A DNA stretch of 63,027 nt, counting the filler, from Anaerolineae bacterium (GTDB lineage Bacteria; Chloroflexota; Anaerolineae; Epilineales; Epilineaceae): NCBI GenBank assembly GCA_029262755.1. It is 7 parts of 7 records of this genome, joined end to end, with 100 filler letters (N's around TTAATTAATTAA, not from the genome) between each part and the next. Parts side by side here need not be neighbours in the genome. Positions count along the whole stretch, not along the records: positions 31,042 to 35,436 come from JAJCYU010000097.1; 6 more parts are not named here. One strand, given 5' to 3'. The first letter of the stretch is position 1. The number at the start of each line of letters is the position of its first letter. Of the stretch, positions 1 through 63,027 are shown in pieces. The position numbers were made by a program, and so were the translations under genes. Below the pieces are notes generated by a model, which made no database searches, was not told the DNA's origin, and saw nothing but the letters and a program-made list of their open reading frames with translations.

Positions 1-507
1 CGCCTGGACCGCGGCGCCGATGGCGTCCACGTCGTGGATCCGTCCCAGGAACTGCAGATCGTCTGCATCAAAACTCTGCGCGCCGATGCTCAATCGGTTC
101 ACGCCGGCTGCGCGCAATCGCTCGAAGCGCGCGGCGTCCGACGAGCCGGGGTTCGCCTCGCACGGGATCTCCGCGTCGATCGCGACATCGAGATGCTCCC
201 GTATCGTTTGCAAGATGCGGTCGAGCTGCTCGCTATCGAGGACGGTCGGTGTGCCGCCGCCCAAGAACACCGAATGCACCGGGCGACCGTCCGACTGCGG
301 TGCGCGAAGCACGATCTCCGCGCACAATGCGTCGACGAAGTCCTGGTGCAGATCATCGATGCCGGCGTAGGTATTGAAATCGCAGTACGGGCACTTGCGG
401 GCACAAAACGGGACGTGCACGTACAGCCCGATGCTCGCCGGTGCCTGCGCGCGGATCGCACTCAGGTCCGACCCGAGTGGAGACGCCAAGAGAGATGGTT
501 CGTTCAT
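1..507 (-). CDS. hemW: Radical SAM heme chaperone HemW/HemN-like protein (3' end truncated by window edge)
   Basis: Not in the ORF track. Manual translation gives GLYVHVPFCARKCPYCDFNTY (CxxxCxxC), VFLGGGTPT, EANP and GVNRLSIGAQSFD. An alternative in-frame ATG lies at 534. Confidence 0.9.
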   Translation of the reverse strand, partial: MNEPSLLASPLGSDLSAIRAQAPASIGLYVHVPFCARKCPYCDFNTYAGIDDLHQDFVDALCAEIVLRAPQSDGRPVHSVFLGGGTPTVLDSEQLDRILQTIREHLDVAIDAEIPCEANPGSSDAARFERLRAAGVNRLSIGAQSFDADDLQFLGRIHDVDAIGAAVQA

Positions 508-691
508 GGCTGGAAGTATGGTCCGCGTAGCCATGCCATCCAATCATCACGGCTAACTGCGGATTGGCCTGCACGGCGCACGTTGCTACGCTTGCGCGCC
601 GCAGGTTGCCGCCCCGATTCCGCACCGATGCCGCCTCCCATGATCGCTCCCTTTGACGCGGTCGCGCACCACGACCCCTAGGAGCAAGCCG

Positions 692-1615
692 ATGCTGGCG
701 CCGGAGGCCGTGCGCTCGACCACAGCCGCGCTGATGAAGCGTGCGACGCTGGTGCACGTCGACGATGCCGCGTGCGTGCGGCTCGCGGAGACCATCTCGT
801 CCCGACCCAATCGGGCGGAGTGGGATCCGGCGGATCACTTCGTGGACGGCGGCCCGGCGACCTTGCGCTATTTGCTCGTGCTGGATGCGCTCAACTTCTG
901 CTTTTGGCCCGACGAGGGCTTCGAGTACGGGCATCTGGCTCGTGGCCTGCGTGAGGTGGCGCAACAAGCACCCGCGGAGCTCGAGGCTTCGTTCTTGGCC
1001 GCCATCGATTCGGCTACCGTCGCCGGCTGGTTCGGCCGAGAGCTCTGCCTGCTCGATGAGCGTTCGCGGCTGCTGCGGGAGCTCGGGGCCGTGCTCTTGG
1101 ATCGCTTCGAAGGGCAAGCGATCCACCTTGTACGGGCGGCCTGTGGCTCTAGTGCGCGGCTCGCCGGTCTGGTTGCGGAGAGTTTTCCGGGTTTTCGTGA
1201 CCACGCGGTACATGGAGGTCGGCAAGTATTCCTGTACAAGCGCGCGCAGATTTTTGCGGCGGACGTCTGGGGCGCCTTCCAAGGAAAGGGTCTTGGCGAG
1301 AGCGAAGACATCGGAGCGCTCACGACGTTCGCGGACTACCGGGTGCCCCAGATTCTGCGCGCGGAGGGTGCCATCGTCGTAGACGCCACGTCCGCCGCGC
1401 ACATCGAGGCGGGCCTCGCGGTAGACGCCGGCTCCACGCTCGAAGTGGAGATCCGGGCCGCCACCGTCCAGGCCGTCGAACGGATCCGCCACCATGCGGC
1501 GAATCACGGCGCGGCGCGTTCCGCCGTGGAGATCGACTGGTGGCTGTGGCACCATGCAGAGGCTACTGCGGACGATCTGCCGCCCCACCATCGCACGCTC
1601 AGCCTGTTCTACTAG
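692..1615 (+). CDS. qng1: Queuosine salvage protein, Qng1/DUF2419 family (queuosine 5'-phosphate N-glycosylase/hydrolase)
   Basis: Motifs LDALNFCFW, YKRAQI, LTTFADYRVPQIL, EVEIRAA, IDWWLW and terminal HHRTLSLFY. AGGAG RBS at 680-684 before ATG 692. Confidence 0.9.
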   Translation: MLAPEAVRSTTAALMKRATLVHVDDAACVRLAETISSRPNRAEWDPADHFVDGGPATLRYLLVLDALNFCFWPDEGFEYGHLARGLREVAQQAPAELEASFLAAIDSATVAGWFGRELCLLDERSRLLRELGAVLLDRFEGQAIHLVRAACGSSARLAGLVAESFPGFRDHAVHGGRQVFLYKRAQIFAADVWGAFQGKGLGESEDIGALTTFADYRVPQILRAEGAIVVDATSAAHIEAGLAVDAGSTLEVEIRAATVQAVERIRHHAANHGAARSAVEIDWWLWHHAEATADDLPPHHRTLSLFY

Positions 1616-1634
1616 TGATGAGGGCCCCCACACC

Positions 1635-2915
1635 ATGACGGACGGATTCGAGTTTCGCGTTGAGCAAAAAGAGGGCGACGCGCGTCGCGCAGCCTGGGCG
1701 ACGCCGCACGGCGTTGTGGCGACGCCTGCCTTCGTGGCCGTCGGAACGTCGGCGGCTGTGAAGTCCATGACGCCGGGCGATCTAAGCACCGTTGGCCAAC
1801 AAGCTGTCTTCGCAAACACCTACCACCTTGCTCTTCGGCCAGGAGCGGATCTGGTGGCCCAGATGGGCGGTCTCCACCGATTCATGGCCTGGGACAAACC
1901 GATCTTCACCGACTCCGGGGGCTATCAGGTCTTCAGCTTGGGGGCGAGCATCGAGCAGAACGTGGGCAAGATCGGCGTCTTCCCCGGCGATTCGCCGCCG
2001 CACAGGGGCCCAGGCGCGAATGGTGATCGCTCCATGGTGCGCATCGACGAGGACGGGGTTTCGTTCCGCAGCCACCTCGACGGCAGCGCGGAGCGGCTTA
2101 CGCCGGAACGATCGATTGCGTTGCAGCGGCAGCTAGGGGCGGATTGCATCCTTGCATTCGACGAGTGCACGTCACCCCTGCACGACGAGGCCTATACGCG
2201 GGAAGCCGCGGAACGAACGCACCGGTGGGCGCGTCGCAGCCTGGACGCGTTCCACAGTTCTTCCCCACCAAACGGCCTCCCCCAGGCACTCTACGGAATC
2301 GTCCAGGGGGGATGGTTCGAAGGGCTTCGCATGGAGAGCGCGGATGCCATCGCGGCCATGGAGTTTGATGGGATGGCGATCGGCGGCTCATTGGGGCGCA
2401 CCAAGGCGGATATGCGACGTGTGCTCGAGATCACGATGCCGGCGCTGCCGGAGGCGCTGCCGAGGCATCTGCTCGGGATCGGGGAGGTGCCCGATATCTT
2501 CGCAGCAGTCGCGCGCGGAGTCGATACCTTCGATTGTGTCGCGCCCACCCGCAACGCGCGCAACGCGGGGTTGCTCATGCGGTCGCTCGACGGTGAAGCC
2601 CTCCCCAAGTTTCGATCCAATCTGCGAAACGCACGCTTCGCGCGTGACGAGCGGCCCGTGGATGCAACATGTCCGTGTACGCTGTGCACGAACCACACCC
2701 GTGCGTATGTGCGCCATCTGTTCAAGGCGGAGCCTCTGCTCGCGTGCCGGCTGGGTACGTTGCACAATCTCACGTTCATGAATCGCATGATGTCGGACGT
2801 ACGCGCGGCCCTCGCGGAAGGCCGTTTCGAGCAGCTGGCCATCGAGTGGCTTGGGCAGCGTGAGGCAGAGATCCTGCTTCAGCCGGCGCCGAGAATCGAT
2901 GCGTCGATACCCTAG
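1635..2915 (+). CDS. tgt: tRNA-guanine transglycosylase
   Basis: NTYHL, TDSGGYQVFSL, AFDEC, GIVQGG, HLLGIG, DTFDCVAPTRNARN and Zn site CPCTLC...H. Start reassigned to ATG 1635. Confidence 0.95.
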   Translation: MTDGFEFRVEQKEGDARRAAWATPHGVVATPAFVAVGTSAAVKSMTPGDLSTVGQQAVFANTYHLALRPGADLVAQMGGLHRFMAWDKPIFTDSGGYQVFSLGASIEQNVGKIGVFPGDSPPHRGPGANGDRSMVRIDEDGVSFRSHLDGSAERLTPERSIALQRQLGADCILAFDECTSPLHDEAYTREAAERTHRWARRSLDAFHSSSPPNGLPQALYGIVQGGWFEGLRMESADAIAAMEFDGMAIGGSLGRTKADMRRVLEITMPALPEALPRHLLGIGEVPDIFAAVARGVDTFDCVAPTRNARNAGLLMRSLDGEALPKFRSNLRNARFARDERPVDATCPCTLCTNHTRAYVRHLFKAEPLLACRLGTLHNLTFMNRMMSDVRAALAEGRFEQLAIEWLGQREAEILLQPAPRIDASIP

Positions 2916-2924
2916 GGGGGCCGC

Positions 2925-3554
2925 ATGAGTACGTCGCAGGAACCATCGCAGGGGAACCGCAGCGCCAGCCGGATGAGCGCACTCGTCACCGCAGCGATTC
3001 TCATCAATCTGGCGGGCGGCGAGATCGTGAGCGTATTGCGGTTGCCCGTCTACGGAGATAGCGTCGGCACCGTCGTGGCCGGCGCGCTCGGCGGTCCGTT
3101 GACCGGCGCATTCGCGGGCGCGCTGACCAATATTGTTTGGTCGTTGCTCGGACGGCCGGGGGCAGCCGCGTTCGCCATCACAGCCGCTGCGATCGGCATG
3201 ATCGCGGGGATCAGCGCTCAGCGTGGCTGGCTACGCACACCGCCCCGCGTGGCTGTCACCGGCCTAATCACCGGTGTGCTGGCTGCCGTGATCAGTGCCC
3301 CGATCGCTACCTACGTCTATGGTGGGGTAACCGGCGGCGGCACGGATGCGGTCGTGGCCTTCTTCCGCGGAATGGGTGCGAGCATCCTCGAGGCCAGCCT
3401 CGGTCAGGGCATCGTCAGCGACCCGCTGGACAAACTCGTCACCTTTCTCCTTGCCTGGTTGGTCTTGCGCGCCATGCCGCGCCACTTGTTGCTGCGCTAT
3501 CCGGGCGGCACGCTCTTCGATCGCGCTGATCCCGAGGCCATCGTCGACGCGTGA
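2925..3554 (+). CDS. ECF transporter substrate-binding (S) component
   Basis: About 200-aa hydrophobic protein with LPVYGDSVGTVVAGALGGP and DPLDK motifs, directly followed by T and A components. Confidence 0.85.
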   Translation: MSTSQEPSQGNRSASRMSALVTAAILINLAGGEIVSVLRLPVYGDSVGTVVAGALGGPLTGAFAGALTNIVWSLLGRPGAAAFAITAAAIGMIAGISAQRGWLRTPPRVAVTGLITGVLAAVISAPIATYVYGGVTGGGTDAVVAFFRGMGASILEASLGQGIVSDPLDKLVTFLLAWLVLRAMPRHLLLRYPGGTLFDRADPEAIVDA

Positions 3555-4357
3555 AATCGGAGTCGCTTGCCCGCACCGTTTGGCACCCCGCCACCAGCCT
3601 CGCCCTAGCGCTCTGCATCGCCCTCGTCGCGTTCGTCCCATGGGCCGCGATGTCGCACGGACGCTTCGCGCCCTTGTTCCTGACCCTGATACCGGGGAGC
3701 CTCGCGGTCTGGGCGGGACCGCCTGTATTCGCTCGGTGGCTACGAGGCATGGCGATTGCATGGCTTCCATTGGCCGTGTCGATGCTGCTCGTGCACGGCC
3801 TCTTCTACCCGGAGGGCATCGATGTCCTGTGGTCCTGGGGCTGGCTGCGCGTGACACGTGAGGGATGGCTGTTCGGCGCGGGTCTTGCCGCCCGCTTCGC
3901 ATTGGCCGTGTCGGGGATCGTCCTCGCGTCCGCCCTGCATTCTGCGGCCGATCTCGCCCGGGGGCTCGAGCAGTCAGGGCTCCCGCTCCGATGGACCTAT
4001 CCGCTGCGTGCCACGATCGGTTTGTTGCCCGCCGCGCGCCGCAGGGCGACGGCCATCCAGGACGCCCAGGCGGCGCGCGGGCTTGCTGCGGGGAGCCTGT
4101 TCCAACGCGTCCGAGCCTTGCCGCCGCGGATCGTGCCGTTCGCGGTCGGACTACTCTCCGAGGCGGATGTGCGTGCCCAGGCACTGGCCCTTCGGGGCAT
4201 GGATAGCGCCGTCCGCCCGACGTCCATCGCGCCGTGGACCGACTCGTCGCGCCAGCGGATGCTGCGTCGTGCGTTGATCGGCGGTGGGCTGCTTGTCTTG
4301 GTGCTGAGCCATGCCCTGCTGGCGGGCATCGCGGTGCGCGCCCTGTCCGGCCGCTGA
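3551..4357 (+). CDS. ECF transporter transmembrane (T) component
   Basis: CbiQ/EcfT-like, with two ARG-type motifs (AQAARG, ALALRG). GTGA overlap with the S gene. Confidence 0.85.
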   Translation: MKSESLARTVWHPATSLALALCIALVAFVPWAAMSHGRFAPLFLTLIPGSLAVWAGPPVFARWLRGMAIAWLPLAVSMLLVHGLFYPEGIDVLWSWGWLRVTREGWLFGAGLAARFALAVSGIVLASALHSAADLARGLEQSGLPLRWTYPLRATIGLLPAARRRATAIQDAQAARGLAAGSLFQRVRALPPRIVPFAVGLLSEADVRAQALALRGMDSAVRPTSIAPWTDSSRQRMLRRALIGGGLLVLVLSHALLAGIAVRALSGR

Positions 4358-4380
4358 TGGTCGGCCGCTGATGGTCGGCC
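4348..4380. repeat. 14-bp tandem duplication (CGGCCGCTGATGGT x2.4) at the ecfT/ecfA junction
   Basis: Exact copies at 4348-4361 and 4362-4375, partial copy at 4376-4380. Confidence 0.85.
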
Positions 4381-6209
4381 CACGAAGCGACCGCTCGACA
4401 CTGCTTGTGGTCGACGGTTTGCACTATCACGTGCCGGGACGTGCTTCGGCCGTGGTAGACAACGTCTCGTTCGCGCTGCAACCGGAGCAGATCTGCATTC
4501 TTCTGGGCGCGGAAGGATCCGGCCGCAGCAGCCTGCTCGCGGCCTGCGCCGGGCTTGCGCCTGCGCTGTTGGGCGGTCGCGTCGACGGCGAACGATCGAT
4601 GCCTGAACCCTCCGGACGGATGCACTGCGACCGCGTGCCGCTCGAACGGTGGACCCGTGAAATGAGCCTCATCCTGGACGATCCTGCTTCCATGCTTTCG
4701 GGTGCGCGTGACACGGTGCGTGAGGAAGTCGCCTTCGGTCTCGCGTGTCGCGGCACGGAGCGTGTGGCGATGGCCCGGACGGTCGACGCTACCCTGGCCG
4801 CGCTTGCGATCGAGCACCTCAGCGCGCGCGATCCGAGCACCTTGTCGGGCGGCGAAATGGCGCGCGTCGTGCTGGCCGCCACGCTCGTGGTCGACCCCCA
4901 CGTGCTGTTGGTCGACGAGGCGGAAGCATCGTTGGATGCCGCGGGTAGGGAGCTCTTCGTCGCTGCCCTGGCTAGGCGCGCCGCATCGGGAAACGCGGTC
5001 CTGTGGGCGCCGTCATCGGTGGAACACGCATCGTGGCCGGACGCGGGGCTTCGCGGGGAACGAGCCCCAAGGCCGGCCGAGCTCGCGACGCCAGCCCAAA
5101 GGGCAAAACCGAATCATCCGACGGCAATACCGGCCTGGGCTGACGGCGGCCTGCTGCTGGCAGGGGGAAGCTGCGTCGGGCGGGCCTCTGGGGACGCATG
5201 GTGGCAGGGTCTCCACCTTCCCAGGGCCGGGGTGAATGCGCCGCTGCTCGCGCGGTGGCAACAGCGGGCTGCGGCGGATCGCAGCGCCTCGTCCAGCCTC
5301 GGTCCCGTCCACGTATACAACGCCGAGGATTCCGGTTCCGGCATGGGACGAGCGCGGTTGCGAACCGACCATTTGTCGCAGAGCCTAGTCGCCCTTGCGC
5401 CGGAACGCAGCGGTGGCCTGTACGTTCGAGACCTGCGCGCCGAACGCGATGGCGTCGGCGCGGTCGTTCACGACGTTTCGTTCGACGTTGCGCCTGGTGA
5501 GGTGCTGGCTGTGATCGGAGCCAATGGCAGCGGCAAGTCGAGCCTGTTGCAGGCACTGCTCGGCCTCGGCCCGCGGTCCGCGGGCCGGATCCGCGTCGGA
5601 GGCCGGACGCTGGACGGCCGCGAAACCGCGCTTCGAGCGCGGGAAATCGGGCTTGTGTGGCAACGGAGTGAGGATCAACTCTTCGCGCGCAGCGTCTCGT
5701 TGGAGGTCGGCTTCGGACCCCGGGCCCTGGGGGGGCGCGGAGAGCGTCTCGCAGAGACAGTCGCCTGCGCCTTGCGCGCATCCGGTCTGGAGCGCATGGC
5801 GGACACGCATCCGTTGGACCTTGGGCGCGGCGCTCGCCGCCGCGTAACGATTGCCGCCGCGCTGGCAATGCGAACGCCGGTGCTGGCCCTCGACGAGCCC
5901 GAGCGCGGTCTCGACGAAGAGGGCCGGACCTGGCTCGTCGCGCTGCTGCGGGGTCTTGCGGACAGCGGCCGGACCGTCGTCGTGGCGTCCCATGACATGG
6001 ACGTCTTGGGACGCGTCGCCGATCGCGTCCTGGTCATGGCCCATGGCGTTGGAATCGCCGACGGACCCGCGCGGCGGATCCTGCGCGATCGAGAGCTCCT
6101 TGCCACGCACGGGCTGGCCGCGGCTCCGGCTGTCGTACTCGGCCAAGCGCTCGCCAGCGATCCGGTTCCCTTGCACGGGGATGCCTTGTTGGAAGCCGCT
6201 CTTGGGTAG
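4371..6209 (+). CDS. ECF transporter fused double ATPase (A-A')
   Basis: Domain 1 has GAEGSGRS, LSGGE and LLVDE. Domain 2 has GANGSGKS, LALDEP and SHD. Start taken at ATG 4371. Confidence 0.85.
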   Translation: MVGPRSDRSTLLVVDGLHYHVPGRASAVVDNVSFALQPEQICILLGAEGSGRSSLLAACAGLAPALLGGRVDGERSMPEPSGRMHCDRVPLERWTREMSLILDDPASMLSGARDTVREEVAFGLACRGTERVAMARTVDATLAALAIEHLSARDPSTLSGGEMARVVLAATLVVDPHVLLVDEAEASLDAAGRELFVAALARRAASGNAVLWAPSSVEHASWPDAGLRGERAPRPAELATPAQRAKPNHPTAIPAWADGGLLLAGGSCVGRASGDAWWQGLHLPRAGVNAPLLARWQQRAAADRSASSSLGPVHVYNAEDSGSGMGRARLRTDHLSQSLVALAPERSGGLYVRDLRAERDGVGAVVHDVSFDVAPGEVLAVIGANGSGKSSLLQALLGLGPRSAGRIRVGGRTLDGRETALRAREIGLVWQRSEDQLFARSVSLEVGFGPRALGGRGERLAETVACALRASGLERMADTHPLDLGRGARRRVTIAAALAMRTPVLALDEPERGLDEEGRTWLVALLRGLADSGRTVVVASHDMDVLGRVADRVLVMAHGVGIADGPARRILRDRELLATHGLAAAPAVVLGQALASDPVPLHGDALLEAALG

Positions 6210-6410
6210 CATGCCATTCGTTCTCCGCGCGTTCAGTCGTACCAGGAGTCTCTCTGGTCCACAAGATCCCGATCGGCGAGCGACGTTGCCATCGGAAGCG
6301 ATCGGATCAACGATACGGACGGGATTCATCGCCCTGACTATCATCTGTGCAATGCCACGACCCCGACCTCGACCCGACCTCGATGGCCGCTCATTGCACG
6401 GGAGGCCCGA

Positions 6411-7199
6411 TTGCACCCTCAACGGCTTCGATCACCGCGCTTGGCTGCGCTTGCCGCCCATGTTCCCAACGATGCGCAAATCGCCGATATCGGCGCCGAT
6501 CACGCCCTGCTGCCTTGCCATCTGGCGGCGCTGGGTCGCATCACGCAGGCCGTCGCGGTCGACATTCGCCCGCAGGCGTTGGCCCTAGCCCGCCGCAACG
6601 CACAGCGATGGGCCGTCGCGGATCGGGTCGCGGTGCGCGATGGCGATGGGCTTTCCGCGCTCAGTCCTGGGGATGCCGACACAATCGTGGTCGCTGGAAT
6701 GGGCGGGCCGCGGATCGCAGAAATTCTCGAGCGCGGACCGACCGTGCTTGCCCGGGTCCGAAGGCTTGTGCTGGGGCCACAGAGTGCGGCGTGGCAGCTG
6801 CGGTCGTGGCTTCGTAGCGCAGGTTGGGGACTGCGCGCGGAACAACTCGTCCAGGAAGGGGACCATCACTATCTCGTGCTCGTTGCGGAACCGGGCCAAC
6901 CGAACGAGGCGTATCTGAATGTACGAGCCGGCGGCGTTGACCTTTCTGACGATATGCTCATGATGCTCGGCCCGAGGCTCGTTGCACGGCAGGACCCGCG
7001 ACTCGCGGCCTATTGGCGGCCTACGCTGACCCGCTGGGCGGACACATTGGATGCACTTGGCGCAGCGCCGCGTAGTTCGAACGTCGCCCGCCGCGAGGCC
7101 TTCGTCGCCGCACGGCTTTACCGCGTGCAGCGTGCACTCGAGACAATCGGCGCGGCCCTTGATCAGCCGGCCGAAGCTTCGCCATGGGGGGCGGTATGA
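6411..7199 (+). CDS. trmK: tRNA (adenine22-N1)-methyltransferase
   Basis: SPRL...IADIGADHALLP, GDGLSAL, IVVAGMGG and LVLGP motifs. The TTG start is uncertain. Confidence 0.85.
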   Translation: MHPQRLRSPRLAALAAHVPNDAQIADIGADHALLPCHLAALGRITQAVAVDIRPQALALARRNAQRWAVADRVAVRDGDGLSALSPGDADTIVVAGMGGPRIAEILERGPTVLARVRRLVLGPQSAAWQLRSWLRSAGWGLRAEQLVQEGDHHYLVLVAEPGQPNEAYLNVRAGGVDLSDDMLMMLGPRLVARQDPRLAAYWRPTLTRWADTLDALGAAPRSSNVARREAFVAARLYRVQRALETIGAALDQPAEASPWGAV

Positions 7200-7810
7200 C
7201 GGCAGCGATATTGGGCGATGGCGTTGAATCCGGCCAGCGCGCGGGACCTGTGTCTCCGGGGCGCTCTCCGGGCTGGCAACGCGTACTCCGTATTGTGCTC
7301 CCGATAAGCGTGTTGCTCGTGGGATGCAGTGGAAGGTCCGTGAGCCCGCTGCCATCTCTTGCGGACGGCACGGCCCCCGCGGATATCGAGGCGATCCCGC
7401 AGGGCAACGACGCGGCGCGTGCTCCGGAGTCCGCTCCACATTCGACGACCACGGAGACCGCCCCATCGGGGTCGGCCGTCGCGCGCGAAGCAGCGATCGA
7501 TGTCGTCGACGGCTCGGCAAGGGCGGGGCCGGCTGGCCTACACGTAGCCCAACCGCAGGGCGGGCCCGCGACCTGGGCGCAGGCGCTTGCGCCGTGGGCC
7601 GGGGTGCCAGGCATGGATATCGATGCCACGCTCGAGCGTTGGGCGGCCGCATCAGGAGCGCCCGCGCCGCTGCACCGGTGGTCCTTGAATCGGGAAGGTA
7701 GAGGCTTCTGGGTGGGAATCGTCCACGATTCGTTGGAGGGGGCGGGAGTCGGAGGAGAGCGAGCCGACCTCGCGGCGGCGACCGTTTTGGTCCTCACGCA
7801 GCCGGCTCCC
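7196..7810 (+). CDS. Putative lipoprotein, partial (runs into spacer)
   Basis: ATGA overlap with the trmK stop; VLLVGC lipobox-like sequence. Confidence 0.5.
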
Positions 7811-7910
7811 NNNNNNNNNNNNNNNNNNNNNNNNNNNNNNNNNNNNNNNNNNNNTTAATTAATTAANNNNNNNNNNNNNNNNNNNNNNNNNNNNNNNNNN
7901 NNNNNNNNNN
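7811..7910. other. Artificial contig spacer
   Basis: N44-TTAATTAATTAA-N44 linker with stops in all six frames. Confidence 0.98.
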
Positions 7911-8744
7911 GTAGATCTCGGAGCCGGCCTGATCCTGCCCGCCGGGCAACCATGCGCTGCTGACGTCGGTGAACGCGGTGCCGTCCGAGCGAACCGTGCG
8001 ACCCTCCTCGGCGCGCACGGCACGGATCAGCCAATCTGCGGGAGGACCGTCGGACGGGCGCACGACTTCGAAGACCAACTCCATACGGTCCTCTCTGCGG
8101 CTGCCGTCCGCCTCGCGTCCCACGACCCACAGCGCTTCCTTGACCTCGAGCGCAAGCTGCCCGTCCGGCGCGTCGAGTAGCTGGAGCTCCCAGGTGTGAA
8201 TCTCCGTGGACTCCACCTCGTCAAACTCGGCTAGCCACGCGTCGAAGGCTGCGATCCATGCCGGACCGTCTAGTTCGTCCGCCGCCGCACGCCAGCTCTC
8301 GATGGACAGCCCGGAAGGGCTTCCAAGATCGTCGAGCTCGCGGGCGGTAAAGTCCTCGCCCGCGAAGTCGGGCGTCATCACGTCGGCGACCTCGGCCGGA
8401 AGGGGTCCACCGGCCGTGATCGCGTCGAGCACGATCGCCTTGACGGAGCCGGCCTCGCTGTTGTACTGCTCCGTGGGGAAGCGTGCGTCGAGCTCGGCGA
8501 TATCGACGACTGCCGAATTGCTCGTCGTATCATCCGTCTCGTTTTCCGCGGCCGGATCCACCGCGGCCTCCTCTTCCTGGCCTCCGCTCGGCGCAACATC
8601 CGCCGTTTCCGTCGGCGGAGAGGCGTCTTCGGACGCGCCTCCGTCAGCGCAGGCCACCATTAACAACGCGCCGCAGGCAAGCACGAGACACCATGACGGC
8701 AGCAGGGCGCACAGCGCACCCCTGCGGGTTCTTCTGACACTCAC
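7911..8744 (-). CDS. Acidic lipoprotein, possibly the N-terminal part of an FG-GAP/CRTAC1-like protein (partial)
   Basis: LLMVAC lipobox, GGAG upstream of GTG 8744, and FTDVS motif near the truncation. Confidence 0.5.
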
Positions 8745-8971
8745 GATACAAGCTCCCAAAGCAGGCTGACCGATCCATGCCGGTATAGCCGCGATGGCGG
8801 GGGGCGGGCCGCCGAACCCTGTCATTATGGCGGATATTCGTGGATCGCACACACCCGAATTGCGGTCTCGATCCCAGCCCCGTTGAGGCGCACGGCTATA
8901 CTGACGCGGTTGGATCCCCGTTCCGGCGCGCATTTCTGCCCTGTCCGCGCCCGTCCCGCCTGTGAGCCAGC

Positions 8972-9778
8972 GTGAACCCATCATCTCGCGACCCTAGCAG
9001 CGGCGCCCGCCCTGCTCCCGCCGACGTCCGCATCACAAGCCGCACCCGTTCGCGCATCCCCACCGAACGCGGCGGCTTCACGTTGGTGCTCTACGAGACC
9101 GACTACGACGCGGATCAGCACATGGCGCTGATCCTTGGCGAGATCGGCGACGGCGAGGACGTGCTCGTGCGGGTGCACTCTGAGTGTTTCACCGGCGACG
9201 TCCTCGGCTCCTTGCGCTGCGACTGCGGCCGCCAGTTGGAGCAGGCACTGTCGCTGGTTGCGGCGGAGGGCCGCGGCGTGGTGGTCTACCTGCGCCAGGA
9301 AGGCCGGGGCATCGGCCTGCTGGAGAAGCTACGCGCATACAACCTCCAGGACGAAGGGCTGGACACCGTCGACGCCAACCTCGCCTTGGGACACGGCGCC
9401 GACGAACGCGACTACACGATGGCCGCCGTCCTGCTACGCGATCTCGGCGTGCGCTCCGTACGCCTGCTGACCAACAACCCAGCGAAGATGGAAAGCCTGG
9501 CCGCGCACGGCTTTGCGGTCCGCGAACGCGTGCCCCTCGGCCCCTTCGTCAACGCCGAGAACGCCGGCTACCTCGCCACGAAGGCGCGCCGCATGCGGCA
9601 CATCCTTCCGATGTCCGACGGGGCCGGCGGGGCCGGCGAGGCGGACGGTGTAGGCGGGACAGATGGCGTCGACGGTACCAGCGCAGTCGACGGAGCCGGC
9701 AGGGTCAGCAAGAACGACGGAATCGACGGAACCGGCGGCGTCAGCCGTGGTGACGAGTCGCGGCCCCGCGAGGGGTGA
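8972..9778 (+). CDS. ribA: GTP cyclohydrolase II with Gly-rich C-terminal tail
   Basis: [40 protein letters not shown] and NAGYLATK. Confidence 0.95.
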
Positions 9779-9937
9779 GGCGCGGAGCGGCATCGCTTGC
9801 AGATCACGCTCCCGTCGACCTGCTACGTCGACGTGACGTTCGCCGGCTGGTCGTTCGGCGCGGTGTAAAACACATCCCCGGCGACCACGCATTCGTCGAT
9901 CGCCAAGCGACCGTTCGCTCCGACTTCGACGATCTGC

Positions 9938-10609
9938 ATGTCCCTAGCTAGCCGCCCTCCGCGCACACCGCGGCTCGTTGCCGTCGGCGGGCTCTCCGGC
10001 AGCGGCAAATCAACGCTGGCCGCTCGCCTGGCCCAAGGCCGGTCGCGACACGCGACCGAAAGCGAGGGGCCGGTCGTGCTGTTGCGTAGCGATCTCGTGC
10101 GCAAAGAGCTGGCCGGGTTGCCGGCGACCGAGCGCCTCGCGGCCGAACGCTACACACCCAAGGCGGCCGATCGCGTGTATCGAGAGCTGTGCACACGCGC
10201 CGCGCAGACCCTGGCCGCTCACGGCACGGCGATCCTCGACGCCACGTTCACGCAGGCGCGCCACCGTCGGCTTGTCGCGGAGACGGCGCAACGGGCGCAG
10301 GCGACCTTCTTCGGGATCTGGATTGATGTCGATGAGCGGACGCGCATGGACCGGGTCGCGGCGCGTCGGGACGATGCCTCGGATGCCGATGGCTCGGTCG
10401 TGCGCGCCCAGAGTCAAGCGGAGCGAGAGGCCCGCGGCCAAAGGCCGTGGAACGAAGCCGGGTGGTTCGTGATCGACGGGCGCGGCGATGCCGAAGCCAC
10501 ATTGCGGCAGGCCAACGAGCTCTTGCGCGCAGGGGTGGGCTCCGACGTCGACGTCGCTTCCGAATTCGATCCTGACCGCGGCAGCCCAGGCAGCGGCAAC
10601 CACCCGTAG
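9938..10609 (+). CDS. AAA_33-type P-loop kinase-like protein
   Basis: GGLSGSGKST, LRSDLVRKEL, ILDATF and DASDA motifs. Confidence 0.8.
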   Translation: MSLASRPPRTPRLVAVGGLSGSGKSTLAARLAQGRSRHATESEGPVVLLRSDLVRKELAGLPATERLAAERYTPKAADRVYRELCTRAAQTLAAHGTAILDATFTQARHRRLVAETAQRAQATFFGIWIDVDERTRMDRVAARRDDASDADGSVVRAQSQAEREARGQRPWNEAGWFVIDGRGDAEATLRQANELLRAGVGSDVDVASEFDPDRGSPGSGNHP

Positions 10610-10656
10610 TCGACATCGACCGGTTGCTCAGCCTCGACTCGGAGCGATACAGCCTC

Positions 10657-10719
10657 GTAGCCGACACCGTCTTGTAGCCGACACCGTCTTGTAGCAGACA
10701 CCGCTCGTAGCCGACACCA
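10657..10719. repeat. Four tandem copies of a 16-17 bp unit (GTAGCCGACACCGTCTT)
   Basis: Copies start at 10657, 10674, 10691 and 10707, between convergent genes. Confidence 0.85.
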
Positions 10720-10953
10720 TCACCTCGTTCGGCTGCGTCCGTTCGTTCAATTCGACGCTCGGCTTGGTCCCAACGGAGTGCGCAAGCCGCGCGAACAGGC
10801 CCCACGCGGCTAGCCGGTCGTCACACGGCCTCGTGAAGGCGCGGTGACGCGATTGCTAGTGGGCGGGGGGCCGGTTCGCGGCTCTTGGCCGGCCTGCGCG
10901 CCGTGATGCGCGCACGAACGAGGCGGTTCGGCCTCGTTGACCGGCAAAACGCG

Positions 10954-12039
10954 CTAGCGCGTGGTCCAGCTCGTGGCGCCGCGGCGGCCGTAGTTGCGGC
11001 GCAGCAGCAGGTAATCGGAGTAGCCGACGCAGCCGTCGCCGTCCACGTCCGCGCGCGTCGTGACGTCGCAGCGGCCCCACCAGGCGACGAGCTCACGGAA
11101 GTCCGTGTAGTCGACCCGGTTGTTGACCACGAAGTCACCCGCCCGCAGGCTCGTCGCGCCGATGGCGGTCGTGCGGCCGGATTGGACCGACACGTACGCC
11201 CCGCTGTCGAGCCAACCCGACTTGCGGGCATGGATGATCCGCGAACCCGGGGCGACGTCGCGCACGGTGAAAAGGCCGTCGGCTCCCAAGGTCGTCTTGT
11301 AGCGACCGTCAACGTAGATCAGCGTTCCGGCGGCGGAAGAGCGGCCCTCGATCCGCACCTGTCCGTTGATCGCACCGTTGCCGCCGGAAGGCGGAGGCGG
11401 TGAGGTGGGGGGCGGCGGCGAGGCCGGTGGCTTGTCGGTCGGCTCGGCGGGTGGGCGCGTCGTCGCGCTCGGTCGCGGTGTCGCGCTCGCACGCGGCGTG
11501 ACGCTTGGCTGCGGCGTTGCGGTCGGATTGGTCGTGCCGCCTCCGCCGCCGATGGGCTGCGCCGCGGAACTGCTGTTGGCCACATCGACGTTCCAGTAGT
11601 GGCGTCGCGCCCGACCCGGACAGGCTTGGTAGGCCACGCCGATGTCCCGGTAGCTGCTGCTCATGAGGATGTTCCAATGCGGCGAGGATCCGCGCCATCC
11701 CGCGACGACGGCGGCCGGCGAACCGTAGCCCTGCGCGATCGTTTCGCCGAGGGCGCGCCAGCGGTAGCCCTGCGCGCTGATACGCGTGGCCACCGTCGAA
11801 CCGCCGCTACCGATGTGCGAAAGCCTTTGGGTCTGGCACATCCAGTCGTTGTGTCGCTCAGCGGCGTCCCACAAGCGGATGTCGGAACCGAGGGCGGCGC
11901 GGCCACGGTTGGCGCGCTCTTGGTTGATCAAACGCATGACCTCGCGCTCGAAGTCGTTGACTTCCGCGCTCGCGGGTACGGGCGCGGCAAAGAGGAAGGC
12001 CGCCGCAATCGGCAGCACAAGAAGAATCCGTCTGAACAT
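10954..12039 (-). CDS. Secreted CAP/SCP-domain protein with Pro/Thr linker, beta-sandwich and C-terminal dockerin-like domain
   Basis: Signal peptide; INQERA, GETIAQG, WRGSSPHWNIL; paired Ca-loop motifs GDFVVNNRVDYTD and ADVDGDGCVGYSD; AGGAG RBS. Confidence 0.8.
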   Translation of the reverse strand: MFRRILLVLPIAAAFLFAAPVPASAEVNDFEREVMRLINQERANRGRAALGSDIRLWDAAERHNDWMCQTQRLSHIGSGGSTVATRISAQGYRWRALGETIAQGYGSPAAVVAGWRGSSPHWNILMSSSYRDIGVAYQACPGRARRHYWNVDVANSSSAAQPIGGGGGTTNPTATPQPSVTPRASATPRPSATTRPPAEPTDKPPASPPPPTSPPPPSGGNGAINGQVRIEGRSSAAGTLIYVDGRYKTTLGADGLFTVRDVAPGSRIIHARKSGWLDSGAYVSVQSGRTTAIGATSLRAGDFVVNNRVDYTDFRELVAWWGRCDVTTRADVDGDGCVGYSDYLLLRRNYGRRGATSWTTR

Positions 12040-12289
12040 GGCGATGATCAATCTCCTGGGGGGTGAGGATGAGTCAGCCACTGTCCCATTGACATACGAC
12101 GTGACGTGCGGGCTGCGGTTATGGACGTTCGCCGTACGCCCGCCCCACGCTCACCCCACGCGCCACACGGCCCTCGACCGACAGCGCACAGCGCCGCGCA
12201 CGAGCGGCCGTGTGATCCATGTCGTCGGTCGGTGCTCGCTGTTTTGGGCGATCGCCGTCCAGTGCTCGCCTGTCGCTCCGCCGCCGTGC

Positions 12290-14374
12290 TCAGGCGGTCG
12301 GCGCATCATCGGCGCGCGTCGGCTCCGGCGCGGGCAAGCCGGCGGCGCGCATGATCCGTAGCGCGTTGGTGGTCGGACAGGGCCCCGGATGCACCCGGTA
12401 GTCGAAGACCATGCGCTCGTCCACGACATCGTCCCGAAAATGGAGGTTGCGCAGCGCAGAGTGCGTATCCACCAAGGCCGTCAACTCCAGGTCGTGCGTG
12501 GCGACGAGGCCGACCACCCGTCCGCCGGCAAGGGCTTCGAGGTAGGCCTGCGAGCCGAGCAGGCGTTCGCGGTTGTTCGTTCCGCGAAAGATTTCGTCGA
12601 TCGTGAACAGCACGGGCGGCCCATCGTGATCCCGCACGGCCGCCAGCAGCTCCGCCAGGCGCCGCACCTCGCCATAGAAGAACGAGATGCCGGCCGTCAC
12701 GGAGTCGTCGATCCGTCCCACGCTGAACACCCGACACGGCGCGAGGGACAACGAGCGGGCCGGCACGGGGCCGCCGGCCTGAGCCAATACCACGGAGGTC
12801 CCGACGGCGCGCAAGAAGGTGCTCTTGCCTGACATATTGGACCCGGTGATGATCGCGATCTCGCCGACCCGTCCCAGCGTGAGGTCGTTCGCGACGGCGC
12901 CCTCCGGGCTCAACAAGGGGTGGACGAGCCCCGCTACCGCGAGGAAGGGGGTGCCGCCGTCCGCGTCCGGGTCGGCTAGCTCACCACGAGCCTCGCTACC
13001 CCTAGGCTCGCTCTCGCTCGACGCGTCGACCGCCACGAGCTCCGGCATCGTCCAGCGCGGGTCAAGGTGGAGCATATCGGCGAATGCGTCCAGCGCTTCC
13101 AGCGTGTGCCACGCCGCGAGCCAGGCAGGCAGCTCGTCCGCCAGACGCCGGCGCAGGCGCTGCAGCCACCACGCGAAGAGGAAGTCCCACGGCAGGGCTG
13201 CGTTGAGCAGCAGCCAGATGAGCGGGTTGCCGCGCACGCTGGCCCCTGCGGCGATCCACATCGCGCGACGAATCTCCCGCGACGGCCGTGCGTCCGCGTC
13301 GTGGAACGGCGCCAGCAGCGCCGCGAGCGCCGAGCTTCCCGCGGGATCGTGCCCCTCGAGGCGCATGAAGATGGCGCGTACGCGGCGCAGGGCCCCTTCG
13401 AGGCGCATGGCCTCACCGAACGTGTCACCCGTCACCTTGGCGGCCAGCAACACGAGCACGGCATAGACGCCCCACGTCACCTGCCACCATCCCGGCGCCC
13501 TACCCAGCACGTACTCCGCGAACAGCAGCGCCCAGCTGAGCCCGACCAAGATGCTCAGGACCAACAGCCACGTCTCCACGCGCTGGAACAGGACGCGCAC
13601 CGGACGCAGAAGCGACCATGGACCCGAGGTGGATGCAGGGGATGCGGGGGATGAACCCGGAATCGGATCCGAGCGCGAATCGAGAGCATCCGCGTCCGGT
13701 TCAGCCCGGCCATCGAGAAGCCAGCGGAAGGTCGCGTCGACGTCCCATCGGCCGTCCGCCCGCTGGCCGGCGAGACCCTTGCGTCGCGCGCGGTCATCGT
13801 CCCCCGCCAGCCGTGCTTCGAGCACCAGGCGATCGCGCAGCCGGTGGCGGGGTGCGAGCGCCTGCACCAACGCCTGGCGCTCCCGTGCGGCAGCAAGATC
13901 GGGGACGGGGCGCAGCAGCCATGACCGCAGGACGCGGCTGCCGTCGACCGTCGCGCAACGATCGATCCGGTGCAGCACGGATCGCGGCCCGCTGAGATCG
14001 AGATCGCGTGCGAAGGGGTGTTCTGCATCGGCCTTGCCCTCGGCCGGCGGCGGCAGCCCCTCCCAATCCAAGGCCAAGCGCGCAGCCTGCTCCCGCCGAA
14101 GGTCGCGCCAACCGGCGTGCCGCGCAATCGCGCGCTCCAACCGGCGGTGGGCCACGACGGCCATGATGAAGAGCAACGTGGCCGCGGCGCCCGTCGCGAC
14201 GCCGGCTGCGGCGCCGCGCGTCACCGCTGCGACGATCGTCGCGAACGAGCCGGCGAGGAAGAGCGCGACGCGGGCCCACGTCACGCGAAGGCTGATCGCG
14301 GCCAGGCGATCCAAACGGGTCGATAGCCAAGCATCCTGGCGTCGCAAGCGACGCAATCGGTTCGGGCGGTCCAT
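12290..14374 (-). CDS. Membrane-anchored MutS-related protein (MutS_V ATPase domain)
   Basis: ITGSNMSGKSTFLR, SFFYGEVRRL, IDEIFRGTN and ATHD, plus N-terminal and central TM segments. Confidence 0.85.
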   Translation of the reverse strand: MDRPNRLRRLRRQDAWLSTRLDRLAAISLRVTWARVALFLAGSFATIVAAVTRGAAAGVATGAAATLLFIMAVVAHRRLERAIARHAGWRDLRREQAARLALDWEGLPPPAEGKADAEHPFARDLDLSGPRSVLHRIDRCATVDGSRVLRSWLLRPVPDLAAARERQALVQALAPRHRLRDRLVLEARLAGDDDRARRKGLAGQRADGRWDVDATFRWLLDGRAEPDADALDSRSDPIPGSSPASPASTSGPWSLLRPVRVLFQRVETWLLVLSILVGLSWALLFAEYVLGRAPGWWQVTWGVYAVLVLLAAKVTGDTFGEAMRLEGALRRVRAIFMRLEGHDPAGSSALAALLAPFHDADARPSREIRRAMWIAAGASVRGNPLIWLLLNAALPWDFLFAWWLQRLRRRLADELPAWLAAWHTLEALDAFADMLHLDPRWTMPELVAVDASSESEPRGSEARGELADPDADGGTPFLAVAGLVHPLLSPEGAVANDLTLGRVGEIAIITGSNMSGKSTFLRAVGTSVVLAQAGGPVPARSLSLAPCRVFSVGRIDDSVTAGISFFYGEVRRLAELLAAVRDHDGPPVLFTIDEIFRGTNNRERLLGSQAYLEALAGGRVVGLVATHDLELTALVDTHSALRNLHFRDDVVDERMVFDYRVHPGPCPTTNALRIMRAAGLPAPEPTRADDAPTA

Positions 14375-14520
14375 GGCGATGCGTCCCTTCACGTCTGTAC
14401 TGGGTTCGCGGGAGGATAGCACCCGGCCGCATGGCCTCGAGGCATTCGCCATAGCTTGCCCGCTAGCCGGCTCGGACGCACCCTCTACCGTGGCGCCTGG
14501 ATGCGCGTCCGCGTCACCCC

Positions 14521-16278
14521 ATGAACGGAGAACGAATCCTGAGCCAAGCTCGTAGCGTCGCGCACACGCAACCCGGTGACCTCGGCGCGGTCGCGGCGGG
14601 CTCGACCCGCACGGCGAGCGTGGCCTCGGACGTGCTGCGCGCCGGCGGCAACGCCGCGGACGCCGCCGTCGCGGGCGCGCTGACCTCGCTCGTCAGCGAG
14701 GCGCTCTTCACCAACGCGGGATCCGGCGCGCTCATCCTCATTCGCGAGTCCAGCGGACGGGTCCAGGCGCTCGATGCGTTTGCAGCCATGCCGGGCCTCG
14801 ACGCGCCACGCAAAGGGCACGTGCTCGATTTTCGCGCTGCCATGCTGCGCTACGGCGAGACGGACCTGAGCTTCTACATCGGGCGGGGCAGCGTGGCCGT
14901 GCCCGGCTTCCTCGCCGGCCTGGCCGCGCTTCACGAGCGCTTCGGCAGCTTGCCGCTCGCCCGCCTCGTCCAGCCGGCGGTGCACGCCGCGCGCGATGGC
15001 GTCCGATGGACCCGCACCCACCGCGAGCTCGCGGGCTTCCTGTCCCCGATTCTGGTCGACACGCCGGAGAACGCCGCGTTGTTTGGACTGACATCCGGGG
15101 ACGGCTCGCCGGCGCCGGCCCGGCTGACACAAATGCCCCTGTTGGCCGACATGCTCGAACAGATCGGCGCGTCCGGGTTGCAGCGCTTCTATGACGGGCC
15201 CGTCGCCGACGCGATCGTCACCGACCAGGCCGCACGTGGCGGCCTCATCTCCCATCGCGACCTGAAAGCCTACCGGGTGCTCGAAACCCCCACACTGCGC
15301 TTGCGCCTCGCCGGCTGGGATCTTTGGCTGCCCGGTGCGCCCTCCTTGGGCGGAACGATGGTCGCCGCCATGTTGGCGCTGTGGGCGCTGCTGGCCGAGG
15401 ACGAGCCGCTTCCAACTCACGATTCTTTGTCCGCGCCCACGTCACGCGGAGACCGTAGCGGCCACGATGGGCTCGGCGTGGACGCCACGATCGCGCACCG
15501 CTGGGCGATCGTGATCGACGCGGTGAATAGCGCGCGAGAGACGGTCGAGCGTGCGGCGATGAAGGGTGCGTCGCTGGAACGCATCGTGCGTCCGTTGCTG
15601 CCGGATGCGCTGGACGCGCTACGGCACCCGCGACCGCCGCACAAGGGCCACGACCCACACCTTCCGGGCGGCACCACCCACCTGTCCGTGATCGATGCCG
15701 CGGGCATGGCCGTCTCGATGAGCTCTTCCGCCGGTGAATCGGCCGGATATCTGGTTCCGGGCTTGGGCACGATGATGAACAACATGCTCGGCGAGGGTGA
15801 TCTCCACCACGGCGGCTTTCACAGCGCGGCGCCGGGGACACGTCTGCCTACCATGATGGCGCCCATGATCCTCACGCGCGGCAACGCCGGATACCCGCGC
15901 TCGATTCTCGCCCTCGGATCGGGCGGCTCCATGCGCATCCGCACCGCACTCAGCCAGGTCACCTGGGGGATTGCCGGCGAAGGACGGAGCCTGGCCGATG
16001 CCATCGAGCTTCCGCGCCGACACTACGAGGAGCGGCAGATCCATCTCGAAGCGGCTCGCGGCGCGAACGGCGAGCGCCCCGAAGCCGACCGCCTGCGATC
16101 CATCGGCTACGACGTGGTTGCCTGGCCGGATCTCAGCAGCTTCTTCGGGGGCGTGCATGCGGCCCGCATCGACCGGCCGCGATCCGGTGCGCCGATGCGG
16201 GCGAACGCCCATGGCGACACCCGTCGCGACGGCGGCGCGATGGTCGTGCGCGGGGACGGGGACGAGAGCGACACGTAA
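14521..16278 (+). CDS. Gamma-glutamyltransferase family (Ntn hydrolase)
   Basis: GGNAADAAVA, VAVPG, nucleophile TTHLSVID, MNNML and LGSGGS. Confidence 0.9.
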   Translation: MNGERILSQARSVAHTQPGDLGAVAAGSTRTASVASDVLRAGGNAADAAVAGALTSLVSEALFTNAGSGALILIRESSGRVQALDAFAAMPGLDAPRKGHVLDFRAAMLRYGETDLSFYIGRGSVAVPGFLAGLAALHERFGSLPLARLVQPAVHAARDGVRWTRTHRELAGFLSPILVDTPENAALFGLTSGDGSPAPARLTQMPLLADMLEQIGASGLQRFYDGPVADAIVTDQAARGGLISHRDLKAYRVLETPTLRLRLAGWDLWLPGAPSLGGTMVAAMLALWALLAEDEPLPTHDSLSAPTSRGDRSGHDGLGVDATIAHRWAIVIDAVNSARETVERAAMKGASLERIVRPLLPDALDALRHPRPPHKGHDPHLPGGTTHLSVIDAAGMAVSMSSSAGESAGYLVPGLGTMMNNMLGEGDLHHGGFHSAAPGTRLPTMMAPMILTRGNAGYPRSILALGSGGSMRIRTALSQVTWGIAGEGRSLADAIELPRRHYEERQIHLEAARGANGERPEADRLRSIGYDVVAWPDLSSFFGGVHAARIDRPRSGAPMRANAHGDTRRDGGAMVVRGDGDESDT

Positions 16279-16345
16279 CGAGGACCCGGCTCACCACGTC
16301 CCAGCGGCTGCAGCGCCCCCCTTTTCCTACTTGGAGGCTTGATTC

Positions 16346-16495
16346 ATGAATCCTATCGGCGATCTGGTCGCCACCCTGCGCGACAGTCTCGGCTATGTCA
16401 TGACCGGCACGGTGGTCGCCTTCTTTCTGCTCTTCGTGCTCTTGTTCTGGATGTGGCGCGGTATCGCCCTCAAGGACGAGGAGGACGAGAGCTGA
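16346..16495 (+). CDS. 49-aa single-pass membrane protein
   Basis: Below the ORF-track cutoff. GGAGG RBS at 16333-16337; MNPIGDLVATLRDSLGYVMTGTVVAFFLLFVLLFWMWRGIALKDEEDES. Confidence 0.65.
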   Translation: MNPIGDLVATLRDSLGYVMTGTVVAFFLLFVLLFWMWRGIALKDEEDES

Positions 16496-17120
16496 CCGCG
16501 GCGCGCTCGGAGCGCCAGGCCTTCCAGCGCGGCGCAAGCAACCAGCCGGCAATGACAAGATCGAGGGTCGCTTCGAATAGCAGGAACGGACGCCCGAAGT
16601 GGCGGGGGTCCCAATACGAGACGGGGCTGAGAAACCGCGTGCTCCAATCGAAGGGAAACAGCAGGAGGGGCCCGTCATCGTGATGGGTGGCGATGTCGAT
16701 GAGCGCATGCACCAGGCAAAAGAGCAGAAATGTGCTCCACCAACGCCGACGAGCCGCCGCCTTGGCCTGCACGCGATCATCGATCCGCACGCCGGCCAGA
16801 TCGGGCACGACCATCCGCCAGCGACCTTCGAGCTGTAGAAATGCGAGGCCGGCGATCAGGATGAGCGGCGCGTGAAGCATGTTGTGGCTTGCAATCCACG
16901 CGGGATGCTCAAAATACAGCACATCGAACAGTTTCGCGGAGGCCTCCGGCATGGACCAGCCCAGCAGACCTCGGTACCACGCGAAGCCGCCGATCGACAA
17001 CAGGTACAGCGGAATATCCGGCGCGACCGACCCCCAAGCCGCGGCTGACGCGGGTATGGCCAGGGTGGGACGTGCCTTGCGGATGGTCAGGCCGATAAGA
17101 AGGTGGGAGGGAGTCTGCAT
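16470..17120 (-). CDS. Membrane-bound metal-dependent hydrolase (YdjM-like)
   Basis: TPSH, GSVAPDIP, HNMLH and HALIDIATHHDDG...LFP motifs. Confidence 0.75.
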   Translation of the reverse strand: MQTPSHLLIGLTIRKARPTLAIPASAAAWGSVAPDIPLYLLSIGGFAWYRGLLGWSMPEASAKLFDVLYFEHPAWIASHNMLHAPLILIAGLAFLQLEGRWRMVVPDLAGVRIDDRVQAKAAARRRWWSTFLLFCLVHALIDIATHHDDGPLLLFPFDWSTRFLSPVSYWDPRHFGRPFLLFEATLDLVIAGWLLAPRWKAWRSERAAVSSRPPRP

Positions 17121-17133
17121 CCGAATCCCGAAG

Positions 17134-17188
17134 TTGACAGCGGGCCTTCATCCCCTTACCATCCATACAGATTCCATATGGCTGGTAA
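17134..17188 (+). promoter_or_regulatory. sigma70-type promoter with overlapping inverted-repeat operator
   Basis: TTGACA (17134-17139), 17 bp, TACCAT (17157-17162). Inverted repeat TTACCATCCATA-N9-TATGGCTGGTAA (11/12 match). Confidence 0.7.
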
Positions 17189-17208
17189 ATAGCGAATAGG
17201 AGTCGGGT

Positions 17209-17595
17209 TTGGCGGAGAGCGAGAAGATCACGATCAATATGAGCGTCGTCGACCTCGGCAAGATCGATCTGTTGGTTGCCGAGGGCCACTATACCAACCG
17301 CACCGATTGTGTGCGCACCGCCGTGCGCGATCTCCTCGCACGCCACGGGAAGGACATCGACGGTGGCGCCACGCGGCGCTCTCTTGTCGTGGGCGTGGTC
17401 CATCTCGGCCGTGCCCAACTCGAGAAGCTCCGCGATAACGGCGAACGCGTCGCGATCCGCGCGGTCGGCCTCGTGCGCATCGGAGACGACGTGACGCCCG
17501 AGCTTGCAAGCGACACGATCGAGTCCATACGCGTATACGGCGCGCTGCGCGGGCCGGACACCGTGCGCGCGATGCTGAGCGACCGCCTGCTCTAG
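17209..17595 (+). CDS. CopG/Arc ribbon-helix-helix transcriptional regulator
   Basis: EKITINM...DLGKIDLLV..G.Y.NRTD.VRTAVR; AGGAG RBS and TTG start. Confidence 0.8.
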   Translation: MAESEKITINMSVVDLGKIDLLVAEGHYTNRTDCVRTAVRDLLARHGKDIDGGATRRSLVVGVVHLGRAQLEKLRDNGERVAIRAVGLVRIGDDVTPELASDTIESIRVYGALRGPDTVRAMLSDRLL

Positions 17596-17993
17596 TATTC
17601 GGTAGCATGGAATCTTCCGGGTTCGGCCCATAGCGACGCCGAGATGGCCCGCCATACGACCGCCTGTTCCCGCTCCGTGCCGGGAAGACCGGCGCTGAAG
17701 CCGGTCACGCCCGCGGGCGCGGTGCGTCGGCCTTCGGCACCGCTAGGGCCGGTACGTCCGGTGTCGATCGTCACGCCCCGCGGCACGCGCGCCGCAAGCC
17801 ATTCGGGCCGCACATAATCCCGCCAGCGCGCCTCGCCGGCTCCGAGCAGGACCCCAACCGCGTCGCGCTCTCGTTCGAACACCCCTCGTTGATACAAGGG
17901 CCGCTGATCGGTCGGCGTCGCACGGTCGCGGATGACGGGCGGCAACAGACCCGACATCGCCTGCCGCAGACCGTCCTTGGCCCGACCATGGTG
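17592..17993 (-). CDS. C-terminal part of an asparagine synthase-like protein (partial)
   Basis: GRAKDGLRQAMSGLLPPVIRDR and WRAISASLW resemble the Asn-synthase C-terminus. The 5' part is lost at the spacer. Confidence 0.55.
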   Translation of the reverse strand, partial: HHGRAKDGLRQAMSGLLPPVIRDRATPTDQRPLYQRGVFERERDAVGVLLGAGEARWRDYVRPEWLAARVPRGVTIDTGRTGPSGAEGRRTAPAGVTGFSAGLPGTEREQAVVWRAISASLWAEPGRFHATEY

Positions 17994-18093
17994 NNNNNNN
18001 NNNNNNNNNNNNNNNNNNNNNNNNNNNNNNNNNNNNNTTAATTAATTAANNNNNNNNNNNNNNNNNNNNNNNNNNNNNNNNNNNNNNNNNNNN
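17994..18093. other. Artificial contig spacer
   Basis: N/TTAATTAATTAA linker. Confidence 0.98.
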
Positions 18094-18493
18094 ATCGCGG
18101 CGCGTCGCCATCGACCACAGTGCGGCCGTAGCGTTGCTTCTTTTCGGACTGGGAGAGCAGGCGGGTTCCGTGCGCGGCGCGCTTGACGTAGCCGAAGCGG
18201 TTGGCTTTGACGAGGTTGCCTTGAGCACGGTCGATCAGCAGGCCGCGCGTGACCGCTTCCGGATCAAATTCCAGATCGGACACGGGCCAGCCCAGGACGG
18301 CCAGGCGTTCGCGCAGGTGCTCGAAGGCACGGCGCTCCCATGCCTCGACGTTGTAATGGACCAACGTGTAGTCCATGTCGAAGCCGATGGCCCGGATCGA
18401 GCGCAGGTTCAGCGAGCGGTTGCAGTACACCTGTTGGCACGCCGCGGGGCGGGCTGCTTCGCCCGCCCCGCGTATCTCTGATTCGGTCTTCAT
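18094..18493 (-). CDS. HAD-IG family 5'-nucleotidase (partial)
   Basis: VYCNRSLNLRSIRAIGFDMDYTLVHY and RGLLID..GNLVK. Confidence 0.85.
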
Positions 18494-18518
18494 GGGAGCC
18501 CGAAGCGGGTTCGTGTTC

Positions 18519-18743
18519 CTACTCCGTGACGTGCTCGGCATTGTTGCGAACCATGAAGGTGAGGTTGCAGTTGAGGCGGAACTTCACGATCTTGTCGTTG
18601 TCCACGATCGCCTGAAGGTCCTTGACATACAGATGCTTGATGTCCTTTACGGTCACGGACGCATGCGCGATGGCATTCTGCGCGGCGTCCTCCCAACTCT
18701 CGTCCGACTCGGCGATGACCTCGATGACTTTAGCGATGGACAT
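18519..18743 (-). CDS. Dodecin family protein
   Basis: MSIAKVIEVIAESDESWEDAAQNAI...FRLNCNLTF; AGGAG RBS. Confidence 0.85.
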   Translation of the reverse strand: MSIAKVIEVIAESDESWEDAAQNAIAHASVTVKDIKHLYVKDLQAIVDNDKIVKFRLNCNLTFMVRNNAEHVTE

Positions 18744-18888
18744 GGGAAAAAACTCCTGGTGGTTTGGTGGTGGGTTCGTGGTGGTTTGGTGGTGGGATAG
18801 GGGGATGGGCGGAACGTACGTGCAGAAAGAAATCGTTCGACGGCTTCGTTCGCCGCTGCGCAACGTGTAGAGCGGGGCCGAAGCCCTG

Positions 18889-20418
18889 TCAAGATTCCGG
18901 TTCCTCCTGTACGAGCGCACGCAGCCAGGCGAGTGCGTCCTGTGCGCCCGGCCAATGCGCGAACCGGGCCGTCGCGCCGAGTACATCGACGCCGGCCGTC
19001 GTGTAGCGCGCGTTTGCGTCGCGCAGCGCGTCCTCGGCCGCCGCCGAATCGTCGAGCGCCCACAGCGAGAGCCCGAGCGCCAACGCGGCGTCGCCGTCTT
19101 CGGAGGCGACGCGCGCCGCCTCAGTGAACGCGTCCCGCGCGCCGGCATAGTCGTTCGAGAAATACAGCGCTTGACCGAGGGTGAGCAGCCCCGAGCGGTT
19201 CTCCGGGTCCAGCGCGAGCGCTTCCCGAAACGCAGACACAGCCAGGGCGACGCGTCCGGCATCGTAGTAGGCTTCACCAAAGCGTAGCCAACTGGACGGC
19301 GTCCAAGTGCGCAGGTCGCGTGAGCGCTGCGCGGATCGCTCTGCGCCCTCGAGGTCGCCGGTGTGCACCAAGGCCGTGGCCCGGATCAGATGGGCCTGAC
19401 CGTCGTCCGGGAACACGGACACGGTCTCGCCGGCGAGGGCCGCCGCATCGCCCGCCCTGCCGACCGCCAACAGCGTCTCGATCTTCCCGAAGCGGCCCCT
19501 AGGATCGCTCGGGTCGACGCGGATGGCGTCGTCGTAGGCCTCCAAGGCGCCGACTACGTCACCCTCTAGGATTCGCCGTTCGGCCAGGCGGTGAAAGTCG
19601 CCCGCGTTGCCGCCCTGCCTCGCGGCCTGTTCCGCGTGCTGGCTGGCGTCCGTGGATTCGGCCAACTCGGCATGTCGTTCCAGCAGCGCCTCGCCCTCTT
19701 CCTCGAAACCTCCGCGCAGGAGCAACTGGCCCAAGTTTAGGGTGGCGGCCACGTGCGTGGGGTCCTGTTCGACCGCACGCCGAAAGTCTTCGATGGCCTC
19801 CGCATCCTGACCGGCCGCCCTGCGAGCCAGCCCGAGCTCCGCCCAAACATCCGCGCCGTTATCCGTGGAGGCCGCCGGGAAGAGCCGGGCAATGGCCTCT
19901 TCATGACGTTCGAGCACGGACAACTGCCGACCCGCGAGCATGACCATTTCCGTATCCGTCGGCTCGATCGCCAAGAATCGTTCCGCCGCGTCCAGCGCCG
20001 CCTCGCGCTCGGCCAGGATCTCAAGAGCACCGGCCAAGGCGCGCAGGCTGGGCAAATGGCGCGGGTCGCGGGCAAGCTCCGCTTCGAAGTCGAGCACGCC
20101 GCCACCTGCATCGTCGAGGTTGAGGCGCAATATTCCGAGGGCGTAGCGAAGCTCCGGCCCCTCGGGCTCCTGTGAGATCGCGACCTCCGCGACCTCGACC
20201 GCGGACTCGCTCTCGCCACGCCCCATCAGCTGCTGGATCTGAGCGAGCGCTTGCGCCACGTAGGGGCTCGTGGTCGCGGTCGGCACAGCTTCCGCGCCGC
20301 CGCTCACCGTCGAACCGCCAACTGGCGTGCCGCGGTCACATGCCCCGAGCCCGGTCAGCAGGGCAATGAGCGCCCAGCCGGTCCATCGCCGTCGCGTGTC
20401 GTGCATCGGCATGCGCAT
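18889..20418 (-). CDS. TPR-repeat lipoprotein
   Basis: LTGLGAC lipobox and multiple TPR-like helical repeats. Confidence 0.8.
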   Translation of the reverse strand: MRMPMHDTRRRWTGWALIALLTGLGACDRGTPVGGSTVSGGAEAVPTATTSPYVAQALAQIQQLMGRGESESAVEVAEVAISQEPEGPELRYALGILRLNLDDAGGGVLDFEAELARDPRHLPSLRALAGALEILAEREAALDAAERFLAIEPTDTEMVMLAGRQLSVLERHEEAIARLFPAASTDNGADVWAELGLARRAAGQDAEAIEDFRRAVEQDPTHVAATLNLGQLLLRGGFEEEGEALLERHAELAESTDASQHAEQAARQGGNAGDFHRLAERRILEGDVVGALEAYDDAIRVDPSDPRGRFGKIETLLAVGRAGDAAALAGETVSVFPDDGQAHLIRATALVHTGDLEGAERSAQRSRDLRTWTPSSWLRFGEAYYDAGRVALAVSAFREALALDPENRSGLLTLGQALYFSNDYAGARDAFTEAARVASEDGDAALALGLSLWALDDSAAAEDALRDANARYTTAGVDVLGATARFAHWPGAQDALAWLRALVQEEPES

Positions 20419-20419
20419 G

Positions 20420-22369
20420 CTAGCCCTCCTCTTGGCGGATTACGTGGACCGCGTCCAACGTAAGCTCCGCGCCGTCGATCTCCGTGATGTCGCCTTCCGG
20501 CCAACGCACGATCACCCTCTCCAGCCGCGTGACATCGCCGAGCCCGAAGTGCAGCCGCGGATCGCCCTGCGCCAAATAGCTATCGCCGGCGCGTAGCTCC
20601 GCGATCCAGGTGCGGCTTGCGTTCGCCGGATCAGGGGCGCCCGTTGCGCGCTTCCCGCCGGCTCCCATTCCAGAGGCATGGGCGATCACCGTGGCGCGTG
20701 CTCCTACGGCGGAGCGGCCACCGTACTTGCTGCGTAGATCGAGCATGATCCAACGCCCTGCGCGCTCCGTGTAGTTGCGCAGCAGTACGGCGGGTTCGTC
20801 GCATTGGGCGACCAACAGATCCAAGTCTCCGTCGTCGTCGTAATCAGCCGCCGCGACCGCGCGGCTGACGCCGGAGGTCGCGAAATGCGCACCGGAAGCA
20901 TCGGAGATATCGCGGAAGACGCCATCGCCCCGGTTCTCGAAGAGCTGGTTCGGCTGCGCGAAGGTCAGCGTATCGCTTAGCTCCGCCACGTTGTCCAGCA
21001 GATGGCCGTTGGCAACGAACAGATCGAGATCACCGTCGAGATCGAGGTCGAAGAGCTGCGCCCCAAACCCAACGCGGGTGATGCTCGGTCCGGCCAGGCC
21101 GGAAGGCTCGCTCGCATCATCAAAGCCGGCTTTCCCTAGATTGCGATACAAGGTGTTCGTCTCGAAGTCCAAGTGGGTGACGAAGAGGTCGAGCCGCCCG
21201 ATGCCGGCCGTATCGCCGACCGCGATGCCCATGCCGGCCTCGGTCTCGCCGTTGCGGTTGAAGGCGCTGCCGCTGCGGATCCCGATATCGCGAAAGGTGC
21301 CGTCTCCCTCATTCTGGTACAGGAAGTTGCGCGTGGAATCGTTGGCGACATAGAGATCGACGTCGCCATCGTCGTCCGCATCCAACCACGCCGCGCCAAG
21401 ACCCTTGCCCTGGGCAGGGTTGGTTATCTGCACGCCCGCAGCCACGGTGACGTCCTCGAAGACGCCGTCGCCGGTGTTGCGATAGAGAATATCCGACACG
21501 CCGCCGAAGTTGTCCGGGTGACAATAGTGCGGGCGATCTTCGGCCTCACACACGATGGGTGAATCGAGCCGGTAGTCCACGTAATTGGTCACATAGAGGT
21601 CCAGCCAGCCGTCGCGATCGTAGTCGGCGAAGGCGCAACTCGCGCTCCAAGCCGGGTTGTTGATCCCCGCCTCTTCCGTGACGTCTTCAAAGACGCCGCT
21701 GCCGTCGTTGGAATACAAGCGGTCGGCTCCGAAGTTCGTCACGTGGACATCCACGTCCCCGTCGTTGTCCACGTCGGCGTAGCACGCGCCCATTCCATAA
21801 CCCGTGTCGCCCAGGCCGCTGCCTTCGGTCACGTCCTCAAACGAACCGTCGCCCCGGTTGCGAAAGAGTTGGTTGGGCAGCGGTGTCTGATCGGGATAGC
21901 CGGGCAGCGGTCCGCTCTGGATGAGGTAGGCATCCAGCAGCCCGTCGCCGTCCGCGTCCAGCCATCCCGCGCCGCCGGTCATCGTTTCGACCATGTAGCG
22001 CGCACCACTACCGCCGTGAACGTGCTTGAAGTCGATGCCCGCAGCCGCCTGCGCCGCGACGAGCCGCTCGGCCACCGCCACGGGTTCTTCCCAGCCGCCC
22101 GGAGCCGGCGACGCCGCCGTTGCGGCAGTCGGAGCGCTTCCCTTCGTCGCAGGAGGAGCTTCGGTCAATGCATTCGACAGCCCTTCACGTCCCTCGCCGG
22201 GGGGTGCACAGGCCACTAGCATGAGCGCAAGCGCCCCGGCGAGCACGGGGCCCTTGGCGCGCGCTGCGATCCCGTTCAGATCCAACGCGCGCCGACCCGG
22301 GCATAGGGCGGGCGGCATCGCCCCGATGCCGGACGGGGATGTGCGATTCGACGTTTTTCGTGCGCGCAT
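20420..22369 (-). CDS. CRTAC1-like FG-GAP repeat / ASPIC-UnbV protein (start uncertain)
   Basis: Repeated D.D.DG..D loops, LYRN.GDG.F.DVT repeats, and C-terminal SYLAQGDPRLHFGLG...VRWP. Confidence 0.85.
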   Translation of the reverse strand: MRARKTSNRTSPSGIGAMPPALCPGRRALDLNGIAARAKGPVLAGALALMLVACAPPGEGREGLSNALTEAPPATKGSAPTAATAASPAPGGWEEPVAVAERLVAAQAAAGIDFKHVHGGSGARYMVETMTGGAGWLDADGDGLLDAYLIQSGPLPGYPDQTPLPNQLFRNRGDGSFEDVTEGSGLGDTGYGMGACYADVDNDGDVDVHVTNFGADRLYSNDGSGVFEDVTEEAGINNPAWSASCAFADYDRDGWLDLYVTNYVDYRLDSPIVCEAEDRPHYCHPDNFGGVSDILYRNTGDGVFEDVTVAAGVQITNPAQGKGLGAAWLDADDDGDVDLYVANDSTRNFLYQNEGDGTFRDIGIRSGSAFNRNGETEAGMGIAVGDTAGIGRLDLFVTHLDFETNTLYRNLGKAGFDDASEPSGLAGPSITRVGFGAQLFDLDLDGDLDLFVANGHLLDNVAELSDTLTFAQPNQLFENRGDGVFRDISDASGAHFATSGVSRAVAAADYDDDGDLDLLVAQCDEPAVLLRNYTERAGRWIMLDLRSKYGGRSAVGARATVIAHASGMGAGGKRATGAPDPANASRTWIAELRAGDSYLAQGDPRLHFGLGDVTRLERVIVRWPEGDITEIDGAELTLDAVHVIRQEEG

Positions 22370-22800
22370 GGTGGGGTCTCGCGTGCGGAGAGGAGGGGCG
22401 CGGCAGTCTAGCACCGCGGCCGGCGCCCTCTCAACCCAGGCCGGATCCGCGTGGCCCGCTCCCCCCGCCACGTCCCGCCCGCGCGACGCCCTCGTGCATC
22501 TACACGCCGCCCGAACGCGGCTCCGGCGATTCGCCCGTCGGCCCCTGCGCTTGGCCTTGGCATGCTTCCTGCCGCCGATACGGGATCGCAGTGCCCGCTC
22601 GATACCCACCGCGCGACCGGGAAGCCCGCGATCAAATCCGTCGGCGAAGCAGTAGAATGACAGCACGTTGCCGATCGCGGGCCGAGTTTCGCCAGCGCGC
22701 CGCCCGCCGCCCACCGCCCGCAGTCCACAGCCCGCAGTCCCTTTCCCGCACGCCTCCGTCGGCTCTCCCCCCCCCCCCCCCGCGTGCCGCACGTGTCGGA

Positions 22801-22900
22801 NNNNNNNNNNNNNNNNNNNNNNNNNNNNNNNNNNNNNNNNNNNNTTAATTAATTAANNNNNNNNNNNNNNNNNNNNNNNNNNNNNNNNNNNNNNNNNNNN
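22801..22900. other. Artificial contig spacer
   Basis: N/TTAATTAATTAA linker. Confidence 0.98.
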
Positions 22901-23670
22901 TCGCGACGTCGCGCGCGGCGGCTACGGCCACGGCGGCCGCGGGCGGAGGCCTGCCGGGTCCGTCGCGGCCGGTATGCACACCGATCGTGACGCCCGGCGC
23001 CGTGGTCACCAAGGCGCCGCCCTTCTCCGCCTACCTACCGATGGCGCAACGGCAGGCGGAAGGCCGATGTCCGCCAACGCGTGAAGGCATTGACCTCGCC
23101 CTCGTCCTCGATATGAGCACGTCAATGCTGCGATCGACGCGCTCGGGTCGCGCCAAAGCGGATGCTGCGATCGCGGCGGCCGGCGAGCTCCTTGCCGGAC
23201 TGGCGCCGGAACTCGATCGCGCGGCGCTGGTTGGATTCCACGACGACGCCTGGATCGAAGCTCCGCTCGGCGCAACACCCGACGAGCTTGCGCGCGGCTT
23301 GGATCGGATGCGCACCCGGATCGCGGAAGGGACGCGTTTGGACCGGGCGCTGCGCGAAGGCGAGCGAGCGCTCAGCGGAGCACGCGGCGCCCGCCCGGTG
23401 CTGATCGTGCTCACCGATGGCCTGCCCAACCGCGTTCCCACACCACGAGCAGGAGGAAGCCAGGAGGACGCGGTGGCGCAGATCGCGGACGCCCTTCGGA
23501 AACGCGAAATCACGATCTACGCTGTCGGCATCGGCCTCCACGCCGACGTACTGGAGAGGCTTCTACAGCGCATAGCCGGCGATCCAGCGCGGACGAAGAT
23601 CGCACCGGACGCCGAGGATTTAGGAGCCATCTATCGCGAGATCGCAGGTCGGCTCCGCCGCTGTCCTTGA
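22901..23670 (+). CDS. VWA-domain protein, C-terminal part
   Basis: MIDAS DMSTSM, GTRLD and LTDGLPN, preceded by an AYLPMAQR motif. Confidence 0.8.
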
Positions 23671-23796
23671 GCGTGAATCGCGATTCACGGCTACCATCTC
23701 CCGATGATCCATGCGAGAAGACGAGATCGAAGCGGCGGTCTGCTGGCTAACCGGCGCCCGACAGAGCCTGCAGGGGTAATCGGGTGGCTGGCGTCG

Positions 23797-25176
23797 ATGA
23801 GGGCTGCGCTGTTGACCCCCGTGCTGGCATCCGTGCTGGCCGTGGGCTGCACGGCGTCTGCGCCGGATTCCACTCCCGCGGACGGCATCGCGCTCGACGC
23901 CGCTTCGATCTACCACGCGATATCGGGCGCCGTCGCGTTCGTCGAGACGCCGCTGGGCACCGGATCGGCCGTCTTGATCGCGCCGGAGCGCCTGATCACG
24001 AACGCGCACGTGGTGTGGCCGGACGATCACGTGCGGGTCTACTTCCCTGACGGCACGGAGTTGGAGCGTGCTTCGGTTGTCGCGCTCGACAGCCTCCGAG
24101 ACCTGGCGCTGCTTGCGGCCCCGGGCGTCGGCACGGGCGGCAGCGGTCCGCAGCCGGTTTCCGTGCGTGCCAGCGAGACGCTCGTCGTGGGCGAGACGGT
24201 GCATCTGATCGGCTATCCGGCCGAGGTGGAAACGGATCCGCAGCCGGCGATCGCCAGCGGGTTGCTATCTCGTCGGCGTGATTGGGAGGCCGGCGCGCTG
24301 GCCTATTTCCAGACGGATGCGTCGATCGCGGGTGGCCAGAGCGGCGGCGCGCTGGTCGATGCCGAGGGAGCACTGGTCGGTATCTCCGGTCTGATCTTCG
24401 CCGAAGGGGCATTCGGCCTTGCCTCCGCGGCCGATCAGTCGATCGCCCAACTGCGAGGAATCGAGGACGGAATCGACGAGGCGAGCGCGGCACTGGCGGA
24501 TAGAGAGGATTTCCGCGATACCAGCGGTACGCACGAAGTGTTCGCGACCCTGGGCGGACCCTACGTGGAAGGCAGCTTCGTATTGACCGCGGCGTTCGGC
24601 GATGTCGTGGACATCGAGGCAGTTCCGGCACGGGACGCGGACGTCTTCCTGGAGCTCATCTCGCCCTACGGCGACCTCGACATCAACGCGGACGAGCTCG
24701 GGGCCGGCGGCGCAGAGACAGGTCAGACGACCTCGTTGGCGACGGGACCGCACCTCGTCGTGGTCGGGCGCGCAGACGGCGAGTCGGCTCCGACAACCGT
24801 GCGCCTGCGTTCCAGCCACCCATTGCGGCCGCTCCTCGATCCGGACGACGGTATGACGCTCGCTCCCGGCAGCAGCATCGTTGCCAGCCTCGACCACGCC
24901 GGCGATCGTGACGTGTTCACGCTGCGTGTGCCGCGGGGCCGTCCGTTGCGCATCACGGTGGATTCGGCCAACTTCGTGCCGGACCTTGTCCTAGAAGCGA
25001 GCGACGGATCCGCGGACTGGGTGCCCGGTGTTCCCGGGGCCGGCAACAGTCTCGGGCTCGCCGCCGAGGCGGATCTGCCGGCCGGTGATGCGGCAACATG
25101 GTCCGTGTACGTCGCCGACCTGGACGGCGTCGGGACGGGCGGCTATTTCCTCCACGTCCGCTTTGCCGACAACTAA
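23797..25176 (+). CDS. Trypsin-like serine protease lipoprotein with PPC-like C-terminal domains
   Basis: LAVGC lipobox; TNAHVV, DLALL and GQSGG catalytic triad. Confidence 0.85.
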   Translation: MRAALLTPVLASVLAVGCTASAPDSTPADGIALDAASIYHAISGAVAFVETPLGTGSAVLIAPERLITNAHVVWPDDHVRVYFPDGTELERASVVALDSLRDLALLAAPGVGTGGSGPQPVSVRASETLVVGETVHLIGYPAEVETDPQPAIASGLLSRRRDWEAGALAYFQTDASIAGGQSGGALVDAEGALVGISGLIFAEGAFGLASAADQSIAQLRGIEDGIDEASAALADREDFRDTSGTHEVFATLGGPYVEGSFVLTAAFGDVVDIEAVPARDADVFLELISPYGDLDINADELGAGGAETGQTTSLATGPHLVVVGRADGESAPTTVRLRSSHPLRPLLDPDDGMTLAPGSSIVASLDHAGDRDVFTLRVPRGRPLRITVDSANFVPDLVLEASDGSADWVPGVPGAGNSLGLAAEADLPAGDAATWSVYVADLDGVGTGGYFLHVRFADN

Positions 25177-25218
25177 TCGACCACCAGCCCCATACTCTCG
25201 ACCCCCTAGGAGTGGACC

Positions 25219-25584
25219 ATGCTTCGCGTTCTCCTCATTGCCGGCGGGCTCAGCGGCGCTATAGCGGTTGCCACCGGCGCTTTCGGCGCCCATGCATTGG
25301 AGGCACGTCTCAGCGCGGAGCGGCTGGCAACATGGGATCTCGCGTCGCGCTACCACCTCGTTCACTCGCTCGCGGCCATCGTTGCCGCTGTTGTTGCCGT
25401 GCAATGGCCCGATTCGCCGTGGGCCCTGCGTGGCGGGTGGTCGCTGCTTGCCGGCTGCCTCGTGTTTAGCGGGAGCCTGTATCTCCTGGCCCTGACCGAC
25501 CAACGTTGGCTTGGCGCCGTAACCCCGATCGGCGGTTTGCTCTTCATCGGTGGATGGCTGATGCTGGCCCTAGCTGGGCGCTGA
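25219..25584 (+). CDS. DUF423 family membrane protein
   Basis: GAFGAHAL, YHLVHS, FSGSLY and GAVTPIGG. Confidence 0.9.
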   Translation: MLRVLLIAGGLSGAIAVATGAFGAHALEARLSAERLATWDLASRYHLVHSLAAIVAAVVAVQWPDSPWALRGGWSLLAGCLVFSGSLYLLALTDQRWLGAVTPIGGLLFIGGWLMLALAGR

Positions 25585-25632
25585 GACCGGCGGTGGTATG
25601 CACGATGCGAACGCAGCGGTTTCGCGACTTCC

Positions 25633-25661
25633 TTGACAATACGTGAGTGCACGCTCATATT
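25633..25661 (+). promoter_or_regulatory. Putative sigma70 promoter with palindrome in the spacer
   Basis: TTGACA, 17 bp, CATATT; TGAGTG-CA-CGCTCA lies between the boxes; AGGAGG RBS before GTG 25697. Confidence 0.45.
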
Positions 25662-25696
25662 ACGGGAATCTCCGCGCAATCCTGTAGGAGGGCCTT

Positions 25697-28600
25697 GTGA
25701 ACTCGTGGGACGACAGCGTCGTCAGCTTGCTCTGCTTCGGCACATTGGTCCTGGTGCCGTTGGCGGTCGGTTATCATTGGCTACGGAGCATGTTGGCCCT
25801 TCGCGACGCCAAGATCGCGCGATTGCGCGATGACCTTCTCCAGGTTGTGTCGCGCCTGACTCGTCTCGAAGCAACGATTAACGACACAGACGACATCGTC
25901 GGGCAACGGGCAGTCGGGCGACGGGCAATGCCGCCTGCCGAGCTCGAAGCTCGATCCAACGTCCCATCGGGCGCTCCGCGCGATGCTGCGCCCGAACCCT
26001 CGAGGGAGGAGCGAGGCGCGTCGGAGCCGGCCGCCGCGGCGGGTCAAGCCGACCGCGCCCCCGATCTCGACGCCGGCGATCCGCCCATTGCAACCGATCC
26101 GCCGGCACCGCCCACGCCTTTCGACGCGGACGGGGCCGATCGCGTCGCTGCAACGGCAGGCACCGAATCGGGCGATGCAGCGTCGCAATCCGCAGCGCAG
26201 AACACGGGACGCGACGAGCCCTCGAGCGAGGGCCGCGCCCGCGACCCGCTCGGTCTGCGCGGCGGCAAGGGACGCTATCCCGCCGGCGGGCTCTCCGTAT
26301 CCACCGCCGGCGCTGCCCACGACCAACCCCCGCCCCCACCGCCGACACGCATTGGCTTGGAAGAGCGGCTCGGCGCGCGCCTTCCGGTGTGGTTAGGCTC
26401 GATCGCCCTGGCGATGGCGGGCGTCTTCCTCGTGCGTTATTCCATCGACCAAGGCTGGATCACCGAAACCTTGCGCGTGATGCTCGGGGTCATGCTCGGC
26501 ATCGGGATGCTGGGGGCCGGCGAGTGGCTCGGGACGCGCGCAGAGTCGATTGCAGCCGGCGTTTCCGCGGCCGGCATCGCCGTGCTGTATGCCGCGTTCC
26601 TGGCCGCGAGCGAACTGTACCACTTGGTGCCGAGCACGGTTGGGTTTGCGCTGACGGCGCTGGTCACCGCGACGGCCGTCGCGCTCAGCCTGCGCAGGGG
26701 GCCGATCGTTGCGATCATCGGCCTCATCGGGGGCCTCCTTACGCCGCAGCTGCTTCGGGGTGGCACCGACGCACACCCGGGCTTGATCCTGGCGTATCTG
26801 CTTGTTTTGCAGGCGGGCCTGCTCGCGGTCTCGAAGCAGCGTGATTGGTGGTGGTTGGCCGCAGCGGGCCTACTGCCCGCCCTGGCATGGGTGCTGCCAT
26901 GGTTTGATCAGGCGAGTGACCCAAGCCTGCGCCTCGTGATACACGGCTACCTGCTCATGTCTCTCGCTCTGTACGTTGCGGTCCTCCTTCGCTCCCAGAC
27001 ATCCAGCCTCGCCGCCGATGACCGTGCCGCCGACCGCTCGCCGGACCGCGCACTCGAGCAGGCGCTCTCGGTTCCGCTCCCGCGCCTCATCCTGTGGGCC
27101 GCCTTGATCTCGACCGTAGTACTCAGCTCGTCCATGGCGAGCGTCGCCGAATTCACGAACCTGGACTGGGGCGAGCTTTGGGTGATCGGCGCCGGAAGCA
27201 TCGTCCTCGGAGCGCGGCTCGAGGGCTCGATAGGTCTTCCGTGGTTGACCGCGCTCATCATCGGCACGAGCGTGGCCGGTTGGGCGGACGCCGGCTCCTC
27301 TGCAAGCGGCCCCAGCATCGCCCGCACGCTCTGGGTCACGCTTAGTTTCGGCTTGCTCTTCGGTGCGGGCGCGTATGGAGCCATGCAGCGCACCCGACCT
27401 GCATGGCCATGGGCCGCGCTCTGCTCCGTTTCGTCCGTCGGATTTCTTCTAATGGGCTTCTTCGCCACGCAAGTGCGCCTGCCTGGCGGCCCGCTCGGGC
27501 TCCCGTGGGGCGGCTGGTTCTTGTTGCTCGGAGCCCTGCTCACCCTGGGCGCGGTGCCCGTGGCGGCGCGCTGGAATCGCGAAGCGCAGGAGCCGGGCCC
27601 AGACAGCGTTCTCGGCTGGAACAGGCCGCTTGCTGCTTTGGCCGCCGGCGCAACGGCCTGCGCCGCCCTCGCGGTGCCGATCGAGCTCGCGTTGCAATGG
27701 ATCACGGTTGCTTGGGCCCTCGAGGTCGCCGCGTTGGCCTGGCTCGCGCGACGACTGCGGGTACCTGCGCTGCGGTTGCTGATATGGCCGCTGATGGTCT
27801 TCGTCGCCGTTCGGCTACTGGCCAATCCCGCGATCCTCTCCGCCTACCCCACAGGCGAAATGCCGATCCTAAACTGGATCTTGTACGGCTACGGCGCCCC
27901 GATCGCCGCATTCGCGTACGCGGCATACGCCGTGCGCAACGATGCCGACGAGCCACTCGCCCAGGTGCTGGAAGTGCTCGCGATGCTACTGGGTGGGGTG
28001 CTGATCACCCTGCAGATCATGCATTGGTTTGGAGAAGGCACGCTGTGGCACACCACGACCTGGATGGAGGCCACCCTCATCCCGATCGCGTGGACCCTCT
28101 ACGGTCTTGGCCTGCGCTACGTCGAACGATACGTATCGCTTCGATCCCTTCGCTTGGGCGGTTTGCTCTTTGCTCTCGCCGGACTCGGCGTAGGCGTCTT
28201 CTTGCAGCTGGGTCCGTGGAATCCGATTTGGTCGGGCCATGCCGTGGGCGACACGATCGTCTTCAACGGTCTCCTGCTGGCCTACGCCGTTCCCGCCTTG
28301 CTTGCCCTCGTGCTGGCGCGCGATATCGCCCGCAGCCCCGACATGAGCGACCGGAAGGAATTGCTCATCGGGCTCGGGATCATCGCCGTCGTCATGGGAT
28401 TCGTGTGGATCAACTGGGAAGTTCGTCATCTGTTCCATGGCTCGCAGCTGAGCGGTCCGACGTCCTCGAGCGTGGAGCCCATCGCGTACACCGTTGCCTG
28501 GGTCCTGTACGGTCTTGTCTTGCTTGCGATCGGGCTCCTCCGTGGAAGCTTGACCGCGCGCAGAGCTTCGCTTGCCATGCTCATGTTGGCCTTCGCCAAG

Positions 28601-28738
28601 GCCGCGCTCTACGACACGCGTCAACTCGACGAGCTGGCGCGCATTCTGAGCTTCCTGCTCTTGGGGGTGAGCCTGCTGTTCCTCGCCTGGATCTACCAAC
28701 GGTTCGTGTTCCATTCCGATCGGGAGGCCGGTTCGTGA
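25697..28738 (+). CDS. DUF2339 family large polytopic membrane protein
   Basis: LEERLGARLPVWLG...FLVRYSI, GGLLTP and terminal RILSFLLLG...YQR; many TM helices. Confidence 0.85.
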   Translation: MNSWDDSVVSLLCFGTLVLVPLAVGYHWLRSMLALRDAKIARLRDDLLQVVSRLTRLEATINDTDDIVGQRAVGRRAMPPAELEARSNVPSGAPRDAAPEPSREERGASEPAAAAGQADRAPDLDAGDPPIATDPPAPPTPFDADGADRVAATAGTESGDAASQSAAQNTGRDEPSSEGRARDPLGLRGGKGRYPAGGLSVSTAGAAHDQPPPPPPTRIGLEERLGARLPVWLGSIALAMAGVFLVRYSIDQGWITETLRVMLGVMLGIGMLGAGEWLGTRAESIAAGVSAAGIAVLYAAFLAASELYHLVPSTVGFALTALVTATAVALSLRRGPIVAIIGLIGGLLTPQLLRGGTDAHPGLILAYLLVLQAGLLAVSKQRDWWWLAAAGLLPALAWVLPWFDQASDPSLRLVIHGYLLMSLALYVAVLLRSQTSSLAADDRAADRSPDRALEQALSVPLPRLILWAALISTVVLSSSMASVAEFTNLDWGELWVIGAGSIVLGARLEGSIGLPWLTALIIGTSVAGWADAGSSASGPSIARTLWVTLSFGLLFGAGAYGAMQRTRPAWPWAALCSVSSVGFLLMGFFATQVRLPGGPLGLPWGGWFLLLGALLTLGAVPVAARWNREAQEPGPDSVLGWNRPLAALAAGATACAALAVPIELALQWITVAWALEVAALAWLARRLRVPALRLLIWPLMVFVAVRLLANPAILSAYPTGEMPILNWILYGYGAPIAAFAYAAYAVRNDADEPLAQVLEVLAMLLGGVLITLQIMHWFGEGTLWHTTTWMEATLIPIAWTLYGLGLRYVERYVSLRSLRLGGLLFALAGLGVGVFLQLGPWNPIWSGHAVGDTIVFNGLLLAYAVPALLALVLARDIARSPDMSDRKELLIGLGIIAVVMGFVWINWEVRHLFHGSQLSGPTSSSVEPIAYTVAWVLYGLVLLAIGLLRGSLTARRASLAMLMLAFAKAALYDTRQLDELARILSFLLLGVSLLFLAWIYQRFVFHSDREAGS

Positions 28739-30828
28739 GGCGCGGTTCGGGCACTGCTTCACGAGTCCGGTCGCCGCGTCGGGCCGCAGACTGGTCCGCG
28801 ATCCTCTGCGCTGTTTGCGTGATTGCCACCGCCCTCGCGTGGCCGTCCGGACGCGTTGCGGCCCAAGGATCGGCGGAAGACCTCCTCTACCACGTGGACG
28901 TAGACGTGCTCGAGGCGGGACCCGTGTCTGCGTTGCTTCCTGCTTCGAGCCGTTCGTGGTTGCTCGACAGCCGTATGGTGCTCGAAGCGCCGGACGGAAC
29001 GCGGTCCTGGGTCCTCGTCCGGGAGGAAACGGTCGCCGGTGGCGCCTGGCTGCCGGCGGAGGTTTCGGCAGTCGAGCAAAGCGAGGAAGGGGTCCAATTC
29101 GAGATTGCGGTTCGAAGTGACGGTACGTCCTGGTACGATCGCATTCGTGTGCAGCTTGCTCAGAACGCCACGGTCGCCAACGTGCGTCTGGAGGCGTGGA
29201 GCGCGGACGAAGGCTGGGCCGAGGTCGCGGTGGGTGTCTTGTTCGCCGCAGGCGATCACGATTCCGTCCGGCAAACGGAATTGGCCTATCCCCCGACGTC
29301 ATCAACACGGTTGCGCCTGACATGGCCGAGCGAGGAGCTCGACCCAGCCTGGCGTTCCCTCGCTGTGCGGCGTTCCCGGAGACCTGAAGTAGGGCGCTCC
29401 GCTGAGATCGTGCGAGACCATAGGCTGTTGCGGTCCGAGTCTGCGCTGGACGCACAGCAGGTGTTTGTTGACGAAAACTTCAACCGCGGCGGATTGGTCG
29501 TGTTGCCCTTCGAACCGGGCGCGCCCGACAGGGTGGAGTTGCGCTGGCCACCGGAGTCGGAGCCCGTCGGGATGCGCGTGTTTGCGCCCGCTAGCGGAGG
29601 CTGGACGATCGTCCAGGAAGTGCAGGCCCGCGACCGCGCGACCGTCCCGGTTGCCAACCTCGCTCCTGCTTCGCGATACCGTCGCGTGGAGCTCTCCTTC
29701 GGCGGGCAACCGCTTGCCCGTGACATCGCCGCCTCAAGCAGCGAACAGGCGCGGCGCGTGACGTGGAACGCGTACCAGATCGGCACCTATCGCCTCGCCA
29801 CAACCTTGGCGCAACCGGAAGACGTTGCCGGCATTCCCGTCGCCGCCCCCCTTGGACCCGACCGTCCACGTATTCTGCCTGTCAACGAGCTAGCGGAGAC
29901 ACCGCTGATGCTGCCGTCCTCCGTGTTGGCGAAAGCCGTTGGTGCAGCGCCACCGGCCGGTGACCCATTTCGGCGTCTCGCCCGCTGGCCGATCGAAGCA
30001 GCGGAGGGCTACGCGCCCGGAACGCTCGTCGGCGTCACGGCTCCGAGCTCGATTTCCGTGCGCGAATTGGACCGACTGCGCATCGTCCAAGGCGAGCACA
30101 CCGTGCCCTTCTTCGTTGATCGCGCGCTCCCGCCCGCCCTCGCCGCGCGCGGGCAGCTCCGCCCACGACCGGCATACACGAACACGCCCGTCCGACGCGC
30201 GCTGGTGGGCGTCTCTGAGGTCGTCATTCGCGTACCGGCAATCGGGGAGCGCGCAGGCCAATGGGAAGTGCTCAGCAACCAGGGTCCCTTCGAACGATCC
30301 GTTGAGTTCTTGCGGCCGCACAGGGACGTCTCGTCCGGCAGCCGTTCGCTGAAGGTCGTGCACTCCGGGACGTGGCGCTGTGCCGGCGGTCAAACCATAC
30401 CGTGTCGCTACAGCGCGGCCTGGGAGCGCAGCACGTGGCGCGGGGATCCCGCGTTGATCACCGCGACGTTGCGCTTCCACGACGGCGAGAATCCGCCGCT
30501 CGACGAGGTCGACGTCCGTTTGTGGATGGAGGATGCGCGGATCGTGTTTGCCGTTCCTTCCGAACGCACACCGATGCACATCGCCTCGTATGAGCCGCAA
30601 TTGCCGGCGCCGCGCTATGACGTGGCGCCGCTCTTGGCTCGTTGGGCGCCGATGGTGACGGCGGAGGCATCGCTCGGCGAACGGGAGCGCGCGTTGCCTC
30701 CCGTGGCGCCACCCAAGCGCCCGGAAGCGCCGCCGTGGCTCATCGCCGCGGTGCTCGGCGTGGCCGCGACCGTGCTGATATGGGTGCTGTCGCGATCGCT
30801 CGGGACACAACCGCCACGATCCGCATAG
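28735..30828 (+). CDS. Exported protein with C-terminal TM anchor, DUF3999-like partner of DUF2339
   Basis: GTGA overlap with DUF2339; signal peptide; DGENPPL and APRYD motifs; C-terminal TM helix. Confidence 0.6.
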   Translation: MRRGSGTASRVRSPRRAADWSAILCAVCVIATALAWPSGRVAAQGSAEDLLYHVDVDVLEAGPVSALLPASSRSWLLDSRMVLEAPDGTRSWVLVREETVAGGAWLPAEVSAVEQSEEGVQFEIAVRSDGTSWYDRIRVQLAQNATVANVRLEAWSADEGWAEVAVGVLFAAGDHDSVRQTELAYPPTSSTRLRLTWPSEELDPAWRSLAVRRSRRPEVGRSAEIVRDHRLLRSESALDAQQVFVDENFNRGGLVVLPFEPGAPDRVELRWPPESEPVGMRVFAPASGGWTIVQEVQARDRATVPVANLAPASRYRRVELSFGGQPLARDIAASSSEQARRVTWNAYQIGTYRLATTLAQPEDVAGIPVAAPLGPDRPRILPVNELAETPLMLPSSVLAKAVGAAPPAGDPFRRLARWPIEAAEGYAPGTLVGVTAPSSISVRELDRLRIVQGEHTVPFFVDRALPPALAARGQLRPRPAYTNTPVRRALVGVSEVVIRVPAIGERAGQWEVLSNQGPFERSVEFLRPHRDVSSGSRSLKVVHSGTWRCAGGQTIPCRYSAAWERSTWRGDPALITATLRFHDGENPPLDEVDVRLWMEDARIVFAVPSERTPMHIASYEPQLPAPRYDVAPLLARWAPMVTAEASLGERERALPPVAPPKRPEAPPWLIAAVLGVAATVLIWVLSRSLGTQPPRSA

Positions 30829-30941
30829 CAGGATGCGGAGGGCAATCGTGTGGGGCTGCGCGTGAACCGCTCCCTGCCATGTATCAGCCGGCGGCGACCT
30901 TCGCGCGCTTTCGTTCCCGATGGCGGCGTTCGGCGCTGAGC

Positions 30942-31041
30942 NNNNNNNNNNNNNNNNNNNNNNNNNNNNNNNNNNNNNNNNNNNNTTAATTAATTAANNN
31001 NNNNNNNNNNNNNNNNNNNNNNNNNNNNNNNNNNNNNNNNN
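30942..31041. other. Artificial contig spacer
   Basis: N/TTAATTAATTAA linker. Confidence 0.98.
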
Positions 31042-31714
31042 GCTCAGCGCACCCCCCGGAAGCCCGATCGAGGGGGAAGGACCCTGAGCGGGGGCAACCG
31101 TTGGCACATTGAGCCGGGGGCGGGGGCCGCCCGTGTGCTATCGGTTGCCCATAGTTCGGGCGTGCATTGGCCCATAGGTTGCCTGCCCCCTGCCCCCGTG
31201 TGCCCCTCACGTGCCCCGCCCCCACGGGCACGCCCCAGCAGGCCGCCCGCCCCTGCCCCCATAGGCCGGGCACACGGCCGCCCCCATGCGCCCGCCCCTA
31301 GGGGATACGCCCCCACGGGCACGCCCCCTAGACCCGCCCCCACGGACTCGCCCCTAGGCGGTTGCCCCCATGCCCGCGCCCCCTCACACGCGCGCCCCCG
31401 GCCGCCCCTCGCCAGCCCCCGCCACGTCGCGCAAGGCGACGGCCCGCCCCCTGATTCGGCCCCGCTGGCGTCGTCAACATGGCGTGAACAATCGCCCGGC
31501 ATTGTTAACGTGAACAAACCGTGAAACTGGCGCAATGGGGTTTTCCGGGGCGACATACCGGGCAGGGGCTAAAGCCCGCCAGCGGGCCGCTATGGGCGTT
31601 CTAGGGGCATGTGGCATTTTAGACACAACTAAAGGCACACTATAGACGCCCGCAACGCCCCGGAAACGCTGGAATCGGCCCCCGCCCGCATGGGGCCGCA
31701 TAGTGTGGCAACGG

Positions 31715-31742
31715 TTGACTATGCGGCGGCCGCCCCTATAAT
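31715..31742 (+). promoter_or_regulatory. Near-consensus sigma70 promoter for the phage-like ORF array
   Basis: TTGACT (31715-31720), 16 bp, TATAAT (31737-31742); AAAGGA RBS before ATG 31792. Confidence 0.75.
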
Positions 31743-31791
31743 CGGGGGCAGGGGCAAGCCCCCGCAACCGCTATGGAAAGGAACTTTAGCA

Positions 31792-33003
31792 ATGCCTAGC
31801 AATCAAACCGGCCCCGACGCTGAAATGTTCGCTATCACGGCCGACTCGGCCCTTCAGGTTTTCACGTTCGAGTCGTCCGGGGACGCTTATGACGCGGCGC
31901 AATGTTGCGACGACATTAAAACGGGCGCGGCCCTTATCGTCGAAAGCGAGTCGGCCGTTGCGCTCGCATGGGCTTGGCCGGTTGCCGTCACGGCCGCCCT
32001 TAGCAACTTTCACGCGCTGGCAAACGACACGCGCGACGACGCGGCCGCCACGCTGAAGGATATGGGAGTCGACGACGACACGGCCCGCCGGGCCGTCGCT
32101 GAAGCCCGCAAGCGGGGCTTTGCTATCGCCCCCGCATGGGCCGCGCTCTTCCCGGCCGAAGAGCCCGCCCCGGCGGCCCCCGTCGTCACATTGACGGCCG
32201 ACGGCACGGACTCGGCAACGGCCGATTGGTCCGATGCTTCCGGCCGCTTCCACGTTTGGTTCTACCGCCGCACGCAACGCGGCATGATGGAAACCACTAA
32301 CGCCCGCGTGCCCATCGGCCCAATCTGGATTCAGGAGTCCGTGATTTACAAAAACCCGCCCCTCGCCAGCGACGGCCGCCCGCTCAAACCAGACGCCCCG
32401 GGCTACTTCGACACGCGGCTATTGGACCTTAACGCCAAGGCGAACGCCAGCGCGGCCGCCCGCATTCGCGAACTCGCAACCCCCGAGGCCCTTGACGCCC
32501 TCACGGCCGCCTTTGTGGCCGAACGTGACGCCCGCAACGCGGCGGAAAACCGGGCCGCCCGTGTGGCCTATCTGGCAAAATGCGTTGCCGCTATTCAGGC
32601 CGCCAGCGCGGACGATTTGGGCGCGGCCGTGCTGGAGTCCAGCGTCGAAACGGCCCGCGCGGCCGAACTCTTGCGCATGGCTGGCGAGAAAACCGAACGC
32701 CTCGCGGCCGCCCCCGTGCGTGCCCGCCTTGCCGAGATACGGAACGCGGCCCGCGTGATTCACTTCGCCAGCCCGGAAGAGCTAACGGCCGCCGCGCCCC
32801 CTGCCAAGGCCGAACGGACGGACGAGTCGGGCCGCCGCTATATCGACATGACTCCATCATGGGCGGGCGTGTTGCCGGTCTTCATGGCGGCACTAACCGA
32901 CGGGAACGCCACGGGGCAGGCGGCCGCCCGGACGGAATTGCATCGCATGGCGAGGGCGGCCGACTCGGCCGTGCTAGTCGCCTCAATCGCCAAGGGGGCT
33001 TGA
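31792..33003 (+). CDS. Hypothetical phage-like protein (403 aa, apparently composite)
   Basis: Long ORF with RBS directly downstream of the promoter; no recognisable enzyme motif. Confidence 0.75.
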   Translation: MPSNQTGPDAEMFAITADSALQVFTFESSGDAYDAAQCCDDIKTGAALIVESESAVALAWAWPVAVTAALSNFHALANDTRDDAAATLKDMGVDDDTARRAVAEARKRGFAIAPAWAALFPAEEPAPAAPVVTLTADGTDSATADWSDASGRFHVWFYRRTQRGMMETTNARVPIGPIWIQESVIYKNPPLASDGRPLKPDAPGYFDTRLLDLNAKANASAAARIRELATPEALDALTAAFVAERDARNAAENRAARVAYLAKCVAAIQAASADDLGAAVLESSVETARAAELLRMAGEKTERLAAAPVRARLAEIRNAARVIHFASPEELTAAAPPAKAERTDESGRRYIDMTPSWAGVLPVFMAALTDGNATGQAAARTELHRMARAADSAVLVASIAKGA

Positions 33004-33005
33004 TC

Positions 33006-33266
33006 ATGGCCGGGATTTACAAGGCACGCGCGGCGGACTTCCGGCCCCTGTTGACGGACGAAACGGCCGCCCTTCAGGCGTTCGCCGATGCACACGGCCG
33101 GAGGTGGCGCGACGAACTCTGCAACGTCTATTGGTATAACGCCCGCATTTGGCAGGGCCCCGTGCCCTGCATGGGGAACGAGTTGCACGGGATTCGGAAT
33201 GAGTTCGGGCCGTCATGGCTCTATGACGTGTGCAAGGTGAAACCGGCCCCGAAGGCCGCCCGCTAA
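33006..33266 (+). CDS. Hypothetical phage/plasmid-type protein (86 aa)
   Basis: MAGIYK...ALQAFADAHGRRWRDEL...IRNEFGPSWL; starts 2 bp after the upstream stop. Confidence 0.75.
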   Translation: MAGIYKARAADFRPLLTDETAALQAFADAHGRRWRDELCNVYWYNARIWQGPVPCMGNELHGIRNEFGPSWLYDVCKVKPAPKAAR

Positions 33267-33322
33267 GGACGAAACGCGGGGCCGCCCCCGCGTCTCACGG
33301 TTAGGCCGTGACTGACGAGTCC
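33263..33322 (+). ncRNA. Type II hammerhead ribozyme with loop-I pseudoknot
   Basis: GGAC(33267-70), GAAA, CGCGGGG/CCCCGCG stem III, UC cleavage site (after C33294), UCACGG/CCGUGA stem I, CUGACGA(33312-18), GUCC. CUAA(33263-66) can pair with loop UUAG(33301-04). Confidence 0.92.
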
Positions 33323-33357
33323 AACGCCCGCCAGCCCCTCAAAATGGAGTCTTGATC

Positions 33358-33669
33358 ATGTCCGCATTCCCCACGCCAAACGCGGCCCGCGCCCGCCTCG
33401 CCAGCCCCGCCCCTATCACGGCCGGGGCCGCCCGCCTCGCCTTCGCCCGTCTCGGCATGGCGTTGCGGGTTACAGAGTTCGGCGAGTTCCGAGTCAATTT
33501 CCAGCGCGGGGAAGAGGCGACGGCCGCCTATGAGTCCGACTTGCCGAGCGCTATTGACACGGGACTCGCCATGCTTGCGCACAAGGCGCGACTTTCTGCC
33601 GAGCTTCGCACCATCGGACTCCCGGCGGCCGTTGCCGAGCGGGAAGCCGTTGCGGCCCTCACGTTCTAA
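33358..33669 (+). CDS. Hypothetical phage-like protein (103 aa)
   Basis: GGAG RBS at 33346-33349; EFGEFRVNF...ATAAYESDL. Confidence 0.7.
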   Translation: MSAFPTPNAARARLASPAPITAGAARLAFARLGMALRVTEFGEFRVNFQRGEEATAAYESDLPSAIDTGLAMLAHKARLSAELRTIGLPAAVAEREAVAALTF

Positions 33670-33682
33670 GGGAGTCGGACCG

Positions 33683-33736
33683 ATGCAAGACGGCTTTCAC
33701 CTGAATATCGCAATCCGCACTAGCCGCGCCGCCTGA
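33683..33736 (+). pseudogene. 17-codon ORF with good RBS, possible truncated gene remnant
   Basis: GGGAG then MQDGFHLNIAIRTSRAA*, just before an AT-richer gene. Confidence 0.3.
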
Positions 33737-33763
33737 AACACCAAACCGACAAGGAGTCGACCT

Positions 33764-34207
33764 ATGAAAATAGATCGTGCATTGAAAATACGTAACGAGA
33801 CTAAGGCTCTTCTAGCCGACACGTTTAACTCCGCCTTTTATTGGCGACCGACTTCGGAAAAACTGGAAAAACAAAGGATCGTAGTTTTGGGGAAAATTTC
33901 GTCAAAAACGCCATATTGGGTGCTCGCCTATCTAGATGGATTCTGGTCCGCAAAGATCGACTCTTTATATAAGTCGACTCTTGTTTTTGGTGGCTTCGTC
34001 GATGGGGTTTTCTATTCCACAAATCGGGCCCGGCCGGACTATTACGAAAAACACGGAATCAGCTCGGCGGATTATGCAGACAACGGCCGTGTTAGCGGCC
34101 GTGGTCACTATTGGCCGGAAATGCCCGGCGGCCGTGACGGCGTGAAGCCGTGGTTTATCCACGCCACGCGCGCCGATTTCATCGAGTATCAGGAGTCGGG
34201 ACAATGA
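33764..34207 (+). CDS. Hypothetical protein (AT-richer than neighbours)
   Basis: AAGGAG RBS; 147-aa ORF. Confidence 0.7.
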   Translation: MKIDRALKIRNETKALLADTFNSAFYWRPTSEKLEKQRIVVLGKISSKTPYWVLAYLDGFWSAKIDSLYKSTLVFGGFVDGVFYSTNRARPDYYEKHGISSADYADNGRVSGRGHYWPEMPGGRDGVKPWFIHATRADFIEYQESGQ

Positions 34208-34566
34208 ACGGTTTTGCATTCTATGCGGCCATGCCTTCGGACCGTGGAAGCAAGAGCGCAAGCAAGCGCTATCCCTTCCAGCCGTGGACTCGCGCGACAC
34301 TGAAGGCAATGGCCGCGCGCGGCGACAAAGCCGACGTTGTGGCGGTCTACAGTGACCGGGCTCTATCCTTCGTTTCGCGCGGGGAGGTCATGCGGGAAGC
34401 CGTTGCCGGGATATTCGAACAATTGGACTCGCCGTGTTTCAGCACGGCGGTTTCTGCCGAATGGCTGCGCACCAGGACCGTGCGGATTGACGAGTCAACG
34501 GCCCGGCGCTTGCACCCAGCTTTGTTCGAATATCTGGACTCGGCTCACTGGCCTTGCCGAGCGTGA
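34204..34566 (+). CDS. Hypothetical phage-like protein (120 aa)
   Basis: AGGAG RBS and ATGA overlap; C-terminal RIDESTARRLHPALFEYL. Confidence 0.7.
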   Translation: MNGFAFYAAMPSDRGSKSASKRYPFQPWTRATLKAMAARGDKADVVAVYSDRALSFVSRGEVMREAVAGIFEQLDSPCFSTAVSAEWLRTRTVRIDESTARRLHPALFEYLDSAHWPCRA

Positions 34567-34624
34567 CGCCCTCGCGGCCCTCACGTCCTAGCCCCCTGCC
34601 CCCCAAAACCAAGGAGTCTTGATC

Positions 34625-35407
34625 ATGAAAACCGTTTTTTCTGGCGACATGCTCTTTCACGTATGGGCACAAAACACGCAATCCGAAGGCCGCCGGTCCG
34701 ACGGCCGAGTCTACTTTGACGGCCCGACTCTCTACTCATACGGCCGCCATTTCGCCCTAGGCCACATCATGCCGGACGGGGCGACTCTCTTGAACGCTGA
34801 TTCCTATTCCGTCAGTACGTCAAAGCATCAAAGGCAAACCGCACGGGCCGCGCGCGGCCGGACCTATTCCGTGCCCGCCCTCACGGACCTTGTGCACGGC
34901 TTTCAGTTCCGAACGGACCCGACGGCCGCCCGCGACTCCATCGTCCGCCACATCACGCAACACGCCCTTGCCATGCCGGACGAGTCGGCCGTCTACCTGC
35001 TAACCATCGCCAAGCGGCCGCGCGCCTGGCCTAGCATCAAAGCGGCGGCCGAACGGGCAAAGGCAAAGGCCACCAAGGCCGCCAGGGCGTGCGATATTGC
35101 CTGCCGAAAGGCAGACGTAGAACGCATGACGGCCCTAACCTATCGGGCGTTTTCGGACCTAGTGGCGGCCCGGCTGGAGTCCAAAAAATGGGGGCATTTC
35201 CCCACGGGCCGCGACTGGCCTAAGCATGAATACCGGAACGCCCGGCCGTCCGAAAACGCGGCGGCCCTCGCCCTTGAATTGCATCGCTTGAACGTCGCAG
35301 CAAAGGCGCATTGCGGGAAGCGCGCGCAAACCGTCCTAGCGGCCCGCCTGAAGGCAGTCCGCGGGCAGGCGCGGGAACTCGCCAAATGGGAATCGTATGG
35401 CGAGTAA
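34625..35407 (+). CDS. Hypothetical phage-like protein (260 aa)
   Basis: AAGGAG RBS; HVWA...YFDGPTLYSYGRHF...YSVSTSKHQ motif. Confidence 0.75.
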   Translation: MKTVFSGDMLFHVWAQNTQSEGRRSDGRVYFDGPTLYSYGRHFALGHIMPDGATLLNADSYSVSTSKHQRQTARAARGRTYSVPALTDLVHGFQFRTDPTAARDSIVRHITQHALAMPDESAVYLLTIAKRPRAWPSIKAAAERAKAKATKAARACDIACRKADVERMTALTYRAFSDLVAARLESKKWGHFPTGRDWPKHEYRNARPSENAAALALELHRLNVAAKAHCGKRAQTVLAARLKAVRGQARELAKWESYGE

Positions 35408-35436
35408 CAGGCATATTTCCGCCGCGTGAAACAGGC

Positions 35437-35536
35437 NNNNNNNNNNNNNNNNNNNNNNNNNNNNNNNNNNNNNNNNNNNNTTAATTAATTAANNNNNNNN
35501 NNNNNNNNNNNNNNNNNNNNNNNNNNNNNNNNNNNN
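35437..35536. other. Artificial contig spacer
   Basis: N/TTAATTAATTAA linker. Confidence 0.98.
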
Positions 35537-37681
35537 CCTTTGGGGCTGATGTGGCACCGTGTTGCAGGATCGAATACTGGCATGCTCTACCTCGGGGTCG
35601 TGCGCGACGCGTCGCGCGAGCGGGGGCGGGACACGCTCATGGCCTACGTCTACGAGAGCAACGCGGACGGCAGCGGCATGCGGCTCGTGCTGGCCGAGTC
35701 GATGGACTACGACTGGCTGGGCCCCTTGAGCGCGTCGCCGACGCGGTGGATGCCGTGGCACGACAACCACAAGGAATCCACCGTCGGCCATGCCTTCATG
35801 TGGCCGCAGCCGTGGCTGACCGACATCGAGTTCACGGACGACGACGACATGCTGCTTGGCCTACGCGACCGGCAGGGCGACACCGTGCTCTACGGCATCG
35901 CCGGCTTCCCACAGGGCGAGAAGGCGGGGCAGCAGGCGGGCGACACGCTTATCGCGCGGCGGCAGATGGCCGACGGGGAAGCCACGTGGGCGGTGGTCGA
36001 TTCGCACGACTACTTCGTGGAGGACGCCAGCCGTACCGTGGGTGCGTCCAACGACGGGCACCCGGAGACCGGCTTCGGCGGGCTGGCGCGGGTCTTCGGG
36101 CCACATGAGGTGATGGTCACGTCGCTGAGCCCGATCGCATACAACTCGGGCGGCGGGATCTGGTTCGACATCGACACCGGCCGCAACCCGCGCCGCGAAG
36201 AGCTCTACCGGCTGGTCTCCGGCGTGGACTACGGCAAGGCGAACGGCCTGGGCGACGCGGAGCTCCTCTGCGGCCCGCCCCCGCCCACGCCCACCCCGAC
36301 CCCCGCGGCCACGCCGACGCCGGTCGTCATCTACCTGCCCTACGGGGAGGACGAGTGCATCCCGGAGAAGCGCTTCGTGGACGTAGTCCTGGTGCTGGAC
36401 CGCTCGACGTCGATGCTGCGCTCCGTCGAGCCGGGCGGGCAGCCCAAGAACGAGGCCGCGCTCGACGCGGCGCAGGCCTTCGTCGACGCGCTGGCCCTGG
36501 AGCCGGACCCGAACGACCCGCTCGGGCGGCACGACCAGGTGGCCGTGGTCGGCTTCAACGACGCGGCCTGGGTCGAGCAGGCCCTGACCGGCGACCGCGC
36601 GGCGGCCGGCGCGGCCCTGGCGCGCATCCGCACCAAGACCCAGGAGGGCACGAGGCTCGACCTGGCGTTGGAGCGCGGCCAGGCGCCGCTGGACGGCCCC
36701 GAGCGCATCGTGGCCAACGAGGCCGTGGTGGTCCTTCTCACCGACGGCCTCCCCAACCGCGTACCCTTTGGGTTCGGGAGCGCGCAGCCCACCTGTCCGA
36801 ATCAAGAGTGTACCGTCGAACGCGCCGCCGAGGCCGTGAAGGCGAAGGGCACCAACGTCTACACGATCGCGCTGGGCCGCCCGAACGACGTGCACCCGCT
36901 GCTGATGCTGCGCATCGCCAGCGAGCGGCACCAGTACTACTACGCCCCCCGGCCGGAAGACCTGGCGGCCATCTACCGCATCATCCTCGACACCTTCACC
37001 TACTGCGGCCGCAGCAACCGCCCGCCGCCCACGCCCTGCGTGCCCGAGTCGCAGCACGCCGACATCGTGCTCGTGCTGGACACCTCCACGTCCATGCAGC
37101 GCCCGACCCGCGCCGGCCGCACGAAGCTGGCCGCCGCGCTGGAGGCGGCGTCGGTCTTCGCGGAGGGCCTGTCGCTGGAACGCGACGGCTACGGCCGCCA
37201 GGACCGCCTGGCCCTCGTCGGCTTCAACGACACGGCCTGGACCCAGCTCTCCCTGTCGGACGACCGGGCCGCCATCGCGGAGGCGCTCGCCGCGCTGCCC
37301 GCCCGCAGCGCCCAGGGCACGCGCCTGGACCTCGCGCTCCGCCAGGGCGTCACCGCGTGGCGCGACTCATGGCGCCTGCCGGCCAACCGCCCGGTCATCG
37401 TGCTGCTCAGCGACGGCCTGCCCAACCGCGTCCCATTCGGCCCGGGCTCGACGCATCCAGAGTGCCCGAACCAGGAATGCACGGTCCTCGCCGCGGCCAC
37501 CGCCGCCAAGCAGGCCGGCGCGCGGGTGTTCACGATCGGCCTCGGCCTGGAGGACGACGTCCTACGCCGCCTGCTCGAGGAGGCCGCCAGCGATCCGCGC
37601 GACTACGCGTTTGCGCCGGATGGGGAGGACCTGGCGGCGATCTACCGGCAGGTGGCGGGGCGGGTGCGGGCGTGTCCGTGA
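35537..37681 (+). CDS. Large surface protein with two C-terminal VWA domains (5' end truncated)
   Basis: PT linker, VIYLPYG, two MIDAS motifs (DRSTSM, DTSTSM), and LTDGLPN/LSDGLPN. Confidence 0.85.
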   Translation, partial: PLGLMWHRVAGSNTGMLYLGVVRDASRERGRDTLMAYVYESNADGSGMRLVLAESMDYDWLGPLSASPTRWMPWHDNHKESTVGHAFMWPQPWLTDIEFTDDDDMLLGLRDRQGDTVLYGIAGFPQGEKAGQQAGDTLIARRQMADGEATWAVVDSHDYFVEDASRTVGASNDGHPETGFGGLARVFGPHEVMVTSLSPIAYNSGGGIWFDIDTGRNPRREELYRLVSGVDYGKANGLGDAELLCGPPPPTPTPTPAATPTPVVIYLPYGEDECIPEKRFVDVVLVLDRSTSMLRSVEPGGQPKNEAALDAAQAFVDALALEPDPNDPLGRHDQVAVVGFNDAAWVEQALTGDRAAAGAALARIRTKTQEGTRLDLALERGQAPLDGPERIVANEAVVVLLTDGLPNRVPFGFGSAQPTCPNQECTVERAAEAVKAKGTNVYTIALGRPNDVHPLLMLRIASERHQYYYAPRPEDLAAIYRIILDTFTYCGRSNRPPPTPCVPESQHADIVLVLDTSTSMQRPTRAGRTKLAAALEAASVFAEGLSLERDGYGRQDRLALVGFNDTAWTQLSLSDDRAAIAEALAALPARSAQGTRLDLALRQGVTAWRDSWRLPANRPVIVLLSDGLPNRVPFGPGSTHPECPNQECTVLAAATAAKQAGARVFTIGLGLEDDVLRRLLEEAASDPRDYAFAPDGEDLAAIYRQVAGRVRACP

Positions 37682-37713
37682 GGGGGGGGCGTGTTTGGTC
37701 CTTGCATCGAGAA

Positions 37714-38211
37714 CTAAGGCATGTGTCTGAGAGTGACGTAGGCCGCCTTGAGGGCAAGTCCTGCACACGTGAGCATCGCAGATACCATGATCCCACCCAA
37801 GAGAATTGCGATGAGCGTCCCACCAAGACCGTTCTCCGGCTGGGGGTTGAGCATCCATCCGTCCGGGCCAACCGAGACCAAGTCGCTGAGGCCCGCGTGA
37901 AACACCCATGCGTATGGGACTGCCAGGATCAAGCAGAACACAGCTGCCGCGGCGATTCGAGCAGCCAACATCACGAGGCGTCCTCGAGTCGGCGGCGCCA
38001 CGCTGACCCTGGGCGTCGGAATCTTTCCGGAGTCCACCAAGTCCGCAAACTCGCGGAGCGCCCGGCTGTCATCCATGTCATTGGCTTTCGATGCTCCCGA
38101 CCTGAAGAGATCGACAATCTCTTCGCGCGTCAGGTCATCCTTTCCGGGTCCTGTCCGGTGGCCAATCATGTCGAACAACGATTTACCGAGCTCGTATAGC
38201 GTCACTGTCAA
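37714..38211 (-). CDS. Hypothetical membrane protein
   Basis: GGAGG RBS upstream of TTG; two hydrophobic segments. Confidence 0.6.
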   Translation of the reverse strand: MTVTLYELGKSLFDMIGHRTGPGKDDLTREEIVDLFRSGASKANDMDDSRALREFADLVDSGKIPTPRVSVAPPTRGRLVMLAARIAAAAVFCLILAVPYAWVFHAGLSDLVSVGPDGWMLNPQPENGLGGTLIAILLGGIMVSAMLTCAGLALKAAYVTLRHMP

Positions 38212-38292
38212 GCCTCCTCCGGTGCGATCCCGTAGGCTATCGCAATTGTGCGAATCCTTGCCTCGAGACTACTCGACATCTGCGGACACTGG

Positions 38293-38310
38293 GTGTGACG
38301 TGCGTCACAC
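38293..38310. promoter_or_regulatory. Perfect CRP-type palindrome TGTGA-N6-TCACA
   Basis: GTGTGACG-TG-CGTCACAC in the divergent intergenic region. Confidence 0.6.
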
Positions 38311-38683
38311 GAGGGGCAAGATGCGTTTGCGAATCGGTCCCGACATCCACGGAGACCGTCAAACGTGGGTTGGTATCATGACGTACGGAGAAACCGCGCC
38401 CACGTTGTGGAGCACCCCATGAGGGGCGCGACATGAGCGAGCACCTGACGTCCGAGCATGAGGCGGAGCGCGCCAGATCGTCGAACAGGACCGCCGCCCG
38501 TTCATCCACTAGGCGTCACGCACTGCTTACACGGGCGCAACATCCCACACCGGCCCATACACGAGTTCTACACATCACTCGGGCATCTTCTGACACAACC
38601 CTCCCCGGCGACGCAACGGATCCGCGCTGACGCGCGGAACGGACGAAACCGGCCGAGCAGGGAACGTCGAAAAGGAGATCCCG

Positions 38684-39523
38684 ATGATCGTAGAGAGCTG
38701 GACACCACCCGTACGGCTCAAAGAGTGGGTCGCCGCACCGACCGCCACCGAGCTGGCCGTCGATGCCTTCGCACCGATGGCGCGCGACGAGAAGGGCGCA
38801 TTGGCGCTGAGCGATCGCATCGAGGCGACCTACCTCGTGCCGATCGAGGCGCTGCCCGCCCATCTCGACGCCATCCGTGCCGACTACCGGGTGCTCTTCA
38901 AGAAGGGCCGGCGAGTACAGCGCCGCCAAAGGCTGGACTTCGACTCCTCCGACTTCGTCCTCTTCCACCGTCAACATGCCGGCGCCGCCGTTCGCGACAA
39001 GCTGCGCGCGAGCATCGACGATGCTTCGGGCGAGAACGTCTTGAAAGTCAAGCACAGGGACAACAAGGGCCGGTGGCGGCGGACATGCAAGCATCGCTTC
39101 GTGGTCGATGCGCAGATGCGGGCCGCGGACCCGAAGAGCGGCACGTTGCTGCGCCACAGCTACGGATACGGTGACGGTGACGACCTGGTGTACGGGCGGC
39201 TGCTGACGCGCTTCGATCGGGTCACCTTGGTCCACCGCCATCTCGACGAGCGCATCACGATCGATCTGGACCTGCGCTTCGAGGGGGCGGGCCGCGTGGA
39301 GGCGCTGCCGGAGGTCGCCGTCGTCACGATCGCTCGCGCGCGCCATGGGGCCGAGTCCTCGGCCGTCGCGCGGCTTCGCCGGCATCGCATACGGCCGCAA
39401 CGCTTCAGCAAGTACGGCATCGGGGTCAGCCTCGTCTACCCGCAGCTCAAGCACAACCGCTACAAGCCCACCCTGCGAGCACTCGCAACGCTGTCCGGAG
39501 GAGGAGTCTCTCATGCTCACTAG
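38684..39523 (+). CDS. VTC (polyphosphate polymerase-like) domain protein
   Basis: RDKLR, RVTLV...ERITIDLDL and FSKY; AAAGGAG RBS; overlaps the DUF4956 gene. Confidence 0.75.
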   Translation: MIVESWTPPVRLKEWVAAPTATELAVDAFAPMARDEKGALALSDRIEATYLVPIEALPAHLDAIRADYRVLFKKGRRVQRRQRLDFDSSDFVLFHRQHAGAAVRDKLRASIDDASGENVLKVKHRDNKGRWRRTCKHRFVVDAQMRAADPKSGTLLRHSYGYGDGDDLVYGRLLTRFDRVTLVHRHLDERITIDLDLRFEGAGRVEALPEVAVVTIARARHGAESSAVARLRRHRIRPQRFSKYGIGVSLVYPQLKHNRYKPTLRALATLSGGGVSHAH

Positions 39524-40142
39524 CGCGAGCCTGTTCACCGGTTTCGTCCTGAACGCCGTCGTCGCATTGATCATCGTGCGCGGCATCTACAACTCCAGCA
39601 AGCCGCACAAGAGCTACGTCATAACCTTCATGGCCTTCAACACGCTGGTCTTCTTCGTCATGAGCTTGCTCACGTCGATCGAGCTCAGCATCGGCGCCGG
39701 TTTCGGCCTTTTCGCCATCTTCTCGATCCTGCGCTACCGCACCAACCCGATGCCTGCGCGCGAGATGACCTACTTGTTCATCCTGATCGGCCTGCCGATC
39801 GTCAACGCGACCCTCAACACGGGCGTCGCCTGGTCCCTGTTGGTCCTTGTCAACGTGGCCGTGATCACGGTGCTCTTCGTGCTCGAGCAGGGCTGGGGCT
39901 TTCAGTACGAGGAGTCCAAGCGGGTCATCTACGACCGCATCGAGTTGGTTCACGTCGATCAGCGTGACGCGCTGCTAACCGACCTGCGCCAGCGCACCGG
40001 CCTGCCCATCACGCGGATCGAGGTCGGCAAGCTGGACTTCCTGAAGGACGCGGCCGTGATCACGCTCTTCTATCCGCCTACCGGCAGCGGTTGGGGCGGG
40101 GGGCCGGCCGATAGCGAGAGCGAAGACGGCGGCGAGGAGTAA
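39513..40142 (+). CDS. DUF4956 family membrane protein
   Basis: SIGAGFGLFAIFSILRYRT, EMTYLF and DLRQRTGL. Confidence 0.9.
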   Translation: MLTSASLFTGFVLNAVVALIIVRGIYNSSKPHKSYVITFMAFNTLVFFVMSLLTSIELSIGAGFGLFAIFSILRYRTNPMPAREMTYLFILIGLPIVNATLNTGVAWSLLVLVNVAVITVLFVLEQGWGFQYEESKRVIYDRIELVHVDQRDALLTDLRQRTGLPITRIEVGKLDFLKDAAVITLFYPPTGSGWGGGPADSESEDGGEE

Positions 40143-40191
40143 TCGCAAGCGCCGGAGGCTCTAGGCGGACCGAGCAGGGTGATCGGCGCCG

Positions 40192-41190
40192 CTATTCCCT
40201 GTCCGTCTCGACCCACAGAGACACGCTCGGCACATACCACGGATCTTCCTCATCGACCTGCCAGCCGAAGGGATCAACGGCGACCCAGCCGACGTCGGCG
40301 CGCTGCTGCACCTCGAAGTGCAGGTGGGGCGTCCAGGCGAGACCGGTGGCGCCTCCGTAGCCGAGGGCATCGCCGGCGGCCAGCACCTGTCCTACGTCAA
40401 CCACGATGCCGTTGTCGGCGAAGTGCAGGTAGTAGCTGCGCAGGTTGTCGTTGTAGTAGTTTCCGTCGCCATCGAGATCGTGGTAGAGGCGGATGTAGTT
40501 GCCGTTGTAGGGATCCCCCTCCCCCACGAAGTCGACCAGCCCTGCTGCGGGGGCGTCGATCAAGGGTGTCAGCGTGCCGAATTTGTTCAGATCGCAGCTC
40601 GCGCCCGTCCGCCAGTCGGGGCTGTACTCGAAGTCGATCCCATGGTGATTGTCATACCAGAGCTCGCTCTCGTCGGCGCAGGCCGTTTCGCTCTGGGCGT
40701 TGTCGACACAGCCGACCCAGGCCCCACCCACGGCCGGGCAGGAAAAGGTGTAGCCGTTGCCGCTCGTGCTTTCGCGTCCGTCGAAGAACAGGATGCGTTG
40801 GCTCGTGGGGTCGTGGTCGAAGTAGCCGGAGACCTCTGCGTCGGGCCCGATGGGAAAGCGAAAGATCGGCATCGAGGCCGAGTCCAAGCTCGAGGCAAAG
40901 GTCGCCGGTTGATCGGTGGACGGTTCAGTAGTCGTATCGGTAGCCGTTTCGGTCACTGCATCGGTGGACTCATCGGTGGATTTATCGGCGGCTTCAGCGG
41001 AGCCTTCATCAGAGGCTTCATCCACCAATGGACCTGTGGCCGTTCCTTGCGGTGGGCCAATGGTAGGCACAGTCTGCTGATTGGTGGCGAGCTCAGCCGG
41101 TTGGGTGGACTCCACGAGCATGGCAGGTTCGATCCGGCATCCAGCCAGGGCCAAACAGGTCAGGCAGATCGAGAGCCGGGAACGCGTCAA
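40192..41190 (-). CDS. M23 family metallopeptidase lipoprotein
   Basis: LALAGC lipobox; HHGIDF, YLH and PHLHFEV. Confidence 0.85.
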   Translation of the reverse strand: MTRSRLSICLTCLALAGCRIEPAMLVESTQPAELATNQQTVPTIGPPQGTATGPLVDEASDEGSAEAADKSTDESTDAVTETATDTTTEPSTDQPATFASSLDSASMPIFRFPIGPDAEVSGYFDHDPTSQRILFFDGRESTSGNGYTFSCPAVGGAWVGCVDNAQSETACADESELWYDNHHGIDFEYSPDWRTGASCDLNKFGTLTPLIDAPAAGLVDFVGEGDPYNGNYIRLYHDLDGDGNYYNDNLRSYYLHFADNGIVVDVGQVLAAGDALGYGGATGLAWTPHLHFEVQQRADVGWVAVDPFGWQVDEEDPWYVPSVSLWVETDRE

Positions 41191-42593
41191 TGGCCCGGCC
41201 CCAAGCGGGCGAACGCCAATTGGATGCGCCTTGGGGAAATCGATGGATCATCGATCTTCCAGACCGGCCCGCCGTCCGCGGTCACCATGCCGATCTGGCC
41301 GTCCGCCGTGACGAAGGCCAGGTAGCGGCCATCGGGGGACCAGACCGGAGGCTGCTCGAGCGCCTCGGTGAAGGTGATCTGTGTGGCCTCGCCATTGCTC
41401 GTGGAGAGGGTCCAGAGGTCGCCCAACGGCGGGGGCTGACGAGGGCCGGCGCGCAGGGGTTCGGCCAGGGTGCGCCGCACGAGCGCGATGCGCCGGCCAT
41501 CCGGCGCCCAGACCGGCTGCGTCGGCCCCAGGTTGCCCGCCCACAGCAAGCGGCTGCCGGCCTTCGCGGAGCTCTCATCAAGGCTCAGGTCGAGCAGGTG
41601 CACCTCTTCGCTGCGACCCTCCGCGCGGCCGCCGCGCATCAAGAGATAGGCGAGCTGCGTCCCATCGGGTGCTATGGCGGTCGCGGCAAGCCGCCCCTCG
41701 GCCGACGGCACGGCGAGCAACAGACGGGTTTCGCCGGTGCGCAGGTCGTACCCGTACAGATGGGACACAAGCGGACGACGTCGTGCGGGATCCGGGCCGG
41801 CGCGATCACGATCGCTTGCGTCGGGTCCGGTAGCGTCACGATCGCTGCCGTCCGGTCCGCCGGCGTCTGGTGCGCCGGCGTCACGGTCGCCGGCGTCGGG
41901 GTCGGTGGCGTCGCGGATGTGCGAGTCGAAGGTGAAGCCGCTGCCGTCGAGCGCCATCCGGAAGTGACGCGGCGGCGCCATGCGGCTGCTGTCGATGCCC
42001 AGGTTCAGCGCCCGGTAGCTGTCATCCTCCAGGTCGAGCCAGATCGTCACCTCATCATCTTCGTTGACCAGCAGCAGCTGCCCGCCGTCCGGATGCCAGC
42101 CCGCAACGCGTAGCGCGGATACGCCCGTGTATGCGGGCAAGCCGAGCTGCTCGTTGAGGTTGCGCAGCTGCTTGGATTCTCGGTCGTAGAGGTAGAGCGG
42201 GCCACCCGCCGCATGACCATGGGGGGTCTGCACGACGATCCGTGATAGGTCGGGAGAGAAGCTCGTGATCCCCTCCGGCACGTCGGCCAAGGAGATCCGT
42301 TCGCGTTCTAAGCCGTCCGCCGTCCAGAGGACCTCGCGCAGCTCGTCGTCTACGCGGTAGATCAAACGCGCACAGACGGCCTTCCGATCCGGGTCGGGAG
42401 CCTGGTCCTGGTCAACACATGGTGGCGCTGCGCTCCAGTCGATCGCCGGGACGGGTCGCGGCGGGGCCTGGTTCGGTGGACCGCCTGCGTCGCCTGCCCG
42501 CGCGGCGGGCGTGGCGGGCGTCGGCGCTTCTCGCGCGCCGCACGCCGCCACGATCAAGGCGATGCATACCAACAGGCCTGAGGCTCGCAGCAC
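41187..42593 (-). CDS. TolB-like (PD40) beta-propeller lipoprotein
   Basis: IVAAC lipobox; FSPD, WAPDG and WSPDG repeats; internal 5-aa DAxxP/R repeats. Confidence 0.75.
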   Translation of the reverse strand: MLRASGLLVCIALIVAACGAREAPTPATPAARAGDAGGPPNQAPPRPVPAIDWSAAPPCVDQDQAPDPDRKAVCARLIYRVDDELREVLWTADGLERERISLADVPEGITSFSPDLSRIVVQTPHGHAAGGPLYLYDRESKQLRNLNEQLGLPAYTGVSALRVAGWHPDGGQLLLVNEDDEVTIWLDLEDDSYRALNLGIDSSRMAPPRHFRMALDGSGFTFDSHIRDATDPDAGDRDAGAPDAGGPDGSDRDATGPDASDRDRAGPDPARRRPLVSHLYGYDLRTGETRLLLAVPSAEGRLAATAIAPDGTQLAYLLMRGGRAEGRSEEVHLLDLSLDESSAKAGSRLLWAGNLGPTQPVWAPDGRRIALVRRTLAEPLRAGPRQPPPLGDLWTLSTSNGEATQITFTEALEQPPVWSPDGRYLAFVTADGQIGMVTADGGPVWKIDDPSISPRRIQLAFARLGPGH

Positions 42594-42594
42594 C

Positions 42595-43371
42595 CTACCC
42601 CTCCGCGATCGTTACTCGGCACAGCACCGTGTTATCCGTTTCGAGATCCGGGCCCCAGATGAACGCGGCTGAGGCGTCCCAGGACACGTCATCATAGCCA
42701 CCCTTCGGATCGACCGCCGCGGCCGGGTGAACCGTGGTCGCGGTCCACGCGCTGTCGTCGTAGTCGGCGGCTTTCCAGCCCTCCGGCTCGCCCAGATCGA
42801 CGAACCCGCAGGGGGCCGTGCCGGCCACCGGGTTCGACTCCGTCTCACAGGCCTTGTCGAGTGGCGCCTCGTGGATGACCGTGCAGGCCCACCCCGCGTC
42901 GGAAACCGCGACGACGTCGCCGCTGCCCAGGTCCGTCAACTGCAGGATGAAGCCGCCGTCGCCCATCTGCTGCCGGTTGCTGCCGATGTACTCCAAGCCC
43001 GTGTCGTTCTCCTTGAAGTCCTTGAGGAGGACGTTGAGCTGGAGCGGGTAGCCGGCCTCGAAGGTGACCGTCTCGGCGTTGAAGGAACGCTCGGTGGTGA
43101 TGGGCACCGAGTCCTCGACGATCAGCTCCTCACCGGCGTAGGCGGCGAACCAATTGTCGGACCACGCGTCGAGCTGGAAGGAGGTCATGGGATCGGGCTC
43201 GCGTTGCGCCGGAGCCGCCGACGGTTCAGAAGCAACTGCCTCCGTAGGCGGTGACTCGCTGGCGGCGGCTTCCGATGGGGGTGCCGCGTCCGTAGACCCT
43301 GCCGACTCCTCCGCACGACCGCAAGAGACGAGCATCAGCGTGGACAGCAGGACGATCCCGAATCTAAACAT
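42595..43371 (-). CDS. Acidic lipoprotein of unknown function
   Basis: MLVSC lipobox; WSDNWF and EDSVPITTERSFNAE; AGGAG RBS. Confidence 0.7.
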   Translation of the reverse strand: MFRFGIVLLSTLMLVSCGRAEESAGSTDAAPPSEAAASESPPTEAVASEPSAAPAQREPDPMTSFQLDAWSDNWFAAYAGEELIVEDSVPITTERSFNAETVTFEAGYPLQLNVLLKDFKENDTGLEYIGSNRQQMGDGGFILQLTDLGSGDVVAVSDAGWACTVIHEAPLDKACETESNPVAGTAPCGFVDLGEPEGWKAADYDDSAWTATTVHPAAAVDPKGGYDDVSWDASAAFIWGPDLETDNTVLCRVTIAEG

Positions 43372-43417
43372 GTGCGTGTCTCCTATGGAGGGCTTCGATC
43401 GACCGGCCATGCGCCGA

Positions 43418-44401
43418 TCAGGGCGTGTAGGTTTCGACCGTTCTTTGGCCGGATGGATCGATGAACTCGAAGGTATAGGTGCCGTCGGCGATCGCGTACT
43501 GGACGGCGTACGTCCCGCCGTCGAGCGTGTACTGCAGTGAGAACGCGCCGGGTCCCGTCTGCGAGAACGCGGTGATCTCCGCGCCCCGCAGGGGTTCACC
43601 GGCCGGGCGAATCGGATGGGCGTTGGGCTGTGGTTCGACCTGCCCATCTCGATAGTCCACGACGCCCCGCATGCCACCGTTGATGTACGGATAGGTCTCC
43701 GTGGCGTGGTAGTGATAGCTGCCGTCGTCGTCGAAATGACCGTTGTACGCATCCAAACCAACGACGGGCGAGCCGTCCGCTTCGGTCAGGCCGTAGAGGG
43801 GAAATCCATCCAGCCCAAACGCAATGGGTTGATCCGCGCCGACTTCCTCCTGAAGATGGGTCGGCGCGATGTGATAGTGGTAGTCGTCGCCGCGACCGGT
43901 GTGCCCACCCCAATGGTCGAGCTCTCCGGCCAGATAGGCATCATCGCCACGGTTGTTGAGCGCATTGAAGATGGGCACCCCGTTGACCGCCAGGGCGATC
44001 GCTCCGCGAAACAGATCATCCCGGCCGGAGATCGGGTCATCCGACAGCTCGGGTACGAGCGGGATCCGCCATGCGTTGTCCCCCGTGTACGCCTGCGGGA
44101 GCGGAACCTGTTGCTGCCAGCTGACGATGCCGACCATCATATTGTGTGTTGCGGGCAGACCGTTCGATTCGACGATCGCGGTGTCCGGCGTGCAATCTGT
44201 CGTGGTGTTCTCGAGGAAGGCGTTGCACGGGGTCGAGGGCAGCGCGGCATCGGCCGATCCCTCATTCACGGCTGTCGTCGGTTCGGGGACGGCCGTTTCC
44301 AGGGCCGCTGTCGGTTCCACGGACTCCCGCGTTCCACACGCCGTGACGGCGACGAGCAACGCACCCTGCAACAGGACGTTCGCGCTTCGTCTCGTGTTCA
44401 T
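43418..44401 (-). CDS. YHYH-domain lipoprotein
   Basis: AVNGVPIFN, GRGDDYHYH, LDGFPLYG and LDAYNGH...YHYH. Confidence 0.85.
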   Translation of the reverse strand: MNTRRSANVLLQGALLVAVTACGTRESVEPTAALETAVPEPTTAVNEGSADAALPSTPCNAFLENTTTDCTPDTAIVESNGLPATHNMMVGIVSWQQQVPLPQAYTGDNAWRIPLVPELSDDPISGRDDLFRGAIALAVNGVPIFNALNNRGDDAYLAGELDHWGGHTGRGDDYHYHIAPTHLQEEVGADQPIAFGLDGFPLYGLTEADGSPVVGLDAYNGHFDDDGSYHYHATETYPYINGGMRGVVDYRDGQVEPQPNAHPIRPAGEPLRGAEITAFSQTGPGAFSLQYTLDGGTYAVQYAIADGTYTFEFIDPSGQRTVETYTP

Positions 44402-44404
44402 GGA

Positions 44405-45532
44405 CTAGCCGCCCCCCGGCGCGCCGCCGGGCGGGCCGCCACCGCGTGGACCGCCGCCCCCGCCACGCTCGGCTTGCTCGATCGTCACGCCCATGTAGCA
44501 GCTGAGGATCGCATTCTCCGCAACGGCGGCTGCATGGTAGTGATAGCCGTCCGACGCGGTCGCATGCCCATTGCAGGCATCGAGCCCGGTGGCCGTAACG
44601 ACCGCATCGTCGAGCGGGCTGTGGATGGGGAAGCCGTCCATCGCGTAGGCAAAGATCGGGGTTTCGCCGTCCACGGTGTCGCCGACCTCGGAGCAGCCGC
44701 GTGCACCGTGGAGGTGATAGCCGTCGACGGGGTTGATGTGGCCGCCGCAGTCGTCGAAGGCGGCGATCGTGTAGGCGCTCAGGATGGCGTCCACGGGCGC
44801 CGGCGCGGCGATGATCACGCCGTTGAGCGTGACGCCCAGATTGCCGCCCGCCGGCGTCGGCCCGTCGCCGAGAACGGGGGTGACCGGGATCAGGACCGTA
44901 GTGGGGACGGGCTCGCCGTTTTCGAGCCACTCCATGCGGCCTTCCACGCAGTGGTTCTGGTAAGCGGGATCCACGTCCGGCCGGGCCGCTGCCGCGAAGG
45001 CTTCGGGCGTGTCGGTGATGTACACGTTCCCGTCGTCGTCGTACAGCTTCCAGTTGCTGTCGCCGTAGAGGTCGGCCAGGCCCAGGATGAACGCACCATC
45101 CAGATCGTAGACGCCGTCGCCGTCGAACCAGATGCCCGCCTCCGCTGCGAGGGTCGCAGTGGTGTCCGGGCAGAAGGGACCCACGTCGTGGTTCGCCGGG
45201 GCGCCCGCGATCGTGATCGCATAGCAGCGGGTCTCGGTCCCGTCCGCGAGGGTGCAGTCCTGGATCGCGACCTCCTCGGCCAAGGCTCCGTCGAAGAAGA
45301 GGTCAGTATCGAGGCCGTCGGCATCGGATGGGGTCTCGTCGTGGTCGGCATCGGCGCCGGCGTCGGTATCGGACGCCTGCGCTTCCGCGCCATCGTCGTC
45401 GGCTTCCGCGGTCTCGCCGCGTTCCTCCACCGCAGGTCCATCCACCGGGGATGCGGCCGGCTCCGCGACGTCGCACGCGACCGTAAGGACGCACAGCGCG
45501 CTGATGGCCATCGTTCGCAAGATCAGGTTCAT
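44405..45532 (-). CDS. YHYH-domain lipoprotein (second paralog)
   Basis: LTVAC lipobox; DCGGHINP..GYHLH, MDGFPI and LDACNGH...GYHYH. Confidence 0.85.
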   Translation of the reverse strand: MNLILRTMAISALCVLTVACDVAEPAASPVDGPAVEERGETAEADDDGAEAQASDTDAGADADHDETPSDADGLDTDLFFDGALAEEVAIQDCTLADGTETRCYAITIAGAPANHDVGPFCPDTTATLAAEAGIWFDGDGVYDLDGAFILGLADLYGDSNWKLYDDDGNVYITDTPEAFAAAARPDVDPAYQNHCVEGRMEWLENGEPVPTTVLIPVTPVLGDGPTPAGGNLGVTLNGVIIAAPAPVDAILSAYTIAAFDDCGGHINPVDGYHLHGARGCSEVGDTVDGETPIFAYAMDGFPIHSPLDDAVVTATGLDACNGHATASDGYHYHAAAVAENAILSCYMGVTIEQAERGGGGGPRGGGPPGGAPGGG

Positions 45533-45569
45533 GGGCTTCTCCAACTCCTGGGTCGGCATGGGGTCCGCG

Positions 45570-47900
45570 CTACCGGACGGTCATGGGAAGGAAGATCATG
45601 GCCAGCGGCGAGACGCTCGTTGCCGCGGCCGTCGGCGTGCTCGGAGGCACGGTCGTCGGCACCGCGGTCGACGCGGACGTCGGCGTCGCCTCGGCAGTGG
45701 GCGCCGGCGAGGACGTGCACGTGTTGGGCTCGCGCGGAGTCGCGTTGCCGCAGACGACCCATTCGTCTGCCCCGTCCGGCGATCGCATGAAGGCGGCGTC
45801 CGTGGGCAACGCCTCGAAGGTCACGCTGTCGACGGTTGCGTCCCGGGTCGACAGGTGGACGCTCTCGCCGTCCTTGCTCAGCCGGAAGTCGGCGTGATGT
45901 TCGCCTTGATCCGGATCGTTGTCGGCCCAGACCAAATAGTACTCGCCGGGACCCAGCGTGACCGCGGGCAGCGCAAAGGCCCACGGGTCGTCTTCGGCGT
46001 CCGACAGAAAGTAGCCCTCCAGCGAAAGCGGCTCCGCGCCACGGTTGTACAGCTCGATCCAGTCTTCGAACTCGCCCGCCTCGTCGGCCATGCCGGCCTC
46101 GTTGTCGGCGACGAGTTCGTTGATCACCAGGTCGCCGGTCGGCGCTGCGGGCAGCGCCACGCCGGAGACCTGGTAGGCCCACGGCTGGGTCTGGTTGACG
46201 GCCGGGTAGAAGGCCGTGCGCCCGTCGTCGAAGGCCAGCCGCGCGTAGTAGGTGACGTCGTCGCCATTGCCCTGGGCCGGGATCGTGCCCTCCCAGGTTC
46301 CGCCGTTCTCGCGCATGGGCACCGCCTCAGGCATCGAACCCTCCACCCGGTAGACCAGGTCGACACCCGACGGCTGATCCGATCCAGAGAATTGGAGCGC
46401 GACGGTCACGTCCTGCTCGACGGTCGGCTGCTTGGGCGCAAGGCTGTGCTGCTCGAGCGCGTTGTCGGGCGCCCGCAGGTCCGCCTGGGCGCTGAGCCAC
46501 GTGTACCGAGCGTTCACGACCTTCAGCAGCCCGGGCACGGCGCGCCCGCCGCGGCCCTGTCCGCCGGCCCGGACGTCTTCCCACACGTTCTGCTCGAAGA
46601 GCGCGGTGTCATAGATGTAGTTCGGGTCGGTCAGCACCGACTCGCGGACCAGGTCCTGGTAGGCGCTCACCTTCTCCTCGAGAGCGTCCGGTGCGAAGGC
46701 CGTCGCCAGCAGCGTGCGATAGTGCGCCAGGTAATCCGCGCGGTAGCTCGGCACCGACAGCAGCCGGCTGATGAGCGGCCGCGACGAAGCATCCTGCCCG
46801 CTAGCCATCAGGAAGGGGTCGGTCTGCGCGACGGCATTCGAGTCGTCGGAACGGATGCCCGCTCCCTGAAACACGCCGAAGCTTTCGTTGACGTCCCAGC
46901 TCAGGATGTGGAAGCGCTCGTCCTCCTCGGCCCAGTAGAGGAAGTAGTTGTGGCCCGAGTAGTAGCTGTCGTAGTTGGTGAACAGGTTGATGCCCGCGAT
47001 GTACCACAGGGCGCTGTCCACATCGAGGACCGCTTCGATGGCCTCTGGGAAGTCGGCGTCGCTCACGCCGCCCTCGGCGACGGGCGCATCGAGGACCCGT
47101 GTCAGCTCGCGTAGCTTCTCGTAGCCGGCATCCCCGGCCTCCTCGGTCTTGAGCTCGTAGCTGCTCTGGTAGTCGGCCAGGCTCTCGCCTTGCCAGCTCA
47201 GGTTGCTCCGGAAGCCGCTCGGACCACCGGCTTGGGTACCCGGAGCGTCGCCCTTGAACAGCACCCCGTCGTTCGTCTCATACCACTGGTCCAAGAAGGT
47301 ACCCTCGATCTGCTCCACGAGCGTGTAGACCCCGAAGTACGTGCCGTTGGCGTGCACGCGAGCGTAGGCCGCGCCCGGCATCGGCTGGTAGTCGCGCAGG
47401 GTGTCGAGGGTCAGGATCTCGCGGGCGAGGGTGGGGTTCATGAAGCCGCTGTTGAGGTTGAGTGTGTCGTAGCCCAGGAGCTCCTGGCCGGGTACGGTCG
47501 CGTCCATCGTCAGGTTGAGCGGCACTTTGCGCCCCGAGCCGCGCGCCGAGGAGTTGCCCTTGATGCGCAGGCCGACGTCCTCGTAGGTCACGCCCTCCAC
47601 CTCGAGGTCCGCGAACACGTACTCGTCCTCGCCGAGTCGCTGCAGGCTGGACTCCCAGCCCGCGTCGTCGAAGGTGAAGTAGAGGTCGCGGATGACGGTG
47701 TCGTCGTAGGCGTCCGGCGACGAATCCTGGTCGATGTCGGACTGGCCGAGACCGTCCTGGCTGAGGGCGACGTGGGTGCTGCTCCCGGGCGCCGTCGGCG
47801 CCTCGGTGGCCCCAGTGGCCCCTGTGCAGGCGGCGGTCAGGCTCAGCGCGGCCAGTACGGGGATGATCCAAGGGTGGGCGTGAAGGGCTTTGCGTTCCAT
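45570..47900 (-). CDS. CotH kinase family lipoprotein with lamin-tail domain and C-terminal IFLP motif
   Basis: VGLRIKGNSS, GVYTLVEQI, NYDSY..HNYFLY and WDVNESFG; LVINELVA...DWIELYN (LTD). Confidence 0.88.
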   Translation of the reverse strand: MERKALHAHPWIIPVLAALSLTAACTGATGATEAPTAPGSSTHVALSQDGLGQSDIDQDSSPDAYDDTVIRDLYFTFDDAGWESSLQRLGEDEYVFADLEVEGVTYEDVGLRIKGNSSARGSGRKVPLNLTMDATVPGQELLGYDTLNLNSGFMNPTLAREILTLDTLRDYQPMPGAAYARVHANGTYFGVYTLVEQIEGTFLDQWYETNDGVLFKGDAPGTQAGGPSGFRSNLSWQGESLADYQSSYELKTEEAGDAGYEKLRELTRVLDAPVAEGGVSDADFPEAIEAVLDVDSALWYIAGINLFTNYDSYYSGHNYFLYWAEEDERFHILSWDVNESFGVFQGAGIRSDDSNAVAQTDPFLMASGQDASSRPLISRLLSVPSYRADYLAHYRTLLATAFAPDALEEKVSAYQDLVRESVLTDPNYIYDTALFEQNVWEDVRAGGQGRGGRAVPGLLKVVNARYTWLSAQADLRAPDNALEQHSLAPKQPTVEQDVTVALQFSGSDQPSGVDLVYRVEGSMPEAVPMRENGGTWEGTIPAQGNGDDVTYYARLAFDDGRTAFYPAVNQTQPWAYQVSGVALPAAPTGDLVINELVADNEAGMADEAGEFEDWIELYNRGAEPLSLEGYFLSDAEDDPWAFALPAVTLGPGEYYLVWADNDPDQGEHHADFRLSKDGESVHLSTRDATVDSVTFEALPTDAAFMRSPDGADEWVVCGNATPREPNTCTSSPAPTAEATPTSASTAVPTTVPPSTPTAAATSVSPLAMIFLPMTVR

Positions 47901-48043
47901 GTTGGTCTCCTGTGCTCCAAGTGCCGTCGCCTTGCGAAAATGCCATCGCGGCGGCGGTCAATGTGCCTCTCGTCACTGACGGGCATCCTAGGCCCCACTT
48001 GTTCAGAAGATGCGAAGATGTGATGGAGGTCGCGTGTGCCCGC

Positions 48044-49444
48044 TCAGGCCGCCGGCAGCGTGAGCTCGAAGCGCGTGCCGCGGCCGAGCTCGCTCTCGAC
48101 CGCGATAGCGCCGCCGTGCGCCTCCACGATGGACTTGGCGATGGCCAGGCCGAGTCCCGACTGCCCGTCGGAGTCCTGGCGTGACGCGTCCGCCCGGTAG
48201 AGTCGATCAAAGACACGCGGCAGGTCGTCGGGCCCGATGCCCTCGCCGTCGTCGCGCACGGCGAGGCGGACCGCGCCACGGTCCGCCTCGGCCACGAGCT
48301 CGACGCGCCCGCCGGCCGTCGTGTGGCGCAGGGCGTTGCTCACCAGGTTGCCGAGCACCTGCACCAATCGCTCCGCGTCGACGTCTACGTCCGGCAATTC
48401 CGCCGCGGCACGCCACGACAGCTCGACGTCCTTCCGGGCCGCGCCCAGCGCGTGGGCCGACACGGTCCGCTCGAGCAACGCCCCCGGCGTGATAGGGCCG
48501 CGTTCCAGACGCAGCTCACCCGCATCGGCCAGGCTGAGCGTGCGCAGATCCTCCACGAGGCGGAGCAGCTGCTGTACCTCGCCGCACACTACGTCGAAGC
48601 GTTCGGGCGTGGCCTCGAGCACGCCATCGCGCATGGACTCCGCGTAGCCGGCGATCACGGTGAGCGGCGTGCGCAGGTCGTGGGCAATGTCGGCGGTCAT
48701 CTGCCGCCGCAGCGCGACGGAGCGTGCCAGATCGTCGCTCATCTGATTGAAGGCCATCGCCAGCTCGCCCAGCTCGTCCCGGGATCGCACCGGCACCTTC
48801 TGCTGCAGCGCACCGCCGGCTACGGCGCGCGTGGCGGCCGTCAGCTCGCGCACCGGGCGCGTGAGCGTGCGCGCCAGGAGGACGCCCAAGGCAAGCGCGA
48901 CGGCGGAGGCCCCCAGGGCCGCCATGAGCGAGGCCCCGTTGGTACGCTCCAAGTAGCGCTCTTCCTGGGGGCTGAGGGCTAACGGCTCGCCGGTCGTGAG
49001 GATCGTCCCGACCACCGTGCCATCCTCGAGCGCGAGCGGGATTCCTTGCGCCAGATCGGCGCCGGACACGCGCTCTCCGACGACGTACCCGCCCGCCGGG
49101 AACACCACGGCGCCGTCCCCATCGACCAACGGGAACACGGGCCGTTGCCGCGGCCCTGACGGGCCCTGACCTCCAGTACGAGGGCGTCCTGCGTCGCCGC
49201 CGGCAGCGGCGGGTGCCGGTGCCGGCAACAACATGCCCTCGATGTACCCGCGCACGCCCGACCAAGACCCGGTGTCGCTGTAGTAGGCCAGCGCATCCGC
49301 CGAGAAGCTGGACCGCGCTTGCGCCAAGACGAGTTGGTCGAACTCCCGGACCGTCGTCCGCCAGGCGATGAGCCCGACCAGGGCCACCCCCGTCAGGCTG
49401 ACGAACAGGAAGGCGAGGCTGAGACGCGCCGTGAGCGATCGCAT
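48044..49444 (-). CDS. HAMP-domain sensor histidine kinase (BaeS-like)
   Basis: Two TM helices; [25 protein letters not shown] and GLGLAI. Confidence 0.92.
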
Positions 49445-49585
49445 GGCCTACGCCCGTCGCTCCCCGGCCGTCGTGCGTGCGCGGACGTGGCCGCAACGTT
49501 GGGTCGTCATGGGCGGAGCATAGCGAAGGGTTGTTCAGAAGTCGTTAGCACGGGCCGCGGACGGAGCAATTGCGGCGCGGCGGCC

Positions 49586-50308
49586 TCAACCTCTTCGACG
49601 CCCCGGCGCGTCGGAGGCGCGAAAGCGGTAGCCCACGCCGAACACGGTCTCGACATAGCGCGGCGCTTCGGGCGCCGGCTCGATCTTGCGACGCAGGTTC
49701 CGGATGTGAACGTCGACCGAGCGCTCGAGGCTTTCGAAGGCGACACCGTGCAGCTGATCAAGCAGGATCTCGCGCGAGAACACGCGCCCCGGCGCAGCCA
49801 TCATCACCGCCAAGAGATCGAATTCGGTGGGTGTCAGGCGCACATCGCGCTCGCCGACGCGCACATCGCGCCGGCCTTTGTCGAGCACGATGTCTGCGGC
49901 GCGCACCACCTCGTTGGCGGGCTCAGCGCCGGTGGACTCCGATTTCTCCAGCCGACGGAGCACGGCCCGGATGCGGGCGGTGAGCTCGCGCATGCCGAAG
50001 GGTTTCGTGATGTAGTCGTCCGCCCCAAGCTCCAGCCCGAGGACCTTGTCCGTTTCGTCGACCCTTGCGGTGAGCAAGATGATCGGCGTATCACGCTCTT
50101 TGGCATGCTCGCGCATGAACGCGTAACCGTCCATCTCGGGCATCATGATGTCCAGCAGGACGAGGTCGGGCTCTTCCTGGCGCGCTACGACCAACGCCTG
50201 ACGCCCGTCCGCGGCCACGACAACGCGGTAACCCTGCGCCGTGAGGTAGTCCCGCACGAGGTCGCGTACGCCGGCCTTGTCGTCGACAACGAGGATGGTC
50301 TTCGTCAC
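49586..50308 (-). CDS. OmpR/PhoB-family response regulator
   Basis: LVVDD, LLDIMMP, GADDYITKPF, LTPTEF and ETVFGVGYRF. Confidence 0.92.
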   Translation of the reverse strand: MTKTILVVDDKAGVRDLVRDYLTAQGYRVVVAADGRQALVVARQEEPDLVLLDIMMPEMDGYAFMREHAKERDTPIILLTARVDETDKVLGLELGADDYITKPFGMRELTARIRAVLRRLEKSESTGAEPANEVVRAADIVLDKGRRDVRVGERDVRLTPTEFDLLAVMMAAPGRVFSREILLDQLHGVAFESLERSVDVHIRNLRRKIEPAPEAPRYVETVFGVGYRFRASDAPGRRRG

Positions 50309-50652
50309 GGCGTGTCGCCTTTCTAGGCATCCGGTGTGGCCGAGCCAACCGGCGAGCTCCACCGACCGATATGACGGGAGGCTCCGCTGGGATGTCCCCG
50401 ACTCAGCGTGGAGGGGAGCCGGGAGTCGAAGCAAGTGTACACCGCGAGGGGTTGGCGTTCGTGGGTACTTGACCCGTATGCAGGTTGGGGCCTTTAGGCG
50501 CCCCCGTGTAGTAGATCTAGGCGCCCCGGTTTAGCAGATGGCCGACGATTGATCCAGGTTGTACCCTTCTTGAAGAAACATTCGTGAATCACACACCGCC
50601 GCTCTTCCCAGGCGTCCAGACACCGACAGCCATCCCCCTCAGGAGCCCATCC

Positions 50653-50853
50653 GTGTACACATTGCTTGCGCAACAGTCGGCCCCGGCCAAATTCGCAATC
50701 CAGCAGCTGCCGGCGTTCGGCACTGCCCTCGTTATCGCGGAGATATGGTACAAGCTTGGCAGCTTTTCGCTTGAGTGTGTGGCCTTCCTCGGGACGTGGT
50801 TTCTGATCGATTTCGCGGTGAGCAGCGTCCAGTCCAGCCTCTTCAAGTCATAG
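50653..50853 (+). CDS. Small membrane protein (66 aa)
   Basis: AGGAG RBS before GTG 50653; IAEIWYKLGSFSLECVAFLGTW. Confidence 0.65.
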   Translation: MYTLLAQQSAPAKFAIQQLPAFGTALVIAEIWYKLGSFSLECVAFLGTWFLIDFAVSSVQSSLFKS

Positions 50854-50898
50854 CGCAAGCAGGCGGGCGGCAGTGACCGGCCACCTCCGCCCGTTTTC

Positions 50899-53800
50899 CT
50901 ACGTCTTCGCATTCCTTTCGCTCACCATCACGCTCATCGTACGGTTCTGGACGGGCTCGTAGCCTTCCTTGCCCTTCTTTTCCAGGATGATCTCGATCTC
51001 GTATACCTCGTCCTGCTTCACCGCCTTTTGCGGGTGGTCAAAGAGGAAGTAGAAGCACAGATCGTCCTCGGGCTCGACGCAGATCTCGTCCAGGATCGCC
51101 ATCTCACGATCCACCACTTCCAGCACCGTACGCTTCTCCAGTATGGACGCGATGTCCGCGCGCTGCTTGTCGGCCCAACCTACATGGAAGCGTGGCTCCT
51201 TCGCATCCGCCTTCAAGTAGGCGGTCTGACGCGCCGCCCACGCGCGGAACGTGCGCAGATCACGGCCGATCTTGAAGCCCTGGACCAACCGCTTCAACGC
51301 GCGCTTGAACCGGTGCTCCGGGAGGAACAAGCGAATGCGTCCGGGATAGCCGTTTAGAACCAGCCTCAGGCGGAAGCACCTTAGGTCCTTGATGTCCCAG
51401 CCGGTGATGCGGATTGATCTCGCTTGGGGAGGCCCGACTGGACCAGCGAAGATCACCGCCTGCGTCAACGACTTCACGGCGGCCAATCTCCGGTTCAAGC
51501 AGATGTTGTGCGTTCCCAGGATCATGCGGTACTGAAAGGGTCCCGACTGTTGCCAGGGCGTGACCGGGTAGGGGTCATCGTCGTGATGCAGCAGGATCAG
51601 CACGGAATAGACGGGCCCCTCGTAGCTGCTGTCCACCGAGGGCGGCAAGAGGTTGGCCGGGATAACGAACTTCGCGATCTTCGGCGTACGCGCGTCGATC
51701 CCGTCCAGATCCAGCATGTCGATGGTCTCCCAGTTCGCGTTCTGAATGGGCTGACCTTGCTGGACGGATTCCTCGTAATCGTACGGCAGTGCAGGCAGTC
51801 CGGTGGTGGCGTGCGTGATGAGCGCCATTACGCGTACGGAGTCGGCCACTTCCGGACCTCGGTTGTGGACCATCGCATACACGATGTGATCTTCGCCTGC
51901 TTGGTAGTGGCGGCCCATAACCCGAGAATCGTCCTGGAGAAGATCGACGAACTGAAGGAAGTCGATCTCCTCCGCCGGATCGAACTGATAGTTGCCGTTG
52001 TGGTCCGGCACGTCGATCTTGATATCCGGGCCATCCGTGTGATCCACGGTCTGACGGTAGTACACCGGATCGTCCAAACCATCCACGGTCCGCCTGCGGC
52101 CCAAGTCGAGCTGCGTGTCCCGGATGAACAGCTCGATGTTGTTGACGTCGTCCTGGTCGAGGCGAATCTCGTAGACGCCGCGCCCGTGGGTCGAGGCGCG
52201 CAACAGGCGACTCGGATGGATCTTGAGGTCGACGACGGCGGCATCCGGCAGGTGGCTGGAGAAGGGCGCCCAACTCGTGCCACCGTTCGTCGACCGCCAC
52301 ACTCCGATGTCCGCTCCGACGAACAACGTATCGGGATTCTCGGGATCAACGACGATGGCGCTGTGGTGTAGGTCCAACAGGCTCGCCGGATCGCCGGCCC
52401 CTGGACCACTTCGCGCCGTCCAGGCATTGCCGCTGAAATGCCATACATGCCGGAAGTCGCCATGGCCTCCCAGACACACATAGATAGAGTTGCCGCTGGG
52501 ATCTGCGTGGTCGATCGCGATGTCCGTCACGCTGCCGTCCAGGGGCAAATCAAAGAACACACCGGCATAGACAGCCACACGATCGATTCGCTGCACCCCG
52601 AATGAGGTGCCGAAGCGTTGGCAGCGGTAGATGCCCATCTCCGGAAACGTCTCGTCGACGTTCGTCCCCGCATAGAAGAGCGAATCGGAAGCAAACTCCA
52701 GACTTCTCACCGGCCCGACTAGCTCGTTCAGCGCAGGTGTGTCTGTGGGGATGGTGCGCCAATCGCGCCCAAAGTTCTCGCTGATCCAAAGCTGGAGCGA
52801 ACCGAGTGCGACCAGGCCAGGCGATCCGGTACCCGGCGGAGGGCCCGCGATCGGGAAGTAGAACAGGGTTCGCAGGTCGAACGGGAAGGGCTGACCTGGA
52901 CTGGCGGGGTCGTCGACCCTCATCGCGTTGAACGTGTTTTGGCGGCCTCCGTGATTGGACCGCCGGATCAGCGCGTTCTGGCCACTGAAGTACAACGCGG
53001 CCAGCACCTTGTACGGATTTTCGCCGTTGCTGATCGCGAATCCGCAGTCGCCGAAGGCCGAAACAACCCAGGCCTCTTCGCCTGTATAGCGTACAAGCCC
53101 GTTGTCCTGGGTTCCGCAGAATAGAACAGCGTCTTCCGTGGGATGCTGCCCCATGTGGTGCATAAGCAGGGTCTGTAGGCCGGTGTTCTTTGCTTCGAAG
53201 TAGAACCAGGGCGTCGGAGGTGACCCGATGCCGGCCGGTGGCAAGGAATCACTGAGAAAGACTCCGCCATCACAGCCGACCCACATCTCACCCTCGTCGT
53301 CCGGATTGAAGGCGATGGCGTGAACATCGGGGTGGACTGTTGCGCCGATAAACGTACTGCGCCGCGCCGTTTGCGGTGGGGATTCGACGCGGAACAAGGT
53401 GGCACCGTAGTTCACTGGGCTCGTAGGATTCAAGGCCGAGTTCGGACGGCCCGTATCCGTCTCCACGCGCGTCGCACCGGCTCCAATGAACACGGTGTTG
53501 ACATCGCTCGGCGACACGGCCACGGCGAGATTGTAGTTTCCGTTGAAGTTGGCAGCGTCTTGCGAATCCAGGTTCTTGACCGTCGACCACGTGCCGTTTC
53601 CGCTGCTCAAGTCCAGTCTGAACGCCATCAGGCCCTGGACCTGCGTGTCCGGGCGAATGTGCACGAAGGCGTACACCATGTCCGGATTGTTCGGCTGGAC
53701 GCCCAGGGCGATGCGACCGTGATCCACGTTGAAATCGCCGCCCACCGCCGACCAGGTTGCGCCTTGATCCAGGGACCGGTAGACAAGGCCGCCAAACAGT

Positions 53801-54499
53801 GCCGCGAAGAATACGGTCTCTCCGTTGCCGTCCACGGACGCGACGACGCTGGAGACCACCTGTGGGATGGCGTTTGGAATGGGCAGGGGCTTCCTGACCC
53901 AATGATGGCCGCCCAAGGTCCCCTCGCGTCGAAAGAGGCCGTTGAGCGTTGCGGCCAAGACGCGATTCGGCTGGTTCGGATCGACGGCTAGCTCGTAGAA
54001 CGCGCTGCCCTCAAGGATGTTGGGCCCGATCGGCTGCTGGGAGACGTTCTCCGTGTTCCATGTTTGTCCGCCATCCGTGGAGATGATGGGGCCGACGCCG
54101 AACATGCCGCCGCCGTTGGTGTCCCCATCCGCTGCGTTGGCTTCACCGGAGCCCACGTAGAGGATGTCTTCGTCCGCCGTTGTTCCAGGAACCAACGCCA
54201 GCGCTCCGATGGCCAGCGAGTCGGACGCAAAGCGGGTCGGGTCCAGATCGAAGGCGTCCATCAACGGCGTCCATGTCTCGCCCTTATCCTCGGAGCGCCA
54301 CACGCCGCCGTTTGCCGAGCCGACGTAGACGCGTTGCCCGCCCGGAGCGACCGCGATCGACGAGACCCTGCCGGAGATCGGCGGCGTCGTCGCGGCTTGA
54401 CCTCGCATGGCCACCGAGGGGCCGATGGGCACCCAGCGATTGTCCACGGCGGATCGTTGCCTACGCCGCATGCGCTGGATCTCTCTGTACGCTTGCATT
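50899..54499 (-). CDS. Large BNR/Asp-box beta-propeller protein (Ycf48/sortilin-like), 5' end truncated
   Basis: Repeated S.D.G.TW Asp-boxes, GTQDNG, THGRG and C-terminal LFIRD...GPDI domain. Confidence 0.8.
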
Positions 54500-54599
54500 N
54501 NNNNNNNNNNNNNNNNNNNNNNNNNNNNNNNNNNNNNNNNNNNTTAATTAATTAANNNNNNNNNNNNNNNNNNNNNNNNNNNNNNNNNNNNNNNNNNNN
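54500..54599. other. Artificial contig spacer
   Basis: N/TTAATTAATTAA linker. Confidence 0.98.
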
Positions 54600-54706
54600 G
54601 CGGCGACTGGCTGTTGTTCATGCCCCGCACGCTACGCGAGTAGCGGCCTCTCCCTGGATCCGCTTCCCCTCCGCCGCGTCGAGGACTCGTCAAGCAATAC
54701 GAAGCG

Positions 54707-55744
54707 CTAGCTCGTCGCCGCTCCCCGCCCGCCAAGCACGCCGTCGAACAAGTCGCGCTCGACGCCGCGATTCGCGGGCGGCGGCACGACGCGTTCCCAG
54801 CCGTCGTGGCGGAAGAACAAGCGCGACACCAGGCTCATCAAGCCTCCGCGACGGCCGCCGCCTTGGCTGGCGTGGCACGCGGCGGCCGCGCGGCGGGCAT
54901 CGTAGTAGGCCGCCACGGGCACTCGTGCCGTCGGCGTTTGCCGCACCGCCGCGATGCGGCGCAGGTCGATGTCCTCGTTGGCACCCACCCGGCTGGGATC
55001 CTTACCGAACCAGGGCATGAGCATCACCGCAAGGCGCACAAGACCCCGCGGGAACGTCGCATAGTACAGCTTCTGCGGGCGCCACACCGACAGCCCTTCG
55101 GCGATCTGCTCCGGATAACGCAACGGATCACCGGCCGCCTCAAACGCGGCCTTCGTCGCGTGATGCATCTGGATGTGATCGGGATGGAAATAGCCGCCGC
55201 TCGGATCGAAGGTCACCACAACCTGCGGTTGAATGGAGCGAATCAGGCGGGTCAGGCGCTCTGCGACCGCGTCCACGGGAGCAAAGGCGAGCGCGGCGGG
55301 ATGTGCGTTGTCCGGCGATCCCTCCATGCCGGAATCCCGATAGCCCAGCATGTGCAGTCCCGTCAGCTCCAACGCTTCGGCCGCGCCCATCAGCTCGGCC
55401 GTGCGCATGGCGGCTACCGTGTCGTACCCGACCATGAACTCCGCGGGCGCCTCGCCCACCTCGCCCCGCGTGCCGCAGGCATAGTGCACGGCCACCCCAC
55501 GACGCGCGTAGTGGATGATGGTGCCCGCCGGTCCAAACGATTCGTCGTCCGGATGCGCAAAGGACACGAGCAAGCGCAGCGGCGCGTCCGCGAGGTCCTC
55601 GCGCAGGGCATGCGACACCATCGGCGCGACCGCCACGGATCGTGCGTCACCACGATCCTCGTTCCTGCCATCACCCGCGGTGTTGCCTGTGGAAGCCCGA
55701 ACAACGGGCTTGCGCTCGATAGCTGTGGGACTGGGCTGGCTCAT
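54707..55744 (-). CDS. PIG-L family N-acetyl deacetylase (MshB/BshB/Mca-like)
   Basis: AHPDDE, TRGEVG, GYRDSGM, GGYFHPDH and HASQ. Confidence 0.88.
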   Translation of the reverse strand: MSQPSPTAIERKPVVRASTGNTAGDGRNEDRGDARSVAVAPMVSHALREDLADAPLRLLVSFAHPDDESFGPAGTIIHYARRGVAVHYACGTRGEVGEAPAEFMVGYDTVAAMRTAELMGAAEALELTGLHMLGYRDSGMEGSPDNAHPAALAFAPVDAVAERLTRLIRSIQPQVVVTFDPSGGYFHPDHIQMHHATKAAFEAAGDPLRYPEQIAEGLSVWRPQKLYYATFPRGLVRLAVMLMPWFGKDPSRVGANEDIDLRRIAAVRQTPTARVPVAAYYDARRAAAACHASQGGGRRGGLMSLVSRLFFRHDGWERVVPPPANRGVERDLFDGVLGGRGAATS

Positions 55745-56098
55745 GATCTCGCCCTGGGGCTGGTTCTCAGGCGCAGTGGAACGTTCTAGACAGGCGGGCG
55801 GCGACGTACCGTCGATGGGGTTCGTAGCGTTGAAGGAATAGCAGCGCGACCGAGTACACAGGTCGCCATCTGCGGACCGCGAGACCACGGCCGCGCACCA
55901 CGCCGGAATCAGTGTCGTCCAGCGGACCCGATGGTTTCGCGCTGGGGATACACAGATCGCAGAAAACTACCGTCGGTTCCCGGACTGCATACCGGCCCCG
56001 TTGGCGTGATTGCGCCGTCCTCGCGACGACGCGGGACGTCATGCGATCTCTGCTCGGACCGGCGCCGATACCACCCCTCGCCTCAATGCTCGGCGCGT

Positions 56099-58723
56099 CT
56101 ACGCTTCGTTGCGTGTGATCGGTAGGTGGATCCTCCATTCCGGCGTTGCCGGGCCGGCGGTAGACGTCGGGGGCGCGGTTGCGGGCGGCGTGTCGCTCGG
56201 CTCGGACGCCGGCGTGTCCGATGCCTGTGGGCTGGGCGTAGCGATCGGTGTCGGCATGGGCGTCGTGCTCGCGCCTGTGGTCGGCGACGGGGCCGCGGTG
56301 GGCGTGCCGCCCGCCGTCGGTGTCGCGCTCGGCGGGTCCTCGGTGGCCGTGACTGTCGGCGGCGGCGATTGGGTCGCCGTCGCCGGCGCGGTGGGCAGCA
56401 CGGTGGCAGGCGCGGATGACGTGACAGTCGGCGGTACCAAGGTCGCGGTCGGCACCGGGGTAGCCGGCGGCGCGGACACTACATTGGAGAAGGGCGAGGT
56501 GCCTAGGTCGTCGGTCGACGTGGTAGTGAAAAAGGTCTCCTCGGCCGCCGGCAAGTCGAAGGCGAATGCCCCGGCCTCGTCCGCAACCGCGTCCGCCAAA
56601 TAGCGCCGACCTTCGCCGTCGTCCAGGCGATTGGCGAAAAGCTGAATCAAGCACCCTGCACAGGCGGTGCCGTCCACGCGTCGGGCGGGGAAGACGACAG
56701 GATCCAGCATCGGCGCCTCGATCCCTCCGTTTGCGCCGCCGCTCAGCGCGATGCCCGCGCCGCCGTTCTCGTAGATCGCGTTCGCGGCGAAGGTATGGCT
56801 GAACGTGTCCGCACCGTCTACGAGGATGCCGTCCGCGCCGTTGTACGCGATGGTGTTGTCGACCCCGAGATGCGTATTCTGCGCGCCACCAAGGATCACC
56901 ACACCGGCCTCGGCGTTGGGAATATCGGCGGAGCCGTCCGCCGTGGTGCCGATCCGATTCTCGGCCAGCGTAACGTCCCGCGTATCCGGTCCTTCGATGC
57001 GTACCCCGACACGGTTACCGCTAATCGTGTTTCCCGGGTCGAAATCGATCTGTTGCTGGGAATCCGTGAGCCCGGCGGTGGCCTTGCGCGCGAACCGGTT
57101 GAGGTCGATCTCCAGGGGAATCAAGCCCACGAAGACGAATGAGGCCCCGCCGGCCACGCGCAAACCAGCTTTCTCGTTACCCAACGCGGCGGCGCCATCC
57201 TGAGTCGTGCCGATTCGATTCCCGATGATGAGGTTGTCGGTGCTGCCCGCGTCGAGAACGACCACGCCGTCGCCGACGTTACCGGAGATCAGGTTGCCCT
57301 CGGGCGGATCGAAGCCTCCAGCGGGTTCGCCGAGGGCGGCGCCGACCAGGTTGTTCCGCGCACCTCCCGCGATGCGTACGCCATCGCCACCGTTGGGCAG
57401 CGACTCGTTGCCGTCGAGATTGGTCCCGATGCGATTGCCACTGATGATGGCATTCATCGTCTGGTCGCCACTTAGGTACACGCCGTGCGTGGCGTTGCCT
57501 GAAATCAGGTTTCCTTCCGCCTCGGAACCGCCGATCGTCACGCCTGCGGAATGTGCGACCCGCACACCAGAGCCGCCATTTGGCATGACGGTCTGGCCGC
57601 CGCGGCCCGTGCCTATGAATGCGCCGCGGATCGTGATGTTGTTGGCCCGCTCTAGTTGGACACCGTGGCCGAAGTTGCCCGCGATGACATTGGGCTGCCC
57701 GTCCTCGCTAGTCGTTATCAGAATATCGTGCGCGCCATTCATCACGTGCACACCATCACCACCGTTCGATAGCGCGATGTTATTCAGGCTGTCTCGCCCG
57801 ATGAGATTCGAGACCACGCGCACCGCGGACGTGGACGCGCCGTCCACCCGCACACCATCCGCCTGGTTGCCTGAGATCAGATTGTCTTGGACGAGGATCC
57901 CGAACTCACCTCCCGACAGCCCTGAGGACTCGCCGGACGCACCTTCAGCCACGAGCACGCCTGAGCCCACATTGGCCTGAGCGGCGAAGCCACCGACATC
58001 GGTTCCGATGAAATTGCCGATCACTTCAATCTCGCCGGTTCCGTCGCCCAACACCGCGACACCTTCACCCACATTGCCGCTGATCACGTTTCCTTCAGCG
58101 GTCACCGGTCCACCTACCCTCACCTGACGCGCGCCGCCCGAGATCGCGATGCCCGCTCGGCCGTTGCCGATGCTCACCGCGCCCGTCGAATCCAGACCGA
58201 GATAGTTCCCGGCTACGACAACCCGCCGCGCGCCGTCCCCGGTCACAACCACACCATTGCCGCCGAAGCCGTGCACGGCCAAGCCGCGGACTTCGACGTC
58301 GGGGCCGGTGATCCGCAAGCCGTCCGGTCCGGCGGGGCCCGGCCCGACCAGCTCGATGAGAATCGTGCCGCCTTGAAGGTCCAGTCCCGGCGCCGCCCCC
58401 GGCTGCGAATAACCGTCCAACAAGAGGTCACCACGACTGATTTCTGGCAGGGCTTCCACGACGTGGATACGGCAGGGGCCACCGCAGCCCGGAATATCGA
58501 AAGAGATCGTGACGCGGTCGGTCAACGCGGCGGTGTTCGCATCCACCAACGCCCTTCGCAGTGAGCCAGGTCCCGAATCGCCCGCGTTCGTGACCAGAAA
58601 TGTCGTCTGGGAGGGGCGCGCCATCGCGGGCTGCGCAGACGATCCCAAGCCGACGACGAGGCACATCGCCGCCAGGCTGCCGAAGAGTCCGCCACAGCGT
58701 CGCCCGCCGATTCGCCCCATCAT
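56099..58723 (-). CDS. Secreted right-handed parallel beta-helix repeat protein with Pro/Thr tail
   Basis: Signal peptide; DSGPGSLR; repeated GNxIG and NLISGN units; terminal IHLPITRN. Confidence 0.85.
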   Translation of the reverse strand: MMGRIGGRRCGGLFGSLAAMCLVVGLGSSAQPAMARPSQTTFLVTNAGDSGPGSLRRALVDANTAALTDRVTISFDIPGCGGPCRIHVVEALPEISRGDLLLDGYSQPGAAPGLDLQGGTILIELVGPGPAGPDGLRITGPDVEVRGLAVHGFGGNGVVVTGDGARRVVVAGNYLGLDSTGAVSIGNGRAGIAISGGARQVRVGGPVTAEGNVISGNVGEGVAVLGDGTGEIEVIGNFIGTDVGGFAAQANVGSGVLVAEGASGESSGLSGGEFGILVQDNLISGNQADGVRVDGASTSAVRVVSNLIGRDSLNNIALSNGGDGVHVMNGAHDILITTSEDGQPNVIAGNFGHGVQLERANNITIRGAFIGTGRGGQTVMPNGGSGVRVAHSAGVTIGGSEAEGNLISGNATHGVYLSGDQTMNAIISGNRIGTNLDGNESLPNGGDGVRIAGGARNNLVGAALGEPAGGFDPPEGNLISGNVGDGVVVLDAGSTDNLIIGNRIGTTQDGAAALGNEKAGLRVAGGASFVFVGLIPLEIDLNRFARKATAGLTDSQQQIDFDPGNTISGNRVGVRIEGPDTRDVTLAENRIGTTADGSADIPNAEAGVVILGGAQNTHLGVDNTIAYNGADGILVDGADTFSHTFAANAIYENGGAGIALSGGANGGIEAPMLDPVVFPARRVDGTACAGCLIQLFANRLDDGEGRRYLADAVADEAGAFAFDLPAAEETFFTTTSTDDLGTSPFSNVVSAPPATPVPTATLVPPTVTSSAPATVLPTAPATATQSPPPTVTATEDPPSATPTAGGTPTAAPSPTTGASTTPMPTPIATPSPQASDTPASEPSDTPPATAPPTSTAGPATPEWRIHLPITRNEA

Positions 58724-58857
58724 GACCACCTCCGCGATTCCCGATTGGGGGCCAGTATAGTGGATGTTTGCGGTGATTCGGGGGGTGGCAAGGGGCCCGC
58801 CGCGCTTCACGGCGCTGCAGGCCCCCTTTGCATGTCGTCTCCGTTACTACGATCGCC

Positions 58858-59193
58858 CTATCGCTTGAGCTTCACCGCCGTGCCGTAGGCGAGCAGCTCC
58901 GCCGCGCCCTGGGCCATCGCGCTGGTCGTAAACCGCAGGCACACGATACCGTCCGCGCCGCGCGCGATCGCCTCCGCGCACATCCGGTCGATTGCCTGCT
59001 CTCGGCTCTCGGCGAGCATCTTCGTGTATTCGTTGATCTCGCCGCCGACGATCATGCGCATCGTGGCAAGCAGATCCTTGCCCAAGTGGCGCGCACGGAT
59101 CGTGTTGCCGCGCACAAGGCCAAGCGTCTCTACAATCGTGGCGTCCTCGAAGCGGTCCTGGGTTGTCAGGCGCAACTCGGTCTGCAAAGTCAT
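58858..59193 (-). CDS. YbjQ/UPF0145 family protein
   Basis: LGLVRG, IVGGEINEYT, ARGADGIV and LLAYGTAV. Confidence 0.9.
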   Translation of the reverse strand: MTLQTELRLTTQDRFEDATIVETLGLVRGNTIRARHLGKDLLATMRMIVGGEINEYTKMLAESREQAIDRMCAEAIARGADGIVCLRFTTSAMAQGAAELLAYGTAVKLKR

Positions 59194-59201
59194 ATCGGCT
59201 C

Positions 59202-59411
59202 CTACTTCTCGACCGACTGGTCGTAGTGGCGATCCTCGGCGCTCGCAGCGCGATCGCGCAAGGCTTTGAACAGCAGCAGCGCAAAGCCACCGACCGTGGC
59301 CCATCCGAGCACGGCTTCGGTCGATCCGAGGTCGGTCTCCAGAATGGCAAGTCCAAGCCACGCGAGCGTGACGAGGCCGAGGACGAGGTAGGCGATTCGT
59401 TCGAGGTTCAA
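59202..59411 (-). CDS. Small two-TM membrane protein
   Basis: AAGGAGG RBS before TTG; C-terminal EDRHYDQSVEK. Confidence 0.7.
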   Translation of the reverse strand: MNLERIAYLVLGLVTLAWLGLAILETDLGSTEAVLGWATVGGFALLLFKALRDRAASAEDRHYDQSVEK

Positions 59412-59857
59412 AGCGTGCCTCCTTGGGGCGCGATCAGGATACGCGCGAACTCCGGTCGAGTTGCAGGGGAGTGCGCTGGACCAATAGCCATCTGTAGCAG
59501 CAATTGCCATGGCAAACAGTCTCGGTTGACACACGAGACCGCTTTCCTCGCTACACGGATGGGTCTAGAGCCGCTTCGTCTGTGACGTCGACGAGATACT
59601 CCGTCCCCGCGCGCAATCGGCTTCGAGCCTGTAGTACGAGCGCCCACATTCCGCCGGCGCGCCCTCGGAAACTGCCTCGAACTACTTGACGAGCCCTCAG
59701 GGCTCGTCCGTTAACAAGGTCGCCAACCGAGGGCGTTGCTGCGCCGCTGTGCTGGTTCGCAGAGACGAAGGAATAGCAGCGCTATTGCTGAGGACCAGCG
59801 GGCCGGCACAGCGGATGCAGCGACGGCCGAATTGGTGAGATTGTTGACGGACGAGGC

Positions 59858-60073
59858 CTAGACGCCGATCCCCTCGTCGCGGTCCTTTCGCTCGCCGGAC
59901 ACGCCGGCGATCGCGATCATGCCCAAGAACAGACCGGCCACGGAAGCAATGTAGGAGACGAAGCTCAACCACAGTGTCGAAGGCAGCACGTTAATGACCA
60001 TACCGAAGGGCAGCACGGCCCCTGCGATGAGCATCACCATGGCTATGCGTAGCAGCCTAGAGGGGTTTGCCAT
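59858..60073 (-). CDS. Small two-TM membrane protein at the end of the ABC operon
   Basis: AAGGAG RBS; overlaps the oppF stop. Confidence 0.65.
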   Translation of the reverse strand: MANPSRLLRIAMVMLIAGAVLPFGMVINVLPSTLWLSFVSYIASVAGLFLGMIAIAGVSGERKDRDEGIGV

Positions 60074-61169
60074 CGACCAGCTCCTTTCGGGCGGGCACGC
60101 CGAGCGGCCGATCGCCCATCACTTCCTTGTCGTAGAGCCAACAGTGCACAAGGTGCTCGTCCTTGATCTCGACGGTCGGCGGCTCCCGCTCGTCGCACAC
60201 ACCCTCCATCGCGAAGGCGCAGCGCGGGTTGAAGCGACAGCCCGCGGGCGGATGGACGAGGCTCGGCGGCTCACCGGGCGGCACCTCGCGTTGGACGAGC
60301 GCGTTGCGCGCATCGGGATCGGACGAGGCCGACAGCAGTGCCAGCGTATAGGGGTGCGACGCGTCGTCGAGGATATCGTCGACCTTGGCCATCTCGGCGA
60401 TCCGACCGGCGTACATCACGAAGATGTGCTCGGAGAAGTAGCGCACGGTCGAAAGGTCATGGGTGATGTAGACCACGGCCAGGTTGTGCTCTTCCTGGAG
60501 TTTGCGCAGGATCTTGAGAATCTCGACGCGCACCGAAGCGTCGAGCATCGACACCGGCTCGTCGGCCACCAGGAGCTTGGGTCCTAGGATCATGGAGCGC
60601 GCGATCACCACACGCTGCTGCTGCCCACCGCTGAGCATGTGCGGGAACTTGGGCAGCCACTCGGCCGGCGGCGACATCTTGACCTCGATGAGCGCCTGCT
60701 CGATACGCGCCTGGCGCTCCACGGGGTCGTCGACGCCGTTGATGATCAGCGGCTCCTCGAGGATGCGCTTGACGTTCATAAACGTGGGCAACGCCCCGAA
60801 GGGATCCTGCTGCACGTAGCCAACCTGAGAGCGGAACCACTTCAGATCGCCCTTGCGCAGCGCGCTCACGTCGCGGCCATCGAAGAGGATTTGACCGGCT
60901 GTCGGCGTGTTCAAGCCGAGGATGGCCTTCATCAAGCTGGACTTGCCGCAGCCACTCTCGCCGACCACGGCCAACGACTCGCCGCGGGCGACGTCGAAGC
61001 TCACCCCGTCGACGGCTCGTACGTCGCCGGCGTGGGCAAAGCCCCAGCGCTTGAGCTCATACCACACCCGCAGATCGCGCACGGAAAGCAACGGCGCGTC
61101 CGGGTCGACGACAGGAATGCTCGGCGACGCCAGCGCGACCGGAATCGGGCCGAGGGTGGTCGAGGTCAT
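60057..61169 (-). CDS. oppF: Oligopeptide/dipeptide ABC transporter ATP-binding protein (OppF-like)
   Basis: GESGCGKS, LSGGQQQR, ADEP, HPYT and GCRFNPRC. Confidence 0.88.
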   Translation of the reverse strand: MTSTTLGPIPVALASPSIPVVDPDAPLLSVRDLRVWYELKRWGFAHAGDVRAVDGVSFDVARGESLAVVGESGCGKSSLMKAILGLNTPTAGQILFDGRDVSALRKGDLKWFRSQVGYVQQDPFGALPTFMNVKRILEEPLIINGVDDPVERQARIEQALIEVKMSPPAEWLPKFPHMLSGGQQQRVVIARSMILGPKLLVADEPVSMLDASVRVEILKILRKLQEEHNLAVVYITHDLSTVRYFSEHIFVMYAGRIAEMAKVDDILDDASHPYTLALLSASSDPDARNALVQREVPPGEPPSLVHPPAGCRFNPRCAFAMEGVCDEREPPTVEIKDEHLVHCWLYDKEVMGDRPLGVPARKELVDGKPL

Positions 61170-61212
61170 GCCAGGCTCCAGGGGCGGCGGTCGGTATGGG
61201 GTACGGGGACGA

Positions 61213-62187
61213 TCATTCGTGCAGCCAACACTTTACCCAGCGCTCGCCCTTGTAAAAGATGGGCGGCTCCTGGTCGCATTTGTCGAAGCGAGCCGGGCAA
61301 CGCTCGGCGAAGCGGCAACCAGTGGGCGGGTTGATGAGGCTCGGCGGCTGACCCGTGATGAACTCCAGCTCGTCGCCGCCGCTCAGGCGGGGCACGCTGG
61401 CCATCAGCTTCTGCGAGTAGGGATGCAGCGGCTCCTCGAAGAAGCTTGCGGCATCGCCCACCTCCACGATCTGCCCGGCATACATCACGGCCACGTTGTC
61501 GGCCAGCTCGCTTGAGGTGGCGATGTCGTGGGTGATCAGAATGAAGGAGGTGTTGCTCTCCTTCTTCACGCGCTTGAGCAGGTTCATGATGTTGGCCTGC
61601 GTCAGCACGTCGAGCGCCGAAGTCGGCTCGTCGAGCACGACGAGGTCGGGATCGGTCAGGAGCGCCATGGCGATGATGGCACGTTGGCGCATCCCGCCGC
61701 TGAGTTCGAAGGCGTAGCGGTGCAGGAAATCGGCGGGCACGCCTACCTGCGCAAAGGTCTCCAACGCGCGCTGGAGACCCTCATCCTTGCTCAGACCCAG
61801 GTGGACCACGGCCGGCTCGGCCACCTGCTCGCCGACCCGTAGCACGGGGTTCAAGGCATTCATGGCCGCCTGCGGCACCATGGAGATGCGCTTCCACCGA
61901 ACGTGCCTCCGGTACTCCTCGTCGTTGAGGAGCATGACGTCTTCACCGCCGAGTTCCACCCTGCCGCTAAAGTCGTGCACGTTGCGCGGCAGGAGGCGCA
62001 GGATCGCCTTGGCCAACGAGCTCTTGCCGCAGCCCGACTCGCCGATGATCACCGTCGCCTCGTTGCGCGGCAGCTGGAAGTCGACGCCGTCCACAGCCTG
62101 GACGATGCCGCTGCGCGTCTTGAAGTGCAGCTGCAACGCCTCGATTTCGAGGAGCGGTTCGCGAACCGCGCCGTTTGTGGTGGTCAT
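61213..62187 (-). CDS. oppD: Oligopeptide/dipeptide ABC transporter ATP-binding protein (OppD-like)
   Basis: GESGCGKS, LSGGMRQR, LDEPT, HPYS and GCRFAERC. Confidence 0.88.
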   Translation of the reverse strand: MTTTNGAVREPLLEIEALQLHFKTRSGIVQAVDGVDFQLPRNEATVIIGESGCGKSSLAKAILRLLPRNVHDFSGRVELGGEDVMLLNDEEYRRHVRWKRISMVPQAAMNALNPVLRVGEQVAEPAVVHLGLSKDEGLQRALETFAQVGVPADFLHRYAFELSGGMRQRAIIAMALLTDPDLVVLDEPTSALDVLTQANIMNLLKRVKKESNTSFILITHDIATSSELADNVAVMYAGQIVEVGDAASFFEEPLHPYSQKLMASVPRLSGGDELEFITGQPPSLINPPTGCRFAERCPARFDKCDQEPPIFYKGERWVKCWLHE

Positions 62188-62188
62188 G

Positions 62189-63027
62189 CTAGAGCTCCCG
62201 CAAGCGCGGATTGAAGACCCGGTCCAACGCAAACCCGACCATGGCGAAGGCAAGCCCCGCCACCATCAGCAGCGCGGCCGGCTCCAGGATCCAGTAGTAG
62301 TGGCCGCTGAACAGCGCCCCGTTCGAGTTCGCATCCTGGATAATCTTACCCCAGGTCGGCAGAACGGGGTCGCCGAGGCCCAGCACGGCGAGCGAGGCTT
62401 CGAGGAAGACGAAGCCCGGCACGAGGATCACGAGGCTCGGAATCACCAGCGGCAGGATGCGCGGAACGAGATAGCGGAAGATGATGCGCATATTGCTCGC
62501 ACCATAGGCCTGCGCCGCTTCGATGTACGGCAACGTGCGCACCTGCAAGAAGATCGCACGATAGCTCTTGATCGAGGCGCCGAAGATCGACAAGAGGATC
62601 ACAATTCCCAGCATCACCCAAATGCTGCGTGAATAGAACGTGCCGACCATGATGAGGATCGGCAGCAGCGGCAGGATCAGGTTCACCTCCGTGATCCGCT
62701 GGATTGCCTCGTCCAACCAGCCGCCGAACCAAACGCCCATGGCCGCGATGGCCATCGTGGTAACGGTCGTGCCCACGGCCGCGAGCAGCCCGAAGGCCAT
62801 CGCGATCGGGGTGCCCCACATCAGCGCCACCATGAGATCGCGCCGCTGGTGGTCCGTGCCGGCGAGGCCGTGCACGTCGCCGTAGACGACGAGACGGGCG
62901 TCCAGGTCTTTGCCCTTCTCAAACAGCAGGCCTTCAACCTCGAGCCGATACTCGCCCTTCATCGGCGTGGGATTTTCCGCGTCGGGGTCGGAGAACAACC
63001 CGATCTCGACCCGCTGGCCGCCAAGGC
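62189..63027 (-). CDS. oppC: Oligopeptide ABC transporter permease (OppC-like), 5' end beyond window
   Basis: GTDHQRRD, YIEAAQAYGA (EAA motif), LGLGDP and FNPRLR. Confidence 0.85.
   Translation of the reverse strand, partial: LGGQRVEIGLFSDPDAENPTPMKGEYRLEVEGLLFEKGKDLDARLVVYGDVHGLAGTDHQRRDLMVALMWGTPIAMAFGLLAAVGTTVTTMAIAAMGVWFGGWLDEAIQRITEVNLILPLLPILIMVGTFYSRSIWVMLGIVILLSIFGASIKSYRAIFLQVRTLPYIEAAQAYGASNMRIIFRYLVPRILPLVIPSLVILVPGFVFLEASLAVLGLGDPVLPTWGKIIQDANSNGALFSGHYYWILEPAALLMVAGLAFAMVGFALDRVFNPRLREL

Follow-up and report, generated by a model that had tools for sequence, protein, structure and literature searches.

A type II hammerhead ribozyme packed between a stop codon and the next ribosome-binding site in a phage-like gene array, and the phage sub-family to which it belongs

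We describe here a type II hammerhead ribozyme at positions 33263–33322 (+) of a 63,027-nucleotide stretch of DNA (the window) from the Anaerolineae bacterium assembly GCA_029262755.1, together with a sub-family of phage hammerheads that shares its architecture. Its identity as a hammerhead, its conservation, and the covariation of its stems across the family are direct observations, and it very probably functions within the + strand transcript of a phage or prophage operon of early type. It is one more of the well-known and very abundant phage hammerheads, which number in the thousands. The window consists of seven contigs joined by N44-TTAATTAATTAA-N44 linkers (at 7811–7910, 17994–18093, 22801–22900, 30942–31041, 35437–35536, and 54500–54599), and genes on opposite sides of a linker are not neighbours. 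The ribozyme lies on the 4395 bp contig at 31042–35436 (G+C 0.645), between two genes transcribed in the same direction.

Read 5' to 3' on the + strand, the element opens with the flank CUAA (33263–33266), the last base of which, A33266, is both the third base of the upstream stop codon and an A that is conserved across the family directly 5' of stem II. It continues with the 5' strand of stem II, GGAC (33267–33270, positions 11.x), the core bases G12 A13 A14 A15.1 (GAAA, 33271–33274), the 7 bp hairpin of stem III (33275–33292, with CGCGGGG at 33275–33281 pairing to CCCCGCG at 33286–33292 around the loop CCGC), and U16.1 and C17 (33293–33294). These are followed by the stem I hairpin (33295–33311, with UCACGG at 33295–33300 pairing to CCGUGA at 33306–33311, 6 bp plus a U-G pair), the core bases C3 U4 G5 A6 C7 G8 A9 (CUGACGA, 33312–33318), and the 3' strand of stem II, GUCC (33319–33322, positions 10.x). 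An A33274–U33293 pair closes stem III, and loop I is UUAGG, in agreement with the family pattern U-N-A-N-G; its UUAG (33301–33304) is complementary to the CUAA flank. From the consensus position of hammerhead cleavage the scissile bond is predicted to lie 3' of C33294, 28 nt beyond the stop codon and with 63 nt between C33294 and the ATG at 33358. A sequence-only reading made earlier had listed the canonical core, stems I, II and III of 6, 4 and 7 bp plus the A-U pair, the predicted cut with its distances to stop and start, and a CUAA flank complementary to the loop that includes the TAA stop (33264–33266) of the frame ending at 33266; all of these were read directly from the sequence at the same coordinates.

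Acceptance criteria for the hammerhead core are given in the methods of PMC3088659. The window element has C3 U4 G5 A6 N7 G8 A9, G12 A13 A14, the A15.1–U16.1 pair, and H17, and the three core-adjacent pairs (C33270–G33319, A33274–U33293, and U33295–A33311) all form, with no mispairs next to the core. Stems I and III are capped and stem II is open, and the order GAAA, stem III, UH, stem I, CUGANGA is that of the type II permutation. The minimum free energy fold of 33255–33330 (ViennaRNA) is the same three-way junction at -30 kcal/mol; the energy itself is no better than that of shuffled sequences (z -0.79), the segment being G+C-rich.

A descriptor comprising the core, a stem I of at least 4 bp, and stems II and III of at least 3 bp each finds a single match in the window itself, and only one more turns up across 300 shuffles of the full window that preserve dinucleotides; when the observed stem lengths are required, none of the 300 shuffled windows has a site. 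We also constructed a covariance model (R1) from 12 hammerheads of unrelated IMG/VR contigs, with the window and its close relative left out. Run with filters off, R1 scores the ribozyme site at 62.3 bits (E 5.7e-15), the runner-up within the 63 kb window reaches 14.1 bits (E 0.11), and there is a single copy on the window's contig. Given the shuffles, the R1 score, and conservation with compensatory change in a relative (see below), the site is a genuine hammerhead and not a chance match.

The search with Rfam hammerhead models that the sequence-only reading had proposed as a check gave no matches in the window at gathering thresholds, and in E-value mode RF02276 reached 24.6 bits (E 0.0057 in a 301-nt search) against a gathering threshold of 37. 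The same model gives 17 matches in 19 related loci, all of them below 37 bits (range 26.1–33.6), and we therefore read the sub-threshold score as a limit of the Rfam model and not of the candidate.

All plausible genes of the ribozyme-bearing contig are on the + strand, as judged by reading of the open frames. The first (31792–33003, 403 aa from the ATG at 31792) matches phrog_22670 with its C-terminus (E 1.5e-08) and has no Pfam match. The gene immediately upstream of the ribozyme (33006–33266) codes for 86 aa, its TAA stop at 33264–33266 adjoins the ribozyme, and its product belongs to a conserved family with YWYNARIW and RNxFGPTWL motifs (alignment A1). Downstream, a 35-nt spacer (33323–33357) with GGAG at 33346–33349, 8 nt upstream of the ATG, separates the ribozyme from a 103-aa gene (33358–33669, ATG at 33358) that has neither a PHROG nor a Pfam match. 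Two genes of the contig have PHROG matches, both to PHROGs of unknown function; none has a Pfam family, and a blastn search of 31000–35500 against the phage collection gave no match. No convincing + strand terminator is present between the 86-aa and 103-aa genes. A promoter-like site, TTGACT-16-TATAAT (31715–31742, +), lies just upstream of the first gene with 11 of 12 consensus matches and is a candidate operon promoter; sites of this kind, which are matches to a consensus only, number two against a shuffle mean of 0.7. Transcription of the + strand would be expected from the orientation of the genes and from this promoter match.

Several other features of the window may be recorded here. A near-identical initiation cassette, (A)AGGAGTCTTGATCATG, occurs at three gene starts (32986–33011, 33338–33363, and 34605–34630), and the hammerhead precedes only the middle one. 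A 37-nt direct repeat (33632–33668 and 34554–34590, 86% identity) bounds a 922-nt segment that holds two genes (33764–34207 and 34204–34566); the G+C content of the window is lower in this part. The closest relative of the locus, L001, is without the segment and has a single copy of the 37-nt repeat, and the segment looks like a gene cassette inserted by recombination. Beyond it, a 262-aa protein (34619–35407) aligns only to the first 262 of the 365 positions of phrog_7247; the L001 homologue (2236–3888, 550 aa) spans the whole profile and the window copy is shorter, the contig stopping 29 nt past the stop codon of this gene. A scan of viral contigs with the 260-aa protein of 34625–35407 gave no relative.

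At the other end of the contig, the non-coding 650 nt contain four copies of a 20-nt repeat, CGCCCCCACGGGCACGCCCC, at 31217–31354 (85–100% identity), which may be protein-binding repeats near a genome end. The window contig and the independent contig L001 share a homologous first base (1–343 versus 1–327, 75.6%). A high-depth relative (677x) has 16 extra letters ahead of 31047 in its record, presumably a sequencing-adapter tail, which they resemble. The shared start, taken with these extra letters, suggests that the start of the contig is the physical end of a linear phage genome, some 2.2 kb from the ribozyme. The sole tRNA of the window, tRNA-Trp (CCA) at 44271–44351 (+), is on a contig other than that of the ribozyme.

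Relatives of the 86-aa protein were found in 48 other clusters, in 19 genome loci, and in 61 IMG/VR viral loci, with 80 of 188 confirmed metagenome stretches kept. The viral loci identify the gene, by homology, as a phage gene. On the kind of element and its setting the sequence-only reading is upheld: the type II hammerhead is intact, is carried by the coding strand, and lies between two co-oriented members of a phage-like gene set. Nearest among the related loci is L001, a MAG contig of 7.5 kb that is 82.6% identical from the 86-aa gene through the ribozyme to the gene after it. It has a hammerhead (L001a) at the orthologous place, directly following a TAG stop codon, and the stem III strands differ from those of the window by two compensatory double changes (CGGGGGC/GCCCCCG versus CGCGGGG/CCCCGCG) while stem I is identical. 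The 3' flank after stem II, AACGCCCGCCAGCCCCUCA, is also common to the window and L001a. A relative from a groundwater metagenome, met at a loose end at 33260, reads TAG-GACGAAAC and goes on with a stem III that differs from the other two.

L001 also contains a second copy (L001b) on the same strand, 2293 nt downstream and between other genes; its stem III is longer, and it shares stem I and the 3' flank with the first copy. Moreover, the 30-mer at 33297–33326 is a branch point, in the contig data, of two biofilm metagenomes that contain the window contig, with one branch leading to a 33-kb contig and one having an L001b-like flank; those metagenomes thus contain one or more additional copies with an identical stem I. 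Paired copies with identical stem I raise the question of whether two hammerheads of the same sense flank a block of genes that is excised as RNA and ligated, for example by an RtcB-type enzyme, into a circular or re-joined product, a possibility also raised in PMC3088659. However, the window's contig has one copy only, what lies between copies is ordinary protein-coding sequence that differs in identity from case to case, and the main text of PMC3088659 reports, as data not shown, that spliced or circular products were not detected. We consider such an excision module very unlikely.

R1 recovers hammerheads in only three of 160 loci with an 86-aa relative (two in L001, one in L043, and three in L147), and the descriptor agrees with R1 over these 160 gene-linked loci. 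A descriptor match in L118 was rejected as spurious, having short stems and long loops and not being recovered by R1. A MAFFT alignment of the seven gene-linked ribozymes (A2) misaligns the inner part of stem III and was left out of the counts. With 157 of the 160 loci lacking a hammerhead, the idea that the ribozyme is linked to this gene family was rejected; L020, L021, and L100, which carry close homologues of the 86-aa protein, have other genes downstream and no ribozyme. Prophage hammerheads are likewise not tied to a particular neighbouring gene (PMC3088659). This patchy occurrence, with close homologues lacking the element, and the sub-threshold RF02276 score could be taken to mean that the window copy is an inactive look-alike or a decayed relic without present function. 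Yet a decayed copy would be expected to show changes in the core, and here every core base is intact, the core-adjacent pairs are sound, the ortholog carries compensatory change, and the independent model R1 recognises the site at E 5.7e-15. A relic is therefore an extremely improbable explanation.

The other gene-linked copies are informative as to gene context. The L043 ribozyme starts at the stop codon of an exonuclease gene, which itself comes after an Erf-like gene, and the L147 cluster is near a replication initiator and a repressor-like gene. Given these neighbours, the label of an early-type operon is a reasonable one for the window locus by analogy.

Other structured RNAs were encountered in these loci. 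A fluoride riboswitch (RF01734, 45–46 bits, above threshold) is present at 5515–5576 in L010, L011, and L012, about 350 nt downstream of distant 86-aa-gene relatives in Sphingobium genomes, and a group II intron domain (RF00029, 46.7 bits, above threshold) at 7253–7367 (-) of L015, a Sphingobium MAG contig. L173, a viral contig with three type II copies, has a type III hammerhead match at 942–998 (+; RF00008, 31 bits against a threshold of 48.5), and different hammerhead permutations may thus coexist in one phage.

The wider family was collected by two exact-pattern scans of viral contigs in which the core and the stem II words were fixed and stems I and III were not demanded. The GGAC/GUCC scan returned at least 145 stretches with at least 160 distinct instances, and the GGUC/GACC scan at least 125 stretches with at least 133. 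Among the matches listed, stems I and III both form in 153/160 and 129/133 instances, respectively, and the members of the two sets, again among the matches listed, share a tight set of features. Stem I is a hairpin of 17–18 nt (6 bp plus a 5–6 nt loop) in 146/153 GGAC and 125/129 GGUC instances; the first base of loop I is U in 148/153 and 128/129, the third is A in 101/153 and 95/129, and the last is G in 112/153 and 105/129. An A directly 5' of stem II (position -1) is present in 148/153 and 128/129, and an A directly 3' of stem II in 110/153 and 98/129. The window fits every one of these features (A-GGWC, a 6 bp stem I with a UNANG loop, and GWCC-A).

The family alignment A4 (115 matches) is fitted to R1, a procedure that favours pairing, and with that leaning it has 99.1% of cells paired, compared with 65.3% in shuffles. 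Fifteen of its 17 pairs have double-sided changes, and the covariation score of 0.784, versus 0.147, is reached by none of 500 shuffles; when the partners are slid, pairing drops to 25–43%. Members also cluster within individual phages. A complete 41-kb phage genome with terminal repeats has three hammerheads within 1.1 kb, 1–2 kb from its end; a 58-kb viral contig has eight within 4.4 kb of its end, and a 53-kb viral contig has eight within 3.5 kb. In each of these records the hammerheads are on a single strand, one per intergenic gap.

The sequence-only reading had proposed a 4 bp pseudoknot between CUAA and loop I UUAG, and of this the first pair, A33266–U33301, stands as a family-wide feature but the other three pairs are not conserved. 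The base at -1 is complementary to the first base of loop I in 98% of instances among the matches listed, including three with a swapped pair (T with A); the GGAC set has three mismatched instances (C with A) among the matches listed, and these are also of differing architecture. Further out, at -2 to -4, the flank does not covary with loop I in the sub-family instances among the matches listed. A 5' flank helix of at least four pairs can be drawn in 19/153 GGAC instances among the matches listed, against a permutation mean of 11.6 and a maximum of 19, and in the A-U register such a helix is present in 5/146 and 2/125 members among the matches listed. In L001a the same loop needs a shifted register (CCUA with UAGG), and in L001b, which also has this loop, only two pairs are possible. 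An extended 5'-flank pseudoknot as a feature of the family was rejected on these counts and for lack of position-wise covariation beyond -1. Likewise, a pseudoknot of loop I with the 3' tail has at least four pairs in 8/153 instances against 12.0 expected (among the matches listed), and the 3' tail of the window, AACGCCCGCC, has no complement to UUAGG.

These patterns of conservation indicate that A33266–U33301 is probably a real tertiary contact and that the remaining three CUAA/UUAG pairs are probably fortuitous in the window copy. An A-U pair is among the contacts that join the loops of other hammerheads. A contact between the loop of stem I and the stem II side fits the non-pseudoknot hammerheads of section 7 of PMC3088659, with the difference that the A of the window comes from the 5' flank and not from a loop, since the stem II end of a type II hammerhead is open, and that this A belongs to a stop codon.

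Compared with the type II hammerheads of RF02276 and PMC3088659, the window element has the same permutation, open at stem II, and an identical catalytic core. The type II elements of PMC3088659 also occur in intergenic gaps of phage gene arrays, often with several flanking single genes. The consensus in PMC3088659 includes a pseudoknot of at least four pairs between loop I and the 3' tail, for which the window and its sub-family have no signal; the lack is not disqualifying because the pseudoknot is not obligatory: according to PMC3088659 most but not all type II hammerheads, and about 40% of hammerheads overall, appear to have one, and others must use different contacts or none. The published stem II is often 2 bp, whereas that of the window is 4 bp (GGAC/GUCC), and stem I of the window and sub-family is exactly 6 bp with a 5–6 nt U-N-A-N-G loop. 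Judged against the published consensus, the sub-family is marked by an A that is conserved 5' of stem II and is complemented by the U that opens loop I, and it appears to replace the published pseudoknot by this single conserved A-U match of the -1 base with the first base of loop I.

As to what the ribozyme does, we infer that it cuts in vivo, that the cut leaves the ends known from established hammerhead chemistry, and that expression is affected. Once transcribed, the 56-nt three-way junction would fold and cleave itself 3' of C33294, co- or post-transcriptionally. Upstream of the cut, the message would retain the 86-aa gene together with its stop codon and 28 nt of tail, which would finish in the G+C-rich hairpin of stem III and bear a 2',3'-cyclic phosphate. 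The other half would open at the stem I hairpin with a 5'-OH, leaving 46 nt to the GGAG and 63 nt to the ATG, and would carry the ribosome-binding site, the 103-aa gene, and the later genes. After the cut the two halves would be joined by the 4 bp stem II only and should part, which would leave the sequence ahead of the ribosome-binding site free. Judging by what is generally known of mRNA decay in bacteria, the hairpins and unusual ends could plausibly alter decay. The likely purpose would be to divide a polycistronic phage mRNA into separate messages, with stability and translation uncoupled.

The gene-by-gene splitting of phage operons by hammerheads was described in 2011 by Perreault et al. 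(PMC3088659), where tandem prophage hammerheads cleaved polycistronic transcripts of about 2 kb in vitro and one set did so in E. coli, and where the proposed role was the conversion of long phage transcripts into gene-length mRNAs. The operon-splitting role put forward in the sequence-only reading agrees with that proposal. A 2019 review (PMC6765202) still calls the purpose of phage hammerheads undetermined.

The position of the stop codon bears on a second claim. Among the matches listed, and counting only instances with a long open upstream frame, a stop codon lies at -6 to -2 of the first G of stem II in 83/133 (GGAC) and 76/118 (GGUC) instances, and at -2 (a UAG sharing its G with stem II) or -3 in 52/133 and 31/118. 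All seven gene-linked hammerheads (the window, two in L001, one in L043, and three in L147) have an abutting TAA, TAG, or TGA. The sequence-only reading had suggested gating by terminating ribosomes, in which a ribosome on the UAA at 33264–33266 covers A33266, stem II, and part of stem III, such that cutting occurs only when upstream translation is sparse or after release of the ribosome and is tied to translation of the 86-aa gene. Ribosome footprints of the usual size suggest that stem II and the first part of stem III would be sterically masked during termination. The frequency of close stops among the matches listed, the abutment in all seven gene-linked copies, and the fact that the last base of the stop codon in the window is the conserved A 5' of stem II all favour such gating.

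Against this, the following start codon lies just as near, with medians of 22 nt (GGAC) and 20 nt (GGUC) after stem II among the matches listed, and the ribozyme fills the whole of a minimal gap; compaction into a minimal intergenic gap thus accounts for the abutment as well as gating does. The stop peaks at -2, -3, and -5 follow from the A that is needed at -1, which can come from any of UAA, UGA, and UAG-G. In about a third of instances among the matches listed (50/133 and 42/118) the stop lies outside -6 to -2, and the extended pseudoknot that the ribosome was meant to melt is not conserved. The term 'stop codon' does not occur in the main text of PMC3088659, and titles and abstract openings from 2018 on yielded no report of stop-codon abutment or gating of phage hammerheads, which is not proof of absence. 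Overall we consider gating by termination unlikely, and favour the simple splitting of the operon.

A broader idea is that the ribozyme, the abutting stop, and the ribosome-binding spacer form one selected, portable 'gene junction', in which the last base of the stop is the A of the tertiary contact, a ribosome on the stop transiently disables the ribozyme, upstream translation times cleavage, and the cassette spreads among intergenic gaps by recombination. Identical 30-mers are common to the two L001 copies and the branch point in the metagenome graph. We hold this idea to be a speculative and rather unlikely one; were it true, the timing of cleavage would be set by translation of the upstream gene.

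A further comparison is with the ribozymes of RNA viruses that promote translation initiation (PMC13725137), which are similarly self-cleaving and placed just 5' of a coding region, and whose cutting or folding is connected with translation of the ORF that follows. As described there, these are mostly type I hammerheads in the 5' UTRs of eukaryotic RNA viruses, whereas the window element is encoded in DNA, is of type II, and sits, with a Shine-Dalgarno sequence of its own, in the operon of a bacterial phage.

What makes the window ribozyme and its relatives worth keeping in view is the combination of a sub-family that Rfam under-scores, a single A-U contact, and near-zero spacing to both stop and start. 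Routine annotation likely misses the sub-family, which RF02276 under-scores and which is present in more than 270 viral stretches among the matches listed. Hardly a base is to spare between the ribozyme and its two neighbours, the stop codon before it and the ribosome-binding site after it, and this tight packing provides a defined and testable setting for the effects of phage hammerheads on translation and mRNA stability.
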